The notes beneath the pieces were generated by a model that worked only from the letters and a program-made list of their open reading frames with translations, did no database searches and was not told the origin of the DNA. Shown here piece by piece: positions 1-64,000 of a stretch of DNA of 64,000 nucleotides. Both the position numbers and the translations under genes were made by a program. This DNA is from Candidatus Bathyarchaeota archaeon. GTDB taxonomy: Archaea; Thermoproteota; Bathyarchaeia; Bathyarchaeales; DTEX01. The stretch covers positions 512,001 through 576,000 of the forward strand of contig CAVQNT010000002.1 in assembly GCA_963714275.1 (NCBI GenBank). The letters run 5' to 3'. Numbering within the stretch: the first letter of the stretch is position 1; each line of letters starts with the position of its first letter.

Positions 1-1
1 A

Positions 2-955
2 GAAACAACAGAAGAATACTACTGGAGCCTAAACAGGGTGATTGACCAAAAGCCCATGGTTACTTTGGACGATGGCGCAGACCTAGTTGGCACATTACAC
101 ACCTCTAGAAAAGAGGCTCTTGCTTCTGTCAAAGGTGGAACAGAGGAAACCACAACTGGAGTGGTCCGGCTGAGGGCTATGAGCGAAAAAGGCGACCTCA
201 AGTACCCCATAATCGCAGTGAATGACGCTTTTACTAAGTACCTTTTCGACAACCGTTACGGAACGGGTCAAAGCACAATAGATGGCATCTTGCGTGCAAC
301 GAACGTGCTTTTAGCTGGGAAAAGGTTCGTTGTCTGTGGTTACGGGTGGTGCGGACGAGGCATCGCGTTTAGAGCCCGAGGTTTAGGCTCAAACGTGATC
401 GTGACCGAAGTTAATCCGCTTCGTGCACTTGAGGCTGTGATGGACGGTTTCCAAGTGTTGCCCATTACAGAAGCTGCGGAGGATGGCGACATTTTTGTTA
501 CAGCGACTGGAAACATCAATGTCATCCGGAAGGAACATATGCTGAAGATGCGAGACAACGCATTAATGGCTAACAGCGGGCACTTCAATGTTGAAGTGGG
601 CATAACCGACCTTACAGATGTCACCGTTTCAAAAAGGATGATTCGACCAAACCTTGAGGAGTACACTCTGAAGAATGGGCGAAAGATCTTTTTGCTTGCG
701 GAAGGCAGGCTGGTGAACCTCGCGTCAGCTGAAGGTCATCCTTCCGAGGTTATGGACATGTCTTTTTCTAATCAAGCCTTGTGCGTTGAATACTTGGCCA
801 AGAATCCAGGGTTAAAGGCAGGGGTCTACAGTGTGCCAAAAGAAATCGACGAGACGGTTGCGAATTTGAAGCTCAACGGAATGGGAATACGCATAGACGA
901 GATGACTGAGGAACAGAAAAAATACATCACGAGTTGGGAGTCCGGAACAATCTAG
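2..955 (+). CDS. ahcY: Adenosylhomocysteinase (5' truncated by window edge)
   Basis: [27 protein letters not shown]-binding, NSGHF, EGRLVNL and [11 protein letters not shown] motifs; frame is open from base 2. Confidence 0.97.
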
Positions 956-968
956 GAACCCAAAATTA

Positions 969-1814
969 TTGGCAGCGCCTTACGCGTGTTCGGTGAAACA
1001 TTTGGATGTCAACTACATAGCCATTCTGAAAGAAATTGCGGGAGAAGTGTACTCAGCTGTAAATTCTCTTTTGGGAACAAGCAAATCCAAGCAAGTCTTA
1101 GGCAAAGGATTCGGAGGAGACCAAACGTTGCTCGTTGACGATGTTGCTGAGAAGGCAATAATCCGTTATCTTAAAAGGCAAAGAATTGCCTGCACCTTTA
1201 TAGGCGAAGAACGCGGTGTCCAAAGGCTTGGAAATAAGTCTGGTTTTTTCCTTGTCGCTGACGCTGTTGACGGATCAACCAACGCGACGAGGGGCATAAA
1301 CTTTGTATCAACATCATTAGCCACAGCTTTAACAGATGACTTGGGTCGCATAGAAGCTGCTTTGGTCATGAATTTATGTGACGGCGAGACGTTCGAGGCT
1401 GAAAAAGGTAAAGGCGCAAGAAGTAATGGTAAAGAAATTAGGACTTCTGATGTTGTTTCTCTTGGAGAAGCAGTTTTAGGCATCGATGTTTCGCGTTCGC
1501 CTGATTCTGTGGAACCGACAATTCCCTTCATGCAAAAAGCCAAGAGCGTAAGGTCTTTCGGTTCAGCGGCTTTGGAGATTTGCCACGTTGCTTCGGGGCG
1601 TTTGGATGCTTACGTGGATTTGAGAGGTATGTTGAGGACGCTTGACTTTGCAGCAGCAATGCTGATTGTCGAGGAGGCTGGAGGAATCTTTGTTCAACAT
1701 GACGGCAAAAGATTTAATGGATATCGTTTGAGCGAGCTGAGCCGCTTCTCCGTATTAGCTGCAGCTAATGAAAACATTTACCGCGAAATCGCATCTAATA
1801 TTTTACATAAATAG
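969..1814 (+). CDS. suhB: Inositol monophosphatase / archaeal FBPase-IMPase family
   Basis: GEE, DAVDGSTN, RSFGSAALEICHVASG, LDFAAA motifs; start may be GTG at ~993. Confidence 0.88.
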   Translation: MAAPYACSVKHLDVNYIAILKEIAGEVYSAVNSLLGTSKSKQVLGKGFGGDQTLLVDDVAEKAIIRYLKRQRIACTFIGEERGVQRLGNKSGFFLVADAVDGSTNATRGINFVSTSLATALTDDLGRIEAALVMNLCDGETFEAEKGKGARSNGKEIRTSDVVSLGEAVLGIDVSRSPDSVEPTIPFMQKAKSVRSFGSAALEICHVASGRLDAYVDLRGMLRTLDFAAAMLIVEEAGGIFVQHDGKRFNGYRLSELSRFSVLAAANENIYREIASNILHK

Positions 1815-1834
1815 AATCATCTCCGTGAAGGTTT

Positions 1835-2705
1835 ATGGCGCTGAAAGTTACACAGTCAATGTTGCTGAGTCCAGATGCAGCCTTTCTGTTACGAAACGGT
1901 TCAGAGCGAGTCATGGTGATTTCTGACCTTCACATAGGATGGGAAGTTGCCTTAGCTAAAGAAGGTGTTCACGTGCCCTCTCAGACAGGCCGCCTTCTTG
2001 AAAGACTCAAAGACATTCTTGGCTCTGAGAAGCCTGACCGACTCGTCATTCTTGGGGACATCAAGCACACTGTTTCAAAGATCGAATTTGGAGAATGGCG
2101 GGACGTGCCTTGGTTTTTCGAGGAGGTTTGCAAAATTGTGTCTAAGGTGCAGGTTGTGCCTGGCAACCACGATGGCGACTTAGAAGCATTGTTGCCTGAG
2201 TCTGTGGAGCTTTTATCTCCGCGAGGAACCATAGTAGGAGATGTGGGGCTTTTCCACGGTCACACTTGGCCAGACGTGAAAATGCTTGGTTGCAGCACGT
2301 TAGTCGCTGGGCACGTTCATCCCATCGTTGTTTTTTATGATCCCATGGGTTTCCGTATAACGAGGCAGGTTTGGGTTCGTGCGCCATGCGACAAACTGCT
2401 TTTGGCGAAGTCTGTGTTGAAGGGAAACGGTGCAGGCGTAAAAAAGGGGGAGGAGCTGAAAAAATGTCCTCAAGGTCAAATTCAACACTGAACTCAGAGC
2501 TGAGGCATTCGTCATAGTGCCTTCTTTCAACGATTACTTAGGCGGGCAGGCTGTGAATGGTTCTTCCATTCCTAAAAGAAAGAAGTTTGAGGGATTCATT
2601 GGACCTGTCCTACGTTCAGGAAGCGTTAACCTTGATAAGGCTGAAACCTACCTTTTAGATGGGACTTTCTTGGGGACGATTGACCATCTCAGAAAACTCA
2701 GCTGA
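1835..2705 (+). CDS. Metallophosphoesterase (calcineurin-like), frameshift at ~2460
   Basis: SDLHIG, LGD, GNHD, HGH, GHVHP; C-terminal PSFN continues in ORF 2517..2705 after an extra A next to AGCT. Confidence 0.88.
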
Positions 2706-2728
2706 GACAAACAATATTACCCTTTTGG

Positions 2729-3169
2729 ATGAATAGATTTAAATGTGAAATTTGTATGGAAAAAGGCAAGGTTGAAACTCGGTCTCTTCAGGACATCTGC
2801 GACGAAGCGAAGGAGAAAGGACAGCTTACCGAAGACCAATTGGCAGGGCTAAAAGCAGTTTTTGGTCAACGTTTCAGTAACGCTTGGGAAGCTGTGGAGG
2901 ATTCGCGTGTAAAAAGGTATTTTTTTAAGCCGAGTGACCGTGTGGTTTGGATTGTTGTTGGGAGAAAACGGGATTACCTTGTTTTATCCGCCGCGGGTTA
3001 TTGTTCCTGCGACGACTTCTACTACAGCGTCATGGAGGGAAAGGCTTTCCTCTGTTATCATCTTATCGGTCAGAAGATTGCTGAGGCTTTGGGGCGGTTC
3101 GACCGGATCGAAGAAGACGACGACCTCTATGAAGTGTTGATGAAGGAGTGGAAGGAAGTAACATCTTAA
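2729..3169 (+). CDS. SWIM zinc-finger protein
   Basis: YCSCDDF...CYH SWIM signature. Confidence 0.8.
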   Translation: MNRFKCEICMEKGKVETRSLQDICDEAKEKGQLTEDQLAGLKAVFGQRFSNAWEAVEDSRVKRYFFKPSDRVVWIVVGRKRDYLVLSAAGYCSCDDFYYSVMEGKAFLCYHLIGQKIAEALGRFDRIEEDDDLYEVLMKEWKEVTS

Positions 3170-3190
3170 ATATTTGCATTCACACAATAC

Positions 3191-3403
3191 ATGAAGGCTG
3201 GACGAACTATGTCTGTTGAAGAATATTTCAGCACAATCATCTGGATCCTGATGGGACTTACGTTCATCGCCATCTCGCTCATATTTCTTTACATGATTTA
3301 TGGCGAAAAAGAGGAAGCAACCGAAACCTCAAGCTCGACGAAAACAATAACGGTCACAAATAACATTTTAAAGTTTACAAGTAAGATTCCAGCATTCCTG
3401 TAA
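3191..3403 (+). CDS. Small single-TM hypothetical protein
   Basis: One hydrophobic helix (IIWILMGLTFIAISLIFLYMIY); follows the SWIM gene on the same strand. Confidence 0.5.
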   Translation: MKAGRTMSVEEYFSTIIWILMGLTFIAISLIFLYMIYGEKEEATETSSSTKTITVTNNILKFTSKIPAFL

Positions 3404-3522
3404 GCGTGTCTGGTTTCTACATTTTATGAAGTCAGGAATGCTAAGCACAATTGTCGAATCCGCCATTATGCGATTGTTAGAAATACATGATGCTTCAGAT
3501 AGGCTTTAATGTACTTTCATGA

Positions 3523-4719
3523 ATGTTCAAAAAGGTTGAAGTGCCAAGGATGCCACTTGAGGATATCATACAAAAGATTCTCAGTTTCCGCTCAGACATG
3601 ACACGCGAAGAACTACAAAAAATGATTGAGGCGAAGGTTGAAGAGGCCAAGGGCTTCTTGACACAAGAAAGTGCAGCTCGGGCAGTCGCTGTGGAGCTCG
3701 GAGTCGAACAGTTGAAGATTCCGTCCACGCACAGAATAACTGTTAAAGACTTGGTTTCAGGTCTTGGCGATGTCACGATTTCAGCTCGTATCATTTATGT
3801 TGGTCCTCTCCAAAAAATTTCTAACCAAGATGAAAAAGAAGTGAAGCTGAGGCACTTAGTTATTGCTGATAAAACTGGAGAACTGAGGGTCGTTATTTGG
3901 GAACACAAGGCTGACTTGGCTGATTCGTTAAGTTTGCTTGGTCATGTTGCCCAATTCTCACATGGTTACGTTCGCACAGGTTATAACGGAAGACTTGAAC
4001 TGAGCATCGGTTCGAAAGGAAGCATCGAGGTCGCTTCGTCTGACGTGTCCAGGGACGATTTCCCGTTGTTGACTGAATTTCACAAAAAAATCGGAGAGTT
4101 AACAAAAGACGCCAAAAAAGTGAATGTGATCGGCAGCGTTGCTGGGGTTCATCCAGCTTCAAGTTTCAGCCGTGAAGACAGCAAAGAAGGGATGCTGAAA
4201 AAACTTGAATTGCAGGATGAAACGGGCATAGTTACGATTGTTTTCTGGAACTCCAAGGTTCAGGAATCAGCCGACATTAAGAGCGGAAGCTTGCTGCAGG
4301 TTTTTGGGGCAAAAGTCAAGGAGTCACTTAATGGAGGCGTTGAACTGCATGTGGACTCGTCTGTTGGCTTTGTCCTTTTGAAGGAGTTACCTGGCGGATA
4401 CGAGAATTTTTCATCTAATCCCACAAAGATAAGAGACCTTAAACCCGGTTTGAAGGTCATGGTTGAGGGAAACGTCGTCACCCAGCCCGTAATTAAGGAA
4501 GTGACAACATCTCAAAACGAGAAAATTAATTTAGCCTCTTTTGAACTTGACGACGAAACTGGTAGAATCAAAGTGTTGTTATGGCGAGACTTTGTGGTGC
4601 TTGCTGAAAATTTGGAAGTTAACAAAAAAATTAGGATAAAATGTATCTACGTGGATTATGGCTCATTCGATAAGTTGATACTTTCATCTAATTCAGGAAC
4701 AGGATTAGACAGAATCTGA
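3523..4719 (+). CDS. rpa: Replication protein A-like ssDNA-binding protein with three OB folds
   Basis: Three DxTG-x-I/L-x-V-x-x-W OB repeats; N-terminal helical domain (GFLTQESAARAVA). Confidence 0.88.
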   Translation: MFKKVEVPRMPLEDIIQKILSFRSDMTREELQKMIEAKVEEAKGFLTQESAARAVAVELGVEQLKIPSTHRITVKDLVSGLGDVTISARIIYVGPLQKISNQDEKEVKLRHLVIADKTGELRVVIWEHKADLADSLSLLGHVAQFSHGYVRTGYNGRLELSIGSKGSIEVASSDVSRDDFPLLTEFHKKIGELTKDAKKVNVIGSVAGVHPASSFSREDSKEGMLKKLELQDETGIVTIVFWNSKVQESADIKSGSLLQVFGAKVKESLNGGVELHVDSSVGFVLLKELPGGYENFSSNPTKIRDLKPGLKVMVEGNVVTQPVIKEVTTSQNEKINLASFELDDETGRIKVLLWRDFVVLAENLEVNKKIRIKCIYVDYGSFDKLILSSNSGTGLDRI

Positions 4720-4763
4720 TTTTTTTCTTAACAAACCTAGTGAAGTTTCTGTCTGAACCTTGC

Positions 4764-5183
4764 CTATTTTCTGACTAGCACTATTTCCATCGAAGATACG
4801 TTGGACTTTGGTCTATCAGGACTTGAGAGTTCTACTGTGCTAATGTCGATTTTTTCGATTACCACATCTTTCATGAACACGCGTCGGAGAAGCTCCGCTG
4901 TGTCGACTGCTCTGCTGATGGCTCTTCCCCTAGCCTTCACTACTACCTTCTTGGCGCCAGTGTTGAACGAGGTTAAACAAGCAACCACGTATGCCATCAC
5001 TGGTTTCTGACCAATAAAGACATGGTTCTCTTCAGTTTTCGCTACAGGTTTAGGTTCTGATTTTTCTACGGGTTTTTCAACAGGTTTAGTCACTGTCTTT
5101 TCCACTGGTTTTGCCTCTGGTTTTTCCACAGGTTTTCTCGCAGGTTTTTTTTCCGTTTTCTTTACAGTTTTTCCTTCAGCCAT
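4764..5183 (-). CDS. albA: DNA/RNA-binding protein Alba with ~50-aa KPVEK-repeat N-terminal tail
   Basis: VFIGQKPVMAYV, KARGRAISRAVD, VSSMEIVL Alba core. Confidence 0.95.
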   Translation of the reverse strand: MAEGKTVKKTEKKPARKPVEKPEAKPVEKTVTKPVEKPVEKSEPKPVAKTEENHVFIGQKPVMAYVVACLTSFNTGAKKVVVKARGRAISRAVDTAELLRRVFMKDVVIEKIDISTVELSSPDRPKSNVSSMEIVLVRK

Positions 5184-5295
5184 ATCGTGTTTTCCTCCTT
5201 AATATTTAGTAGTTGAGCACATCGGTTTGTTGGTTTAGATAGCATATGAACTTCATTGGTCTTCTTATATCTTTCTGTAGGGGGTAAAATACCGA

Positions 5296-7100
5296 TCAAA
5301 ACAGAGAAAGCAGTACAGTGAAGGCAAATCCAAACGCTGGAAAGACTATTGTTGAGGTTTTTTTCGCCTTTTTCGCCCCTTCGTCAACGATCAATGATAG
5401 TTTATCGATTTGCCGTTCGCCTATTACCCTTACGCCTTGAACCGTCATTCGTTGCCAAGAAACCTCTGCAGGTTCAAGGGTTCCCAAAGCCAGTGCAGCG
5501 GTCTGCTTAACGTTTTCTATCAGTCTTTGGTGGTCAATAGCCTTTCCGACTGGGTTGTATCCCATCTCATTCATGACCACAGCATTCACCACGTGAGTGT
5601 CAGTTGTAAAAATTTCGCCACTGCTTATGCCTAGTTCAAGTAAGCCTTCGAGTATTTTTTCACGTAAGCCAGACACCATGTTGTTTCCATCAATAGTGAC
5701 ATAAGCGGTTGTCTGGTCATCCATCCTGACCACAGTTACGGTTATTCCGCCGGGTCCCATTCCGTCTTCAACGCTGAATTCTATGGGGACAACTTTCGCT
5801 ACACCTACCTTAAAACGTGATTGTTTGCGACTGGACGCAAGTTCAATGATTGCTTTGGATGCTTTTTCTATAGGCTTAACGGCTTTCTCAACATCGAAAA
5901 GTCCCTGAATGCTGTTATGGGCGTCAATTGCGACAACCCAAGACAATCCTTTTTTCTGGGCTTCCTGCAAAATGGCTTCATTTAGTTCTAACGGCAGATC
6001 CTCCATTGTTTCAGGCGCAAGCGTCAACGTGACTAGTGCGCAGTCACCGAATATCTGGCATCCCGCTGTGGCTCCGTCCAGTTTGGTGGTCTCGAACGGC
6101 GTCGCCTTGGCGCTGAAGGCATCAAACTTCACGGACTCAAGAACGAGTTCTATGAGTTTCGCATTCTGAGTTTGGGAAGCTAAGTCGAGTCGTGACCTGA
6201 AATGCCATGCGGAACAGAGACGATACATCCGAGCTTCTTTTCCAAGGCTGTCTGAATCATGCTTGGGATTGCGCTGCTTCCAATGTTCTTGAACGGTCCT
6301 GGATGAACGGCGGGGACAACCATCACGGTCTTTAAACTGTTTCCCGTCTTGAACGCTATGAGCGAGACTGTAATGTCCCGTTCTTCGCTGAATTGTTCAA
6401 GGACATCTTCAAAAGGCTTCACGAGACCTTCAGTCCAATTCGCGAGAAACGCCCTAAACATTTTCACTGATGGAATCCCAAGCGACCTAGTGCGTAAAGT
6501 ATTCATATCTGCGATGAAGGTTTTGACGCCAACAAAAGCCAATGAACCTGCCAGAAACATATAGAGCATTGAGTAACCTTGAACTGCGAGCGGCAAATGG
6601 CTAATCAGAAACAGAAACAAAAACAATGTTGGCTGTAATGTCGCAGCGAGAATAATCCTTGAGGAACTCATGAACGAAAGAACACAAAAAACGAGGAAAC
6701 TCAACGATAAAGCAACAAAGAATCCCATAGCCACCACTTTGGGATAAATGACAACATCGCCAAGCCAAAAGGAAGCCAAAGCTGCAAAACAAACAGCCCC
6801 CGTGATAATTAGGTTAGAAGCCAGAGAAATGAACGAGCATCTTCTCAGGTCAAGTATAAGGTCATTTTTTAGAGTAATTTTGCATATCACGTAGTCTGCG
6901 ATAAAGGTTTCAGTAAAAAGCATCGCTCCGACTGCGATTCCCCAAATTAGGCTTTGCGGAGAAGACGAGAGCTGGAGTTGCCCTATGACGCCTGTTGCGA
7001 CGCATTGAATACATAGGCACGCCACTATTTTCGCGTATGATGGAAGAGTGAAAAGCAACGAGTATCGGCTGACCGCTTTTTCTACATGCTTTCTCTGCAA
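5296..7100 (-). CDS. DUF2070-family membrane protein (frameshift at ~6180)
   Basis: Multi-TM N-terminal half; HPGPFKNIGSS, HGISGH, IDAHNS, DGNNM and TTDTH motifs across two ORFs. Confidence 0.85.
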
Positions 7101-7329
7101 TGCAGCGTCTCCAAAGTGACATACGATAGTGACATTAACCTGTTCAAAAACTTTGAGGTTTTTACACCATTATGCTCATTCTAGAAGATTGATCTAAGCT
7201 TTTTGGACCAAAAAGATGAAAAAAACAGCTTAACCCTTGATATGAAGAGCCATTAATTAATCCCAATCTGAGCGTCAGAGGAACAGAAAGGCTTATTTGC
7301 CTATTAAAACACTTTTCTGGTGAAGGTTA

Positions 7330-7608
7330 ATGTCAGGCAATTCACCTCCGCCTACAGTTTTATTAATGCTTGAACGTCATCTGGGGCGAAAAATCCACGT
7401 TATCCTAGACCAATCTTACGGGTACGAAGGAACCTTAGCTGCAGTGTCAAGAGACCCGCCCGGACTTTGGCTTTCAGACGGCAAAGCAACCGTTCTCAGA
7501 TCAACCATTACACAACCCATACCGCAAGTCGTAAGCCGCGAAGACCGAAGCGAAGTCTTCATAAACCTCACTTCAGTCCAAAGACTGGAAGTACTACACG
7601 AAGACTAA
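7330..7608 (+). CDS. Divergent Sm/LSm-like protein
   Basis: Helix followed by GRKIHVIL...YEGTL (Sm1-like) and EVFINLTSV (Sm2-like). Confidence 0.55.
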   Translation: MSGNSPPPTVLLMLERHLGRKIHVILDQSYGYEGTLAAVSRDPPGLWLSDGKATVLRSTITQPIPQVVSREDRSEVFINLTSVQRLEVLHED

Positions 7609-7644
7609 ACAAACCTTCAAAAACCATTATAAACCAACCTTTTA

Positions 7645-7862
7645 AGCCCCAAAACAACTGAGCAACTGCGCCACAAAACAAATCAGGCCTTCACAGGTCG
7701 CGGTTTGTCATTCAAACAGAAAATTCTAATGTCACACAAAACAGACAGCCTTCCGAAGAAGCATTTGTTGTTCAAAACGCAAATTCGGATGATGAACAAA
7801 TCAGACCTATCTTTGCAGTTGCCAATTGTCACAAAAATCAGACCAGACGAATCCGCATGAAT
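7645..7862. repeat. Degenerate ~60-bp-period tandem repeat (dispersed family, copy 1)
   Basis: TG-N5-CAAA(A/T)CAGAC-like cores at 7667, 7730, 7790 and 7827; TGT(C/T)(A/G)TTCAAA at 7706 and 7766; homologous to the reverse complement of 34583-34705 and 41353-41413. Confidence 0.7.
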
Positions 7863-7971
7863 CGAACGACCAAATGGCATCTAAAAGAGCAATCCATTCT
7901 GATATGCGCTGTATCTTAAAGGTTATTACGGACCAGCAAGCCATACTTATCAAGAAATGGGCAGATGAAAA

Positions 7972-8601
7972 TTGCTGACAAAGTTAAAGAAGACCGTTCA
8001 ATCATGGATGAAGACTCAGGCAATGGCAGCTCATAAAATCGGGCTGACACCGAATGTGATTAGCGGTCTAGGCGTCGTCCTCGGCGTAGCCTCAGGCCTC
8101 GTCTACTGGCAAGCTGGACTGACCATTGATAGCCCCAGCATTTATCCTTCTTATCTTGTAACAGCAATTGTTTTGCTTCTCACCTCGGGATACTGCGACG
8201 CTCTTGACGGTGCCCTAGCAAGGCTGCATGATGAGACTTCGGTTGCTGGCGGTTTTTTGGATTCGCTGCTGGACCGATATGTCGATGCTTCAGTTTACTG
8301 CGGTTTGATAGTTGGTGGGCTGTGCGACGCTTTCTGGGGACTTTTAGCGTTAATCGGCTCTTTGCTTACGAGTTATACCCGAGCAAGGTCCGAAGCAGCT
8401 AACGTTCCAATGGAAACAATCGGCGTCGTTGAAAGGGCAGAAAGATTAATCATAATTGCCTTAGCCAGTCTTATGAGCATCGTTTGGCTGGATGCCATAC
8501 GCTGGTCCATAATACTCTTAGCTGCCGCGACAAACATAACTGTCCTTCAACGTGTACTCTACTTTTTGAGAAAGGCCGGTTCTCAGAAAAATCCTAATTG
8601 A
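7972..8601 (+). CDS. pgsA: CDP-alcohol phosphatidyltransferase (archaetidylinositol phosphate synthase-like)
   Basis: TPN, DALDGALAR, GGFLDSLLDRYVD, SYTRARSE, ERAER. Confidence 0.92.
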   Translation: MLTKLKKTVQSWMKTQAMAAHKIGLTPNVISGLGVVLGVASGLVYWQAGLTIDSPSIYPSYLVTAIVLLLTSGYCDALDGALARLHDETSVAGGFLDSLLDRYVDASVYCGLIVGGLCDAFWGLLALIGSLLTSYTRARSEAANVPMETIGVVERAERLIIIALASLMSIVWLDAIRWSIILLAAATNITVLQRVLYFLRKAGSQKNPN

Positions 8602-8636
8602 CACTATTTTACTACGTTCTTCTCTGTTTTCCAGAT

Positions 8637-8915
8637 TTAGAAAGGGCGTCTTCGAGAATCTCTTGCCCTGACCTTCACTATGCCACGGTGCACCGCGCAT
8701 GAGACACAATAATACTTCGTGTCAACATGGGTCGGCATGTATGCCCCTTTCTGGCGAAGCTCCTTATACAAGGCTGAATCAACAAGCGTAACCCTACGTG
8801 TGGATTTCTTTGCCTTGTCTCTCGGAACGAGTTCTCCGCATTTACTGCATTGAACGACGCTACTGTGACCTTTCTGGCCTTTCGCGCGACCTCTGCTTTT
8901 CCGTTTAAATGGCAT
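8637..8915 (-). CDS. rps26e: 30S ribosomal protein eS26
   Basis: MPFKRKSRGR...CSKCG.LVPRDKA...YCVSCAVHRGIVKVR; start at ATG 8915. Confidence 0.95.
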   Translation of the reverse strand: MPFKRKSRGRAKGQKGHSSVVQCSKCGELVPRDKAKKSTRRVTLVDSALYKELRQKGAYMPTHVDTKYYCVSCAVHRGIVKVRARDSRRRPF

Positions 8916-9067
8916 AATATATACATTCCTGTGCATTATTTCTGGATTATGTAGATAAAACATGAGTATGCGTTCTTATACCTTGCGTTTTTTAGCTACT
9001 CGCATATTGTTCGATTCCATTCGTTTATGCAACTTTTTAAGTCACCAGATAAATTACAAGCAACCGA

Positions 9068-10003
9068 ATGGAGACTAACCTGATGGGTCCATTTGACATA
9101 GTAACGGTTGGTCATTTCTCAATCGACCTCATCAAACTTCCAAACATAAATGGGACTAAACCTACGCTTGGAGGACCTCCCGCATACGTGTCTTTAGCAG
9201 CCAAAAAACTCGATGCTGATGTCTCCGTCATTTCGAAGGTTGGCATGGACTTTCCTGACAAATTTCAACAGTTTCTGGAACTTAGAGGAGTTGACCTGTC
9301 TGGCTTAAAGAAAGACGGAAACGCATCGACAACCAGTTTTCTACTCGATTACGGATCAAGCGGAAAACGCAAGATTGTTTTGAGAAACAGGGCTCCATCA
9401 ATAGAAGTAGACGACATACCTAACGCATTAAATTCTAAAGTTGTCCACATCGCGCCCATCGCAAACGAGATTCCTCATGAAACATTACATAAGCTAAAAA
9501 CCTCTGGCTCAATAGTGTCTCTGGACCCCCAAGGTTTTGTCCGTAAGTTCAAGGAGAACGGAAAAGTGTGCCTTGGGCAGCTCGAAGACTCAGAGGTCCT
9601 GAAAGGAGTCGACGTTCTTAAGGCTTCATACGATGAAGCTAAGGCTATCACTAGGCAGCCAAACCTTGTTAATGTGGTCAAAAATTTTATTAAAAAAGGC
9701 ATCAAAATAATCATCATAACCAGAGGAGCAGAAGCCACGTTATTGTGTGTTGAAGGCAGGCTGTTTTCGGTTCCGTCTGCGAAGCCCAGAGTCGTAGTTG
9801 ACACAACTGGAGCTGGCGACGTGTTTATCGGAGCATTCCTAACCAAGTTTGTGCGTGGCGAGGAACCTTTGTGGTGCGCCTGCGTAGGTTCAGCTGCAGC
9901 CTCCTTTGTCGTTGAGAAGTATGGTCCAAATGGATTCGGCGCACAAAAACAAGTTTGTGCAAGAGCCACAGAAGTTTATAATGAGGCTTCAGTTGTTTCG
10001 TGA
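9068..10003 (+). CDS. PfkB/ribokinase-family carbohydrate kinase
   Basis: GG motif, KVGxDF, DPQG, VDTTGAGDVF signature. Confidence 0.92.
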   Translation: METNLMGPFDIVTVGHFSIDLIKLPNINGTKPTLGGPPAYVSLAAKKLDADVSVISKVGMDFPDKFQQFLELRGVDLSGLKKDGNASTTSFLLDYGSSGKRKIVLRNRAPSIEVDDIPNALNSKVVHIAPIANEIPHETLHKLKTSGSIVSLDPQGFVRKFKENGKVCLGQLEDSEVLKGVDVLKASYDEAKAITRQPNLVNVVKNFIKKGIKIIIITRGAEATLLCVEGRLFSVPSAKPRVVVDTTGAGDVFIGAFLTKFVRGEEPLWCACVGSAAASFVVEKYGPNGFGAQKQVCARATEVYNEASVVS

Positions 10004-10055
10004 ATCTTTGTTGGTCAATCTATTACTTGACATATTGATTTCTAAATTTACATTA

Positions 10056-10313
10056 CTAGATTTCATTGTTTTTGTCATCCACTTCGAATAAGTGGCAAAG
10101 AATATCGTAAAGTTCCTGTCCACCGTCCATTTTTAAGAAAGTTTCCTTCTCAGATTTCAGGATTTCTCTGGCTGTTCTGCGGGTTTTTTGCCATTCGATT
10201 TCGTTCCACATCACCTTGTAGTTTTTGAACTCGAGCCATGCACGGACTATTAAGACAATGAACATGGCGACCGTTAAAACCAAGTTTAATAAATAGATGT
10301 CAAGCAAATCCAT
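10056..10313 (-). CDS. Small membrane-anchored hypothetical protein
   Basis: N-terminal TM helix; GGAGG RBS upstream. Confidence 0.65.
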   Translation of the reverse strand: MDLLDIYLLNLVLTVAMFIVLIVRAWLEFKNYKVMWNEIEWQKTRRTAREILKSEKETFLKMDGGQELYDILCHLFEVDDKNNEI

Positions 10314-10435
10314 AATTCGATGATGCCTCCATTTTTAGAAAAAATAGGCATCAACACATATAAGGAGAATGTTCCATAAAATCGTTAAACCTTTTAAGTT
10401 TAGTAATCATAGATGCAGTTAATAAATATAGACCG

Positions 10436-10702
10436 GTGTTCAAGTTGGGCAAAATTTCCAAAGGCGAGAAATGCAGCGTCAAAGGATGCGCGAAAGAAGC
10501 AGTCCGTTCCTTACCTATTGACGACGTGACCGCTGCAGGCATAGAGGTGCATGGAACTCGCCGCGTCTACCTTTGTAGAGACCATTACAAACAATACAAG
10601 AAATCCGCCAAAAAAGAACAGATGGTCGGCAAATGGCGGTACGGTGGACGAATTAAAAAATTTGACAGTTCTTTTAACACATATGTCAAGACTGGAGCGT
10701 AA
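10436..10702 (+). CDS. Small zinc-binding hypothetical protein
   Basis: CSVKGC...YLCRDHY C3H pattern; basic. Confidence 0.65.
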   Translation: MFKLGKISKGEKCSVKGCAKEAVRSLPIDDVTAAGIEVHGTRRVYLCRDHYKQYKKSAKKEQMVGKWRYGGRIKKFDSSFNTYVKTGA

Positions 10703-10728
10703 TTGGTTTTTTAGGTAAAATAGTCAAT

Positions 10729-10762
10729 CCCCCTCCCCCTTCTTTCACAGACCCTTTTTATA
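10729..10762 (+). promoter_or_regulatory. CCCCTCCCCC-N4/5-TTCACAGAC motif abutting a TATA box
   Basis: CCCCCTCCCCCTTCTTTCACAGAC followed by CCTTTTTATA; related copies in reverse orientation at 54013-54044 and 60400-60432. Confidence 0.55.
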
Positions 10763-10802
10763 CGATTCTCTCGGACATTAGGCTAAGCAAATCAGACTAT
10801 CA

Positions 10803-11117
10803 TTGTCTAGGTGGTACATGAACATGGAGTTTCTGGTTTTAACCTCGCAATACTTGAAACAGCCTGAAAGAGAACGCATCATCGTGCAGGCCGTTATCGA
10901 GTTGGCTGAAGCCGTTGGAATCGAACGGATAGTTATGAGAAGAAGCAACGTTTACTGTACAGGCGTGTATGTCAACAATGGGGACGGGAAGTTTCTGCTT
11001 TACAACGATTGGGAAAAAGATTGGGATCAGAAAAAAATAATTAAAAACATGAGGGCTTCATTACAGTTTTCGCCTGACCATGATAAAAATTGTCAGCTCA
11101 TCCTAACAATTGCGTGA
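10803..11117 (+). CDS. Hypothetical protein
   Basis: 104-aa ORF downstream of a TATA-like element; start may be ATG at 10818 or 10824. Confidence 0.6.
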   Translation: MSRWYMNMEFLVLTSQYLKQPERERIIVQAVIELAEAVGIERIVMRRSNVYCTGVYVNNGDGKFLLYNDWEKDWDQKKIIKNMRASLQFSPDHDKNCQLILTIA

Positions 11118-11263
11118 CAAGTTAAATTTGTTAGTATTTGATTATGTTTTCTTTGGTTTTTCTCGTTATGTTTGTAGCACCATTTTTGGGTTTACCACGA
11201 TAATCTTTATCTTTTGAGGTTAATTAGAACTGTAGAAGAATCACTGTAAATGGGGTCAAAAAA

Positions 11264-13144
11264 TTGAGGATACTACAGCTGCATTCGAACTACATTGAGT
11301 ACCGCCCTGTTGAAAAGGAAATCCCATCAGCTGAAGAATGCGAGCGGAAAACCTATCGACTTGAGGAGCTGGTTGTTCTGTTCATGTGCGTTGAAAAGGG
11401 AGACACGGTTGATTCCGCTTCCAGGGTAGTGGATGGTTTAAAAGAGTATTTGGGAACGGTTAAATGTAACCGAATATTGGTTTACCCCTACGCTCATCTC
11501 AGCAGCGACCTTGCCAAACCTGCGGAGGCACTTAAAATTCTCAATGAGATGGAAAGATACGTAAAAGCTTTTAGGGATTGAAGCTTACCGTGCGCCTTTT
11601 GGCTGGTGCAAAGAGTTCTCGATATCTGTTAAAGGTCACCCGTTGGCTGAGCAGTTCAGAACTGATGTGACGGGAGAGAAGGAAGTCTGAGGTTGTTTCG
11701 AAGGCTTTGGAGGCTGAGCAGAAAATAAAGTCACACTGGTTCATCATGCAATCGGACGGCAAATTGGTTGCGGTTGACGAATTCGACTTTTCTGGTCACG
11801 AGAATCTCAGGAAGTTTGCTGATTACGAGATTTCGAAGGTTAGAACGGTTCAGCAGGTTCCGCCCCACGTTAATCTTATGCGGAGACTTGAGCTTGTCGA
11901 TTATGAACCTGCGACTGACCCAGGAAACTTCAGGTGGTACCCTAAGGGTAGACTGGTCAAGTCACTTATTGAACGGTACGTGACTCAGAAAGTCGTTGAT
12001 TACGGAGGGATGGAGGTTGAGACTCCAATCATGTACGACCTTGAACACCCAAGTCTGGCTAGCTCATCTTCACAGGTTCCCCGCTCGGCAGTACCTCCTC
12101 AAATCTGACGACAAAGAGTTCTTTTTGAGGTTCAGCGCCTGCTTCGGCCAGTTCCTCATGGTTCATGACGCTCAAATTTCGTATCGGCATCTTCCACTTA
12201 AGATCTACGAATTGACAAGGTACAGTTTCAGGAGAGAAAAAAGCGGTGAGCTCGCTGGTCTCCGAAGGCTTAGAGGCTTCACGATGCCCGACGTTCACGC
12301 CCTATGCGGCGACTTAGATCAAGCGAAGCAGGAGTTTGTTAAGCGGTTCAAGATGTGCGTCGACACTCTTCACGGCTTCGACTTGGGTCCTGAAGACTAC
12401 GAATTGGCCATTCGGTTCACACGAGACTTTTACGAACAGAACAAGGGCTTCATCGTTTCTTTAATGAAACTAATTGGTAAACCAACATTGATCGAGATGT
12501 GGGACGAACGGTTCTTCTATTTTGTACTGAAGTATGAGTTAAACTTCGTCGACAACCTCAACAAGGCTTCAGCGCTTTCAACAGACCAGATTGACATCGA
12601 GAACGCTGAAAGATACGGTATAACCTACGTCGACGAGAAAGGCGAGAAAAACCATCCGCTGATTCTTCACTGTTCGCCAAGCGGAGCCATTGAAAGAGAC
12701 CTTTACGCGATGCTGGAAAAGGCTTACATGGAACAACAGAAAGGCAAAGCCCCAACATTACCGCTGTGGCTTTCCCCAACCCAAGTCCGAGTGATCCCCA
12801 TCACGGAACAGTTCTTTAATGAAGCTGAGAAAACCGTTGCTGATCTCGCTGAGCTCGGTATAAGGGCAGACTGGGATGACAGACCTTTAACAATGCAAAA
12901 GAAGGTGAGGGAAGCAGAGATGGAGTGGGTTCCCTACATCGTCGTTATTGGGCAAAAAGAGATTGACTCAGGCGTCTTGGCTGTCAGAGACCGAGGACAA
13001 ACGGAATCTGGAAAGGCTGGGAAAATGAGAAACCTTAAGCTGGACGAGCTGGTTTCTGAAGTAAAAGACCGAACCCGAGGGAAACCCTTTCAACAGTTGC
13101 CTTTGCCTGCTGAGCTGTCGAGAAGACCACGTTTCTACGGTTGA
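11264..13144 (+). CDS. thrS: Threonine--tRNA ligase, archaeal type with N-terminal editing domain (two apparent frameshifts)
   Basis: [62 protein letters not shown]; breaks at ~11575 and ~12062 adjacent to AGCT. Confidence 0.95.
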
Positions 13145-13211
13145 TTCTGCTGATTCTCAAGGTTCATAGACAAATATATATGCAGTATTATGTTCATTGA
13201 ATTTAGGTTAG

Positions 13212-14125
13212 ATGCGAGGTGCATGTGACTTGACCCAGAAAGAGCTCCTTGTTTACATAGATGGCAAGTATTACCCAAGGTCTGGGGCTAAAGTTTCCGT
13301 TTTTGACCACGCTTTACTTTACGGAGATGGCGTCTTCGAAGGTATAAAATCGTACAATGGTGTTGTTTTTAGGCTCAAAGAACACTTGGATCGGATTTAC
13401 TTTTCTGCAAAAGCAATTATGCTCGAGATACCATTATCCAAGGAAGAAATGGCGAAAGCAGTTTTGGAAACCCTCAGAAAAAACAATCTTGAGGACGCCT
13501 ATGTTCGTCTTGTTGTGACAAGAGGGTTGGGGGACCTTGGGCTTGACCCGAGGAAGTGTCCAAAGTCCACGGTTATTATCATTGCTGTTCCATTGCTGCA
13601 GCTTTACGACGAGGAGAAACGGAGGAAAGGCATAAGCATGGTCGTTGCGTCGGTTAGAAGGGACCCTGTAGACGCGACGACTCACGAAATTAAGTCGTTA
13701 AACTATCTTAACAGCATCCTCGCGAAGATCGAAGCCAACAACGTAGGTGCAGACGAAGCAGTAATCTTGGACACACACGGTTTAGTCAGCGAAGCAACAG
13801 CTGAAAACATTTTCATCGTCAAAGACAACGAAGTCATGACTCCACAGTCAGCCAGCGGACGACTGGTCGGTATCACAGCAGGCGTAGTAAAAAGCATGAG
13901 CTGAAAAACTTGGCTACGCAGTGGTTGAAAAAGGAATCACTGTGGCTGAGCTATACGCAGCTGACGAAGCGTTCCTCACAGGCACAGCAGACTGAACTAA
14001 TGCCAATCAGAGAAGTTAACAAACGGCAGATAGGCGAAGGAAAAATGGGTCCTGTAACTGAAAGGCTGCTCAAGGAATTCGGCGCCTTCGTGAAAGATTC
14101 TAAACATGGAACTCCAATCTGGTAG
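13212..14125 (+). CDS. ilvE: Branched-chain amino acid aminotransferase (apparent frameshifts at ~13900 and ~13990)
   Basis: YGDGVFEG, YVRLVVTRG, KSLNYL, EATAENIF, GIT; TGTAAE restored by removing the A in AG(A)CT. Confidence 0.92.
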
Positions 14126-14132
14126 GTGCTGA

Positions 14133-15133
14133 ATGGTGCGGGTTTTACTCCTGACCGGGAAGGAGATTGAACCCCTATTTTCTATGCCTGAAGTTATGGA
14201 GGCTGTTGAGTCAGCTTTCAAGGAGAAGGGGTTAGGTTTCGTTCAGATGCCTCCGAAGATTTATCTTTCATACACGAATTACAATGGCGACTTGCGGGCT
14301 ATGCCTTCCTATCTTGAAAGACTCGGCATGTCTGCTGTGAAGGTTGTTAACGCGCATCCTGACAACCAAGCTAAATTCGGCTTGCCCACGGTTATGGCAA
14401 CCATTATTTTAGTTGATCCTAGAAACGGGGCTCCTCTCGCCATCATGAACGGTACACACATCACAGCAATGCGGACAGGCGCAGGCTGGAGGTTTAGCAG
14501 CCACATATCTGGCGCGTCGAGACTCGAAGGTTGTTGGGCTTGTCGGTGCTGGAACTCAAGCTCGGACGCAGCTGGAAGCTTTGCTGGTTGTTTATGAGAA
14601 GCTTGATTTGGTTAAGGTTTGGAGCCGTACAAGGGAGTCTCGGGAAAAGTTTGTATCTGAGATGAAGGCTGCATACGAGGATTTGGCTGATGTTGTTTCT
14701 GTAGATAGAACTGAGGACGCCGCGCGGGATGTGGACGTTCTTGTTACAACTACGCCTTCAAGGACACCTATTGTCATGAACAAGTGGGTTACAGAAGGCA
14801 CACACATTACATGCATAGGCGCTGACGCTCCGGGAAAGGAGGAACTTGAACCAGCCATTTTGAAACATGCAAAAATCGTCGTGGACGATTGGGAGCAGGC
14901 TTCGCATTCGGGAGAAATCAACGTTCCCTTAACCCAAGGCGTTATCTCAAGAAACGACGTTTGGGGCGACATTTGCGAGATACGCTGCTGGACTAAAACC
15001 TGGAAGGACGTCTGAAAGCGAGGTCACGGTGTTCACGTCGACGGGTTTAGCGGTCCAAGACGCTGTTACTGCGAAACTTGCGTATGACAGGGCGGTCTCA
15101 AAGAGAAAGGGACGTTGGGTTGAGCTGTTTTAG
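14133..15133 (+). CDS. ala: Archaeal alanine dehydrogenase (ornithine cyclodeaminase / mu-crystallin family), apparent frameshifts
   Basis: GDLRAMPSY, KVVNAHP, RTGA, GAGTQA, IGADAPGKEE, STGLAVQD. Confidence 0.9.
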
Positions 15134-15433
15134 TCATTGCATTTTCGGATTAACGTTTTTCTTTCCAGGCACTGACGAAATTTCTGAAAAATATTATACG
15201 TTCATTGAACATAGTTGTTTCTGAACGATGACATGATCGAAGTACTTGACTCAGTTAAGAATGATTGCATGACGAGTATCCGAGTCCATATAGAGATAAG
15301 CAGTCGCATGAAGATTCTTAATGCAGTAGGAAAATCTTTTATGGCTCAATTCTCGGAAGATGTGGGGAATTTTAGTAATTTTTTTTTGATTACTGACTTC
15401 AACATTTATGTTTAATAAGCAAGAAGCAGCCTA

Positions 15434-17174
15434 TTGAATTTTGGCTATTCATGCATGAGGGATTGCATGTCGGTTCTCAAATACTCAGAAATGCGGAACT
15501 GGGACATCATTGTCGACTCCGAAGCAATTCCATCCGAAAAGTATGCAGCGCAAGAATTCCAGCATTTTTTTGAACAAGCCACAGACATTCTTCTTCCTGT
15601 GCATAATTCTAACGAAAAAGCTTCTAACCATGTCTACATTGGTAAGAGCGCTGCGTTGAGTGAAAGCGGCATCACGGTTGACGCTTCTAAGTTAGGCGAA
15701 GAAGGTTTACACATAATCATAAAAGATGATGTTTTAGTCATTGTTGGGGGAAGACCCAGAGGCACGCTTTACGGGGTATACCAGTTCATCGAAGACGAGC
15801 TGGAGTTCGGTTTCTGACCCATGACCACACGCATGTTCCCGATTCTTCTAAGGCAAAGTTACATTGCAGAGAATACGTCTACAAGCCTCCGTTCAGTTTC
15901 CGTTGGAGCTATTACGCGGAAAACTCGAAACATCCCGAATTCGCAGTGAGACTACGTGTAAACACGGTCACAACTGACGAGAAGCTGGGAGGTAAAACAG
16001 GTCAGAACCTCATCAGCCACTCGTTTCACAAGCTGGTCCCATTCAGCAAGTACGGAAAGGACCATCCGGAGTATTACGCCTTGGTTGACGGCAAACGGGA
16101 CACGAACACGGCTTGGAGCGGTCCACAGCTGTGCGTGACGAACCCCGAGGTAGTCAAGGTTGTAGCTGAAGCTGCAATCCGTTTTTTGGATGAACACCAA
16201 TTTAGTAACATTAGCGTCAGTCAGGCGGACACGGACAAGTACTGCTGTTGCGACAGGTGCCAAGAAATCAACATGTGCGAAGACACGCCTATGGGGTCTC
16301 AGCTGAGCTTTCGTTAACGCTGTTGCTGAGCTGGTCGAAAAGGCGCATCCGAACGTTAAAGTCGGAACGTTGTCTTACTGGTACACTCGGAAGCCGCCCA
16401 AGACCGTTCGACCGCGACGCAATGTTCAGATTCAGCTCTGCAGCATTGAGTGTTGCACTTTGCATCCGATTGATGACCCAGACTGTCCGAGGAACACCGA
16501 GTTCTGTCACGACGTGAACGAGTGGGGCAAGATTTGCGACGACATTTGGATTTGGAACTACAACACCAATTTCACCGCTTACGACCTGCCCTTCCCGAAT
16601 CTGCGAAGCATCGGTCCGAACGTGCGCTATTTCCTACGCAACAAGGGGAAAGGCGTGTTCATGCAAGCAAACGGGAACGGAACCTCAGGCGAACTTTCTG
16701 ACCTACGGAACTACGTTATTTCGCGGTTGCTGTGGAATCCCGATCTTGACGACCAAAAACTAATTGAAGAGTTTGTGCAGTCTGCATTACAAGTCTGCTG
16801 CTCAGCCGATTTTGGATTACATCGAAATGTTGCATGACAACGCTGAGGAGTCAGGCGTGCATCCAAACTGTTTCCCCAAGCCTGAGGAGGTTGGGCTTCG
16901 CCCCGAAATAGCCCGCAAAGCCCTCGATTTCTTTAACAGGGCATTGGAGCTTGCACACGATGAAGCCTGTCTATGCGAGGGTGGAGAAGGCTTCCATTTG
17001 CGCCTACAGAGCCATGATTGAGGCAGGAGGCGCCTTGACTGAGGTTGAGTTAAGTCTCTCGTTGACCATTACATTGCGTTGTGCCAGCGTTACGACATGA
17101 CGTATGCTGCGGAACACAAAGAAGCTTCCCAGTTCTTCGAAAAGCTCAAGCAGCGGGTAAAGGACGCTTCGTGA
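15434..17174 (+). CDS. DUF4838-family glycoside-hydrolase-like protein (about four apparent frameshifts)
   Basis: GH67/hexosaminidase-like N-domain (GGRPRGTLYGVY), HPEYYAL..G.R, QLCVTNPEV, CCCDRC, LLWNP. Confidence 0.75.
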
Positions 17175-17303
17175 CTTTTCAGAAAAGTGAGTTAGCCTAA
17201 TTTTACATAACTTGGCACTAAACTCTCCAACATTCTTCGTTAATGGTTAAGTATGTTTTTAGGCTTCATGGTTTTTACCATGATTATTTTCGGAGTTCAA
17301 TAA

Positions 17304-17637
17304 TGGCTGGTGTGCTGGCTGTAACCCGTCTTTTGTTTTAGGCAGCATTCGACTTTGCGGGCTACCTGCGTCTCGCACAGGCATTCATTGACGCTTGTTT
17401 GCCCTTCCACCCCGCAGGACAGCCGTTTCACCGTTTCCGCCTAGCCTACTCGGCGACTATGAGGCGCCTCATCGTCACGGGCTGAGCGGACGTTCCGTTT
17501 CTGTTCTGGAGCCAAGGCTCTCGCCCCACGCCTTGCAGCGTTGCGGACTGTGCGGTGGACGGAGTTTCCTCAAACACTTCCTTCCCCCATGACGAGGTAA
17601 GGGTGTGTCCGTGAGCCACCCACCAGCTCACCAGCCA
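17304..17637 (-). ncRNA. rnpB: RNase P RNA (archaeal type A)
   Basis: Minus strand has CR-I GAGGAAACUCC, ACAGAAAC, GUGAAAC and CR-V AACAAAAGACGGGUUA; ends pair (UGGCUGGUG...CACCAGCCA). Confidence 0.95.
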
Positions 17638-17691
17638 AAAATAGACTTTATTTGACTTGTTGGATAAGGATTACGCTTTCCATAAAACATC

Positions 17692-19926
17692 CTAAGACGA
17701 TTTAGGTCTGTACCGGGCTGGCTGTCGACTGAACCGAGTAACGCCGTTGACGGAACCGCACTGGGGACACTTCGCCTGTTCGCCGAGGAACGTTTTCTGG
17801 CAACTGCTGCAGAACGTTAGGGTTCGGTCAAAAGCGTACAATCCAATCTTGTGGTCCTGAAAGATTCTTCGGGTCGTCGAAGAAGCTTTTCAGCGTCTAC
17901 ATCTGTCTCGTCAAGCGGAATCTTGGCTAGGTGGCTTCCGGGAGCCAAAGCCTCAAAACGGGATTCGATGCGGAGGCAATCGTCCAAAGGCAACTTGGTT
18001 TCTGAAGGAACAACCATCATGCTCGTGTAGTAAGGATGGTCTCGTCCGCCAGCCACGTGAACCTCGCCTAAACCGTACCTCTCGACGTCCAACTCCGCCA
18101 CCCTCCTCGCAGCGTCAAAGTCAGGCGTCAAACCCACGGCAAACCTCAACTTCCTGTTCCTAGAGTACGCCTTTTGCTGTTTTGTAACGTAAGTAACAAT
18201 TTCCTCAGCGAACCTCAAGGCTTCTTCGCCCTCGTAAACGTTTTTTCCAATCAAGGCGTAGAGAGCTTCGTTCAACCCGACGAAGCCAAGCATGTAAGAA
18301 GAGTTTTCAAGCCTGAGATAGGAGTCTTTAGCCTCCTTTTGCGCAAGAAAAGGTAGAAGCCCCTCCTGTGCACGCCTCGAAACCGCGCGGCTTTTGATGT
18401 CTAAGGCTCTGGAACCCATTTCTGTAAGGTCAGCTAGATACCTGAAAAACCTGTCCTTATCTTTTTCAGCCTCGTACACTGCCCTTGGAAGGTTCAACGT
18501 CGCACGGTCAACGCACGCGGTTCGTATGGTGTCGAGCTCCCAATCCTCCCTCCAATCGTCCGAAAACCGTAAGCCATCCGCAGCGTACGAAACTTTCTGC
18601 CCATTGGAAGCAAGATTGGCGAAGTAAGGAAGCCCGTTCACGGAAAGCCCGTGAGCCTCGAATAGCAACCTCTCGGCTTCTGAGTCCCCAAAGGTTTCAG
18701 GACGCATCTTCACGATGATGCTGGGACAAAAAATCGGCTTGACATTTCCCATCTCCTTCAAACAGTCCAAAACCAGTGACGCGATAAGACGGCTCTCGTC
18801 AACGAAATCCGCATAAACACCCGCAGCTTCCCCGCCTGGACCAACAGCCTCAACGTTTGCGAGGAACTTGGGCAAGACAGTTTCCAGCCCCAACGAGATT
18901 CCCGTCGGAACCGTCACATTCACGGAGCCGAGGAAAAGCCGCAGGTCCTCCTTAACCTCCTCCTTCGAAAGACCTTTGACAAACGGAGCCAAAAAAAAGT
19001 TGAAATAGTCAACCGCCTGCTCGCATGTAATCTCAGCTGAGGCAATCTGCAGCATGTCAGCAACCAACGAAAGCGCTGATCTCAAGTTCTTGGGCGGTCC
19101 CAAAGAGGCACGTGAAACACTGTTTTTAGGAGCCAAACCGTTTTTCAGGAAAACTCTGAGGTCGTGCATGAATCCTGAGGTCTTGAGAATCCACGAGCCG
19201 AGTTCGTTGAGGTTCAGCGAGCCAGAAATGTGGGCGTCCGCTATGTCCCTCGGCAGGACGTTCAGAAGAGTGTATTCCTCGACGACGCGGCTTCCTGCTG
19301 CAGCGCGGACCTTTTCGACGTCAGACTCCCTTCACGCTCATTTCCCTCATGAGCAACGTAACGTCGTACACTGGGAAGCCGAGACGGGTGAGCTTATGCC
19401 TGTACTCTTCATAACCGTGTTCAACAAGAATCGCGTTCACAAACTCCCTGATCAACGGAGCCGTCAAGTACTTCGTGCCGAGCTTAAGCAACCGCTTCTC
19501 AGCTTCCCTCGAAACCTTCTGAGCCATCTCCGCTGGAACGTCTGCTTCCCTCACGAGCGACTCAGCGATCTTGTTTCGGTCAAAGTTCTCTATTGCCAGC
19601 CGCGAGGTTCGGACAAGCAGCCTCTTCTTGAGGGCGCTGTTATCAAGTTCGTCAGCAAACTCAACAAGCGTCTTACCCATGTCCGTCAAAACGTACTTCC
19701 TTGATTCAGGATCAGGTTCAATCAGGTCCATGCCTGTAAGGGTTTTAAGGTGGTAAGCGAACCTTCCGGCGTCACGGCTTGGGCTTAGCTTAAGAATGTT
19801 CATGATCTCCGTGTAGGATAGGGGTCCCTTTTCGTAGAGCAGCCTAAGAATGTTGAGCCTTAAGGCTGAGGCGACTGCCTTGAGTACCCTTGCCCCTAAC
19901 CTTCTTCTTCGAGCCAAGCCTTCCAC
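17692..19926 (-). CDS. ArsR-type wHTH + ATP-cone + catalytically degenerate class III RNR (NrdD-like) fusion, ~744 aa after repairing two single-base indels
   Basis: ORF 19321..19926 (HTH, VRTS..E.FD..KI ATP-cone, TRLG.PVYD) joins ORF 17817..19169 (HDL, TLNLPR, GFVGLNE) and a C-terminal CSSC/CPQC Zn ribbon; breaks at AG(A)CT 19323-19327 and AGCT 17884-17887. Confidence 0.88.
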
Positions 19927-20130
19927 AGCGACCTTTCAAACGTTTCGACTCAAACATCGTCTGTTTGGCGACTTACCAAGTTCATCGATTAAAGCCTAAA
20001 CGGTTTACTATAATAATTTCGAGTATGCCGTTAAAAGATTTTGGTAACAATTAAGGGTTCCTTTAAACTGCAAGCAATTTCTGACGAAGAACTGAAAAGA
20101 TATTTATATCCATCCAATAATTTTAGACCC

Positions 20131-20958
20131 ATGCACCCTCAACCAACGGTCAAAGAACTTGAAGAAAAAGCAGCTGAAATCAGGAGAGGTATTCTCGAAA
20201 TCATGGCAGGCGGAAAAAGGGGGCACCTCGGAGGCTCAATGTCAATCGCAGACATCGTAGCGGCACTGTATTTTCACCAGATGAAGGTTGACCCAAAAAA
20301 CCCCAGCTGGACGGACAGGGACCGCTTCGTGCTCAGCAAGGGCCACAGTGTCCTCGCACAGTACGTTGCCCTCGCCGAACTCGGATTCTTCCCAAAAGAA
20401 GAGCTGAAAAAAGTCAAGAGTCTCGGAAGCATCCTTCAGGGGCACCCGGACCACCTTAAGACGCCTGGAATTGAAGCTTCAACAGGGTCGCTGGGGCAAG
20501 GGCTTTCAATTGCCTGCGGCATGGCGTTGGGAGCCAGAATCGCCAAAAGGAAATACCGTGTCTACGCTGTTGTCGGCGACGGTGAAAGCACGGAAGGAAT
20601 GATTTGGGAAGCAGCCATCTTCGCCGCCCACTATGGGCTTGACAATCTGACGGGCATCACGGACCAGAACAGGCTTATGGCTTCGGGCACCACAATCGTG
20701 GGTTCGCTGGCTCCAAAGTGGCGTGCCTTTGGCTGGGAAGTTACTGAAATAAACGGGCACAACATGGCTGAAATTTTGGACGCGTTGGATTGGGCAGCAA
20801 CGGTTAGGAATCGCCCCACCATGATAGTGTGCAACACGGTTAAGGGTCGAGGCATCTCCTTCGTCGAAAACAACGCTGATTACCATCATTGCGCGTTGAC
20901 CGCTGAACAGTACGAAAAAGCTTGGAACGAGCTGACCCAAAAGGGAGGCGTGCGTTAA
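20131..20958 (+). CDS. Transketolase, N-terminal (TPP-binding) subunit
   Basis: GHLGGSMS, DRFVLSKGH, STGSLGQG, GDGE; likely start ATG 20131. Confidence 0.93.
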   Translation: MHPQPTVKELEEKAAEIRRGILEIMAGGKRGHLGGSMSIADIVAALYFHQMKVDPKNPSWTDRDRFVLSKGHSVLAQYVALAELGFFPKEELKKVKSLGSILQGHPDHLKTPGIEASTGSLGQGLSIACGMALGARIAKRKYRVYAVVGDGESTEGMIWEAAIFAAHYGLDNLTGITDQNRLMASGTTIVGSLAPKWRAFGWEVTEINGHNMAEILDALDWAATVRNRPTMIVCNTVKGRGISFVENNADYHHCALTAEQYEKAWNELTQKGGVR

Positions 20959-21909
20959 GTGCAGAAAATGATGGACATGCGGGACGCTTACGGAGAAACG
21001 CTTGCGGAAATCGGCGTGGACCCGCGTGTGGTAGTTCTTGACGCTGACCTGTCGCATTCGAACAAGTCAGACATCTTCGGAACGAAGTATCCTGAAAGGT
21101 TTTTTGAGGCTGGAATCGCCGAGGCAAACATGGTCGGGGTTGCAGCTGGGCTTTCTCTCGCCGGGTTCATTCCTTTCATTCACACTTTCTCGGTTTTTGC
21201 TGTTGGGCGAGTCTATGACCAAATACGAGTCTCGATTTGCTACCAAAACGCCAATGTCAAAGTTGTCGGCACAAGCGCGGGATTATCTGACGCCCACGAT
21301 GGCGCGACGCATCAGTCCATAGACGACGTGACGTTGACGAGGGTTCTCCCAAACATGACCGTGGTTGTGCCCTGCGACTGCGTAGAGGTCCGCAAAGCCA
21401 CAAAGGCAGTTTACGAGCATTCTGGTCCAGTTTACCTTAGGATTGACCGTATGCCCGTTCCGTTCGTTTACGAATCAATAGAAAACTGCGAATTTAAGCT
21501 GGGGAAAGCCAACGTCCTAAAAGAAGGCTCCGACGTCACCATTATCGCCTCTGGATACCCCGTTGCATTAGCCGTGAAAGCTGCTGACCAAGCCCAGAAA
21601 GAAGGTATAAACGCTGATGTTCTTGATGTGCACACGGTTAAACCTTTAGACCAAAAAGCAATCATCAAGTCTGCCAAGAAAACGGGGGCTGTCGTGACGG
21701 TTGAGGAACACAGCGTGATCGGTGCCTTGGGAGGAGCCGTCACCGAGGTTCTTGGGGAAAGGTTTCCTGTTCCAATAAAACGGATTGGAGTCAAAGACAG
21801 GTTTGGCGAGTCAGCTCTGGACTGGAATGAACTCATGAGTGCCCATGGAATCACGGTTGAAGCCATTGTTGATGCATCTAGGGATATTTTAAAGAGAAAA
21901 AAGGTCTAG
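20959..21909 (+). CDS. Transketolase, C-terminal subunit
   Basis: GIAEANMVG, DGATHQ, GPVYLR, VTVEEH; abuts the N-terminal subunit gene. Confidence 0.93.
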   Translation: MQKMMDMRDAYGETLAEIGVDPRVVVLDADLSHSNKSDIFGTKYPERFFEAGIAEANMVGVAAGLSLAGFIPFIHTFSVFAVGRVYDQIRVSICYQNANVKVVGTSAGLSDAHDGATHQSIDDVTLTRVLPNMTVVVPCDCVEVRKATKAVYEHSGPVYLRIDRMPVPFVYESIENCEFKLGKANVLKEGSDVTIIASGYPVALAVKAADQAQKEGINADVLDVHTVKPLDQKAIIKSAKKTGAVVTVEEHSVIGALGGAVTEVLGERFPVPIKRIGVKDRFGESALDWNELMSAHGITVEAIVDASRDILKRKKV

Positions 21910-21915
21910 TCCCTT

Positions 21916-22737
21916 TTAGAAGAGAGCATAGCCGCCACAAACTGAGATGCATTGCCCAGTGACGTAATCCGAGAGGTCTGTGACGAGAAACTCGACCACT
22001 TTCGCCACGTCTTCAGGTGTTCCAAGGCGACCCAGCGGGATTTGGGCTTTAATCTTTTTTGCTTCTTCTCCCCGTCTGCCCTCAGCGACCGCTCTTGAGG
22101 TGACAATCCACGCGGGTGCTACACAGTTAACGTTTATGTTGTATGGTCCAAGTTCAGCTGCGAGGCAACGCGTGTAATGGATTACTGCTGCTTTCGCAAC
22201 GTTGTACGACATTGCCTTCGCCATTTCGGGAGCCACGTGCAAGCCTGCTTGGGAAGCTACATTCACGATTTTTCCGTGTCTCTGCTTCTTCATTGGAATG
22301 CTAGCAGCTTGGCAGCACAGGATTGTGCTGGTGAGGTTCACGTCCATAATAAACTGGTGGTCCTCCATATTTGCTGAAGACGGGTAAGTATTTGGTGGTC
22401 CAGCCTCTGCGCCTAAGCGGTTAAGGTTTCCGCCAGCGTTGTTTACTATGATGTCGATGCATCCGAACTCGTCAATTGTTTTCTTGAACATGGCGTCGAC
22501 TTGGTTCTTGTTGGCTATGTCGGCTTGGATGCCTATGGATTTTCTGCCCATGTTCCTTATTTCGTCCATCACGGTCTGTGCAGTGAGCTTTTCGCCATAA
22601 TCTTTTGCTGAGCCTAAATTAATGTCGTTCACGACGACATTTGCCCCAATCTTTGCCAAGTGGAGGGCGTAAGCTCTGCCTAAACCTCTCCCTGCGCCTG
22701 TAACCAGAGCCACTTTTCCTGCAAGCTTTAACGACAC
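21916..22737 (-). CDS. Short-chain dehydrogenase/reductase (FabG-like)
   Basis: TGAGRGLG, NNAG, YNVAK. Confidence 0.92.
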   Translation of the reverse strand: MSLKLAGKVALVTGAGRGLGRAYALHLAKIGANVVVNDINLGSAKDYGEKLTAQTVMDEIRNMGRKSIGIQADIANKNQVDAMFKKTIDEFGCIDIIVNNAGGNLNRLGAEAGPPNTYPSSANMEDHQFIMDVNLTSTILCCQAASIPMKKQRHGKIVNVASQAGLHVAPEMAKAMSYNVAKAAVIHYTRCLAAELGPYNINVNCVAPAWIVTSRAVAEGRRGEEAKKIKAQIPLGRLGTPEDVAKVVEFLVTDLSDYVTGQCISVCGGYALF

Positions 22738-22782
22738 AGCTAAACCTCCGAATCATAAATGGCTTAACAACGATTTAAAATT

Positions 22783-23427
22783 TCAAAACATTGTTTTGTT
22801 TATTTTATGAAGGCTCTTTTTGGCTTGGATTACAGTTATTGTTTCGAATGCAACCTTCTGTTCCGCAATTACCGTCGCCTCGAAGCCTTGTTTAATGAAT
22901 TTATCTATTGTTTCATTTACATCAGAAAGTGTAGATTGCACCAGAAGGATTCGTCCATCAAGCTTCAAATGTTCAGGTGCGTGTGCAATGAATCGGTCGA
23001 TGAGTTCTCTGCCTTTCTTTCCGCCTGACCACGCGTAGTCGATCCAGCTGCTGGGCTTCTCATTCTCGGTTGGCAAGTATGGTGCATTAAAAAGAACGAC
23101 ATCGAATAAGGTTTCCTTCCTTAACGGTCCAAACAGGTCTCCCCTTACCACATCAACTCGGTCGGAAACCCCGTTATCTTTGGCATTGAGTTTTGTGCAC
23201 CTAACGGCGTCTGGGCTTACGTCCACAGCAACGACCCTTCTGGCTTTTTTGGTAGAAATGACGGAAAGTATCCCGCATCCTGCGCCTATGTCTAAGACTT
23301 CATCGCCGATTTTGACTGTTAGGTTTTTGGCGAAAAGAAACGTGTCTTCCGCTGGTTCGTAGACGCCGCTGAAGACGGTGAAGGCTGTGTCTTTGAAAAA
23401 CACTTTTTTGTTGTCAGATTTTGCCAC
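22783..23427 (-). CDS. HemK2/MTQ2-family protein methyltransferase (release factor Gln methylase)
   Basis: VYEPAEDTF, DIGAGCG, FNAPYLP, WSGG..GR. Confidence 0.9.
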   Translation of the reverse strand: MAKSDNKKVFFKDTAFTVFSGVYEPAEDTFLFAKNLTVKIGDEVLDIGAGCGILSVISTKKARRVVAVDVSPDAVRCTKLNAKDNGVSDRVDVVRGDLFGPLRKETLFDVVLFNAPYLPTENEKPSSWIDYAWSGGKKGRELIDRFIAHAPEHLKLDGRILLVQSTLSDVNETIDKFIKQGFEATVIAEQKVAFETITVIQAKKSLHKINKTMF

Positions 23428-23606
23428 CGGGTACGCCTCGATGTATCAATTGTTGATTATTTGATTAATATTCTATGGGATGATTGATGCTTATCAAACG
23501 CTTCATTGGTATATTTCTGTCTTGGTGATGATAACAAAAGGTATTTGTAATCCTCGTTTCTTTTATTGTCGATAAATAATTAGCTCTCCTGAAAGGGTTT
23601 TTGTAA

Positions 23607-24235
23607 ATGGAAGGGAATGGACACAAGTTCCTGTACGTGAATCCAGAAAAATGCTTAGGTTGTTCGCTGTGTGAGTACGCTTGTTCTTTAGAGAAGACTG
23701 AGGAATTTAATCCCCTAACATCTAGGATTCGGGTTGTTCGCATACACCCTTTCGTAAACGTCGCATTAACGTGCAAAATGTGTGACAACCCGCCTTGCGT
23801 GAAGGCGTGCCCCACGGAATGTCTGTCCCAGACAAAGGAATCAGGCGTAATTAACGTTGACAACGAAAAATGCACCGGATGCCGCTGGTGCATCGAAGCC
23901 TGCCCATACGGCGCCATACAGTACGACGAAGACACGGGCGCTGTGGCAATCTGCGACCTTTGTGACGGAAAACCAGAATGCATAGACATCTGTCCCACTG
24001 AAGCAATCGATTTTTCATCGTCAGATGAGGAAGTTAAGATAAAGTGGGCTGGAGCCCAAAAAGCTGGACAGAAGAATCAAAGAAGTTCATGCGCATGGCA
24101 GAAGGTGAAAAAATAGACATTTTCGCTGATTCCACCAAAAACATGGAGAAAATAGAAGAAAAGCTCGAATTACTATGCCAGAAAAAAACGCAGATAAATG
24201 AAGCAAAAAAACATCAAAACCCTTCATGTACATAA
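23607..24235 (+). CDS. 4x[4Fe-4S] dicluster electron-transfer protein (apparent frameshift at ~24060)
   Basis: Four CxxCxxxxC/CP clusters; tail continues in ORF 24044..24235. Confidence 0.85.
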
Positions 24236-24365
24236 AACATGTTGCTGAGTGCCAGAAAGAAAACACATAGCTCGCTGCAGCAAACATTAAGCCCTTTACA
24301 AAGATGAATGGTGAGCAAATTTTATAGAACAGAAAGATATATTGTGGGCTGTAAACCAGCGAAAT

Positions 24366-24443
24366 GGGGTCGTCGGCTAGCTTGGTTTAGGCTCCGAGCT
24401 TCGGGCGTTCGGGACCCTGGTTCAAATCCGGGCGACCCCACCA
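24366..24443 (+). tRNA. tRNA-Pro(CGG)
   Basis: GGGGTCG/CGACCCC acceptor stem, CGAGC-TTCGGGC-GTTCG anticodon arm, GTTCAAATC T-loop, encoded CCA. Confidence 0.93.
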
Positions 24444-24616
24444 GTCTTCATTTTAGATTATAGTTTACATGGTTCTATCTGCATTAACCTAGATACATAG
24501 ATGGTTGCAGCTGTTGAAAACAGAATGGACGAAAGATAAAATGGCAAGATTAGTCGAGCTAACAATTTGGAAATATGCTGGCTTATTTGCCATTAAAAAA
24601 AGGTGGTTTAGTTAAT

Positions 24617-25474
24617 CTATTTTTCGAGGTATTTTTTGGTCATTTGTTTGAGGAATTTTAGTCCTTCTGAGGCTAAGGCATCTGCGCTTGGTGCCATCTT
24701 CCGCCATATCGCTGTTGAGGCGGCGATTTTTTCCATGTCCATCGTGAAGGATTCCACGACTATCCATCGGTCGTATTTTACCTCTGACAACGCTCGGAAC
24801 ACGCCGTCCCAGTCAACGTGCCCGGTTCCCGCCATTCCCCGATCGCTCTCGCAGCAATGCATGTGCCAAAGCATGGAACCAACATCCTTTATGGGCTGGT
24901 AGAAGTCTTTCTCTTCGATGTTCATGTGGAACGTGTCCAAGTGAACCTTAATGTTGGGTTCGCCTACGGCTTTCGCCAACTTCACAGCGTCAGCCGCCGT
25001 GTTGAGGAAGTAAGTCTCGAACCTGTTCACGGGCTCCAACCCAAACGTCACCCCGTATTTGCTGGCGTATCGGCACACTTCCTTCAGCGACTCCACGCTG
25101 TGCTTCCATTCGGTTTCGGTTCTGGGTTTACCCGTTATTTTTCCCCAAGAAGTGTAGATGACGCCGTTTATTGAGTCGCCACCGAGCTCTGAGATGGCTT
25201 CTACGCAACGTTTCATGAATTCGACGCCCCGTTTCCTAGTTGTTTCGTCTCCGCTGGTTATGTCCTTGTCCAAAGGCAACCCCAATGAGCCTATGCCTAC
25301 AACGTCGTGGCGCTTTAGTTCCTTCTTCGTCTTTTCGATGTCGATGGCTTCAAGTTCCGTCAAAGGAATTTCGACACCGTCAAAACCCATGTCCTTGATT
25401 TTTTTAATGAGCTTCAAGGCAGGGACGTCTAACCTTTCAGCCCACAAATAAAGGTGCACGCCAAATTTTACCAT
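24617..25474 (-). CDS. D-psicose/D-tagatose 3-epimerase-family sugar epimerase
   Basis: GFDGVEI, LEPVNRFE, LDTFHMNIEE, H..ESDRG..G.G, ESF. Confidence 0.88.
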   Translation of the reverse strand: MVKFGVHLYLWAERLDVPALKLIKKIKDMGFDGVEIPLTELEAIDIEKTKKELKRHDVVGIGSLGLPLDKDITSGDETTRKRGVEFMKRCVEAISELGGDSINGVIYTSWGKITGKPRTETEWKHSVESLKEVCRYASKYGVTFGLEPVNRFETYFLNTAADAVKLAKAVGEPNIKVHLDTFHMNIEEKDFYQPIKDVGSMLWHMHCCESDRGMAGTGHVDWDGVFRALSEVKYDRWIVVESFTMDMEKIAASTAIWRKMAPSADALASEGLKFLKQMTKKYLEK

Positions 25475-25569
25475 GCCTCAGAATATGTTTAACGATGTGA
25501 TATAAGTTTTCCCTTAACCCGTAATGGAGTAGATAAAAAAAATATACTATGGTTTTCTGTCAAAATTTT

Positions 25570-26529
25570 TTAGAATTTCTTGAGCAGCGAAGCCAGTTTT
25601 CGTGTGTTTCCCAAAATTCCGTAGTAATCCTCAATCATCTCCTGTATTTCCTGTCTCAATTGTGTCTGTGCAGCTTCAACATTCCCAGTCTTCCGCATTT
25701 CCTTCTCGAAAACTTGACGAATAGCTGTGCCAATGTTGATTTTTGTGACGCCGTTTCTTATGCCCGAGAGGACGCTTTCTCGTTCTATGCCTGAACCACC
25801 GTGAAGAACAATGGGCACGTTCGTGGCTGAAACAATCTTCCGAAGATGGTCAACGTTGAGTCGCGCGTTCAACTTCTTCTCGTCCTTCGCTGCCCCACTG
25901 ATAGCTCCATGAATGTTACCGATGGCTACGGAAAGCCAGTCCACGCCCGTCTCCTCCACGAACCTTTTCGCCTCCCCAGGGTCAGTGAATCCCCTGCCTG
26001 AACGGAAAAGCTCCTCGTAAGGGGGCAACGGTCCCTTCTCGTGCCCGTAGACAGCGCCAAGCTCAGCCTCAACAGGAACCTGTTTTGCGTGAGCCATCTC
26101 GACCACTTTTCTGGTAACATCAATGTTTTCTTCGAGACTCAGCCTAGACCCATCAATCATCACTGAGTCGAACCCGAGACTAAGCGCCTCCCGCATCATA
26201 GCATTCCAGTTCACACGGTCGCCATCCTCGTTAACGACCGGAACATGGTCCAGATGAAGCCTAGAAAAAGCCCTCTCCCCATATTTAGTGTATTCCCGTT
26301 TCACTGCGCTAAGGCTTTGTGCGCCAAACTTTTCCAAGTCCGGAAGCGCCACCTCGAGAAGACCAAAACACTCAAGTTCTCTAAGCGTCGCCACAATCGG
26401 TTCTACCATTGGTAAATAGGCAACGTTGAAGGCAGGAACCAGAATGCGAGTATTGAAGGCTCCACGCATCACTTCATCCAATGTAGACTCGAGAAGCACC
26501 CTTTCAAAGTCCAAATTTGAACGGTCCAT
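25570..26529 (-). CDS. Class II fructose/tagatose-bisphosphate aldolase family
   Basis: PAFN, HLDH, SVMIDGS, VEAELG, AIGNIHG, VLHGGSG, KINIGT. Confidence 0.92.
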   Translation of the reverse strand: MDRSNLDFERVLLESTLDEVMRGAFNTRILVPAFNVAYLPMVEPIVATLRELECFGLLEVALPDLEKFGAQSLSAVKREYTKYGERAFSRLHLDHVPVVNEDGDRVNWNAMMREALSLGFDSVMIDGSRLSLEENIDVTRKVVEMAHAKQVPVEAELGAVYGHEKGPLPPYEELFRSGRGFTDPGEAKRFVEETGVDWLSVAIGNIHGAISGAAKDEKKLNARLNVDHLRKIVSATNVPIVLHGGSGIERESVLSGIRNGVTKINIGTAIRQVFEKEMRKTGNVEAAQTQLRQEIQEMIEDYYGILGNTRKLASLLKKF

Positions 26530-26704
26530 ATAGGTTTCCCGTTTCTCTTTATAGGAGATTCGTCCAATAAAATTATTGTCCACTATTCCGTTTCAGGGAC
26601 ATCATTTTTTGGGACCTTTCAACGTTCGATTAATTATTAGCTCCTTGGGGAAACTCTCATTAGCACCGTGAAACATATTTTGGCTCGTTTCTGGAGGAAA
26701 ACGT

Positions 26705-28222
26705 ATGGGCTCCTTCCTCGTGGGCGTCGACCTCGGAACCTCAGCGTGCAAAACAGTAATCTTCAACACCGAAGGCAAGAAGGTTTCGGAAGCCCAACAA
26801 GAATACCCCGTTTACCACCCTCAACCGAAATGGGCTGAGCAGAACCCCCGAGAATGGTGGAATGCTGCTGTCGAAACAGTGAAGAAAAGCCTAAAGAAAG
26901 CAGGCATCCGAGAGGACGAGATAGCAGGATTGGCAGTTGACTCCCAGAGAGAGGCGGTTGTGCCCATAAACAAAAAAGGCGAAGAACTTTACAACAGCAT
27001 CATCTGGCTTGATAACCGCACTGCTCCACAGGCTCGCAGAATACATGATCTAATACCTCAAGAAAAGGTTCTGTCAGAAACTGGTGTGCCGATTAGCCCC
27101 ATTTACTCAGCAGCCAAGATTATGTGGCTCAGAGACAACGTTCCCGAAGTCTACGAAAAAACCGCTTGCTTCCTATGCGCGAAGGACTACATCGTCTACA
27201 GGCTCACGGGTGAAGCTGCGACGGATTACTCGATGGCTTCCCGAACCATGCTCTTCAATGTCACAAAAAAAGCGTGGTCAACCGAAATATGCTCAACCCT
27301 AGGCATATCAGTCGAGAAGCTTCCTCCAGTGAAGGAATCCGTGGCTGTCATCGGCGAAGTCTCAGTTAAAGCTTCACACGAAACTGGCTTACCGAAGGGG
27401 CTTCAGGTGGTAAATGGTGGCGGAGACCGACCGTGCGAATGCCTCGGTGCTGGTGTAACTCAGTCGGGTTTGGTTAACACGGGAACAGGTACAGGTTCAG
27501 TATTCGAGGTTCCTCTGGATAAACCTGCGATTGACAAGCAAGGAAGGGTCCCATGTTGTGTTCACGTGATTCCAGACATGTGGGAGTACGAGGTCATCAT
27601 CGCAACCACAGGCGCAACTTTACGGTGGTTCAGAGACACGTTCGGTGGCGAAGAAAAGGCTCAGGCACAAAGACATAACTTAGACCCGTATGATTTGCTT
27701 ACGGAAAAAGCTGAAAAAACAAGATTAGGCGCAGATGGACTCTTTTTCTACCCGTACTTAGCTGGGATTTTTCTACCAAAATACGACGAGAAGGCAAGGG
27801 GAGTCTTCTTCGGCATCAACCTATCGCATGAAAAAGGGCACTTCGTACGAGCGATTCTTGAGGGAGTCGCCTTCCAATACCTTGAAACTTTAACGCTTCT
27901 GGGCGAACTCGGAGTAAAGGTCAATGAACTCAGCATGGTAGGTGGCGAAACCCGAAGTTCGCTTTGGAATCAGATTAAGGCTGATGTTTGTGGCAGAAGA
28001 ATCCGAATACCCGAAGTTGACGACGCTGCGGCATTGGGAGCTGCCCTCCTTGCGGGAACCGGAGTAGGACAATACACGAACCTAAGAAAGGCAGCTGAAG
28101 AAACAGTCAAAAACAAAAACGTTTTCACGCCGAACCCAGAAAACCATGGGCTGTACGCTGAGGCTTACAGAAACTACAGAATCGTCTATTCGCAGGTCGA
28201 AAAGGGTTTCATGGTTTATTAA
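26705..28222 (+). CDS. FGGY-family sugar kinase (xylulokinase-like)
   Basis: GVDLGTS, EQNP..WW, IIWLDNR, TDYSMASRT, GGGD, RAILEG. Confidence 0.92.
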   Translation: MGSFLVGVDLGTSACKTVIFNTEGKKVSEAQQEYPVYHPQPKWAEQNPREWWNAAVETVKKSLKKAGIREDEIAGLAVDSQREAVVPINKKGEELYNSIIWLDNRTAPQARRIHDLIPQEKVLSETGVPISPIYSAAKIMWLRDNVPEVYEKTACFLCAKDYIVYRLTGEAATDYSMASRTMLFNVTKKAWSTEICSTLGISVEKLPPVKESVAVIGEVSVKASHETGLPKGLQVVNGGGDRPCECLGAGVTQSGLVNTGTGTGSVFEVPLDKPAIDKQGRVPCCVHVIPDMWEYEVIIATTGATLRWFRDTFGGEEKAQAQRHNLDPYDLLTEKAEKTRLGADGLFFYPYLAGIFLPKYDEKARGVFFGINLSHEKGHFVRAILEGVAFQYLETLTLLGELGVKVNELSMVGGETRSSLWNQIKADVCGRRIRIPEVDDAAALGAALLAGTGVGQYTNLRKAAEETVKNKNVFTPNPENHGLYAEAYRNYRIVYSQVEKGFMVY

Positions 28223-28233
28223 CTTCGTTGATG

Positions 28234-29429
28234 CTATGGCAATGTTGTTTTAAATTTTTTGTCAGAATTCAGACTGTTTGTTTGGAATTTTTCGCGTGCT
28301 ACCTTTAGCCCTGCGCCTTTCTGGAATTTGTACGCTTGGTTGACTAAGGCGTTTTCGAGCGCATCAATTGTTTGTAGGGTTTCATCTTCTGCTATGATGC
28401 CCATGCAGCCAATACGGAATATGGCGTCTTTCAGTTTTCCTGCGCCTGGCGAGATTACCACGTTGTACTGTTCGTCCATGATTTTCCGAACCTTGGCGTT
28501 GTCGACTCCGTCTGGCTTGTTGAACGCGATGACCGTGTTCGACCTAACCTTTCTGTCAGGAAGTGACGATAAACCCAAAGCTTCAACAGCATTATAGAAC
28601 GCTTCACTGCAGGTACGGTGCCGCCTAATGCGGTTTTCGAGCCCTTCCTCGCGTACCATTTTTAGAGCTTCATCCAAAGCGTAGAAAAGTGGTAAAGCTG
28701 GAGTAAAAGGCGTCTCCCTTATTTTACCGAACTCACGCATCTCAATCATGTCGAAATAGAAAGGCTTCTCCACTTTTTCGATGGTTTCCCAAGCCTTCGG
28801 GCTGACCGAGAACAGGGACAAGCCCGGAGGGCAGGCTAAACACTTTTGGCTTGCTGTAACGCATATATCGACTCCCCATTTGTCCACGGGCAGGTCGTCT
28901 CCGCCAAGGTTCGAAACAGCGTCCACGATGAGAAGAAGGTTGTTTTCCTTGGCGATTTCTCCTATTTCGGGAAGTTCGCGGACCGTGACGCCTGTCGAGG
29001 TTTCGTTGTAAACGACGAACATGGTTTTCGTGTCTTTTTCTTTTTTCACAGCTTCACGTATCTGGCTGGCTGTTGGAGCGTTTCCCACCTTGATTGCAGC
29101 TCAACCGCATGTCCGCCCCGTCGCGTAACGGCTTCTTTCGCTCTTTCGCTGAATAACCCAAACACGGGAACGATGACCTTGTCGCCCGGGTTAATGGAGT
29201 TTCCTACGACGCATTCAAGTCCGCCTGTACCTGACACCGTTAAAACATAGACATCGTTTTTAGTTTGGAAAACGTATTTCGCGTTTTTGGCTATCGATTC
29301 GTACATAGCTTTGAACGCTGGTCCCCGATGGTCAATCATCGGCTTAAGCATAGCCTTCATTACGCGGTTAGGAACGTTTGTTGGTCCTGGAACCATGATA
29401 AGCTTTTTTTCGGTCATTCCATCAGCCAT
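28234..29429 (-). CDS. Class V PLP aminotransferase (alanine-glyoxylate/serine-pyruvate type), apparent frameshift at ~29095
   Basis: PGPT, SGTGG, NETSTGV, VDAVS, SQKCL..PPG, FRIG. Confidence 0.9.
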
Positions 29430-29586
29430 CGCAAATGTTTAAAACAAGCCAAACATGTACTGTTATGTCATATTAAACCTTAACGCATCTGGAAACTGAT
29501 ATAAAGTAATATATGATGTTAGCCAAAAATGTTGAATTTCGTTTAGGCTTTAGCATATATTCATCTTAAAATCGTGGTGAAGGCAA

Positions 29587-30015
29587 ATGAGCAATGTAAA
29601 CAGCTGGATAAAGTCTCTGCTTGACAACCTCGAAAGCTTAGACAACGAAACAGTTGTAAAGGTTTTGGAGGATTGCGGGCGAAGCTGTTGCCGTTCCAGC
29701 GGTTATTACAAGAAAGCTTTGGACAGCATGAGCAAAGCGAAGGACGTCAACGAGTTCGTGGATAGGCTTGTGAAGGCGTGGAGTCACCTTCATAGAGAAG
29801 GCGAAAATGTCTACGTGGTCTACGACAGATGCTACTGCCCACTGGGTCGTGCACTTCTAAAAGATTATCCCAACCAACTCTCATTATATTGCAACTGCAG
29901 CAGAGGATGGATCAGGGAGATGTTTGAGTCCGCTTTGAAAAAACCCGTGAAGGTTGAGCTCGAAAAATCCATTATACGGGGAGACGACCTTTGTAGGTTC
30001 AAGGTGACACTCTGA
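29587..30015 (+). CDS. Cys-rich V4R-like / DUF6144-like protein
   Basis: CGRSC, CYCP, YCNCSRG, SIIRGDDLCRF. Confidence 0.7.
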   Translation: MSNVNSWIKSLLDNLESLDNETVVKVLEDCGRSCCRSSGYYKKALDSMSKAKDVNEFVDRLVKAWSHLHREGENVYVVYDRCYCPLGRALLKDYPNQLSLYCNCSRGWIREMFESALKKPVKVELEKSIIRGDDLCRFKVTL

Positions 30016-30040
30016 ATAATGACTGGAAAAGAGGTGTTGA

Positions 30041-30446
30041 ATGATAAAAAAAAGAAACTGAAAGATGGGACATTTCCGTTTGTGGATTGAACTGCGCGAA
30101 ATGCGAAATTTTCTTAGCTGGACACGGCGACGAGGAAGCGATGAAGACGATGCTTGGGTTCTTCAAGGACGTTAAACCCGAGGCTATTGTTTGTGGCGGA
30201 TGCCGAGGTCAACTTGATGTTCACTGGAGCGCTGACTGCAAGTTCCTTGCGTGTACAAAGAAGAAGGGCTTGAAATACTGTTTCGAATGCGCGGAGTTTC
30301 CGTGCGGCGACCTGAAAGCCTTCGCTTCGGATGGACCTCCGCATCACAAGAAGACCATTGAGAACATGAAGAGAATGAAGGAAATCGGAATCGAATCTTG
30401 GCTCATGGAACAAAAGAAAAAGGGGCAATGCGTATTCTGCCCATAA
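30041..30446 (+). CDS. DUF3795-family Cys-rich protein (poly-A frameshift near start)
   Basis: SVCGLNCAKC, CGGCR, C...C, CFECAEFPC; ATG 30041 out of frame by one A in an A-run. Confidence 0.8.
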
Positions 30447-30481
30447 CCGTCAACCATAAGAATGTTTGATGGGAGTTTGCC

Positions 30482-31291
30482 ATGAAGAGAAAGCTGTTGA
30501 TTACGTTACTTTCTGATTTTGGCTTAAGAGACCCGTATGTCGCAGAAATGAAAGCTGTCATACTGTCCATTTACCCTGACGCATTAATTGTTGACATAAG
30601 CCACGAGATTGAAAAATACGACGTACAGATGGGAGCCTACACGCTGGCCAGAGCTGCACCTTATTTTCCTAAAGGAACAATCCACGTAGCCGTCGTCGAC
30701 CCAGGCGTCGGAACCGAAAGAAGACCCATAATCGTCGAAACCAAACGCAGCTTCTATGTTGGTCCAGACAATGGGCTTTTGATGTTTTCAGCCCAAAAAG
30801 AAGGAATCGTCCACATCTACGAGGTCACAAACCGCAAATACATGCTAAAAATGGTCTCGAAAACGTTTCACGGACGCGACGTCTTTAGTCCTGCAGCCGC
30901 CTACTTGGCTAAAGGAGTCCAAGCGTTGGATTTTGGTCCAGAGGTAAGTAATCCTATTGTGCCAAGCTTTACCAAGACATTGACGCTTGACCGCGAGATA
31001 CGTGGCGAGGTGATTCACGTAGACGAGTTTGGCAACATCGTAACAAACGTCACCGAAGAACATCTTAAGGCAATGGACATTAAAGAAGGTGTACGACTTT
31101 CAGTTACCTTAAAAAACAATGAGGTTTTGGCTAAATTATGTTCAGCCTACGGTGATGTTCCAGCGGATTCTCCTTTGACGGTTATTGGCAGTGGTGGCTT
31201 TCTCGAGGTTGCTGTGAATCGAGGGAACGCTGCTCAGACTTTCGGGATAAAAACTGGAGATAAGGTCATTCTCAAACCTCCATCTGAATGA
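30482..31291 (+). CDS. SAM hydroxide adenosyltransferase (DUF62, chlorinase/fluorinase family)
   Basis: SDFGLRDPYV, VVDPGVG, GPDNG, TFHGRDVF, VDEFGN. Confidence 0.92.
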   Translation: MKRKLLITLLSDFGLRDPYVAEMKAVILSIYPDALIVDISHEIEKYDVQMGAYTLARAAPYFPKGTIHVAVVDPGVGTERRPIIVETKRSFYVGPDNGLLMFSAQKEGIVHIYEVTNRKYMLKMVSKTFHGRDVFSPAAAYLAKGVQALDFGPEVSNPIVPSFTKTLTLDREIRGEVIHVDEFGNIVTNVTEEHLKAMDIKEGVRLSVTLKNNEVLAKLCSAYGDVPADSPLTVIGSGGFLEVAVNRGNAAQTFGIKTGDKVILKPPSE

Positions 31292-31380
31292 CCAATGTTG
31301 CGGGTTTGCTTTTTGTTCATAACGTCGGCAACCTTATTAAGAATCAAAATGGGATAACAGATGAACGAGCGTGAGCGTTG

Positions 31381-32203
31381 ATGTTTGAGCTGGGCGTGAT
31401 AACGGACGAAATCTCGTTGGACATTGAAAAGTCTGTTTCGGTTGCCAAAGATTTAGGTTTAAACTGCATTGAGCTGACGGAGCTGCTGGGACAAAAACGT
31501 GAAGGACCTGACAAACGCCGAGGTACGAAAAATAAAGTACATAGCGGAACGTGCTGGGCTCAAGGTCATCTGTGTCTCTTCGCCGTTTTTTAAGTGCAAC
31601 ATTACGAGCGAGTCTGAGGTTAGGGAACATCTGGGTTTCCTTCCCAGAATAATCGAGATAACGAAGCTTTTTGACGCCAAAATTGTCAGAGGCTTCGCTT
31701 TCTGGTCCGTAAAAGACACGAACCAATACTGGAGCGCCATGATTGGGAAGCTGCGTGAAGCTGCCGACTTGTGCCGCGAAGAAGGCGTGGTTTTAGCCCT
31801 CGAGAACGAGTATTCCACGATTGTGGGAACTGGAAAAGAATCAAGGAAAGCCATCGAAGAGGTCGGTTTGAAAAGTCTTAGGCTGGTTTGGGACCCAGGA
31901 AATGCTTTCTGCGCGGGCGACGTTCCTTACCCAGATGGTTACCTTCAAGCCCGAGACTACATGGTTCACATGCACCTGAAGGACGCCGTCCGCGACAAAG
32001 AAAATGGAGAAGTCAGGTTTGTGGCTGTCGGAAGTGGCGAAATAGACTACGTTGGACAGTTTAAGGCTTTAGCTGATGATGGGTACGATGGCTGCGTGTC
32101 GATTGAAACCCACTACCGCATTCAAGATAACGGAGAAAAAAGCACAAGAGAATTATGCGCTGGGCTTAAAAAAATCCTAGATAATCTTGGTTTTAGAAAA
32201 TAA
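31381..32203 (+). CDS. Sugar phosphate isomerase/epimerase TIM barrel (xylose-isomerase-like), apparent frameshift at ~31485
   Basis: ITDEIS, LENE, WDPGN, HMHLKD, SIETH. Confidence 0.85.
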
Positions 32204-32314
32204 TTTAATATTTGAATATTTTTGTTTCTGCTTAGGCTTTGTTTTTCGTTGTGTCGTAAAAAAAACATTTACTTTTAATTCTGTTTAACACATTTAGTTA
32301 CGGGTCTGGTTGAA

Positions 32315-33031
32315 ATGTCGGATTCTGAGTCTCTGGTGCCTTACCTTAAGGAGGACAAGGGCGAAAAGCAGCCCACCATAATCGTTGACAGCCGAGAAGC
32401 TTCTGGGGCTTCCAAAATCATGAACGGCTTAAAGGAAAGGGGCGCCGTTGTTCAGGTTGAGTTCCTCGAGAAAGGCGACTACATAATCTCCGACGAGTGC
32501 GCGTTTGAACGGAAAACGGTTCAGGACTTTGTTTACACTTTGACTCGGCGCTACCTTTTCGACCAGCTCTTCCTTCTAAAAGAAGCTTATCCGAAGCCCT
32601 TCATCCTCATCGAAGGCTATTTGCCCGTAATTTACAAATATAGCAAAATTAATCCGTCTGCTGTGTGGGGAGCAATGTTCGCTTTGGCAAAGCAGGGCAT
32701 AAACATGATTCAAACGACCAGCCACAAGGAAACAGTAGACTTCCTCTACACATCGGCGAAGCAGGAACAAATCGTGGAAAAAAGGGTGCCAGCAGTCCAT
32801 GCAGTAAAAAAGATTGAGACCCTTGCTGATGCGCAAGTGTTTTTCCTAGCCAGCTTACCAAACATTGGCAGAGAAAAAGCCGTAAGCCTCCTCGAATCCT
32901 ACGACACACCCTTCAACGTACTGGTGAATCTTGATCGTTGGGCGAAGGACGCTTATGGGCTGGGACCGAAAATAACTCAGAAGGTCGAAGAGGTTCTTCA
33001 CACGTCGTATTCTGAAGCCAAAAATAAGTAA
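32315..33031 (+). CDS. xpf: Short XPF/ERCC4 endonuclease with HhH tail
   Basis: VDSRE, GDY, ERK..QD, LPNIG HhH, GLGPK. Confidence 0.85.
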   Translation: MSDSESLVPYLKEDKGEKQPTIIVDSREASGASKIMNGLKERGAVVQVEFLEKGDYIISDECAFERKTVQDFVYTLTRRYLFDQLFLLKEAYPKPFILIEGYLPVIYKYSKINPSAVWGAMFALAKQGINMIQTTSHKETVDFLYTSAKQEQIVEKRVPAVHAVKKIETLADAQVFFLASLPNIGREKAVSLLESYDTPFNVLVNLDRWAKDAYGLGPKITQKVEEVLHTSYSEAKNK

Positions 33032-33059
33032 ACCATATTTTTTCCTAAATGTTCATGGC

Positions 33060-34511
33060 TTAACCTTTTATGACTGCCATTGGAACCAACCTTGCTACTC
33101 TGGTTGCGATTCCAACTGCGTCGCTGACTTCTGCGACCCTGTCCACGTTCTTGTACGCGAGGTCTGCTTCCTCAGCTAGCACCGATGCGCTGGCTGACCT
33201 GACGATGATTCCACGGTCCTCAAGAGCTTTCCGTACGTCGTTGCCCCAGAACCGTCTTTTCGCGGCTTCGCGGCTCATCATCCTTCCTGCGCCATGAGCG
33301 GTTGAACCGAACGAGACTTCCATGGATTTGGGCATTCCTACGAGAACGTATGAGCTTGTGCCCATCGAGCCAGGGATTAGAACGGGTTGTCCGACTTTCC
33401 TGTAGTCCGCTGGAACATCAGGGTGTTCAGGCGGGAAGGCTCTTGTTGCTCCTTTCCTGTGAACCCAGACTTTCGTTTGTTTGTTGCCGATGGTGTGTTC
33501 CTCGATTTTGGCAATGTTGTGGGCGACATCGTAAACGAGGTTCAAGCCAATTTTTTCAGCCGACGTTTTAAAGACCGTTTCGAAGCTTTGGCGAACCCAA
33601 TGCGTAATCATCTGGCGGTTCACGAAAGCATAATTCACCGCGCATGACATGGCCCTGAAGTAGTCCTGCCCCTCATTGCTTAGTCCAGGCGCACACGCCA
33701 GCTCACGGTCAGGCAGAGAAATCTTGTATTTGTTAACTGCCCTCTCCGTGACCTGCAGATAATCAGAGCAGATTTGGTGACCGAATCCCCTTGAGCCACA
33801 GTGAATCATAGCCGTAACTTGGTCTTCGTGGGTTAAACCGAATGCTTCTGCAACTTGCGGGTTATAGATTTTGTCGACTTTCTGGACCTCAAGGAAATGG
33901 TTTCCTGAGCCAAGCGTACCGATTTGTCCTAACCCGCGGCTTTTCGCGGTGTTGGAAACCTTGTCTGGGTCTGCTTGCTTCATGTGTCCATTTTCTTCGC
34001 AGTGTTTGACATCGTCTGGCCATCCGAACCCTTGGTCGACCATGTGGGGGACTCCTTCGGTTACGATGCGGTCGACCTCGGTACGGGACATTTTTATGTC
34101 TTTTCTGCTGCTTCCGAGCCCCGATGGAACGTTGTTGAAAATTAAGCTTGCAAGGTCCCGGAGTTTAGGCTCAACATCTTTCTCTGAAAAATTGGTTGTA
34201 AGCAGTCTTACGCCGCAGTTTATGTCGTAACCCACTCCACCGGGGCTGATGACGCCTTCTTCATAGTCTGTGGCTGCGACTCCCCCAATCGGGAACCCGT
34301 ATCCCTCGTGTCCATCAGGCAACGTTATAGAATACTTGTAAATGCCGGGCAGGTGAGCAACGTTCGCGCATTGAGACAGTGTTCTGTCGGTTTTTATCTT
34401 CGATAAAAGGTCTTCATCAGCTAACACTAGCCCTGGGACACGCATGCCAGGCTTGTAAGTTTGTGGAATACGCCATGAATACTTGTCGATTCTTTCGAGT
34501 GGAACGCTCAT
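33060..34511 (-). CDS. rtcB: RNA-splicing ligase RtcB
   Basis: PDGHEGYGFPIGG, DINCG, GSGNHF, HCGSRG, HNIAK, HRKGAT, HGAGR; start ATG 34511. Confidence 0.96.
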   Translation of the reverse strand: MSVPLERIDKYSWRIPQTYKPGMRVPGLVLADEDLLSKIKTDRTLSQCANVAHLPGIYKYSITLPDGHEGYGFPIGGVAATDYEEGVISPGGVGYDINCGVRLLTTNFSEKDVEPKLRDLASLIFNNVPSGLGSSRKDIKMSRTEVDRIVTEGVPHMVDQGFGWPDDVKHCEENGHMKQADPDKVSNTAKSRGLGQIGTLGSGNHFLEVQKVDKIYNPQVAEAFGLTHEDQVTAMIHCGSRGFGHQICSDYLQVTERAVNKYKISLPDRELACAPGLSNEGQDYFRAMSCAVNYAFVNRQMITHWVRQSFETVFKTSAEKIGLNLVYDVAHNIAKIEEHTIGNKQTKVWVHRKGATRAFPPEHPDVPADYRKVGQPVLIPGSMGTSSYVLVGMPKSMEVSFGSTAHGAGRMMSREAAKRRFWGNDVRKALEDRGIIVRSASASVLAEEADLAYKNVDRVAEVSDAVGIATRVARLVPMAVIKG

Positions 34512-34582
34512 CGTTTTCACCTTCGAGGTAATAATGGAAAAGGGCTTGATATAAACCCTTTTTAACAATAATATTGTGAATC

Positions 34583-34705
34583 GCCTAAGACTCAGCATTC
34601 AGTCTGATTTGTTCATCATCTGATTTTGCTGTTTGAACAACAAATCGCATTGCCTAAGACCTGTCTGATTTGTGGCGCACCTGTTCTGTTGTTTTTGGGC
34701 GCAAT
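34583..34705. repeat. Dispersed ~60-bp-period repeat family, copy 2 (between divergent rtcB and GH4 genes)
   Basis: GTCTGATTTGT at 34602 and 34663; reverse complement is near-identical to 7763-7806 and 7648-7680. Confidence 0.7.
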
Positions 34706-34745
34706 TGAGCAATAATTGATTTAAGCCCTAAACTCGAACATATGT

Positions 34746-36041
34746 GTGGTGGTTTCTTTGGCTAAGGTTGCGTTCATCGGTGCTGGAAGCGTCGTTTTCG
34801 CCAGCCGACTGCTCTGCGACATCATCAGCCATCCTGAACTCCGCGAATCCACGATTTCTTTGATGGACATCAACGCTGAAAGGCTTGGGCTCATCGACAA
34901 ACTGACTCGGTTGATGGTCACGAAATACGCGCCGAAAGCAAAAGTCGAGTCTACCCTTGACCGTCGAGAGGTGTTGAGGGATGCAGACTATGTCGTCATC
35001 ATGATACAAGTTGGCGGTTTGGAAGCCTTCGAAAAAGATATCCGCATCCCGCTGAAATATGGCGTAAACCAAGAAGTCGGCGACACGCTTGGTCCCGGTG
35101 GAGTTTTCCGTGGGTTGCGGACAGTCCCAGTTCTTTTGGACATTTGCTGCGACATGGAGGACTTGTGCCCAAATGCGCTTTTGATTAATTATGCGAATCC
35201 TATGGCGATTAATTGTTGGGCGATGAACAGTGCGACAAAAATTAGAAATGTTGGATTGTGCCATAGCGTGCAGGGGACAGCGATGATACTTGCCAGCTAC
35301 ATAGATGTGCCTTTCGAGGATGTTTCTTACTGGGTTGCGGGAATCAACCATCAAGCCTTCTTCCTCGAATACAAGTACATGGGCGAAGACGCTTACCCGC
35401 TTCTTTGGGAAGATATGAAGAAAAAAGAAGTCTACGACAGAGACAAGGTCCGTTTCGAAATGATGAAGTACCTGGGCTACTTCATAACGGAGTCCAGCCA
35501 CCACCTAGGCGAGTACGTGCCGTACTTCCGAACAACGGACGAAAAACGGAAAACGTACTGCGAACCACGATGGTTCTACTTGGAAATTTGCCAGAACGCT
35601 TGGAAGTCGCATTATGAGCACATTGAAAAACAGATCAGGGGCGAGGAACCAATCGAGGTTAAACGGTCTCACGAGTACGGAGTGGATATAATCTATTCGA
35701 CGGAAACTGGAACGTCACGCCGAATAAACGGCAACGTCGAAAACACGGGCTTAATAACCAACCTTCCGAACGGAAGCTGCGTCGAAGTCCCGTGCCTTGT
35801 CGACAAGAACGGAGTCCACCCGTGCATAGTAGGCGACCTTCCGCCCCAATGTGCAGCTCTCAACAGAACAAACATTAACGTCCAAGAATTAGCCGTCAAA
35901 GCAGCCTTAGAAAAAGACCGAGCAGCAGCGTTACAGGCGGTCATGTTTGACCCGCTTACCTCAGCCCTTTTGGCTCCGAGAGAAATCGAAAAAATGGTTA
36001 ACGAGATGTTCAAAGCGGAAGCTCAATGGCTGCCTTTCTAA
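34746..36041 (+). CDS. melA: GH4 alpha-galactosidase
   Basis: FIGAGS, DTLGPGG, NYANP, GLCHSV, AGINH, TESSHH..EY. Confidence 0.92.
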   Translation: MVVSLAKVAFIGAGSVVFASRLLCDIISHPELRESTISLMDINAERLGLIDKLTRLMVTKYAPKAKVESTLDRREVLRDADYVVIMIQVGGLEAFEKDIRIPLKYGVNQEVGDTLGPGGVFRGLRTVPVLLDICCDMEDLCPNALLINYANPMAINCWAMNSATKIRNVGLCHSVQGTAMILASYIDVPFEDVSYWVAGINHQAFFLEYKYMGEDAYPLLWEDMKKKEVYDRDKVRFEMMKYLGYFITESSHHLGEYVPYFRTTDEKRKTYCEPRWFYLEICQNAWKSHYEHIEKQIRGEEPIEVKRSHEYGVDIIYSTETGTSRRINGNVENTGLITNLPNGSCVEVPCLVDKNGVHPCIVGDLPPQCAALNRTNINVQELAVKAALEKDRAAALQAVMFDPLTSALLAPREIEKMVNEMFKAEAQWLPF

Positions 36042-36159
36042 GAAACTTCCATAACTGAGCATTAAAGAGGGAAAGCGTCAATCAGGTGCTGCACTAGGTT
36101 TATACGTGGTTAGCAACTAGAATAATCACGGGTCAAACTTCATTATAGGTGATATTTAC

Positions 36160-36663
36160 ATGTGGGATAAAGTCGCAAGATGTCTTGAAGGATACCCTGA
36201 ACGCCTCGCTGTCGCAAAGATACTCATCAAAAACGGGCTGTGCGTCAAAAACGGAAACGTCTACTGCGACGAAATCATGGTTCCCACGCTGAGAATAAGC
36301 CAAGCAGCAAACGTTGATCGAAGAACCGTGACGCAAACAGTAAAGATGATACAAAAAGACGCCGAGCTAAGCGAAGTGTTCAGGAACATTAAGCCTGCCG
36401 GGACGTCGCTGCGGGAAATCGCGAGAACCCTAGGTCTAGGCGTCGTAGAGATTACGCCAGTGGACGCAAAAACGCCTGGAATCCTCGCGCAGTCCGCCTT
36501 GATTCTCGCGGAGGCAAACATAAGCATCCGCCAAGCCATAGTCGACGACCCCGAGCTCACGCCGGAGCCGAAACTCACCTTGATCGCTGAGAAGAAGATT
36601 CCAGGAGAGCTGATTCCGCGGCTTCTGAAAGTGAAGGGCGTCTCCAAAGTCTCGATTTACTGA
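36160..36663 (+). CDS. Predicted regulator of amino acid metabolism (HTH + ACT domain)
   Basis: VDRRTV HTH; PGIL...ISIRQ...DP ACT domain. Confidence 0.85.
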   Translation: MWDKVARCLEGYPERLAVAKILIKNGLCVKNGNVYCDEIMVPTLRISQAANVDRRTVTQTVKMIQKDAELSEVFRNIKPAGTSLREIARTLGLGVVEITPVDAKTPGILAQSALILAEANISIRQAIVDDPELTPEPKLTLIAEKKIPGELIPRLLKVKGVSKVSIY

Positions 36664-36692
36664 AAACCCAAAGCCAAAGAGAATGAACGTTA

Positions 36693-37331
36693 TTGTTTGA
36701 TCTGGCAGCTTTGACCGCACTATCTTTTTTCGCTGCGCTTTCAGGAGCCGTTGTCCCAGGACCAGTCTTCGTGATGGTTGTCTCAGAATCGTTGAAGAAG
36801 GGCGCCAAGGCTGGACCCCTAATAGTCGTTGGGCACCTCATCATCGAAGCCCTCATAATCGTTACCATCCTTCTGGGACTGGATGCCTTGCTGAGCTCAA
36901 CCCAAGCAACCGCAATCATCAGCTACGTAGGCGGAGTAGTGTTCCTCCTGATGGGAGCATTACTTATAAACGCAGCCAGAAACGTTAAAAGTAATGTTAC
37001 CTCGGAAAGCAACACGAAGCTCGCGTCACATGGCTTGATTGTTGCTGGTTTCCTAAGCAGCGGCTCAAACCCACAATTCTTCTTCTGGTGGCTCGCAACA
37101 GGCATACCCACAATAGCAGTTGCCCTGTCTTCCGCTGGAACAGCAGGTTTCATTGCTTTCTTGGTTGGGCACGCTGCAGCTGATCTTTTGTGGTTCAGCT
37201 TCATCAGCTGGTCGGTTGAAAAAGGACGAAACTACCTCAACCAAAAAGCCATTAAGGCAATACTAGTAGGAAGCGCAGCTTTTCTTCTAATCTTTGGCTT
37301 CTATTTACTTTTTTCAGCAAGTATATTATAG
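36693..37331 (+). CDS. LysE-family translocator
   Basis: PGP motif, GH, SNP, five to six TM helices. Confidence 0.88.
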   Translation: MFDLAALTALSFFAALSGAVVPGPVFVMVVSESLKKGAKAGPLIVVGHLIIEALIIVTILLGLDALLSSTQATAIISYVGGVVFLLMGALLINAARNVKSNVTSESNTKLASHGLIVAGFLSSGSNPQFFFWWLATGIPTIAVALSSAGTAGFIAFLVGHAAADLLWFSFISWSVEKGRNYLNQKAIKAILVGSAAFLLIFGFYLLFSASIL

Positions 37332-37439
37332 ACTATTTAACAGTTACACAACACTTTTTGCAGAAAGTTGCTTATCTTCCCAAATCTCTACATAATCACC
37401 ATTCTAGTTATCGGATTCTCTACTATTTTAAAATCAAGA

Positions 37440-37580
37440 TTATCTCTTTATGAGAACTGCTTCTTCGAGTTCTCTGAAATGTTCGTCGCCTGTGACAACC
37501 TTTCCTTTTCTTTCTCATCTCTGAGTCAATCTCGCCAGCTTTAGCTGCGATTAGCTAGCTGAGCTTCACGTTCTACAAAA
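37440..37580 (-). pseudogene. PIN-domain (VapC-like) C-terminal remnant
   Basis: Minus-strand translation IAAKAGEIDSEMRKKRKG / VVTGDEHFRELEEAVLIKR*; N-terminus and the D..I.A.A segment are missing. Confidence 0.55.
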
Positions 37581-37632
37581 CACTTTTAGCGGAGAGTCGC
37601 CTTATCTTTTCCGTTTTGAGGTTACGTAGTCC

Positions 37633-40523
37633 TTGTCAAACGAGCAATCTGGGCGAGAAAACGTTTTCGACATGCTTGTTCGTCCCGTACGCAAGTTGCT
37701 TGAAGAAAAAGAATTCCAGACTCCAACTGAGCCTCAACAGAAAGTGATCCCGAAGATTCTTGAAGGAAAGAACGTCCTTCTTATTTCGCCCACCGCTACC
37801 GGAAAAACGGAGGCTGCGATGCTTCCGATTCTTAGCCAGCTCGTCCAGACTCCTCGAACTGAACTGGGAATCAAGGTTCTCTACATCACGCCCTTACGTG
37901 CTTTGAACCGCGACATGCTGGAAAGGCTGGAATGGTGGTGCAACAAACTGGACCTGAAACTGGCGGTTAGGCACGGAGACACCGACACAAGGGAAAGGAT
38001 GCGGCAGTCCCGAAGCCCACCAGACATTCTGATCACCACGCCTGAGACGCTGCAGGCGCTTCTTTTCGGATGGGTCATAAGCCGTCACCTCCAGTCGATC
38101 AGGTGGGTCGTGATTGACGAAGTCCACGAGATGGCTGACAACAAACGCGGAAGCCAGCTTGCCCTAGCGCTTGAAAGACTACGCGAAGCGACGCTGCACG
38201 AGTTCCAGATGATCGGGTTGTCCGCAACAATCGGAACTCCTGAGAAGGTTGCCCAGTTCCTCGTCGGCACCAACAGGCCAGTTGAAATCGTGAGGGTTCC
38301 AGTGGCCCGTTTAATGAAGCTGCAGATTGTTTACCCAGAGCCTCAAACTGAAGACTTTGCTTTGGCTTCGACGCTTTACACGCATCCAGAGGTCGCAGCA
38401 AGGCTTCGGGTCATACGCAAATTCATCGAGGCGCACAATTCGGTTCTGCTTTTCACGAACACGAGGACAATTTCGGAGGTTTTAACCAGCAGGTTCAAAG
38501 TGTGGGACATGAACTTTCCCGTTTCCATCCACCACGGGTCCCTGGCTAAGCCTTCACGCGTCGCTGCTGAACGGGGCTTGAAACAGGGTGACCTTAAGGG
38601 ACTAATCTGCACGAGTTCCTTGGAGTGAGGGATCGACGTGGGCAGAATCGACCTCGTCATTCAGTACATGAGCCCGCGGCAGGTCACGCGGCTGATACAG
38701 CGTGTTGGAAGAAGCGGGCACAGGGTCGGGCGAATGGCGAACGGAATCATCATCACCATGGACTCGGATGACACGTTAGAAGCGATGGTTATCGGCAGAA
38801 GAACATACTCTGAGGAGCTGGAACCCGTGGACATCCCCGAAAAACCGTACGATGCGCTGGCAAACCAGATCGCGGGACGATTGATGAAAAGCAGACGAAT
38901 CTACTTCCAAGAACTGTACGAAATGTTCAGGAAAGCCTACCCCTACCGCGACCTAACAATCGACGACATCCAACACGTCGCGGAATACATGCACAACAGG
39001 TTCCCAAGGTTCGCATGGGTCGTTCCTGAGGATAAGCTGATCATCAAACCGCGACAGTCGAAACCGCTTTACGAGTATTTTTTCGAGAACCTTTCAATGA
39101 TTCCCGACGAGAAACATTACCTCGTCATCGACCAGCAGACAGACTCAGCCATCGGAATGCTGGACGAAGCCTTCGTAGCGGAATACGGAAAACCTGGGAC
39201 CAAGTTCATAATTCGCGGAAGCCCATGGAAAATCCTGAATGTTCTATCTGACAAAATCTACGTTAACGCTGTCGACGACCCAACGGGCTCAATCCCAAGC
39301 TGGGTCGGCGAAGAAATCCCCGTGCCCTACGAGGTTGCGCAGGAAGTTGGTTCCATCCGTGGATTCGTGGAAGAAAAAATCCAAAGCGGAAAGGCTCTTC
39401 CAGAAGTCGCGGCTGAATTAGCCAAAAAGTACCCGGCTGACGAGCGAACGGTCCTTGCCGCACTTAAGGAAACAGTTGAAAGCGTCCAGAAAGGGTTCAA
39501 GGTTCCAACGGACAAGCGGGTAACCTTTGAAGATTGGGAAGACTTCATCATTCTCCAGGCGAACTTCGGCTCTTTAGCGAACCGGGCTTTTGCTCTGCTT
39601 TTGGGCGATATCCTTTCGGAGCGGACTGGGGTTTCGGTGGTTGTTCAGCATGACCCTTACAGGATTTTTATTCAAACGATGGGCGAGGTGGAGCTCTTCG
39701 ACGATCATGAGGACAATTGATGAGATGAAAAACGCTTCGCCAGAGTTTATTAAAGACACGCTTACAAGAGGATGCGTGAAGACGGGAATTTTTAAGAGAC
39801 GCATGATTCATGTGGCTAGACGTTTCGGTGCCCTGAAAAAGTATGTTGACTTCAGTAACGTGAGCTTGCGGAGCCTCAGTCAAGAGCTTCGAAAGTACAA
39901 TCATCTATGAAGAAGCCCTCAAAGAAGTCTTCGCCAAAGACTTGGACCCTGACAGACTAGTTGAGGTGTTCCGAAGAATAAAAACAGGCGAAATCGAGCT
40001 GGTAAAAATAGAAGCAAAAAACGAGCCTTCGCCTGTTGCCCGCGTAGGAATCGAAAGGGTCAGCATGAAAACCGACCTTATACCGCCGGAGAAGATGAGG
40101 CGCATTCTCTTGGAAGCAGCGAAAGCGAGGCTTCTGGACGAGGTGCGAACCTTCGTCTGCACAAACTGCTGGAACTACGCAGAAATGCTGACGATGAAGG
40201 ATTTACCTGAAAAGCCAGCCTGCCCTAAATGCGACTCTGTGAACCTAGGTTTGCTGTCGGTTCCAGAGGAAGAGGCTTTCAGCTTGATCGACAAGAAGGG
40301 CGAAAATCTCACACAACGTGAACACAAGCTCAAGAACCGCGCTTTAGCGACGGCTAAGTTGGTTATGAACTACGGGAAACCTGCGGCTGTCGCGTTTTCG
40401 GCGAGAAGGCTGAATGTGGACGACGTGCAGGAGATTCTGAAGAAACAGAAAACGCTTTCGGACGAGTTTTTTGATCTCGTCATCGATGCGGAAAGGAACG
40501 CGTTGAAAAGAAAATTCCTCTAG
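37633..40523 (+). CDS. lhr: Lhr-like DEAD/DEAH SF2 helicase (in-frame TGA at 38626, apparent frameshifts at ~39700 and ~39885)
   Basis: PTATGKT, TPLRAL, DEVH, SAT, HHGSL, TSSLE*GID, QRVGRSGH, C-terminal Zn ribbon. Confidence 0.9.
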
Positions 40524-40792
40524 GAAAACAGTAATACCGTAATGGCTGAATATTATCTTCTTTTTTTGTCTTCTCTCGGTTTTAGGATGCTGTCGAACCA
40601 TTCAAGGTCCTGTTGAAGGTCGTCTTAAGCAGCTTTGCCCTTTTCCTCTATCCCTAGCTGAGCTGCTAGTTAGATTGTGGCAACAATGTTTTTATGGTAT
40701 TAAAATTCCTGAATATTTATACGAAAGTACAGAAAAAGCATAAAACAAAAATAACGGTTTGTTTATGATAGACCGAACGCAGGGAAGTCTGA

Positions 40793-41266
40793 ATGTACAT
40801 ATCTCCGTTTGTCGCTTCGCCGCCTCTGGTCATTCGGAGGTTGTTGATGCTTGCTGAGTGAAAGTCAGGCGAAACCTTTTTCGACCTTGGCGCAGGCGAC
40901 GGACGCCCCGTTATCATGGCTGCACAGGAGTTCGGCGCAATGGCTGTGGGCATTGAATTAAGGCAGGACTTGGCGAAGCAGGCTTTGCAGAGGATTCATG
41001 AGCTTGGCCTTCAGGACAAGGTGACGATAATGAACAGCGACGTTTTTGGCGTTGACCTTAGGCGGGCTGACGTTGTCTATCTCTATCTGACGACAAGCGC
41101 AAACGAAAAGGTTAGACCGAAGCTGGAAACCGAGCTGAAAAGTGGCGCAAGAGTGGTCTCGCACGACTACGAGATTGTAAGTTGGATGGCGACCAAGGTT
41201 GAACGCTTTTGCGAAAACCTAAGCCTAGGTTTCCCAACCCACACGCTGTATCTTTACAAAAGATAA
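40793..41266 (+). CDS. Class I SAM-dependent methyltransferase (in-frame TGA at 40859)
   Basis: MYISPFVASP...AE*KSGETFFDLGAGDGR, YLYL, RVVSHD. Confidence 0.85.
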
Positions 41267-41352
41267 ACTTGTGAAATCTCCCACCTCCTATAATTGTGAG
41301 AAACCTTTGAACTTCTATCATTTAAAAAATAGTTTTATACAGCAGTCATCAA

Positions 41353-41413
41353 TTTCATTGGGTTTGTCTGGACTGATTTGTGTGACATCAGGATTTTCCG
41401 TTTGTGTGACAAT
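41353..41413. repeat. Dispersed repeat family, copy 3
   Basis: Reverse complement TGTCACACAAACGGAAAATCCTGATGTCACACAAATCAGTCCAGAC matches 7706-7746 and 7827-7860. Confidence 0.6.
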
Positions 41414-41645
41414 ACTGGAGCTTATGAAAACTGAACCATTTCAAAGCACGTTTATCCTGTTTTTTCAGAGCATTTTTATGTTGGTTTGTGTTGGTTTCTG
41501 GGCTTTACGGAATCTATTTCATGTAGAATATAATACAGCGAAATTTTGTGGCTTAACTGTCTATGACTTTTAGCATTCAAGTCAAAGTTTATTAGGCGTT
41601 GTTTGAAGATTTTTTACCCAATTGATGCTGAAGACAGATGGTTGA

Positions 41646-42173
41646 ATGCCGATGATGCCTGTTCCTTGGACAAACGTTAATTCTTGGCGATGCACAGGCT
41701 GCGGAATCTGCTGCAATAGATTCGAGGTTGTCCTAAAATTCAACGAGTGGCTCAAGCTGGTTCAAACCTACGGAGCGGGCGTCACGAACGCGGGGCTAAG
41801 CAAGTTCTACCTAGGCAAACGGGCTGATGGTTCATGCGTCTTTCTCACAGCGTCAACCAACGCGTGCCTCTGCGGCTTACAGAACATGAAGCCCTTAGCC
41901 TGCAAGCTCTGGCCATTCAAGATTTCGGACACCCCAAGATACGGCGAAGCTCGCGAGGCGGCTTTCGACTATCAAGGACGCAGGTTATACGTCTACATCG
42001 ACCCGTTCTGCCCCGAGATTCTGTACGGAAAACCCTCAGCCACAATGATGCATAGAGTCATCCCCGAATTCATAGAAATAGCCCTAGGCCTAAGGGAAAA
42101 ACAGTTCTACTCAACAGCGACTCCACTATACGACCTGTACCCAAAAACGAGATGGAATCACAGGCTAATATGA
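41646..42173 (+). CDS. YkgJ-family (CxxCxxCC) cysteine-cluster protein
   Basis: CTGCGICC, CVFL...C...KPLACKLWPF. Confidence 0.85.
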   Translation: MPMMPVPWTNVNSWRCTGCGICCNRFEVVLKFNEWLKLVQTYGAGVTNAGLSKFYLGKRADGSCVFLTASTNACLCGLQNMKPLACKLWPFKISDTPRYGEAREAAFDYQGRRLYVYIDPFCPEILYGKPSATMMHRVIPEFIEIALGLREKQFYSTATPLYDLYPKTRWNHRLI

Positions 42174-42299
42174 AAATAAAAACTATCAACAAACCATCCG
42201 TTACATATATATTTTCTCAGTTTCCCAAAGATTTTATATGAGGAACTGCTAAAACTACGTGAACAGGTTAAAGCCCCAAAAAACGACTTTACCAACAAA

Positions 42300-42377
42300 G
42301 GGCCGGTCGTCTAGCCTGGTTAGGACGCCTGCCTGACACGCAGGAGGTCGCCAGTTCAAGTCTGGCCCGGCCCACCA
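42300..42377 (+). tRNA. tRNA-Val(GAC)
   Basis: GGGCCGG/CCGGCCC acceptor stem; CCTGC-CTGACAC-GCAGG anticodon arm; encoded CCA. Confidence 0.95.
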
Positions 42378-42440
42378 TCATGAAAAAATATTTTTTTGAA
42401 AAAAGGTAAAATGTTTTATATATTGTAGGTTGGGAGGTTT

Positions 42441-43640
42441 CTATGTTGCGTAGGTTTCTATTGCTGCTGCGATGCTTGAGCCCATGTTGACCGGGTATCC
42501 TTCCTTCTTTAGGGCGCGTTCAAGCGCCTCCAACACGAGGATGACGCTTCTTTCGTTGGCGTTCATGCCCATGAGTCCGATACGCCAGACCTGGCCTGCC
42601 AGTTCACCGAGTCCTCCGCCCACGGTGATGTTGAACTGTTCTCGCAGCGTTCCTCTGACGTTTTTGTCTTTGACGCCTTCGGGAACTCTGACAGAAGTTA
42701 AGGCAGGACACCTGTATTTGGCATCTTTAACCTGCATTTTTAGGCCTATGGCTTCTAGACCGCTTATCAGGGCTGCAGCATTTTGTGTGTGTCTTTGCCA
42801 CCTATTTTCGAGTCCTTCCTCATAAAGTAGCTTCAACGCTTCTCTCAGGGCGTAGACCAGAAGAATGGGCGCGGTGTGGTGGTACACGCGGTTGTTTTCG
42901 AGCCAGTACTTCTCGATTGTCGAGAGGTCGAGGTACCAGCTTTGAACCTGCGTCTTCCGGTTCCTTATGTGTTCCATGGCTTTTTCGTTGGCTGTTATCG
43001 GGGCAAGCCCCGGAGCGCAGCTTAGGCACTTCTGTGAGGCACTGTAGCATAAGTCTATGCCTAGCTCATCAACATTTAACTCGCATCCTCCCAAAGACGT
43101 GACAGCGTCGACGATGAGGAGGGCGTCGTGTTCATGCGTGACCTTCAAGATTTCTTTTAAAGGTTGAAGGACGCCTGTGGAGGTTTCGGCGTGAACAATC
43201 GTAACGACTTCTGCGTCAGATTCTGATAAAGCCTCGGCGACGGCTTCTTTGCTTATTGGTTTGCCCCAGTTGGCTTCGACCGTTATTGGGGTTCCTCCGC
43301 ACCTTTGAACCATCTCTTTCATTCGTCCGCCGAAGAACCCGTTTACGCAGACGACGGCTGAGTCTCCTTTCTCTACGAGGTTGCAGATGGCTGACTCCAT
43401 GCCTGCGCTGCCTGTGCCAGAAATCGGCATTGTGATGTGGTTTTTCGTTTTGAAAGCGTATTTGAGCAGATCCACAGTTTCGTCCATAACTCCCATGAAG
43501 TAAGGGTCCAAATGTTCTACAATAGGTGAAATCAAAGCCTTCAACACGCGCGGGTCAACGTTACTTGGTCCTGCGCCTAGAAGCAGTCTTTCAGGAGGAC
43601 GGAGTTCCTCATAATTTTTTTTTGACATCTCTAACCTCAA
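42441..43640 (-). CDS. Class V PLP aminotransferase (alanine-glyoxylate type), second paralog
   Basis: GAGPSN, SGTGSAGME, HAETSTGV, VDAVTS, SQKCL, YHHT, WRIG. Confidence 0.92.
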   Translation of the reverse strand: MRLEMSKKNYEELRPPERLLLGAGPSNVDPRVLKALISPIVEHLDPYFMGVMDETVDLLKYAFKTKNHITMPISGTGSAGMESAICNLVEKGDSAVVCVNGFFGGRMKEMVQRCGGTPITVEANWGKPISKEAVAEALSESDAEVVTIVHAETSTGVLQPLKEILKVTHEHDALLIVDAVTSLGGCELNVDELGIDLCYSASQKCLSCAPGLAPITANEKAMEHIRNRKTQVQSWYLDLSTIEKYWLENNRVYHHTAPILLVYALREALKLLYEEGLENRWQRHTQNAAALISGLEAIGLKMQVKDAKYRCPALTSVRVPEGVKDKNVRGTLREQFNITVGGGLGELAGQVWRIGLMGMNANERSVILVLEALERALKKEGYPVNMGSSIAAAIETYAT

Positions 43641-43753
43641 GGTTAAAAATTTTGACCTTTATAGCATAGGTGTTTCCATATAAAGGGTTTACGCTTAGGA
43701 CTAGTTTTTAATCAAAAAAATAGTAAATGGTGTTGAAACCCAAAAAAATAAGT

Positions 43754-44731
43754 TTATTTCAGGAAGTCGTCAAATTTCCAGTAGTGTTCTTCTTCTTGCT
43801 GGATTATTTCCTCAAATATGTGCCTGGTTTTTGTGTCTCCACTTTTAAGGGCTTCTGAGATAATTTTTCGGTACAGCATTATGGCATAGTTTTCAGCCTC
43901 ATGATCAAACTTCAGAAAGTCATCAGCGGTTTTGCCGATTAGTGGAAGAGGATCTGGATTAGTGGTGGTTTCCCCTTCAACTAAATAAATTCGTTCAGAG
44001 ATTTTTTCGAGATGTTCCATTTCTTGCATGAAAATCCCCTTCAACAGTTCGCTGACAACTTTGGCTTTATTGGCTTCGGTGATTACCTCGAGTGGCATTT
44101 CTTTTTTTCGCAAGACCAATAAACTGGCTTTCTCATGTTGGTTTGTATATTGAATTATGGCTGAGATTTCAGCTGCAGCTGCCTTGTTAAGCAAAGCGTA
44201 GTAATCATCAGTAAAGATTCTTCGCCATTCTGATATAGGTAATTCAGGTCCTTCAGATTCGTCCTTCACATTTACGTATTCTTGGAATTTGAATAAATGT
44301 GCCTCTTCTTCTGCATAGATTTTTTCAAATAATTCACGGGTTTCCCAATCACCAATTTTTCCTGCAGCCTCGATAATTCTACGGTATAATACTAATGCTT
44401 CTTCTTCTGCCATCACTCCGTTTACTGCAAATTCGCTTAAGGTGTTGCCTACAACTAGTTTATCTGATTTTGTTGTTGCCTCTCCGCCTAGATAGTAAAT
44501 CCGCTCCATGATAGCGCCAGCATGCTTCATTTCTTGAATGGCAATTTCTTTTAGAAATTTTCCCATCGCCTCATAGGTTGTTTTTTCCATAAGAATGTTC
44601 TCGGGAATGACCCTGCGAATTAGTTTTTCCATCTTTGTATGTTGAAGCATGTATTGAACCGAAACCTTCAACTCCCGCGAAATAGCTTGGTTCAATAAAC
44701 CGATATAATCAGGTGTAGCTTGGACAGACAT
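43754..44731 (-). CDS. Tandem ferritin-like (double bacterioferritin-type) protein
   Basis: Two repeats, each with E..(V/I)QY, EMxH...ERI and EEExH di-iron motifs. Confidence 0.85.
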   Translation of the reverse strand: MSVQATPDYIGLLNQAISRELKVSVQYMLQHTKMEKLIRRVIPENILMEKTTYEAMGKFLKEIAIQEMKHAGAIMERIYYLGGEATTKSDKLVVGNTLSEFAVNGVMAEEEALVLYRRIIEAAGKIGDWETRELFEKIYAEEEAHLFKFQEYVNVKDESEGPELPISEWRRIFTDDYYALLNKAAAAEISAIIQYTNQHEKASLLVLRKKEMPLEVITEANKAKVVSELLKGIFMQEMEHLEKISERIYLVEGETTTNPDPLPLIGKTADDFLKFDHEAENYAIMLYRKIISEALKSGDTKTRHIFEEIIQQEEEHYWKFDDFLK

Positions 44732-44878
44732 GACTATTCACTCTCCTATTAACAAAATAGAAATGTGTCTGATGATATTTAAAAGATTCGGATATAGTGT
44801 TGTTAAGTAATTTTTGAACAAAAAAACCACATTTAAATTTAACATACGCTTCATATTTTTTATTGAAGGAATTTTACT

Positions 44879-45556
44879 ATGAAACTGCCTTATCTGGAAA
44901 AGATTGGTCAGCGTGGAGATATCACAGTTTGGTCAGTTGATGGGATCTATGTCCGAAGGAATTTAGATGAAGAATTCACGAATTTCGGGCAGCAATATCG
45001 GTTCGAGTGCATTCCTGAAAACGAGTTTTGGATTGATAGAGAAGCTAGTCCAGATGAACAGCAATTTTACATCGACCACCTTTTAATGGAGTATCATCTC
45101 ATGAAAAAGGGTGTTCCTTATGTTAAGGCGCTTGAGTTTGCTGATCGCAAAGAGAGATCTGAGCGAAAGAAAGTCGATGGAATTCCGCCCGACCGGTCAA
45201 AAGGAGAAGTCAGCCCAACAATTGTGCACCTCCAGGTTTTAACAAAAACGGATGATGTGACAATATGGCTCATTAACGGTCGATTAGTGCGAGACTGGTT
45301 CGATATCGACTTTACAGAAGGCGGACATGACTTGGTTTACAAATTTGTGCCTAAAGAAGAAGTGTGGATTGACAACGATGTTGAACCTGAAGAAAGATCC
45401 TATATTCTCCTTCATGAACTGCACGAACGTAATCTCATGAAAAAAGGATTGTCGTACAGTGAGGCCCATGCGGATTCAAGTCAGCTTGAGTACCACGTAA
45501 GGCATCATCCAGAGGAACTCTCTATAACCTTAGAGAAAGAAATCAAAGAGAAATAA
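44879..45556 (+). CDS. Hypothetical protein with internal duplication and HELHE motif
   Basis: Two ~70-aa repeats (W.(V/I)(D/N)G..VR...D..FT..G......P..E.WID......E....H...E..LMKKG..Y..A). Confidence 0.75.
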   Translation: MKLPYLEKIGQRGDITVWSVDGIYVRRNLDEEFTNFGQQYRFECIPENEFWIDREASPDEQQFYIDHLLMEYHLMKKGVPYVKALEFADRKERSERKKVDGIPPDRSKGEVSPTIVHLQVLTKTDDVTIWLINGRLVRDWFDIDFTEGGHDLVYKFVPKEEVWIDNDVEPEERSYILLHELHERNLMKKGLSYSEAHADSSQLEYHVRHHPEELSITLEKEIKEK

Positions 45557-45650
45557 AAAAAACTTTTTCCATAATAATATTATCAATATAGGACATCTGC
45601 CTGATGAAAGATAAGGCTTAAGTTAGACTTGAATGTTGAAAGGGTATTTG

Positions 45651-45773
45651 GCGGGGGTACCCGAGCCAGGTCTAAATAGAGGGAAACAGACACACAACCC
45701 CCTAAGACAAGGGGGAGGACTTAAGATCCTCTGGCGAAGGCCTCCGTGGGTTCAAGTCCCACCCCCCGCACCA
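45651..45773 (+). tRNA. tRNA-Leu(TAA) with 35-nt intron in the D-arm (45676-45710)
   Basis: GCGGGGG/CCCCCGC acceptor stem, GAGGA-CTTAAGA-TCCTC anticodon arm, long variable arm, CCA; GTCT/AGAC central helix with 3-nt bulges. Confidence 0.92.
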
Positions 45774-45838
45774 TTTATATATAAAGTATAGGGGGGTTTG
45801 TCCAGAGGGCATTAACGTCGCTGTGGGCTTCAATATTT

Positions 45839-47078
45839 TCACTTCCTAAGGATTTTGACTCCGTTAAAGTCGCATACGAATTCGAAGCCTGCATCCACGA
45901 AGGCGCAGACATCTACTTCAGTTTTGGCTACTCGTGAAACGTATTCTTGCTGGTCTTTAAAGAGCTCCTCTGCAAGTTGCACGTAGATCAAGGTGTTCTT
46001 AATGTTTTTGTGGCCAAGGGTCTGCATGACGTGCAGGATGTCTTTGGTTTTATGGTATTCCCATGTGCCCTTCCAGTGCCGAAATGTATGGAACGTTATT
46101 TGCTTCAGTCTTGGGTTTTTTAGTTTGTTAGCCATGCGTTTTCGCTGCTGGTTGAAATTGTCTCGGTGATGATCCAAGGGTTGATTGGGGGCGGAGAACA
46201 CTTTTTCTCCGTAGGTTTTTGGCAGATTCTCAAGCATTAATGCGAGTTTTTGGCTTATGTGGCAGATTCTTGGGTTGGAACGTTTTTCCGCCGTAATTCT
46301 GACTACTTTTGAGACTATGTCTATGTCAGTACATTTGGCTGACCACGCTTCACCTGATCGTGCTCCGGTTTCCTTGAGGAATTGGAGGAATGTTCCCATT
46401 CGTTTGCTGCAACCGGCGATTAATTGGTCGATTTCGCTTTCAGTTGGGATAAAAGGAATTTTGTGTATGCCCTCATATCGTGGTGGTTCCCATTTTCCTC
46501 CAACCATTTTGAGAAATGATGAATAGGCATCGACAGCATTCGCCTTTCTTCCTTCACTCCACGGCTGTTTAGCTATGACTGCCTTAACTGATTCTGGGTC
46601 ATATAGGTCGACTCCTCGTTTCACAAGTACTTTTAGGAGTTTTGATCTTCCCACGATTGTTGTTTCACTGTAGCCTTCTTTTTTAAGCCACCAGACATAA
46701 TCGATAATTTTGCCTTTGATGTCAGCTGCTGTTGTTGTGGCCTCCCGCTGGCCTGTTTCCTGTCGGGTTTCTACTTTTTCCAAGTTTTTCGTCACTCCGT
46801 CAGCAACGCATACTTGGTACCTTAAAGTATGCTGGTTCTCCTTTTTTATCGCTTTGAAAAGGATCAGAAAACCGGAAGCCACAGTCACGGCAGAGCCACC
46901 TCTGAATTTTCTCGTCAAGATAATTTCGGAATCCGTCTTTCCAAACTCTGGATCCGCCACATTCTGGGCATGTGGGGGGCTGGTGCAGGCCGACGCTATG
47001 CATGTCGGACTTCCCGTCTGGGGTTTGAACCTGCTTTGGTGAAAAGGAGACGCCAACGGAGTTGTGGAAGCCAGCCAC
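45839..47078 (-). CDS. Tyrosine recombinase/integrase with N-terminal Zn ribbon (frameshift at ~46845)
   Basis: GARSGE, K, FHTFRH, LGH and Y catalytic residues intact; CPECG..KDG.R...QRWLCRDCG.RFS in overlapping ORF 46800..47078. Confidence 0.92.
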
Positions 47079-47105
47079 TCCCCTGCCTATCTTCTACTTT
47101 AAGGC

Positions 47106-47367
47106 TTAGGCTTCTCTACTTGGCGAAAAGAACAGTTCATCCGGCACGTTGCCCAGGACTTTTATGAAGCCTTCAGATTTGCAGAACTCTAAGACATGGC
47201 TGAACAACGGATCCTGCGAATTGCTGAAACATTTTATAAAGCCGAACCTACCAGTGAAGACTCGAAGTCTCGATGCCTTCAACGGTTTCCCTCATTTGGT
47301 AGGCGCCGGTTCTGCACCACTTCGCGTACTCTTCAAGGTCTTCCCAAGACTCCACTAAACTAACCAA
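47106..47367 (-). CDS. Unannotated 86-aa protein upstream of the integrase
   Basis: GGTGA RBS and TTG start; MVSLVESWEDLEEYAKWCRTG...EGIELRVFTGRFGFIK...PDELFFSPSREA after removing one base from AG(A)CT at 47266-47270. Confidence 0.7.
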
Positions 47368-47420
47368 TTATGTCACCTTGAACATTTGTTGAAACAAAAC
47401 TATAAGACATTTCTGTCCCC

Positions 47421-47626
47421 CACAAAGTATACTATACTTTGTGAGCCTCTTCAAAGTATACTGTACTTTGGAGACCCTCGCAAAGTACACTATCAAGTTA
47501 TAACTATACTATTAAGAAGCGCAATCAAAGTTCAGCATGGCGAATATTAGAAAACCTAACATTCCTTGTTTCTTTCTTTTGTCGGGTTTGAGGATTATGT
47601 TGAAGACCTCAGCAAAGTACACTATC
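47421..47626. repeat. Palindromic CAAAGTAYACTRTACTTTG array (29-bp period) plus two half-sites
   Basis: CAAAG starts at 47423, 47452, 47481 and 47613; first copy is a perfect 11-bp inverted repeat CACAAAGTATA-C-TATACTTTGTG. Confidence 0.85.
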
Positions 47627-47722
47627 GGAATAAGCGGAGCCATTAGCCCAACTCTTGCAGCAATGATACACGAAGGAAACGCACTCTTGGTTGTACTCAA
47701 CTCAGCAAGACTGATCAGATAG
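47627..47722 (+). pseudogene. C-terminal fragment of a P1B heavy-metal ATPase
   Basis: GAISPTLAAMIHEGNALLVVLNSARLIR* resembles the final TM (HEG...V.LN..RL) of P1B ATPases. Confidence 0.7.
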
Positions 47723-47921
47723 GTTCTCTGAGAGTTCTGTTTTCAAACATGTCAAATTTTTGCTTCTGTTAACCTAGCTGACTAAGTTAATTAGGCAGTA
47801 TTCTTGATTGGTTCAGTCCCAGTGGTGCATGGACATGATAGAGGTAAACAATCGTGCGCTTGCGTGTGCGCAGCGTCCTTTCAGTTTTGTTATCTATTCT
47901 GGATAACAAAGTGCACCAGTC

Positions 47922-50693
47922 TTGTCTTATGATAAAGCAGCCCTAGCCACTATTGAAGACCTCTATCATGAGCTTGGAACTGGGCCTGATGGTCTCTCAG
48001 ACCAAGAGGCTGGGCTTCGTTTACAAAAGTTTGGTCATAACGTTCTACCGACGGGTAAGAAAATCAGTCTACCTAGAAGGTTTCTCATTCAATTCAAGAA
48101 CATTTTCAACATCCTGCTATTGATTGCTTCATTCCTCTCATTTGTAAGTGGTCTGTTCTTCAATGATGCAGGCTCAATTCAAATGGGTCTCGCGATTCTC
48201 GTCGTGGTTTTTCTCAACGCTATTTTCAGTCTTTTCCAAGAGTACAGGGCTGAGAGGGCTGCGCAGGTCATACGGAGCTTCATCCCTAAAAAGACGAAGG
48301 TCATTAGAGATGGTCAAATGAAGGAAGTTGACGTGACTGACATAGTTCCCGGGGACATATTGGCTCTGGAAGAAGGTGACAGGGTGCCCGCTGACCTTAG
48401 GTTGACAAGCGCATTTGAGGTTTCCGTGGACAATTCGGTGCTGACTGGCGAGTCTGAGGCTCAGAGACGATTTGCCACAATGTCCTCGGGGATGTCGACA
48501 ACCACCAATGGGTTACATAACATACTGTTCGCAGGAACAACCTTGACCTCAGGTGTCGCCAGAGGTGTCATTCTGTCAACAGCAATGAATACTGAGTTCG
48601 GCAGGATTGTTTCGTTATCCAGCGAAGCCCATGAACCCCTGAGTGAACTTGAGAAAGACATTAACTACACTGCAAAGGTTGATCTTCTCGCGGCACTTCT
48701 TGTGAGCCTAATCTTTTTTTCTGCAGCTTTACTGATTGTTAGATTGAACCTCATACATAGTATCCTATTTGCAATCGGCGTCATGATATGTTTGGTGCCA
48801 GAAGGATTCCAGCTGACTGTTTCACTTTCCCTTGCCCTGACTGCACAAATAATGGCCAAAAGAAACGTGGTCGTGAAACGACTTTCCTCAGTTGAAACCG
48901 CTGGTTCAATGACTGTATTATGTGTGGACAAGACAGGCACAATCACAAGTGGAGAGATGATGGTGAAAAGAATCTGGGCAGCAGGAGAAGACTTTTGAAG
49001 TCACAGGTGACGGATATAGCCCAGATGGCTACATCAACTTCAATGGCAAGAAAATAAGTCGTCGCGAGTACCCGTCAATCTATAATCTCCTAGAGGTAAG
49101 CGCCTTCTGCAACAATGCTAAGCTAAACGCGCCCTCAGACAGAATTGGCAGATACACGGTTTTAGGAGACCCAACTGATGGAGACTTTCTCGTCTTCGCT
49201 GGAAAGGGTGACTTCAACGTTAGCAAAGCCTTGGCTGAAAACCAGAGAATTGGCTTAATCCCATTTAGTTCTCAGAGGAGGATGATGACAAGCATTCAAA
49301 AAGGTTCTGATGGAAAGATTACTGCTTTTACAAAGGGAGCTGGCCTTGAAGTGCTCAAACGATGCACCTATGTCTTCTACGATAATGATAGCGTGCCTTT
49401 AACAGATGAATTCAGAAGGGCAATAATGAAGCAGATGGATGATTTCGCCTTAGACGGCTTTCGGGTTCTTGCAATGGCGACGAAAATCCTTCCAAACGAA
49501 CCCGCAGAACTATCTCAAGGCATCGAAGAAGATATGACCTTTCTAGGTTTGGCCGCGCTACTTGATCCACCTAGACCTAAAGTAGAGGCTGCTGTCAAAG
49601 AAGCCAGAAGCGCAGGTATAAAGGTCATTATGCTGACGGGAGATCATGAGCTCACTGCGTATTCCATTTCAAAGAAAGTGGGAATCATAACTTCAGAGAT
49701 CAAGAGGTGGTCACCGGACAAGATCTCAACCAGATGAATGACAATGACTTGGCTGCTATGTTCGTTAAAGGCAACTGCGTATTTGCGAGGATAGCGCCCG
49801 AGCAGAAGGTTAGGATAGTGCATGTCTTGAAATCCATGGGAGAGGTGGTGGCAGTAACAGGGGATGGAGTGAATGACTCCCCAGCACTTATTGAAGCAAA
49901 TGTAGGCATATCTATGGGAGCCGGGGGAACGGATGTGGCAAGAGAGTCTGCGGACATAGTTCTACTGGATAACGATTTCACGTCTATAATAGAAGGGGTT
50001 AGGCTGGGAAGGTCAATGTTTGACAACCTGAGGAAGTTTGTCTACTACGTCTTTACGCACAACTGGGCTGAGCTTCTCGCCTTCATTGTTTTCGTCTTAA
50101 TTCAGTCTCCACTGCCTTTGCTAGTTGTCCAAGTGCTAGCAATAGACTTAGCGTTGGATGTGTTTCCTTCCCTTTCCTTAATAATGGAGCCTCCTGAGCC
50201 GGATGTTATGAAGAAGCCGCCCAGGAAAAGTGGGACGAGACTAATCAATTTTTCGACACTGCTGAGAAGTTGCTATGTCGGCGTGATTGTATCGGCTTGT
50301 GCAATCTTCTGGGCCTTTAACGTCTGGGGGAGTGGAGGATGGACTATGGGTAATAACGCAACGCTCGATCCTATATTATATGCCAGAGGAACGACAATCG
50401 TCATGGCAGGAATAATGATTGGTCAACTAGGAAATCTCTTCGCCTCCCGAACAGATCTAAAATCAGCACTCACGCTCAATCCGCTTAGAAATAGATGGCT
50501 CTTCCCCGCGATATTTGCTGAGTTTTGTATTATGATAGCAGTTATCTATCTGCCCCTCCTTCAGCCCCTATTCGGGACGGCTCCCCTTCTTCTATCGGAT
50601 TGGTTGTTCCTGTCAATATTAGCTCCCTTGGCTTTACTCTTAGAGGAACTAAGAAAGCTGTTAATGCATAGAATAGATCTTAAAATTGATTGA
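47922..50693 (+). CDS. Cation-transporting P-type ATPase (P2, Ca2+-like), apparent frameshifts at ~48991 and ~49700
   Basis: LTGES, VPEG, DKTGTIT, GDPTD, KGA, MLTGD, TGDGVND. Confidence 0.9.
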
Positions 50694-50750
50694 AATCAAT
50701 TAATAGAATATAGATTTTGGTAATCCTATTATTAAGAGCTGAATCAACTA

Positions 50751-51146
50751 TTACTTGTTTGGTTCAAATTTATTTGATATGAAGGCTGCCAAAGCGCTTA
50801 TAATGTCTTCTTCGTTTGCTTTCTCAATGAACTTGTCAAGGTCGACTTCATTCAATATGATGGCTAGATAGGCTCTTGGGGCTAGTCGGTATAGTTGAGA
50901 TTCGAAGCCAGCTTGAGTTTTGCGGGCACCGATTCTTTCAATGTAGCCTTTTTCTACTAGGCTTCTGACTCGACGGTTTATCACTGAATACTTGGTATAT
51001 CTCAATGCTCTTCGGATTCTTACTTTTTTACAGACGTCATAGATGGTTAAGGGTCCTTCTTCAGCGAGAACCCAGAATATTGCCTTGTTCAGTCTTGCTT
51101 CTCTGCCTTTGAAGATCGAAAGTCTCGGGTTCCCATTTTCTATCAT
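50751..51146 (-). CDS. Winged helix-turn-helix DNA-binding protein
   Basis: GPLTIYDV...YSVINRRVRSLVEKGYI...YRLAPRAY. Confidence 0.75.
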   Translation of the reverse strand: MIENGNPRLSIFKGREARLNKAIFWVLAEEGPLTIYDVCKKVRIRRALRYTKYSVINRRVRSLVEKGYIERIGARKTQAGFESQLYRLAPRAYLAIILNEVDLDKFIEKANEEDIISALAAFISNKFEPNK

Positions 51147-51615
51147 GTCCCCACATGCCCTTAAACAACTGGGACGCTGTCAAGTCTGCCAGAAAGGGAG
51201 ACTTTGTAGGGTCGGGTTTTTAGGCTTTTTACACAAATTTATGCAACACAATGTCCTATAGGTGGAAACGTTTCTGTATGCAGAAATGCCCTATAGGGAA
51301 ATTGTGCTGGTGAAGCTGATTTAAGCTTGTTACACATTTTCATGTTGATTTCGTCAATTAGGCATGTACAGAAGTGGGGATTTGGTTGGGGTCTTTTTCG
51401 GGGTGCAGAAACGATTTTCCTGAGGGTCTAAGATTTGTTTTTATATCCTTTTATGTGCTTAGATGCTTTGTAGGGGGAAACAATGATTATTAAAACTTTT
51501 TGAATTAGTATATTCAGGGTTCACCTAGTGCTGATGATTAGCTAGCTAACTTCCAACATGTATCTTCTGAAATCAATATATCTTAAAAAGTAAAATAAAT
51601 ACAAGGTCATAAATC

Positions 51616-52698
51616 ATGAAAAAACATACTTCTAAATTTTTAAAAAATAAGCAGGACGTAATAAGGACAGTAGATGGAAAACAAATTGCTGTAAAAAAAC
51701 TGGATGAATTCATATTGACAATGATGGATTCTGTGAAAATACCGGGTCTGTCAATTGCTATCATAAACAATGCAAAAGTAGTTTATCATCGAGCCTTTGG
51801 TGTAAAAAAAATCAATACTTTAGAAAAGGTTAATGAACAAACCATTTTTGAGGCTGGATCTATGTCCAAACCTCTCTTTGCATATTTTATTATGAAGCAG
51901 GTAGAGAAAGGGATACTAGATTTAGATAAACCTCTTTATGAATACTTGCCTTATCAGGATATTGCATACGATGACAGATACAAGCTAATTACTGCCAGAA
52001 TGGTACTTTGTCATACCTCAGGGTTTCCTAATTGGCGTAATGATAAATTAGATATTAAGTTCACCCCAGGAACAGCGTTTCAGTATTCAGGTGAAGGATA
52101 TCAATATCTGGCAAAGGTTGTAGCATACTTAAGAGGGACTGATTTTAAAGGATTGGATAGTATATTTCAAAAAGAGGTAGCTGAACCCTTAGGTGCTCAA
52201 CAATTGCACTACATTTGGAATGATTACATTGCACAACACAAAGCCACAGGTCACAGAGATGGGAAAGCAACCGATAATGGACCAATAGAAAAGAAACCTT
52301 GGATTTGCCATTTAGTTCCATTCCAAGGAGACCCAAATATATTTGGAGCAGCTTACAGTTTACATACTGAAGCGACCAATTATGCTAAATTTTTAATTGC
52401 GATGATGCAAGAAAAGGGGATTACCAAAGAAACATGGGATGAGATGTTGAAGGAACAGGTGAGTTTACCCATCGACAACGAATATAGGAAAAATGGTATA
52501 ACGGGTTGGAGTCTTGGATTTGCCATTGAGCCTACTTCGAATGGTGTTAGGTATATACACGATGGGAGCAACGGTGATTTCCAATCATATTGTCATTTTT
52601 ACAAAGAGAAAGACTATGGAATTGTTTTTTTCAGTAATTCAGATAAAATCATTTCAACTCAGTTTATTCAGAGATTAAGTGCGTTTCTTGAAGAGTAA
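51616..52698 (+). CDS. Serine hydrolase, beta-lactamase class C-like family
   Basis: IPGLSIA, SMSK (SxxK), LCHTSG, FQYSGEGY, HDG; AT-rich. Confidence 0.88.
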   Translation: MKKHTSKFLKNKQDVIRTVDGKQIAVKKLDEFILTMMDSVKIPGLSIAIINNAKVVYHRAFGVKKINTLEKVNEQTIFEAGSMSKPLFAYFIMKQVEKGILDLDKPLYEYLPYQDIAYDDRYKLITARMVLCHTSGFPNWRNDKLDIKFTPGTAFQYSGEGYQYLAKVVAYLRGTDFKGLDSIFQKEVAEPLGAQQLHYIWNDYIAQHKATGHRDGKATDNGPIEKKPWICHLVPFQGDPNIFGAAYSLHTEATNYAKFLIAMMQEKGITKETWDEMLKEQVSLPIDNEYRKNGITGWSLGFAIEPTSNGVRYIHDGSNGDFQSYCHFYKEKDYGIVFFSNSDKIISTQFIQRLSAFLEE

Positions 52699-52806
52699 AT
52701 TAAATTCTGACTATAATACGCTAGTCAGCTGACTAAATTTTACTTAACCTTTTTAACTGAATCCAATAATAGTTGATATGGATTCTTGATACCGGAGGAT
52801 AAATGC

Positions 52807-53142
52807 ATGGATGAGAAGCTTTTAGCGCCTTGTGGCACATACTGCGGAACATGTCACGCTCTGAATAGTGAGTAGAAGCCAAGTTGCTTAGGATGCGGAA
52901 ATCAGAATGGACAACTTTTCTGGGGTAAATGCAAACTATATGCTTGTGCAACGGGCAGAGTTGAACATTGCGGAATGTGTGAGGAATTTCCGTGTGACCT
53001 TTTTGTCGATCAATATGATCCTGCTGAGGGACCAAAAAGCGCCTTTACGAGAGCTGGACTTTTAGCATATCGCAAGAAAGTGGGGTCATTAAAGTTCATT
53101 GAAATGTCCAAGAAACTTCATGAAGAAGAACAGAAAAAATAA
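52807..53142 (+). CDS. DUF3795-family Cys-rich protein (in-frame TAG at 52873)
   Basis: MDEKLLAPCGTYCGTC...E*KPSCLGC...CKLYAC...HCGMCEEFPC; not in the ORF track. Confidence 0.75.
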
Positions 53143-53200
53143 CAAATACACGTTTAGAAAGGAACCATAACTGGAAACTAATAACCAGTCTGATCTATAT

Positions 53201-53430
53201 TCAGTTTAGCCGGTGTTGACGATTAACCAATTTTCCCCTTACGTTGAAGCCTTCTTGATTTTGCTCAACCTCGACCTTAAGGTTTTTGCCGATGAACATT
53301 TTTAGTAAATATGCATACCTCTTCGGAATCGGAATATAAAGTCGTTCGTACTCGTAGACTCTTTTTCCTTGCAAGTACTTCTTTTTTGAGACGCGACGGT
53401 AGATCTTCAGCTGTTCTTCCCTTTCCTCAA
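53201..53430 (-). CDS. Small basic hypothetical protein, possibly AbrB-like; start unclear
   Basis: QLKIYRRVSKKKYLQGKRVYEYERLYIPIPKRY...IGKNLKVEV; degenerate second copy at ~53549-53622. Confidence 0.55.
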
Positions 53431-54262
53431 GAGTTGGGTTGCGCTAGGTTTTGGTGGTTTTAAGTTCTAATAAGAGGTCATGTATGAGTTTGACGGTTTC
53501 GTTTTTAAGGTTGATCTGGTAAGTTGCTGGAGAGGAGTTGTGTTTCTTTACCCATAGACTCTTTTGTTGTGTAGGTACTTCTTTTTTGAGGTACATTTGC
53601 AGATTTTCAACTGTTTTTCCTTGACTTGAACTTTTGGCAGAAGTCTAAGATGTGGTCTTTTCCCAGATGGAGGTTGCAGAAGTCAGCTGTAAAAGAACCG
53701 GCAGTCTCGGCAGTCAGTGTTAGTCTTTGTCTTCTGCAAGAAAGGTTTGCCTCCAACGTTTTGTGTTTTTTGAGGCTTTAACCCAAGAAGTTGTGTTTCC
53801 AACTTGCTGGAACCCCTTGTCCCGTAAGACGTTAGTTAAGTGTTTTCTTGTTGAGTAATCAGCATTGGAGTTGTATCTGACCCTTATTCTGAATGGTTCG
53901 CCTTCGCTTGGCTGCGAGGAGAAATTTTAATTTTTGTTTAGAAGTTCTCTGATGTTGAAGACCTGGACAGCCATTTCCGCAACCTCCATTTCGGAGCTGC
54001 TACAACACTGCTTTTAAGCAGTCTGTGAACTAAAGGGGGAGGGGAGCAATAAAGAAGGAACCATCTAGTCCAACAAGATTCCGCCTCTTTGAAGTACGTG
54101 AACTATCTGTTAAGTCTCTCCTCTGCACGCCTGCGTCTGAACTATCGTTTTCTCTGAGGTTGAGCTCTCATTTGGCCATCAGCAAAATGGACAGCACTTT
54201 AAAGGCTCTTGGGTGCGTTTTAGTGGCAACTATATATTCTTGAGAACGCGAATATATCTGAG

Positions 54263-55042
54263 GTGTCATGTTTGCCAATCCCCGTGGTGGAGCGCTCGGA
54301 AAAAGAGATTGCGCAAATTATCAGGAGGAAAGTTGAAGAGATAAAAGGCGTCAAAGGTTACCATCAACTGAATGTGCGCATGACTGGAAAAAGGTTCTAT
54401 GTTGAGATGCATGTCCAACTTGAAAACAATCTCGGGCCTGAGGACGCCCATAAGATCGCCTTAAATATTGAGAGAGAAGTCAAGAGCGTAGTTCCAAATG
54501 CCAGGGTCTCAATTCACACTGAGCCTTTTGAAAGTGATCAAGAAAGCATATGGAGGCTTGTGAAGGATATAGCTGAAGGGGTTCCTGGCTCCAGGGGAAT
54601 TCATAATATACATGTTCTTAGGAGCAGTGGAAATTTGAGCGTGGACCTGCACTTGGAAGTGAGCGCAAACATGACTGTGAAAGAGGCTCATGATGTCATT
54701 GATCAAGTGGAGAGGAAGATCAAAGCTGCTTATCCGAATATTTCGGAGATTACCGTACACGTGGAATCTGCCTCAGATCGCATATCTAGGGAATTGACAG
54801 GGGTCGAGACTGAGCTAAAGTCATACATCGAAGATGTTGCAGGCCACTATCCTGAGATTAAACGTGTACACAGAATCAGAATCCGAAAAGTTGGCGACGG
54901 CCTGAACATATTTCTGCACTGTCATTTCGATTCGAGCCTTAACATGGAGAATGCTCATGAGGTGTCCAGCAGGCTGGAGACTGAAATCAGAAAAACATAT
55001 CCCAACATTGTCAGGATAATTGTCCACGAAGAACCTGACTGA
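54263..55042 (+). CDS. Stand-alone triple cation-efflux (CDF) C-terminal dimerisation-domain protein
   Basis: Three repeats of H.(L/I).(V/I)R..G....(V/I)..H.......AH......E..........(I/V)H.E(P/S); no TM segments. Confidence 0.85.
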   Translation: MSCLPIPVVERSEKEIAQIIRRKVEEIKGVKGYHQLNVRMTGKRFYVEMHVQLENNLGPEDAHKIALNIEREVKSVVPNARVSIHTEPFESDQESIWRLVKDIAEGVPGSRGIHNIHVLRSSGNLSVDLHLEVSANMTVKEAHDVIDQVERKIKAAYPNISEITVHVESASDRISRELTGVETELKSYIEDVAGHYPEIKRVHRIRIRKVGDGLNIFLHCHFDSSLNMENAHEVSSRLETEIRKTYPNIVRIIVHEEPD

Positions 55043-55100
55043 AGCCCTTTTCATGTCCAGGCCCATGGGCGCTTGGACAAGACAAAATACCTATATCTGA

Positions 55101-57739
55101 GTGGTAAATAACTCTTCAAGCTCAGTTTTATCACTCTCTCGAGGCGGATTCAAAACAACGGTAAAAGAAAAAACAATTATTGCACAGAAAGACTACTGGT
55201 CTATCCACCCAACACGCATATATCAAGCCCTTGAAACTAGTGAACGAGGCCTGTCAGATGAGGAAGCCCAACAACGCCTAAGGATACACGGTTTCAACGA
55301 ATTGCCTAGAAAGGGCTTCAGCGGGGTTCAAGTGCTTATTAGGCAATTTAGGAATCCGATGTTTGCCATTCTGTTCACATGCGCAACCGTAGCAGCTTTC
55401 TTCGCTGAGATTGAGCAGTCAATTGTCATAATAGTCATGATTGCTCTCAGTGCTATCCTAGGGTTTTTTAACGAGTATAAAGCAGAAAAAATTGTTGAGG
55501 ATCTGCGTCAAAACGTATCCATTAAGGCAGTTGTAACAAGAGATGGGAAACCTTCCGAAATCAACGCTAGACTCCTAGTTCCAGGAGACCTCGTCTCTGT
55601 TTATGTTGGAGATATCGTTCCTGCTGACATGAGGATAGTGGAATCCAAGGATCTTCAAATTAACGAAGCCGTGCTCACTGGAGAATCTTTTCCAACGGAG
55701 AAGACCTCTGAACGCCTCGACCTTCAGCAACCAACACCTCAGCAATTGACGAATTACTTGTTTATGAGCACTATAGTTGTGCATGGTGCCGGTCGGGGGG
55801 TCATAGTCTCGACAGGAAAAAACACGGAGTTCGGAGCCATATCAAAAAGTCTGGCTCGCCCACATCCTGAAACCGAGTTTCAAAAGGGCGTCAGGAACTA
55901 CGGAACGATGCTCATGGTTCTTGCTATCGCTCTTACGGTTGGAATTTTCGCGTTGAACGCCTTAATCGGACATCCAATAATCGATTCTCTCTTGTTCTCT
56001 CTCGCGGTAGCAATCGGATTAGTCCCCGAACTCATGCCTGCAATTGTGACTATCAGCCTTTCGCAAGGAGCTCAGAGGATGTCGAAGGTAAGAGTCGTTG
56101 TTAAACGCCTAGTTTCGATTGAGGATTTCGGAAATATGGATATCCTCTGCACTGACAAAACTGGCACGCTCACAGAAGGAAAGATTGTTCTCAAGGATTA
56201 CTATTCACTTGACGAAAAAAAAGACCCTAGGATACTATCTTACTCGTTACTCTGCAACTCAGCTTTTGTGGGTGAAACCATTGCAGGCAACCCGATGGAT
56301 GTAGCCATTTGGCAGTACGCCACTGAGAACGGTGCAAGAGAAGAACTGAAAAACTACACACGAATTGACGAGATACCGTTCGACTATCAACGGCGTATGA
56401 TGTCCGTGGCAGTAAAAAAGGAGAAAGAGATGATTTTCATCAGCAAGGGTGCTCCAGAATCGGTTATCTCTAGATGCAAGTATGCTGAAATGATGGGAAA
56501 GAACAAACCCATGAGCTCTGTTCTAAAGTCAACTAATAACAAATTCCTCAATCTCTCACAACTTGGATATCGGATCCTAGTGATTGCCTACCGAATAGTA
56601 GATGTCAAGTCTTCATACTCAACTGAAGATGAAAAAGATCTGACTCTTTTAGGCTTCCTAATATTTACTGATCCTCCGAAGAAGGACGCTCATAAAGCTG
56701 TCACTGAGCTGAAAGGGATGGGTGTTGACGTGAAGATACTGACCGGAGACAATGAACTCGTGGCAAGAAAGATATGCGACGACCTCAAAATTTCAGTTAA
56801 AAGATTAATTACTGGCTCAGAACTCACTCAGATGAGTTTAAATGAAATTAAGGTCGTAGTTGAAGAGGCTGTGGTCTTTGCGCGGATCACCCCTGAACAG
56901 AAGCTGGACATCATCAAAGCCTTAAAGAGAAATGGTCATGTGGTAGGCTTTATGGGGGATGGAGTGAATGATGCCCCAGCCCTTTACGAGGCGGATGTAG
57001 GCATATCAGTCGACACGGCTGTAGATGTTTCAAAGGACGCGGCAGACATCGTACTTCTTGAGAAGGATCTGTTCGTGCTGGCTAACGGTATTGAAGAGGG
57101 TCGCAGAATCTTCGGCAATACCACAAAATACATCTCAATGGGAACAAGCTCAAATTTTGGAAACATGTTTAGTGCAGCTGCTGCATCGGTTTTTCTGCCG
57201 TTCCTCCCTATGTTGCCTATGCAGATACTCTTCATGAACCTCTTATATGACATTGCCAACTTCACGTTACCCGCAGATAATGTTGACGAGGAATATACTA
57301 AATGGCCAAGGCGGTGGGACATAAGTTTTGTAAGAAAGTTCACACTTTTCTTCGGTCCTTTCAGTTCGTTGTACGATTTTCTCACCTACGGCATCATGCT
57401 TTTCATATTTGGGACTTTTGTAGCAACACCGCAAGCCGCAGCTGCTCTTCCAAAGTGGCTGGTTCGTAGAATCATTCTGGACTGAAGTCTTAGTGATATT
57501 CGTAATCAGGACCAGACGGATACCCTTCATCACAAGTCGCCCCGGAAAATGGCTCACCGTGCTCACTCTTTCCTGTGTTGCCTTCGGGACCATAGTCCCA
57601 TTCACTCCACTCGGTAAGCTTCCTCGGATTCGCCGCCTTGCCAGTTGAATACTGGGTACTCTTAATTCTAATGGTTGCTACCTATTTACTTCTGGTAGAT
57701 GCCGGTAAAGTATTCTTCTATAAAATTTGCAGGTTCTAA
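55101..57739 (+). CDS. mgtA: Magnesium-translocating P-type ATPase (apparent frameshifts near C-terminus)
   Basis: LTGES, VPELMP, FGNMDILCTDKTGTLT, DPPK, GDGVND, SSNFGNMFS, PFLPMLP.QI, DNVD, FGPFSS.YD. Confidence 0.9.
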
Positions 57740-57751
57740 TGGAGGAAACAT

Positions 57752-58084
57752 GTGTTGCAGATTGATCTGTTTAGCTGGTGGGTCATTAGCATTAGCTGGA
57801 GTATTGTGTTCCTAGTATTAGTGAGCATATATCTTTACGCAAACAGCAAGACCAAGCGCAATATGGACAAGGGAGAAACTGAAAACAGAATAAAAAGGTT
57901 GGGGAAGGACTTTGTATTTGTCTGGGTCTTGATAAGTCTTCTTGTCTTTTACATAGTCTCAGTTAATATAGGTTCTTCCGCCCTCTTTGCAGCAGGGAAT
58001 ATAATTATTGAAATAATTTTGATTGCTTATCTTGCGAAGAGCAAATACAGGTCGGAGCAAACACAACATTCAAGATCACAGTAA
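57752..58084 (+). CDS. Small 3-TM membrane protein
   Basis: Three hydrophobic helices; GGAGG RBS; directly follows mgtA. Confidence 0.7.
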   Translation: MLQIDLFSWWVISISWSIVFLVLVSIYLYANSKTKRNMDKGETENRIKRLGKDFVFVWVLISLLVFYIVSVNIGSSALFAAGNIIIEIILIAYLAKSKYRSEQTQHSRSQ

Positions 58085-58345
58085 ACGCCTAAGCATCTTT
58101 ACAGTTAAATTTCTCGGGATTTTCTTTTGGAAAACCGCTTCAGGGTTTTTTGATCATTCATAGTTTCATAGATCCTCCTCTTGAACCTATCATACAGTGA
58201 GGCTCTTGACTGCTAGTTGTAGCGTTTTTGCCATGAATTTTATTGGTTCTGAGTTCAAATGACTAAAAACGAGAAATTTGGACCGCTAGCCAAACCCAAT
58301 GTTCTGTTATGTTTTAGTAGAAAAAAGGGTGTGGGCCAGCAGACT

Positions 58346-59531
58346 TTATAATGCCGTTGCTGTAACGTTGAAAGTCTGGCAGCCTTCTCCCATCAATCTT
58401 ATGGTGTAGGTTTCGTCAGGTATTGGAGTTATGATAGTTTGTGGTGTACGTCTTTCCTTTTCTTCGTCATGTTCTGGTTTAAGCTGGATGACGCCGCTGA
58501 AGCTCAGCGTGACCGATTGTCCAGGTTGTAGGGTGAGTCCTCTTCGATTTCCTTCATTTTCATCATGTTCACCATGCCAATCCTCTTCGGAGCCAAGGAC
58601 TGGGACTAGAGATGTGCCGTTTATTTTGAACGGGATTGTGTCTGGATGTTCGATCTCCATATTATCATTATTCTTATGGTTGTTATGCCCTTCATCATTT
58701 TGATTGTTTTGCATGCTCGTGGATGATACGTTGAACAGTCCATGTAGTGTCAGTCCGGATATGGTTGCGTTCGTATTCCCATCATTTTTGAAAGTGACCG
58801 AGAAACTTGTGACGTTGCCATTTACAGAGAGAGAGGCACTGGTTATAACTATCTTCTTAGAGGTTTCTTGCACTACTCTAATCGGCTTCACCTTGTCATT
58901 ATCCTCCAGTCTAACTATGGTTCCGACCTTTATGTGGTCTGCTTTTACATTGGTTACGATTGTTGCTGTGGCGCTTGGAACAAGGACGAAGTAATTGACG
59001 GTGCCTCCTGTTGAGTTTATTGCCTGTATCTGAACAAGTGTCGGTCGGAAGTCAAAGAGCACACCTAGCGTCTGGTTCACTTTCTGGCTGTTCGCTATGG
59101 AAATTATGAGTTGGTTGGATAGAGCTGTTACGTTATAAACTGTCCCGTCTACCTTAGCCTTTACCGATGAAATTGTGAACTGGATCATGTCTACTGTTGA
59201 GTTTTGGGGTAGTGTTGTGGAAGCGATCGTCTGACTCATGTTTATCAATGTGAAGAGGTTTACGGTTCCTGATGCCTCGACGGGAAGCCACACCTTGGTT
59301 CCATTCTGATAGGTTATGTGCAGTGAAACATTAGAATATGTTAGATTCAGCACAGTTGTCCCAGCTGGCACGGTTGGAGGGTCAGTCAGCATCACCAGGA
59401 AAGTAAATGATGGCGTCGGGGTTTCTGTGGGGAAAAGTATGGGATTGGTGAATGTCACAGTCAGCTATTATGACCATTGCTACGAGAACTGCAGCTCCAC
59501 CATATTTCAATGTCCATTTTCTTGTTGACAT
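58346..59531 (-). CDS. Secreted/surface DUF4382-like protein with His/Asn/Glu-rich loops (frameshift in signal region)
   Basis: MSTRKWTLKYGGAAVLVAMVIIA signal/TM; VMLTDPP; many N-x-S/T sequons. Confidence 0.7.
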
Positions 59532-59727
59532 CTATAATTCCTCTTCAGGACAATGGGAGTGCAGGTAGATAATGCTATATTTTTGAAACATTTTCAAAAA
59601 TAGTTGAACGCCTCTTTCAAGGGTTTTAAAAGCCAACAAAATCAGCCGCCAGATTGAACTGCAGCGGAATATGCTGTGGGTAGAAATTTCTAATTAGGCT
59701 ACGACTGGACTTATGTCTTCACTCAGG

Positions 59728-60147
59728 TCAAACGACCAGCCTGCGCCACAGCCTAATTGTTTCGTACCAGAATGTAAGGACCATAGCAAAAGAGGCTACT
59801 ATTAGGTAGACTGTAAAGCCCGGTGCCTGCAGGGCCTCATACGATAGGTAGAGCGTAAGGATAGTGAAGAGGAGTGTAAAGAAGAAGAGTTGCGGCACAA
59901 TTGCGGGTCCTATCTTTGAGTAACCATCAAGAATCTTTATGGATGCTTCCTCTACTGCACAGTATCTTCCATGTTCATCCTGCCTTACATAGCCAGCTTC
60001 GGAAAGCTTGCCGAGGTGGTAGGAGGCAAGAGAAGCTGTTGATAAGCCAACTCCATGCTGGATGTCCCTGAGTTCACAGGCTCCATGTCTTAGTATGTAC
60101 AGGTAAACTTTGAGCGTGTTGCCTCTAACTTCTTGGTTGACTGTCAT
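59728..60147 (-). CDS. wHTH regulator with two C-terminal TM helices
   Basis: GNTLKVYLY...RDIQ..VGLSTASLASYHL.KL...GYV..DEHGRY followed by 2 TM helices. Confidence 0.8.
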   Translation of the reverse strand: MTVNQEVRGNTLKVYLYILRHGACELRDIQHGVGLSTASLASYHLGKLSEAGYVRQDEHGRYCAVEEASIKILDGYSKIGPAIVPQLFFFTLLFTILTLYLSYEALQAPGFTVYLIVASFAMVLTFWYETIRLWRRLVV

Positions 60148-60194
60148 TTCAGAAATAGATGAATAAAACCTGATAATTTAATGCTTACGGATTA

Positions 60195-60371
60195 TTAGTC
60201 TATTTCTAGATATCTATTTTTGCAGAGGTTGATCCTGTAAAATAGCTGACTAAATGCCTCTTCCGGCTTCAAGACTAAATGCAACAATACCCTAAATTGG
60301 GCTCCACATCCCAACCCAGCCTCAAGATCATCCCAGATAATGCATGATCGTCTGTTATTAGCAGTCAACAT
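60195..60371 (-). pseudogene. Possible truncated wHTH gene
   Basis: IWDDLEAGLGCGAQFRVLLHLVLKPEEAFS resembles an archaeal wHTH N-terminus, then drifts; TATA-like motif upstream. Confidence 0.35.
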
Positions 60372-60552
60372 AACAGACTCGAGCTAATGGCTAAACTCAT
60401 TTAAGCAGTCTGTGAAAAGACGGGGAGAGGGGTATTCAAATGCCCATTCTTAGATGATGTGCCAAGTAGTCGGCTGTGACATCATTTCAACTCGGTGTAT
60501 TCACCATTTGCCAGTCTGTATTCTAGTGCACCTTTTAGAATTCTTTTTTTAT

Positions 60553-60783
60553 TCACTCATTCACTATCATCGTCAAGGTTGAGCTAACGCCGTCCAGCCT
60601 TCTTATTTGGTAAGTTATTAAATCTTTGATCTTGTCCATAGACGGTGCTTCAACCTTAACAACTACGTCGTATACTCCAAATACGCTGTAAGCTTCTTTT
60701 ACGCTTTCGACGTTCTCTAAGGCTTTCAAGACTTTTTCCATAGCGTCAATCTTTGCGTTTATCAGGACAAAAGCGACAGGCAC
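60553..60783 (-). CDS. Stand-alone Lrp/AsnC ligand-binding (RAM) domain protein
   Basis: AFVLIN...VFGVYDVVVKVEA...IRRLDGV.STLTMIV. Confidence 0.9.
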   Translation of the reverse strand: MPVAFVLINAKIDAMEKVLKALENVESVKEAYSVFGVYDVVVKVEAPSMDKIKDLITYQIRRLDGVSSTLTMIVNE

Positions 60784-60937
60784 AGAATCAACTCCTCAAA
60801 TTTACAGTTGTTCTCCTCGGTTTAAAGGTTTATCTTAGAATTGTGCACAAAAAAAGAGGCAACGTTTTTGTCCTATGGCAAGAAATATTACTTTCTTAAG
60901 CCAATTGTCATGTTGATTCGTTGGATGGTGAGCTTCT

Positions 60938-61195
60938 GTGTCTGTTCGTTCCCAACCTAAAGCGAGCTTTAGAGCTAGATTGCCTAACGGGGACTTCTTG
61001 ACCTTGACTGTCTGGGGAGGGAAGTCTGACCCCATGGCTGAGGTAATTACGGTGCAGATCCGCCATCTTTCAGGTGACCTTTGGGAGACTATCGGAAGGT
61101 TGGCTGCCTACAGAACCGCTGATGGAAGCTACTCACAATTGCCAGAACGTAGAGAGCAGAAACAGGACAGTGGGAACTCGACATTAGAAATTTGA
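60938..61195 (+). CDS. Hypothetical protein
   Basis: 85-aa ORF with GGTGAG RBS, beta-rich pattern. Confidence 0.65.
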   Translation: MSVRSQPKASFRARLPNGDFLTLTVWGGKSDPMAEVITVQIRHLSGDLWETIGRLAAYRTADGSYSQLPERREQKQDSGNSTLEI

Positions 61196-61442
61196 GGCTT
61201 CAACTCAATGTAATGCGTGGGCTTCTGAAAGACGCGATCTCTGTTGTTCTGGTAATCGGCGTTATCGGAACAAGGTATTAGACGGTCTGACTGTTATCCC
61301 GATACTCACTGATTCTGACTTAATGACCCGCCATCAAGTTGGTTGCAAAACCCGTTTCTGCCTTCGCCACCTTTTAAGTAAATGGTTTATTGCGGGTTAG
61401 CGCGATTTTATACTTCAAATGCTCCCAATTTTTCTTTGCAGA

Positions 61443-62792
61443 TTACAATTTGTAATGCTTTCCTTTTACTGCAATCAATGTGTTCTTACTTATTTCCATA
61501 AAAAGTAAGGGATTCTCTGTGTGTATGGGGAATATCTTCTCTGGGTTGATTCGTTCAACCATTTCTACTAATTCCTTCCTACTGAGGTGGCCAGAGGCGT
61601 GCAGCTGATGAAACTCTATGTTAAAGTGGTCTAGCCAGTTGTGCATCACCTGGTCTTCTAGGTCTTCTTCGCTGAAAGGCTCACTCATGCTGTGAATGAA
61701 GTGGCTGCCTAGTTCTGGCTTAATGTCTATTAGCTCGCCGAACTGGTAGAAATCCAAGTCCATTATTAGACGACCTTGATTCTCGTGGACATATTCGGCT
61801 GTAACCATCCTATCCATGAACGGTCTTTCCCAGAGGTAGTAATCTTTTTCCGCGAAAGTTCCAGACTTCTTCCTCTTGTAATAGACGAGAATGTTATCGT
61901 CCTTAAGCGGGTTGGGAAGGTTCAAATGCTCATCCTCAATCAGCTTATTCAAGAGGTATGCTGTTCTTGGAAGGATGACTATTTTCCTGTCGTTCTCCTT
62001 CGCAACCTCATACATGGTTCTAAACCTGTCAGTATCACGCCCATAATGCGCAACGAAAACTATCTTACCAGTGCCAGACACGATCCTGTTGCTTTTCTCC
62101 TTCACCTCGGTCTCAGAATGGTTCACCCGATGTTCCTGTTCCACCATCCTAGTCCCTTCAGTTACCAAGGCAACCGGCTCACAATCGCTTGCCTTTTCGA
62201 TGAACTGTTCTGTCATCTCCTTTTTTGGACCGTGAGCTCTCATATCACCGGTGTAGACAACTTCCCCTTGCGACGTGTGTATGATGAAGCCGTAGGCTCC
62301 GGGTATAGAGTGGTCGACGTGGATCGGCTCTACCTCAAGAGAATCTACTTGTGCAGTATCTCCGGTTCTGAAAGTTTGGTAGGGGTGTTCTCCCAAGGGG
62401 ATTGAGGAGGTCTCTTCCGCTGATTCTATGAAGAATTTGGTGCATGAGCCGCAGAATACGGGGATCTTCTCGTCAATGAAGCATATGTGGGCCATGTGGT
62501 CGAAGTGGGCATGAGACACAAACACCGCGTCAACCTTTGGTTTAGAGTAGGGAAGGTCGGTGTACTGCAGTTGCCTTTCACTGTATAATCCCTTGATCCT
62601 CGGCATCAAATCGAACTCAAAATAGTCCTTCAAACCGTAGAGTGCTCTTGGAGCAAGCCAGCCAGTAAAATAGTCAGTTCCTAACATGAAAGGTTGCCCA
62701 AAATCAAGAAATACCTTCACATTTTTGTCTTTTAAAAGAACCTTGTTTCCACCAATTTCTCCTACTCCACCATAAAAAGTTAATCCAGTCAT
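61443..62792 (-). CDS. Metallo-beta-lactamase / beta-CASP ribonuclease J-like protein
   Basis: GGVGEIGGN, SHAHFDH, VDHSIPG, YTGD, EGT, HASGH, PIHTE. Confidence 0.88.
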   Translation of the reverse strand: MTGLTFYGGVGEIGGNKVLLKDKNVKVFLDFGQPFMLGTDYFTGWLAPRALYGLKDYFEFDLMPRIKGLYSERQLQYTDLPYSKPKVDAVFVSHAHFDHMAHICFIDEKIPVFCGSCTKFFIESAEETSSIPLGEHPYQTFRTGDTAQVDSLEVEPIHVDHSIPGAYGFIIHTSQGEVVYTGDMRAHGPKKEMTEQFIEKASDCEPVALVTEGTRMVEQEHRVNHSETEVKEKSNRIVSGTGKIVFVAHYGRDTDRFRTMYEVAKENDRKIVILPRTAYLLNKLIEDEHLNLPNPLKDDNILVYYKRKKSGTFAEKDYYLWERPFMDRMVTAEYVHENQGRLIMDLDFYQFGELIDIKPELGSHFIHSMSEPFSEEDLEDQVMHNWLDHFNIEFHQLHASGHLSRKELVEMVERINPEKIFPIHTENPLLFMEISKNTLIAVKGKHYKL

Positions 62793-63040
62793 ATTTCTTC
62801 ATGGTAAAATAAGTTATAATCATTAAATATGTTATGAAGATAAAACACTGCGAGGATTTAAAGACCCTTCAGCAGGAAGGATTAAGTGATATCCAATCGC
62901 ATAATACAACACTTAACTGAAACAAAAACTCCTGTAGCTGCAGCTAGATACTTTCAGAAGCTGACTTTCAGTTGCATCTTTTTTTTATATCCTCCTAAAT
63001 TAAAGGAATTGACTGCCATTATTTATGTAGTATGCAGTAT

Positions 63041-64000
63041 CTAAGGAACCCTCAAAACTAGGATTTCGAGGATGGTTAACAGGCTAATTAAGTAAAGGGT
63101 AAGTAGGACGAAGCCCTCTCGGCCCCCAAGTTTGCCATTGTCTAAGAAGTACCATAACAAGAGGTTTGAAACAACGCTGAATAGAATGAGGTCTGAGAGA
63201 ACAAGAAGGTTCACTCTAAACGGCGTAAAAGTTAACAGTAGACCCATGATAAGTGTCGAATTTAAGAAACAGCTTCCAACGATGTCGCCCATTGCAATTT
63301 CAAAGTGTCCCCTATAGGCAGCTCTAACATCTACGATAAATTCAGGCAAGCTGGTTCCAAAAGCCACCAGTGTAGCACCAATAATTGAAGATGCGATTCC
63401 CAAGTAGGATGCAATGTCTATCGCTGAATCAATTGTTAGCCTCGCACCAATTATGATGCCTGCTATCCCAGCTGTGAGGAGCACTAGGTCCTTTTTTATT
63501 CTTCCATCACTAGTGTTACTAGATGCAGTGTCTTCTTTTTCTTTGCTCTTACGAATCAATATGTAGGAGTACCCAAAAAATACGCACAACAGAAGCACGC
63601 CTATGAGTCTGCTGATATATTGCAGATAGAGAAGTGTCAGAAGCACTATTGAAATAACCATCAATCCGGTTGTATATTCTTTCTTGTCTTCTTCCTTGAT
63701 GATAATTTGCCTTTTATGAGAAACTAGGGTGGCAACAATAAGGCTTGCACCAATAACAAGAGCAATGTTAGTTATGTTGGATCCGAGAATGTCTCCAAGC
63801 GAAACAGACATGTTTCCAACGACTATCGAGTTGACAGCAACGGATAACTCGGGCAACGATGTTGCGAAGGCTATTAAAAGAAAACTCAAAACAGATTTTC
63901 TCAATCTTCGCTTCTCAGATATGGCAATTATGCTAGATATGACTATGCCACTTGCACCACCAAGCAATGCCAGCCCAATCGCCAGCAATAGGGGAGATAA
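63041..64000 (-). CDS. Na+/Ca2+ antiporter (CaCA family), probably 5' truncated
   Basis: Two alpha-repeats: ATSLPE...GDILGSN and GTSLPE...GDIVGS. Confidence 0.9.
   Translation of the reverse strand, partial: LSPLLLAIGLALLGGASGIVISSIIAISEKRRLRKSVLSFLLIAFATSLPELSVAVNSIVVGNMSVSLGDILGSNITNIALVIGASLIVATLVSHKRQIIIKEEDKKEYTTGLMVISIVLLTLLYLQYISRLIGVLLLCVFFGYSYILIRKSKEKEDTASSNTSDGRIKKDLVLLTAGIAGIIIGARLTIDSAIDIASYLGIASSIIGATLVAFGTSLPEFIVDVRAAYRGHFEIAMGDIVGSCFLNSTLIMGLLLTFTPFRVNLLVLSDLILFSVVSNLLLWYFLDNGKLGGREGFVLLTLYLISLLTILEILVLRVP

Follow-up and report, generated by a model that had tools for sequence, protein, structure and literature searches.

The window analyzed here, a stretch of 64,000 nucleotides from a Candidatus Bathyarchaeota genome, contains three minus-strand frames between positions 17692 and 19926 that jointly encode a winged helix-turn-helix (wHTH) domain of the DUF7347/ArsR-like type, an ATP-cone, a barrel resembling that of the anaerobic ribonucleotide reductase (RNR) NrdD and a four-cysteine Zn ribbon. 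Measured from stop to stop, the first frame spans 19321-19935 and yields 201 aa from a GTG at 19926, the second spans 17817-19331 (504 aa), and the third spans 17692-17889 (65 aa); the outer two share a register, from which the long middle frame is offset. The first-pass annotation had held that two single-base indels, once repaired, give a single open reading frame (ORF) of about 744 aa, and this repair proved correct in kind and place: the protein P0001, intact at 744 aa and 96% identical, aligns through both junctions, reading ...MSVKGADVEKV... across the first and ...DAEKLLSTTRRIV... across the second, and finishes on the same residues as the repaired frame, which the ORF map ends at a stop codon at 17692..17694 (minus strand). 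The motifs quoted in that annotation (LRLNILRLL, GPLSYTEIM, AYHL, LNLNELGSWILKTSGF, CEQ, YAADGLR, TPDF, YYTSM, CSSC/CPQC, and SRQPARY) are all present in the translations.

A check against the wider population, using short-read contigs from four DNA runs (metagenomes) belonging to four studies, revealed exactly two indels relative to the window. At the first break (19325..19325, minus strand), the window carries one surplus base, which is omitted at the predicted position, 19325, in every covering contig. At the second (17879..17885, minus strand), it is one base short, and contigs from all four runs insert an A behind 17879 rather than at 17884 as first suggested, the placement being ambiguous in a short repeat; this insertion is found at depths of 8.38/8.38 in run X2, 10/10 in X3, 7.69/7.69 in X4, and 5.74/14.9 in X1. 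As both breaks are absent from P0001 and from the contigs of the four metagenomes, the fusion gene is unbroken in nature, and, as anticipated, the HTH and ATP-cone do not constitute a separate ORF there. Both frameshifts at this locus look like assembly errors, with one 744-aa protein being encoded. That the locus is instead a true pseudogene, with both frameshifts genuine in the source strain, would agree with the presence of the two breaks in the assembly as deposited, and contigs from other samples cannot prove the state of that strain, especially given the partial depth of the insertion in X1. We nevertheless regard it as very unlikely: the two indels compensate each other and leave the outer frames in the same register, neither is seen in the covering contigs of the four runs at 95-99% or higher identity, and none of the three frames contains an internal stop codon or substitution damage. 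Further, the assembly is error prone elsewhere, with the essential NrdG2 of the same genome split across two frames, one DUF4838 gene truncated, and short ORFs genome-wide (those of ≥250 aa cover 0.39 in the source assembly versus 0.64 in the loci of relatives).

The wHTH domain (19660..19890, minus strand; residues about 13-89) is recovered in the first frame by the Pfam models DUF7347 (E = 1.4e-9; 38.5 bits versus a cut-off of 27.6) and HTH_5 (E = 3.8e-6; 27.1 bits versus a cut-off of 22); the NCBIfam model HTH_metalloreg scores 32.9 against a cut-off of 55. Its helix, in which A53, G54, F56, A57, Y58, H59, and L60 are invariant across a set of 115 full-length close homologs, is conserved more strongly than any other part of the protein. 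The ATP-cone that follows (19402..19614, minus strand; residues about 105-175) matches Pfam PF03477 above its gathering score (E = 3.4e-7; 31.1 bits versus a cut-off of 25.8), with V105, R106, S108, E113, F115, and the TAPLIRE stretch invariant in the same 115 sequences, and is also detected in Nitrososphaerota-type and Asgard members of the family. The NrdD-like barrel occupies the middle frame (17820..19331, minus strand; 504 aa), which matches positions 12-487 of the 562 in PF13597 (NRDD; E = 3.3e-59; 201.4 bits), and the match resumes in the third frame at model positions 491-538 (E = 4.5e-7; 29.3 bits). The Zn ribbon, CSSC...CPQC (17758..17811, minus strand), has four Cys residues that are invariant in 115/115 close homologs; three of these, recounted in a set of 61 wider members, are likewise invariant (61/61). 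A search for a stand-alone form with just the HTH and ATP-cone yielded 170 short matches (110-352 aa), many of them partial, from short contigs or running into the start of the NRDD domain, and one of them being the window's own fragment.

Comparison with canonical NrdDs by alignment indicates that the barrel has lost its catalytic apparatus. The glycyl-radical motif SRIVGYL is degenerate, reading SRQPARY (17710..17730, minus strand) with the Gly replaced by Ala, and the protein terminates five residues past it; SYAADGLRF (18564..18590, minus strand), without any Cys, replaces the canonical finger loop ..SMCCRLR..; and HISGSLNLNELGSWILKTSGFMHD (19161..19232, minus strand) replaces the canonical HYSGDMHLHDLG..PYCVGWD, with loss of the first catalytic Cys. 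The window protein is thus devoid of the radical Gly, the finger-loop Cys, and the first Cys, and, as the first-pass annotation required, neither RxxGY nor the finger-loop Cys is restored in the corrected sequence, be it P0001 or the population contigs. Among the 115 close homologs, the glycyl-radical column contains A in 99, T in 7, S in 3, E in 2, and a gap in 2 sequences, with G in 0/115. The first Cys (after HxHDL) is missing throughout the 115 close homologs, the 61 wider members, and the 64 HTH-bearing proteins among 97 representatives analyzed (0/115, 0/61, and 0/64), and is present in all 15 canonical sequences of the same alignment. Cys is conserved at neither finger-loop column: the first is Gly in 115/115, and the second is Cys in 37/115, 6/61, and 2/64 and Leu in the window protein. 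A six-residue deletion follows the finger loop in 115/115.

In line with this divergence, P0001 falls under every NCBIfam NrdD equivalog cut-off (TIGR02487, 272.4 versus 326.35, with the middle frame by itself at 231.6 bits; seven other models are far below), whereas the canonical NrdD of the genome, to which it is 24% identical over 689 aa, passes with scores of 583.4 and 1067.7 (the latter versus a cut-off of 548). Among the loci of f32, a Nitrososphaerota-type family, 7/8 encode a protein that stops 4-5 residues past the Zn ribbon, such that the glycyl-radical domain is gone altogether. The fusion protein is therefore predicted to be an NrdD paralog that can no longer support glycyl-radical chemistry. 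The claim that all catalytic elements were lost together holds insofar as no member among the 115, 61, or 64 examined retains the Gly, the finger-loop Cys, and the first Cys in combination (0/64 of the HTH-bearing proteins versus 9/19 of those without the extension); it does not hold for each element by itself, as the Gly survives in 5/61 wider and 11/64 HTH-bearing distant members, and a Cys persists at one finger-loop column as noted above. These survivals, along with PF13597 homology spanning the whole barrel, are what could be marshaled for a protein that is still a reductase using an unconventional radical site. We consider such an activity extremely improbable, given that the three residues never occur together, that all three are missing from the window protein, that the C-terminal domain is absent in those seven f32 loci, and that the family is present in genomes without an activase (see below).

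A profile search among 1.84 billion representative proteins gave 3882 matches at E ≤1e-3 and 873 at E ≤1e-30, totals that include canonical NrdDs; the profile also matches NrdDs of known structure in the PDB at 1e-15 to 1e-25 (8p23 with E = 9.7e-26, 9d3x, 4coi, and 1h78). The family itself is large and of single origin, forming one clade in the tree (SH-aLRT 100) with representatives in Bathyarchaeia, Nitrososphaerota-type, and Asgard archaea. Within Bathyarchaeia, the fusion protein is found in about 107 of the 151 sampled genomes, these and the other counts from related genomes being non-independent samples. It is not universal: no full-length copy is present in 5/5 genomes of family f15, nor in any of the 23 genomes giving a match in family f18 (27 genomes), though RNRs are present in both. 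The family is under purifying selection and not decaying. As the first-pass annotation had anticipated, homologs without the catalytic set are conserved, with a mean column identity of 64% and many invariant residues, including family-specific Trp, His, Glu, and Asp residues, across the 115 homologs; moreover, 33 of the 40 SNPs shown between the repaired frames and the population contigs (a further 186 SNPs lie beyond those 40) occur at third codon positions. That annotation was also correct in expecting mislabeling: sources call the protein nrdD, and databases list it either as an "anaerobic ribonucleoside-triphosphate reductase" or as an "ArsR regulator."

As the first-pass annotation had asked to be checked, the source genome turned out to possess a separate RNR system, in the form of a canonical NrdD with adjoining NrdG2 on another contig (C6); likewise, no NrdG lies near the fusion gene, the NrdG2 matches on its own contig (C2) all being outside 512001-576000. 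Elsewhere, the family occurs where there is no activase at all. About 37 family-bearing genomes have neither NrdG nor a canonical NrdD. The protein is present in f11 (11/14), f20 (6/6), f24 (3/3), f29 (11/11), f23 (1/1), and f26 (1/1), families in which NrdG2 was not detected (0/14, 0/6, 0/3, 0/11, 0/1, and 0/1, respectively) and in which no NrdD scores as canonical but PF02867 RNRs are present. In all, among 38 protein-bearing genomes of seven Bathyarchaeia families, NrdG2 is found in only one. Hence, the fusion protein is independent of the activase. A true NrdR is encoded as a separate gene in 19/151 genomes of the class and gives no match (TIGR00244) in the source genome, which is 91% complete. 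In family f2, the two coexist, with the NrdR gene directly upstream of nrdD (15/15 genomes).

Gene neighborhoods link the fusion gene to RNR genes of two classes, III and II, in many lineages, bearing out the tie to RNRs proposed from the window. An RNR gene lies directly downstream in just 16/60 class-level loci, always on the same strand: this is a canonical nrdD in 14/60 and a class II RNR in 2/60. Judged by coordinates, the nrdD arrangement recurs in no fewer than 25 of the 151 genomes, and 8/8 loci of f32 have a class I/II-type RNR directly downstream. The frequent adjacency to nrdD might be read in terms of a nontranscriptional partner, wherein the dead barrel heterodimerizes with, or acts as a decoy for, an active RNR or its activase, or else buffers nucleotides, with the HTH serving as a nucleoid tether; such a role would also account for selection on the entire barrel and Zn ribbon, which is seemingly more than a simple sensor needs. 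This appears quite unlikely to us because the linkage to class II RNRs, a different enzyme, is equally tight, because the protein persists in the above-mentioned approximately 37 genomes without NrdD or NrdG, and because the most conserved stretch is the wHTH helix, in a region identical over 80 aa in eight f32 genomes.

The commonest neighbor is in fact pyrB (37/60 loci, mostly convergent), and pyrI is found in 19/60; these genes adjoin the fusion gene in families outside the class as well. In the window, the upstream region (19927..20040, from the ORF map) is shared with a divergent transketolase gene, and both here and at locus L017, transketolase genes in split form point away from the fusion gene. 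On the other side lies the RNase P RNA (17310..17631, minus strand; Rfam RF00373, 194.4 bits), which is downstream on the same strand as initially noted, at a measured distance of 60 nt rather than 55 bp. This arrangement recurs at L017, L018, L019, and L096, and the RNase P RNA is probably a conserved neighbor that is not part of the function.

Inspection of the upstream regions uncovered a rare promoter box, (A)CTCTAATTTTTTAAAC, that is common to fusion gene and RNR promoters and constitutes a candidate operator. In 27/60 loci, it precedes the start codon by 12-63 nt, and in 4/5 genomes tested, the fusion gene has the sole exact copy of the 13-mer. A position weight matrix (PWM), evaluated against a background of 350 control promoters and built on sites selected for containing TTTTTTAAA, exceeds the 95th percentile at 27/92 RNR promoters and the 99th at 8/92; for class II RNR promoters unlinked to the fusion gene, the corresponding figure at the 95th percentile is 5/38, a weak enrichment. 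When all positions of the source genome are scored with the PWM, the canonical nrdD promoter (contig C6, about 128330-128360) ranks second, and no PWM box was found in the fusion-gene promoter (19927..20040; best score, -1.5). Genome-wide counts of the box with one mismatch show no excess over a reversed-pattern control. The box overlaps what may be no more than a strong TATA element.

These data bear on whether the regulon is specific to RNR genes. A nucleotide-sensing DNA-binding regulator acting on pyrimidine synthesis, pentose supply, or replication, for which the RNR linkage is but one part of a wider nucleotide-metabolism neighborhood, would be in keeping with the prevalence of pyrB and pyrI within and outside the class, with the divergent transketolase genes in the window and L017, and with the coexistence in f2 of an NrdR that may already serve nrdD. 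However, pyrB and pyrI are not supported as box-bearing targets, as only 2/33 and 2/19 of their promoters, respectively, exceed the 95th percentile, in contrast to the RNR promoters; the mostly convergent orientation of pyrB argues against cotranscription with the fusion gene; and the transketolase linkage is seen in only 1/80 other loci. Accordingly, we view a regulon of this broader kind as unlikely.

Taking together the loss of the catalytic residues, the gain of a DNA-binding domain, and the presence of real reductase genes next door, we propose that the fusion protein is probably a hitherto undescribed nucleotide-sensing transcription regulator of RNR genes. The computational tests proposed beforehand for such a repurposed RNR all came out in its favor; DNA binding and nucleotide sensing are predicted. 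In evolutionary terms, this NrdD paralog has kept its barrel, Zn ribbon, and N-terminal ATP-cone and acquired a wHTH domain. In the mechanism that we consider most likely, it would dimerize through the NrdD scaffold and bind ATP or dATP at the cone, with (d)NTPs perhaps binding at what used to be the effector and substrate sites. Nucleotide binding would then alter how the wHTH pair occupies an operator that overlaps or adjoins the TATA box, both in RNR promoters and, for most lineages, in the promoter of the regulator gene itself. RNR transcription would thereby be coupled to the nucleotide pool. A more ambitious version, which we offer tentatively as a possibility that may well fall short, is that a whole RNR has been turned into a receptor, a putative master sensor of the dNTP pool in TACK and Asgard archaea: the cone would read ATP/dATP, the specificity and substrate sites that persist would read the four dNTPs, and the TATA-box operator would serve to set the transcription of whichever class of RNR is in use and of the sensor itself.

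Several parallels are suggested by known systems. NrdR, according to PMC9110341 and PMC12176259, is a bacterial RNR-specific repressor with a Zn ribbon and an ATP-cone, and is found in most bacteria but, per PMC9110341, in only some archaea. Like the fusion protein, it joins an ATP-cone to a nucleic-acid-binding module, is often encoded at RNR operons, and would be expected to read ATP/dATP. Its homology to the fusion protein is confined to the cone, and P0001 has no TIGR00244 match at 1e-5: NrdR comprises about 150 aa with an N-terminal Zn ribbon followed by the ATP-cone, whereas the fusion protein has a wHTH in place of the Zn ribbon as its DNA-binding module and an NrdD barrel of about 540 aa. 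The operator boxes of NrdR are palindromes that come in pairs; the candidate operator here is rich in A/T and coincides with the TATA region. The original designation as an archaeal NrdR analogue is too simple in view of the coexistence with a true NrdR in f2. With canonical NrdDs, the fusion protein shares the order of ATP-cone, barrel, and Zn ribbon and the scaffold motifs LAPF, PYF.N, NLPR, GLNEA, and YYT; it differs in lacking the glycyl-radical Gly, both Cys residues of the finger loop, and the first catalytic Cys, and also in the deletion past the finger loop, the truncated or absent C-terminal radical domain, the added N-terminal wHTH, and the lack of obligatory co-occurrence with NrdG. 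Its N-terminal 90 aa match HTH_5 and DUF7347, as in the ArsR/SmtB regulators and DUF7347 proteins; unlike in ArsR/SmtB, the putative sensor is an ATP-cone plus a dead enzyme and not a metal site. The herpesvirus vIRA/M45 proteins are catalytically inactive class I R1 homologs that control host cell death. They set a precedent for retaining the catalytic subunit of an RNR as a nonenzymatic scaffold, though without a DNA-binding domain and in a different lineage and role.

Our search of openly accessible article full texts found no published description of this family, and no mention of HTH/DNA-binding, Bathyarchaeal, or inactive-enzyme forms was found in PMC9669993 and PMC9531940. The regulation of dNTP supply in archaea is largely unknown. 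If the more ambitious receptor version is right, this would be a regulator class without a bacterial or eukaryotic counterpart, hidden under the "nrdD" annotation. The family would be a clear example of an enzyme scaffold being reused as the ligand sensor of a transcription factor. More immediately, the systematic annotation as an anaerobic reductase can mislead metabolic reconstruction, for instance by placing an "anaerobic RNR" in activase-free genomes. The hypothesis is directly testable since homologs are present in complete Nitrososphaerota-type genomes.

Regarding other sequence features of these promoters, the only inverted repeat upstream of the fusion gene in the window is an ATCGAT-centered palindrome (19981-19992). 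A palindrome, TCTAA-N3-7-TTAGA, seen in the nrdD promoters of family f1 was also considered as an operator. In the source genome it occurs in 1-7 exact copies per spacer, and the model was dropped as it has no preferred spacing and no obvious link genome-wide. Within Bathyarchaeia, no clear pattern of covariation between the recognition helix and the box emerged. At the class level, there is a contrast between RDAG(R/K)F helices, which go with the T-rich box, and KESGKF helices, which go with GATC clusters.

The fusion gene occupies three stop-to-stop frames on the minus strand, which together span 17692-19935: 19321-19935 (201 aa from a GTG at 19926), 17817-19331 (504 aa) and 17692-17889 (65 aa), the first and third being identical in phase. 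Pfam matches across these frames agree with the domain order proposed in the first-pass annotation, namely winged helix-turn-helix (wHTH), ATP-cone, NrdD barrel and Zn ribbon: the first piece matches DUF7347 and the ArsR-type HTH_5 domain followed by the ATP-cone, the second covers positions 12-487 of the NRDD model, and the third covers positions 491-538, including the CSSC...CPQC ribbon. Against the middle piece, the NCBIfam NrdD equivalog TIGR02487 scores 231.6 bits, under its cut-off of 326.35. Such a split could mark a true pseudogene in the window's strain. The best database homolog, P0001 (96% identity to the middle piece), is a single 744-aa protein that starts and ends as the window gene does and reads through both junctions. 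Contigs from four DNA runs, one from each of four studies, were aligned over 17650-19950 and show exactly two indels relative to the window: one base fewer at 19325 in every covering contig, and one base more after 17879, at full depth in three runs and at 5.74/14.9 in one. Further, 33 of the 40 listed substitutions (186 further ones are unlisted) hit the third position of a codon once the frames are repaired, the mark of purifying selection on one continuous gene. Both frame breaks are most probably non-biological, and the two single-base repairs made from the sequence at the outset hold.

The assembly seems to carry many such indel errors. The gene for the activase NrdG2 in the same genome (contig C6, 125537-126089, minus strand) is broken over two frames, a DUF4838 gene in the window (16370-16834, plus strand) begins only at model position 177, and coverage by ORFs of at least 250 aa is 0.39 in this assembly versus 0.64 in the relatives' loci, a comparison biased by the presence of a 750-aa gene in every relative locus. 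Divergently upstream of the fusion gene lie split transketolase genes (20041-21909, plus strand), whose N and C halves are two ORFs; this arrangement recurs in one relative only (L017). ARAGORN calls a tRNA-Pro(cgg) at 24366-24443 (plus strand) that is absent from the Rfam list at the gathering threshold, and a tRNA-Val at 42300 is detected by both.

A protein search with the middle piece returned 625 matches. Of the best 120, 115 reach a length of 700 aa or more, and the large majority of those 115 close members combine DUF7347 and/or HTH_5 with the ATP-cone and NRDD. Catalysis by class III ribonucleotide reductases (RNRs) requires the Gly and two Cys. With the canonical NrdD of the window's own genome as the alignment reference (SMCCRLR, PYCVGW, SRIVGYL), the Gly column of the close members holds Ala in 99, Thr in 7, Ser in 3, Glu in 2, a gap in 2 and Gly in none, and the first Cys column has Cys in none of the 115. 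The first finger-loop column is Gly in all 115, the second is Cys in 37 (Leu in the window), and a six-residue deletion behind the finger loop is universal among them. The four ribbon Cys are invariant, as are AG.FAYHL in the wHTH helix, VR.S, TAPLIRE and YRHK.TR.G in the cone, and W245, H254, W458, W462, E463 and D465 in the barrel; the mean column identity is 64%. Loss of the catalytic elements with retention of the scaffold, as read earlier from the window alone, is a property of the close members at large. A residual enzyme is an unlikely rival reading; among 61 more diverse members, a column-2 Cys is kept in 6/61 and the Gly in 5/61, and the first Cys is present in 0/61. All three catalytic residues occur in 0/64 representatives with an N-terminal extension (at least 70 aa before the cone) versus 9/19 without it, among 97 representatives of 560-900 aa drawn from 149 new ones, longer and shorter ones being left out. 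In 7/8 loci of the Nitrososphaerota-type family f32, the C-terminus lies four to five residues past the last ribbon Cys. We consider with high confidence that the fusion protein is not a reductase.

Its genomic context accords with its independence of the activase. In six families that carry it (f11, f20, f24, f29, f23 and f26), NrdG2 was found in none of 36 genomes, all NRDD matches score low, and PF02867 RNRs are present; f21 resembles these families, except for one genome with NrdD and NrdG2. The window's own genome has a separate canonical NrdD (PF13597, 664.7 bits; NF006126, 1067.7 versus a cut-off of 548), with NrdG2 adjoining it on contig C6; no PF02867 RNR was found in this genome, which is 91% complete. 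P0001 and this NrdD share 24% identity over 689 residues, from cone to ribbon.

A profile of the 115 close members retrieved 3882 representatives at E<=1e-3 and 873 at E<=1e-30 among 1.84 billion, totals that include canonical NrdDs too. By source name, members come from Bathyarchaeota, Nitrososphaerales/Thaumarchaeota, Jordarchaeia/Freyarchaeota and Promethearchaeota, and Pfam confirms the three-domain architecture in the latter three groups. A full-length or contig-cut copy is found in about 107 of 151 sampled genomes of the class Bathyarchaeia (best E value 1e-90 or lower), and a phylum sample of 301 genomes adds several families from beyond that class. A tree built from 61 members together with 15 canonical NrdDs places the fusion family on one side of a branch with an SH-aLRT of 100, which points to a large family of single origin. 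Searches of openly accessible full-text literature found no account of it. A separate NrdD-like group (P0216 and P0221, 688-690 aa) has two ATP-cones and no HTH; its NRDD match ends close to position 500 of the model, and it lacks both the finger-loop Cys and the Gly domain. This group may represent a second non-catalytic lineage.

Among 60 loci sampled at the class level, 14 have a codirectional canonical nrdD next after the fusion gene, three of them with an intervening glutaredoxin-like ORF (L022, 6733-7059; also L023 and L025), and two have a codirectional class II-type RNR (lgN, lgC and TSCPD) in that place. By coordinates alone, the nrdD arrangement extends to at least 25 genomes of 12 or more families. 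In one locus (L036, 6945-8165) a SAM synthetase gene lies behind nrdD. In f32, represented by complete genomes and a protein 40% identical to one source-named Thaumarchaeota/Nitrososphaerota, an ATP-cone-bearing PF02867 RNR lies directly downstream in 8/8 loci. Intergenic gaps, at 38-578 nt, leave space for separate promoters. The commonest other neighbors are pyrB (37/60) and pyrI (19/60), mostly convergent. In the window's clade the conserved neighbor is rnpB: the archaeal RNase P RNA (17310-17631, minus strand) begins 60 nt downstream of the fusion gene, rather than the 55 bp first given, and on the same strand, as stated. It holds this position in 5/5 evaluable loci of the clade (in relatives, L017 7294-7614, L018 7289-7599, L019 119-415 and L096 5044-5349); a sixth, L020, ends at a contig edge and is not counted. 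Either conserved synteny or read-through is possible.

An A/T-rich box, (A)CTCTAATTTTTTAAAC, precedes the start codon by 12-63 nt in 27/60 loci, which represent families with protein identities of only about 40%. In four of the five genomes tested, the exact 13-mer TAATTTTTTAAAC has a single copy genome-wide, at the fusion gene; the fifth genome has three copies. Counts that allow one mismatch show no excess over a reversed-pattern control. We scored promoters with a 20-nt position weight matrix (PWM) from the 27 sites, using 350 other upstream regions as the control (95th percentile 1.4, 99th percentile 8.3, maximum 10.5). The 95th and 99th percentiles were exceeded by 13 and 4 of 38 unlinked nrdD regions, 7 and 1 of 14 linked nrdD regions, both linked class II RNR regions at either level, and 5 and 1 of 38 unlinked class II regions. 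The unlinked nrdD count is conservative, since roughly 14 of these 38 consist of the coding sequence of an nrdR gene that lies upstream. A wider nucleotide regulon is a rival reading, suggested by the pyr neighbors; the corresponding values are 2 and 1 of 33 for pyrB and 2 and 1 of 19 for pyrI. In the window's genome, the second-best match over all positions precedes the canonical nrdD by 130-150 nt and comes immediately before a TATA-like ATTTAAAT. The best, CACTACAATTTTTTAAACTG (score 26.7), lies in contig C5 (112401-114900), just past an integrase-like ORF (PF00589, 5.5e-7) and ahead of small Cys-rich ORFs, a region that may be a mobile element bearing the fusion-gene box. The PWM scan found no box at the window's own fusion-gene promoter; that of the related L096 has one. 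The box is a suggestive candidate for an operator common to fusion-gene and RNR promoters, graded so because the genomes are related and it was picked before counting. The f32-type recognition helix differs, in line with a different flanking sequence. In that family (L077-L084) GATC is four to five times denser by the fusion gene and in the RNR gap (per kb, 17.6 upstream of the fusion gene, 13.3 in the pre-RNR gap and 3.3 in other non-coding sequence), with a spacing of about 11 nt in some genomes.

Taking together the conserved wHTH, the ATP-cone, the dead allosteric enzyme, the adjacency to RNR genes and the rare promoter box, we propose that the fusion protein is most economically read as a transcription regulator that responds to nucleotides and is tied to RNR genes. 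A protein-protein role is a less likely rival reading; the retained barrel and Zn ribbon speak for it, and the strongly conserved wHTH speaks against it. The fusion protein is proposed to work like NrdR, yet it lies outside the NrdR family. The earlier idea of an archaeal NrdR analogue is an oversimplification, since true NrdR (TIGR00244 above cut-off), found in 19/151 class genomes (15/15 of f2 and 4/27 of f18), coexists with the fusion protein in 15/15 genomes of f2. There nrdR lies directly upstream of nrdD, as in genome G082, where nrdR (contig C2, 115672-116100, minus strand) adjoins nrdD at 113576-115300.

Follow-up and report, generated by a model that had tools for sequence, protein, structure and literature searches.

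The window analysed here, a stretch of 64,000 nucleotides, covers positions 512001-576000 of contig C2 in a 2.64-Mb Bathyarchaeia genome (C4, C5, C6, C7, C9, and C10 are other contigs of the same genome). It carries a mobile-element module consisting of a tRNA-Leu-like gene, a tyrosine integrase, a small gene of the 86-aa family, a repeat array, two ATPase genes in broken or partial form, and a gene for a winged helix-turn-helix (wHTH) protein of 131-133 aa, designated FAM1 (Table 1). Two other protein families recur in related modules: FAM5, a MarR-like wHTH protein, and FAM2, a small protein. Related modules were sought by BLAST of window positions 45001-53000 against the whole genome; 60 related genomes served as a comparison set, and IMG/VR loci were searched besides.

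Table 1. Features of the module, in window coordinates
Feature	Position	Strand	Remarks
tRNA-Leu(UAA)-like gene, interrupted near the D arm	45651-45774	+	Integration target of the element
Tyrosine integrase, catalytic body	45839-46750	-	PF00589, E 5e-18; PHROG integrase families
Integrase, N-terminal Zn-ribbon part	46800-47078	-	CPECG...CRDCG ORF, in another frame than the body
86-aa family gene (TTG start)	47106-47367	-	Frame comparison with intact copies
Conserved promoter block	47385-47420	-	TATA-like CTTATA at 47401-47406; putative promoter of the small-gene/integrase operon
Palindrome 1, CACAAAGTATACTATACTTTGTG	47421-47443		Putative promoter-proximal operator
Palindrome 2, CAAAGTATACTGTACTTTG	47452-47470		Putative operator
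Third site, CAAAGTACACTATC	47481-47494		Half-palindromic: full left arm and N-TATC
Divergent TATA-like region and leader of small Zn-ribbon gene	47495-47599	+	Gene itself missing here
Fourth copy, same 14-mer as third site	47613-47626		Whole unit 47600-47626; rearrangement joint
P1B-type heavy-metal ATPase, orphan C-terminal fragment with stop	47627-47722	+	30-32 codons
P2-type cation ATPase, cargo	47922-50693	+	Pfam domains spread over three ORFs
PadR/MarR-like wHTH protein (FAM1)	50751-51146	-	AlphaFold2 and Foldseek; proposed binder of the palindromes

A family of tRNA-integrated elements

The genome contains at least five paralogous array-bearing modules, those related to the window element lying at C10:21.1-22.8k, C6:368.7-370.3k, C2:304.1-308.2k (hereafter C2:304k), and C4:11.8-15.6k, and in addition remnants at C5:81.5-81.8k, C7:19.2k, and C2:361.08-361.22k (hereafter C2:361k). 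Clustering of ORFs gave a common gene order of FAM5, FAM2, FAM1, variable cargo, array, 86-aa gene, Zn-ribbon integrase, and tRNA, to which some copies add a small Zn-ribbon gene on the opposite strand before the array or a ParB-like gene after the 86-aa gene. The DNA module was found in 4 and the FAM1 protein in 8 of the 60 related genomes, and among IMG/VR loci the small gene was found at seven, six of which also carry the wHTH gene.

The tRNA-Leu gene matched the Rfam tRNA model at 45700-45762 with 25.9 bits, below the gathering score of 29, and ARAGORN made no call of it with or without its intron option; the acceptor halves and CCA were recognised by eye. The insertion near its D arm probably represents a non-canonical intron. 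In the window copy, C4 (tRNA at 15550-15625), C5 (81321-81431), and C7 (18947-19043), the 3′ end of a tRNA has an integrase gene or a remnant of one beside it. An exact second copy of the 25 nt that end tRNA-Leu (45750-45774), without a tRNA body, lies on a 9.9-kb contig at C9:8555-8579, and C2:577667-577684, beside a homologous element end, repeats 18 nt from the end of the C4 tRNA. Since the repeats at the element ends are thus tRNA 3′ ends, the att cores are the tRNA ends, 1.6 kb from the array. The att partners lie on the "wrong" contigs, which reflects either exchange between two element copies or an assembly misjoin. At C2:577613-577690, about 1.6 kb beyond the right edge of the window, the element end has the 3′ terminus of the C4 tRNA and not that of tRNA-Leu. 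A 9-bp match to the repeat arm, AAAGTATAG, follows the tRNA in the window and was considered as a further arm site; the 9-mer occurs 35 times in the genome, and the match was set aside as chance, a possibility that the original prediction had allowed for.

Cargo always lies between the FAM1 stop codon and the third site of the array, in blocks of several genes and 0.05-6 kb, and relative G052 has hardly any; that variable cargo begins next to the third site had been anticipated. Flanking segments are shuffled among copies, and at the far cargo border of six copies no conserved motif or second, attC-like site was found. In the window, the P2-type ATPase is a probable pseudogene; in relative G004 the gene is unbroken over at least 717 aa, with a gene for a PEP-utilising enzyme upstream. 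The cargo slot of another locus (L049:1908-2407, in G045) holds two small overlapping ORFs that by eye resemble a toxin-antitoxin pair. Because its 86-aa gene, integrase, and cargo genes are broken or partial, the window element is a defective, decaying mobile element integrated at tRNA-Leu.

The integrase operon and its promoter

The integrase, for which the genome has 11 matching places, is divided between two frames in the window, and in copy C6 (369088-370305) the Zn ribbon and the integrase body form one ORF of 406 aa. The region was compared with contigs of four runs from four studies (X1-X4), which are each shorter than the 3-kb stretch and give parts of the integrase gene little or no cover. 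One base is absent at 46842 in contigs of these other runs (4/4 in X1, less than half of the depth in X2 and X3), and without it the Zn ribbon and the integrase body would share one frame; the extra base in the window is due either to an error in a homopolymer or to a genuine inactivating mutation.

The small gene ends 13-28 nt before the integrase gene. Its window copy is broken by one extra base near 47268, as judged against the intact copies in C10, C6, C2:304k, and C4. The 86-aa family comprises 76 homologues, none with a Pfam domain, and always follows the array, with a further instance at L006:1645-1902; a contig scan with the family returned two loci, both among those found by other searches. 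Pfam and PHROG searches assigned the 86-aa protein to no family. Its AlphaFold2 model (pLDDT 90.7) is of alpha/beta type without a coiled coil, and a structural search gave no clear relative, the best matches being chains resembling ribosomal protein eL38 (Foldseek E 0.015, VIA Z 5.9). The 86-aa protein was considered as the binder of the repeats and not adopted, as it belongs to no family and the eL38-like matches are too weak to name a fold.

The promoter block is nearly identical in five genome copies and served as the anchor for site offsets. Its TATA-like element lies 14 nt from the array, close to the distance of about 15 bp first given. Since palindrome 1 is placed upstream of the BRE and covers neither the TATA box nor the start site, either repression or activation would be possible.

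Geometry and conservation of the repeat array

The four repeat copies were confirmed where they had been reported: a pair of 19-bp palindromes, a half-palindromic third site, and a repeat of the latter's 14-mer as the fourth copy. The spacing of 29 bp is exact, the CAAAG motifs starting at 47423, 47452, and 47481. The 14-mer with up to two mismatches gave 4 matches against 0.42 expected, a number reached in 0/100 shuffles, and the looser pattern CAAAGT-N7-ACTTTG with up to one mismatch gave 2 matches against 0.33 expected, which 5/100 shuffles equalled. Genome-wide (2.64 Mb), the exact 14-mer was found at only four places and the palindrome pattern at only two loci. Comparison across copies gives the full site as CAAAGTACA-C-TGTACTTTG, in which a single central base is flanked by arms of 9 bp. 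The initial reading of CAAAGT-N7-ACTTTG as a core site therefore covers real symmetric positions, but only a subset of them.

This geometry is conserved in the family. Half-sites start at +24, +53, and +82 from the promoter anchor in the window copy, C10, C2:304k, G004, and G007, and the arrays of C6 and C4 are shorter by exactly one 29-bp unit; the G013 array has the 29-bp spacing with an ambiguous anchor. Start-to-start spacing is 29 bp in all eight close copies (8/8) and in seven of nine distant arrays, the other two having 28 (L067) and 30 (L066). The arms vary in concert between copies, for example GTATAC...GTATAC versus GGACAC...GTGTCC, and the core of the half-site is GTA, GGA, GAA, GCA, or another sequence depending on the copy. 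The third site is present in nearly every array of the family at the same phase, as a full arm followed by N-T(A/G)TC or a close variant. Because it is kept in phase across arrays, the third "half copy" belongs to the family's conserved design and is no scar. At the distant loci L048, L064, L065, L050, and L067, a conserved AAAACGGACATAT-like motif follows the third site, and in the subfamily of the window AAGTTAYAACTTTAC stands in its place.

A winged-helix protein as the candidate binder

FAM1, encoded 3.3 kb from the array in the window, is predicted by AlphaFold2 (pLDDT 87.2) to adopt a wHTH fold with C-terminal helices, and Foldseek matched the model to MarR, PadR, LmrR, and BldR structures at probability 1.00, with E values from 2.5e-4. 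Pfam scores fell below the family cut-offs (TrmB, 22.7 bits against 25.6; MarR_2, 19.9 bits against 27), and the proposal is accordingly that FAM1 would work like a PadR/MarR regulator, with no claim of Pfam membership. A homodimer through the C-terminal helices was predicted with a score of 0.68 (best control 0.00), above a mark that 20/30 proteins solved as pairs and 1/23 proteins solved as single chains reach; at least 93% of contacts are shared between the runs, with partner pLDDT of at least 84. This result may reflect likeness to solved PadR/MarR dimers. By prediction, FAM1 is thus a dimeric wHTH protein of the kind that a PadR/MarR-type system uses.

The operator core covaries with FAM1 residues 51-55, which open the predicted recognition helix (residues 53-65), at 16 loci in nine classes, and as these are linked genes of mobile elements not every locus counts as independent evidence. 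The GTA core is paired with KY[ST] at five loci, and GAA with RYAS, GCA with [YH]YGN, and GGA with RYH at two loci each; the single-locus pairs are PYN-GGA, RYSV-GCGA, ERK-GACA, KYPS-GTTAT/GAGAT, and RYR-TGTC. The GTA loci do not form one clade on the FAM1 tree, so several separate co-changes would have been needed. Together with the fixed offset from the promoter, the covariation suggests a palindromic operator at a promoter that is matched to the specificity of its protein.

The 86-aa protein and the Zn-ribbon domain of the integrase are other, less likely candidate binders, and for the 86-aa protein no match to a DNA-binding fold was found. Copy C4 resembles C2:304k and C6 in its backbone and in the Zn ribbon of its integrase, and differs from them in both its palindrome and its FAM1. 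That the Zn ribbons are alike though the palindromes differ counts against the integrase Zn ribbon as the binder. A second set of dyads, different from those of the array and of AATGyCCTATAGG and TTTCT...AGAAA types, lies upstream of the FAM1 gene (51147-51420), in a region conserved in other copies; the array of C4 has an odd palindrome that the AATGyCCTATAGG type resembles. These different dyads, and the 3.3 kb between the FAM1 gene and the array, count against FAM1 as the binder.

The fourth copy and the ATPase fragment

The fourth copy belongs to a 27-nt unit that is 85% identical to 47468-47494, which is to say spacer plus third site. It ends a 132-bp segment that starts directly after the CTATC of a third site and closes with spacer and CAAAGTACACTATC; window positions 47490-47626 are 91% identical to C2:361078-361215. 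The similarity of the two stops at the last base of the fourth copy, beyond which their flanks differ. The interior of the segment corresponds to the DNA upstream of the Zn-ribbon gene of intact copies together with the first codons of that gene, window positions 47495-47599 matching the region upstream of it in C10, C2:304k, and C5; spacer-like sequence takes over at TTGAAGA, a heptamer similar to the TTGGAGA of the array. The DNA beyond the site at C2:361k may, to judge from a PVC motif, be the remainder of a degraded Zn-ribbon gene, of which a 3′ piece lies at a distance of 1.5 kb. Among the 60 relatives, no flank-to-flank match was found that would represent an empty site for the C2:361k segment.

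The ATPase fragment is the C-terminal transmembrane segment of a P1B ATPase, and all catalytic parts are absent here. Its last 29-32 residues are 72-100% identical to six proteins that align only from SGAISP on. Four of these are P-type ATPases of 559-626 aa with E1-E2_ATPase and Hydrolase domains (72-84% identity), and P0001 (137 aa), identical over 29 residues, suggests that a longer form of this P1B gene exists. A metagenome scan for the longer gene gave 14 loci, with 30-50% identity for the best and no close match among them, and a search of the genome found no further part of the gene. The homology begins 0-6 nt after the fourth copy, as had been proposed: it is clear from SGAISP (47633), a weaker tblastn alignment (P0002) reaches 47624, and a search for homology continuing upstream through the repeat found none. 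These limits put the joint where the fourth copy ends, within 47624-47633.

Contigs of all four runs bridge 47626/47627 (X1, 47540-47844; X2, 47522-48288; X3, 47423-47722; X4, 47529-47947), and the joint is a real, fixed, old fusion. The joint-bearing contigs of X2 and X4 stop matching the window at 47522 and 47529, with 75-76 letters remaining, which hints at strain variants with a different left side. Simple tandem duplication was rejected as the origin of the fourth copy, the sequence after copy 4 being unlike that after copy 3. To the right of the fourth copy, synteny was found only with G004; it sets in where the P2-type ATPase begins, and the gene before it in G004 is unrelated. The simplest history for the joint would be a deletion through short homology, involving element copies that were neighbours or in tandem.

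Operators or recombination sites

With a probability of about 0.68, the array consists of three phased putative operators in the control region of the small-gene/integrase operon of a defective, tRNA-Leu-integrated element. FAM1 dimers would bind the sites, each arm (CAAAG plus a variable triplet) being read by one recognition helix. Three dimers 29 bp apart would occupy the DNA that begins immediately upstream of the integrase operon's BRE/TATA and reaches the TATA-like region belonging to the Zn-ribbon gene, and would set the expression of both divergent transcription units, with the third, half-palindromic site acting as a built-in weaker site. The fourth copy would be a duplicated unit of spacer and third site at the end of a promoter/leader segment, not a working capture site, and would mark the old rearrangement in which the Zn-ribbon gene was lost and the P1B cargo gene was cut to its present length. 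Operators beside a TATA box had been named as an alternative in the original prediction, and the fixed geometry and the covariation with an element-encoded wHTH protein support that alternative at the level of sequence comparison.

The reading first preferred was that the half-sites are crossover scars at an att or capture array of the integrase, in the manner of an integron or a dif module. The sites would then be recombination sites (attI-, dif-, or secondary-att-like) of the Zn-ribbon integrase, the third capturing cargo and the fourth copy being a crossover product. Such a role would fit the position of cargo directly beside the third site in every copy, the end of P1B homology at the repeat, and the 132-bp segment, which is circularly permuted relative to the order of third site and promoter and occurs twice with different flanks. 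It would also fit several breaks of homology within about 2 nt of the third-site TATC (window copy 4, C6 versus C2:304k, the left end of C2:361k, and C5), near which the homology of G013 and G007 with the rest ends as well; other breaks lie at about +22 (G004) and at +45-50 (C4 and C6). The dyad itself is of a different build: att, dif, and attI sites have arms around an overlap of 6-8 bp, whereas these 9-bp arms enclose a single base. The integrases abut tRNAs, and the repeats that an att site would place at both element ends are tRNA 3′ ends (25 nt and 18 nt). The half site is in phase even in compact cargo-less elements such as G052, and six copies contain no attC-bounded cassettes. No split or alternative joints at the sites were found in the contigs of the four runs, among the 24 of 145 loose ends listed, and as contigs drop rare forms, rare joints could escape this check. 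If C2:361k simply continues a degraded Zn-ribbon gene, one supposed junction is gone as well. Recombination sites are therefore very unlikely, and neither the scars nor the integron likeness is maintained.

The clustering of breaks at the third-site edge, the invariable start of cargo at that edge, and the presence of the 132-bp segment twice with different flanks go beyond what operators alone explain. It is conceivable, at odds as long as those of recombination sites, that the third site doubles as a hot spot of recombination or breakage for cargo, either as an attI-like entry used by the integrase or as one created by the bound regulator. In that case the 132-bp segment would have been mobilised as a mini-cassette, and the P1B tail would be a fragment taken up by capture.

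A role in plasmid-type maintenance is unlikely, though somewhat less so. The array would be an adaptor-bound centromere for ParB partition or a set of replication iterons beside an AT-rich stretch, and it is indeed repeated, phased, and adjacent to AT-rich DNA. C2:304k and C4 encode a protein with ParB_N and HTH_ParB right after the small gene, but ParB is found in only two of the five array-bearing genome copies, and neither ParA nor a replication initiator was recognised in the modules examined. FAM1 has matches to a replication-relaxation family (E 0.012) and a PHROG replication initiator (E 0.031), which are far below thresholds, and the distance from the array to the TATA-like promoter block is fixed in all copies. 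Intermediate between these in its improbability is a role of the wHTH protein and its sites as accessory integration or excision factors instead of a transcription switch. The analogy would be to Orf3 of the haloarchaeal virus SNJ2, whose integrase is, in the available part of the report, co-transcribed with two small proteins that both promote integration (PMC5861418), and the integrase here is likewise associated with a wHTH gene and a small gene. The array is, however, fixed to the promoter, and the integrase gene separates it from the tRNA att core, 1.6 kb away; the wHTH gene, moreover, is not part of the integrase operon but is situated upstream of the array. Operators thus remain the preferred reading of the array, and the "capture array" becomes a testable regulator-operator pair for an undescribed family of Bathyarchaeia mobile elements.

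Comparison with known systems

To our knowledge, Bathyarchaeia have no cultured model. The module was not found in the portions available of the literature on Bathyarchaeia integrase elements and archaeal integrative-element operators, and in the accessible part of a review of archaeal tyrosine recombinases (PMC8371274) the terms "zinc" and "arm-type" do not appear and "operator" is used only of phiCh1 and lambda repressors. The order of wHTH gene, array, small gene, and Zn-ribbon integrase can serve as a marker for such elements in metagenomes, and the breakpoints clustered at the third site bear on how cargo is exchanged.

Like integron attI/attC and Xer/dif systems, the module has inverted repeats beside a tyrosine recombinase gene and variable genes that start at one site; unlike them, it has no 6-8-bp overlap and no attC-like partner, its att sites are tRNA ends, and its repeats keep a fixed promoter register. 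The OR/OL operators of phage lambda are groups of neighbouring dyad sites, placed between divergent transcription units and bound by one dimeric protein, and in the AspA-ParB-ParA system of plasmid pNOB8 a small wHTH protein binds a palindromic site upstream of a small-gene/ParB operon. Genes for lysis or lysogeny, as in lambda, were not identified here, and unlike pNOB8 the family has ParB in two of five copies and no ParA was found.

By layout alone, the closest published analogue of the gene arrangement appears, from the accessible part of the report, to be the integrase operon of SNJ2, in which Int is co-transcribed with Orf2 and the MarR-like wHTH protein Orf3 (PMC5861418). Like SNJ2 as described there (PMC5861418), the present system is a tRNA-integrating archaeal element with an integrase, a small protein, and a MarR-like wHTH protein tied to the module. 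The present wHTH gene differs in lying outside the operon, upstream of the array, the integrase in its N-terminal Zn ribbon, and the small protein in having neither a coiled coil nor a known fold.

The nearest counterparts of the proposed regulator are PadR/MarR proteins such as B. subtilis PadR (operator complex 5X11), L. lactis LmrR, and Sulfolobus BldR (3F3X), which combine an N-terminal wHTH domain with C-terminal dimerisation helices, as predicted for FAM1, and which, as proposed here, act beside a promoter at palindromic sites whose half-site centres are about one helical turn apart. The window system differs in having no significant Pfam membership, in its three sites at a strict 29-bp phase with the third always half-palindromic, and in residing on an archaeal mobile element with at least nine specificity variants. 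These matched protein/operator variants at fixed geometry form a natural data set on winged-helix DNA reading, and the system is most likely a mobile-element regulator with its operators, of a familiar type.
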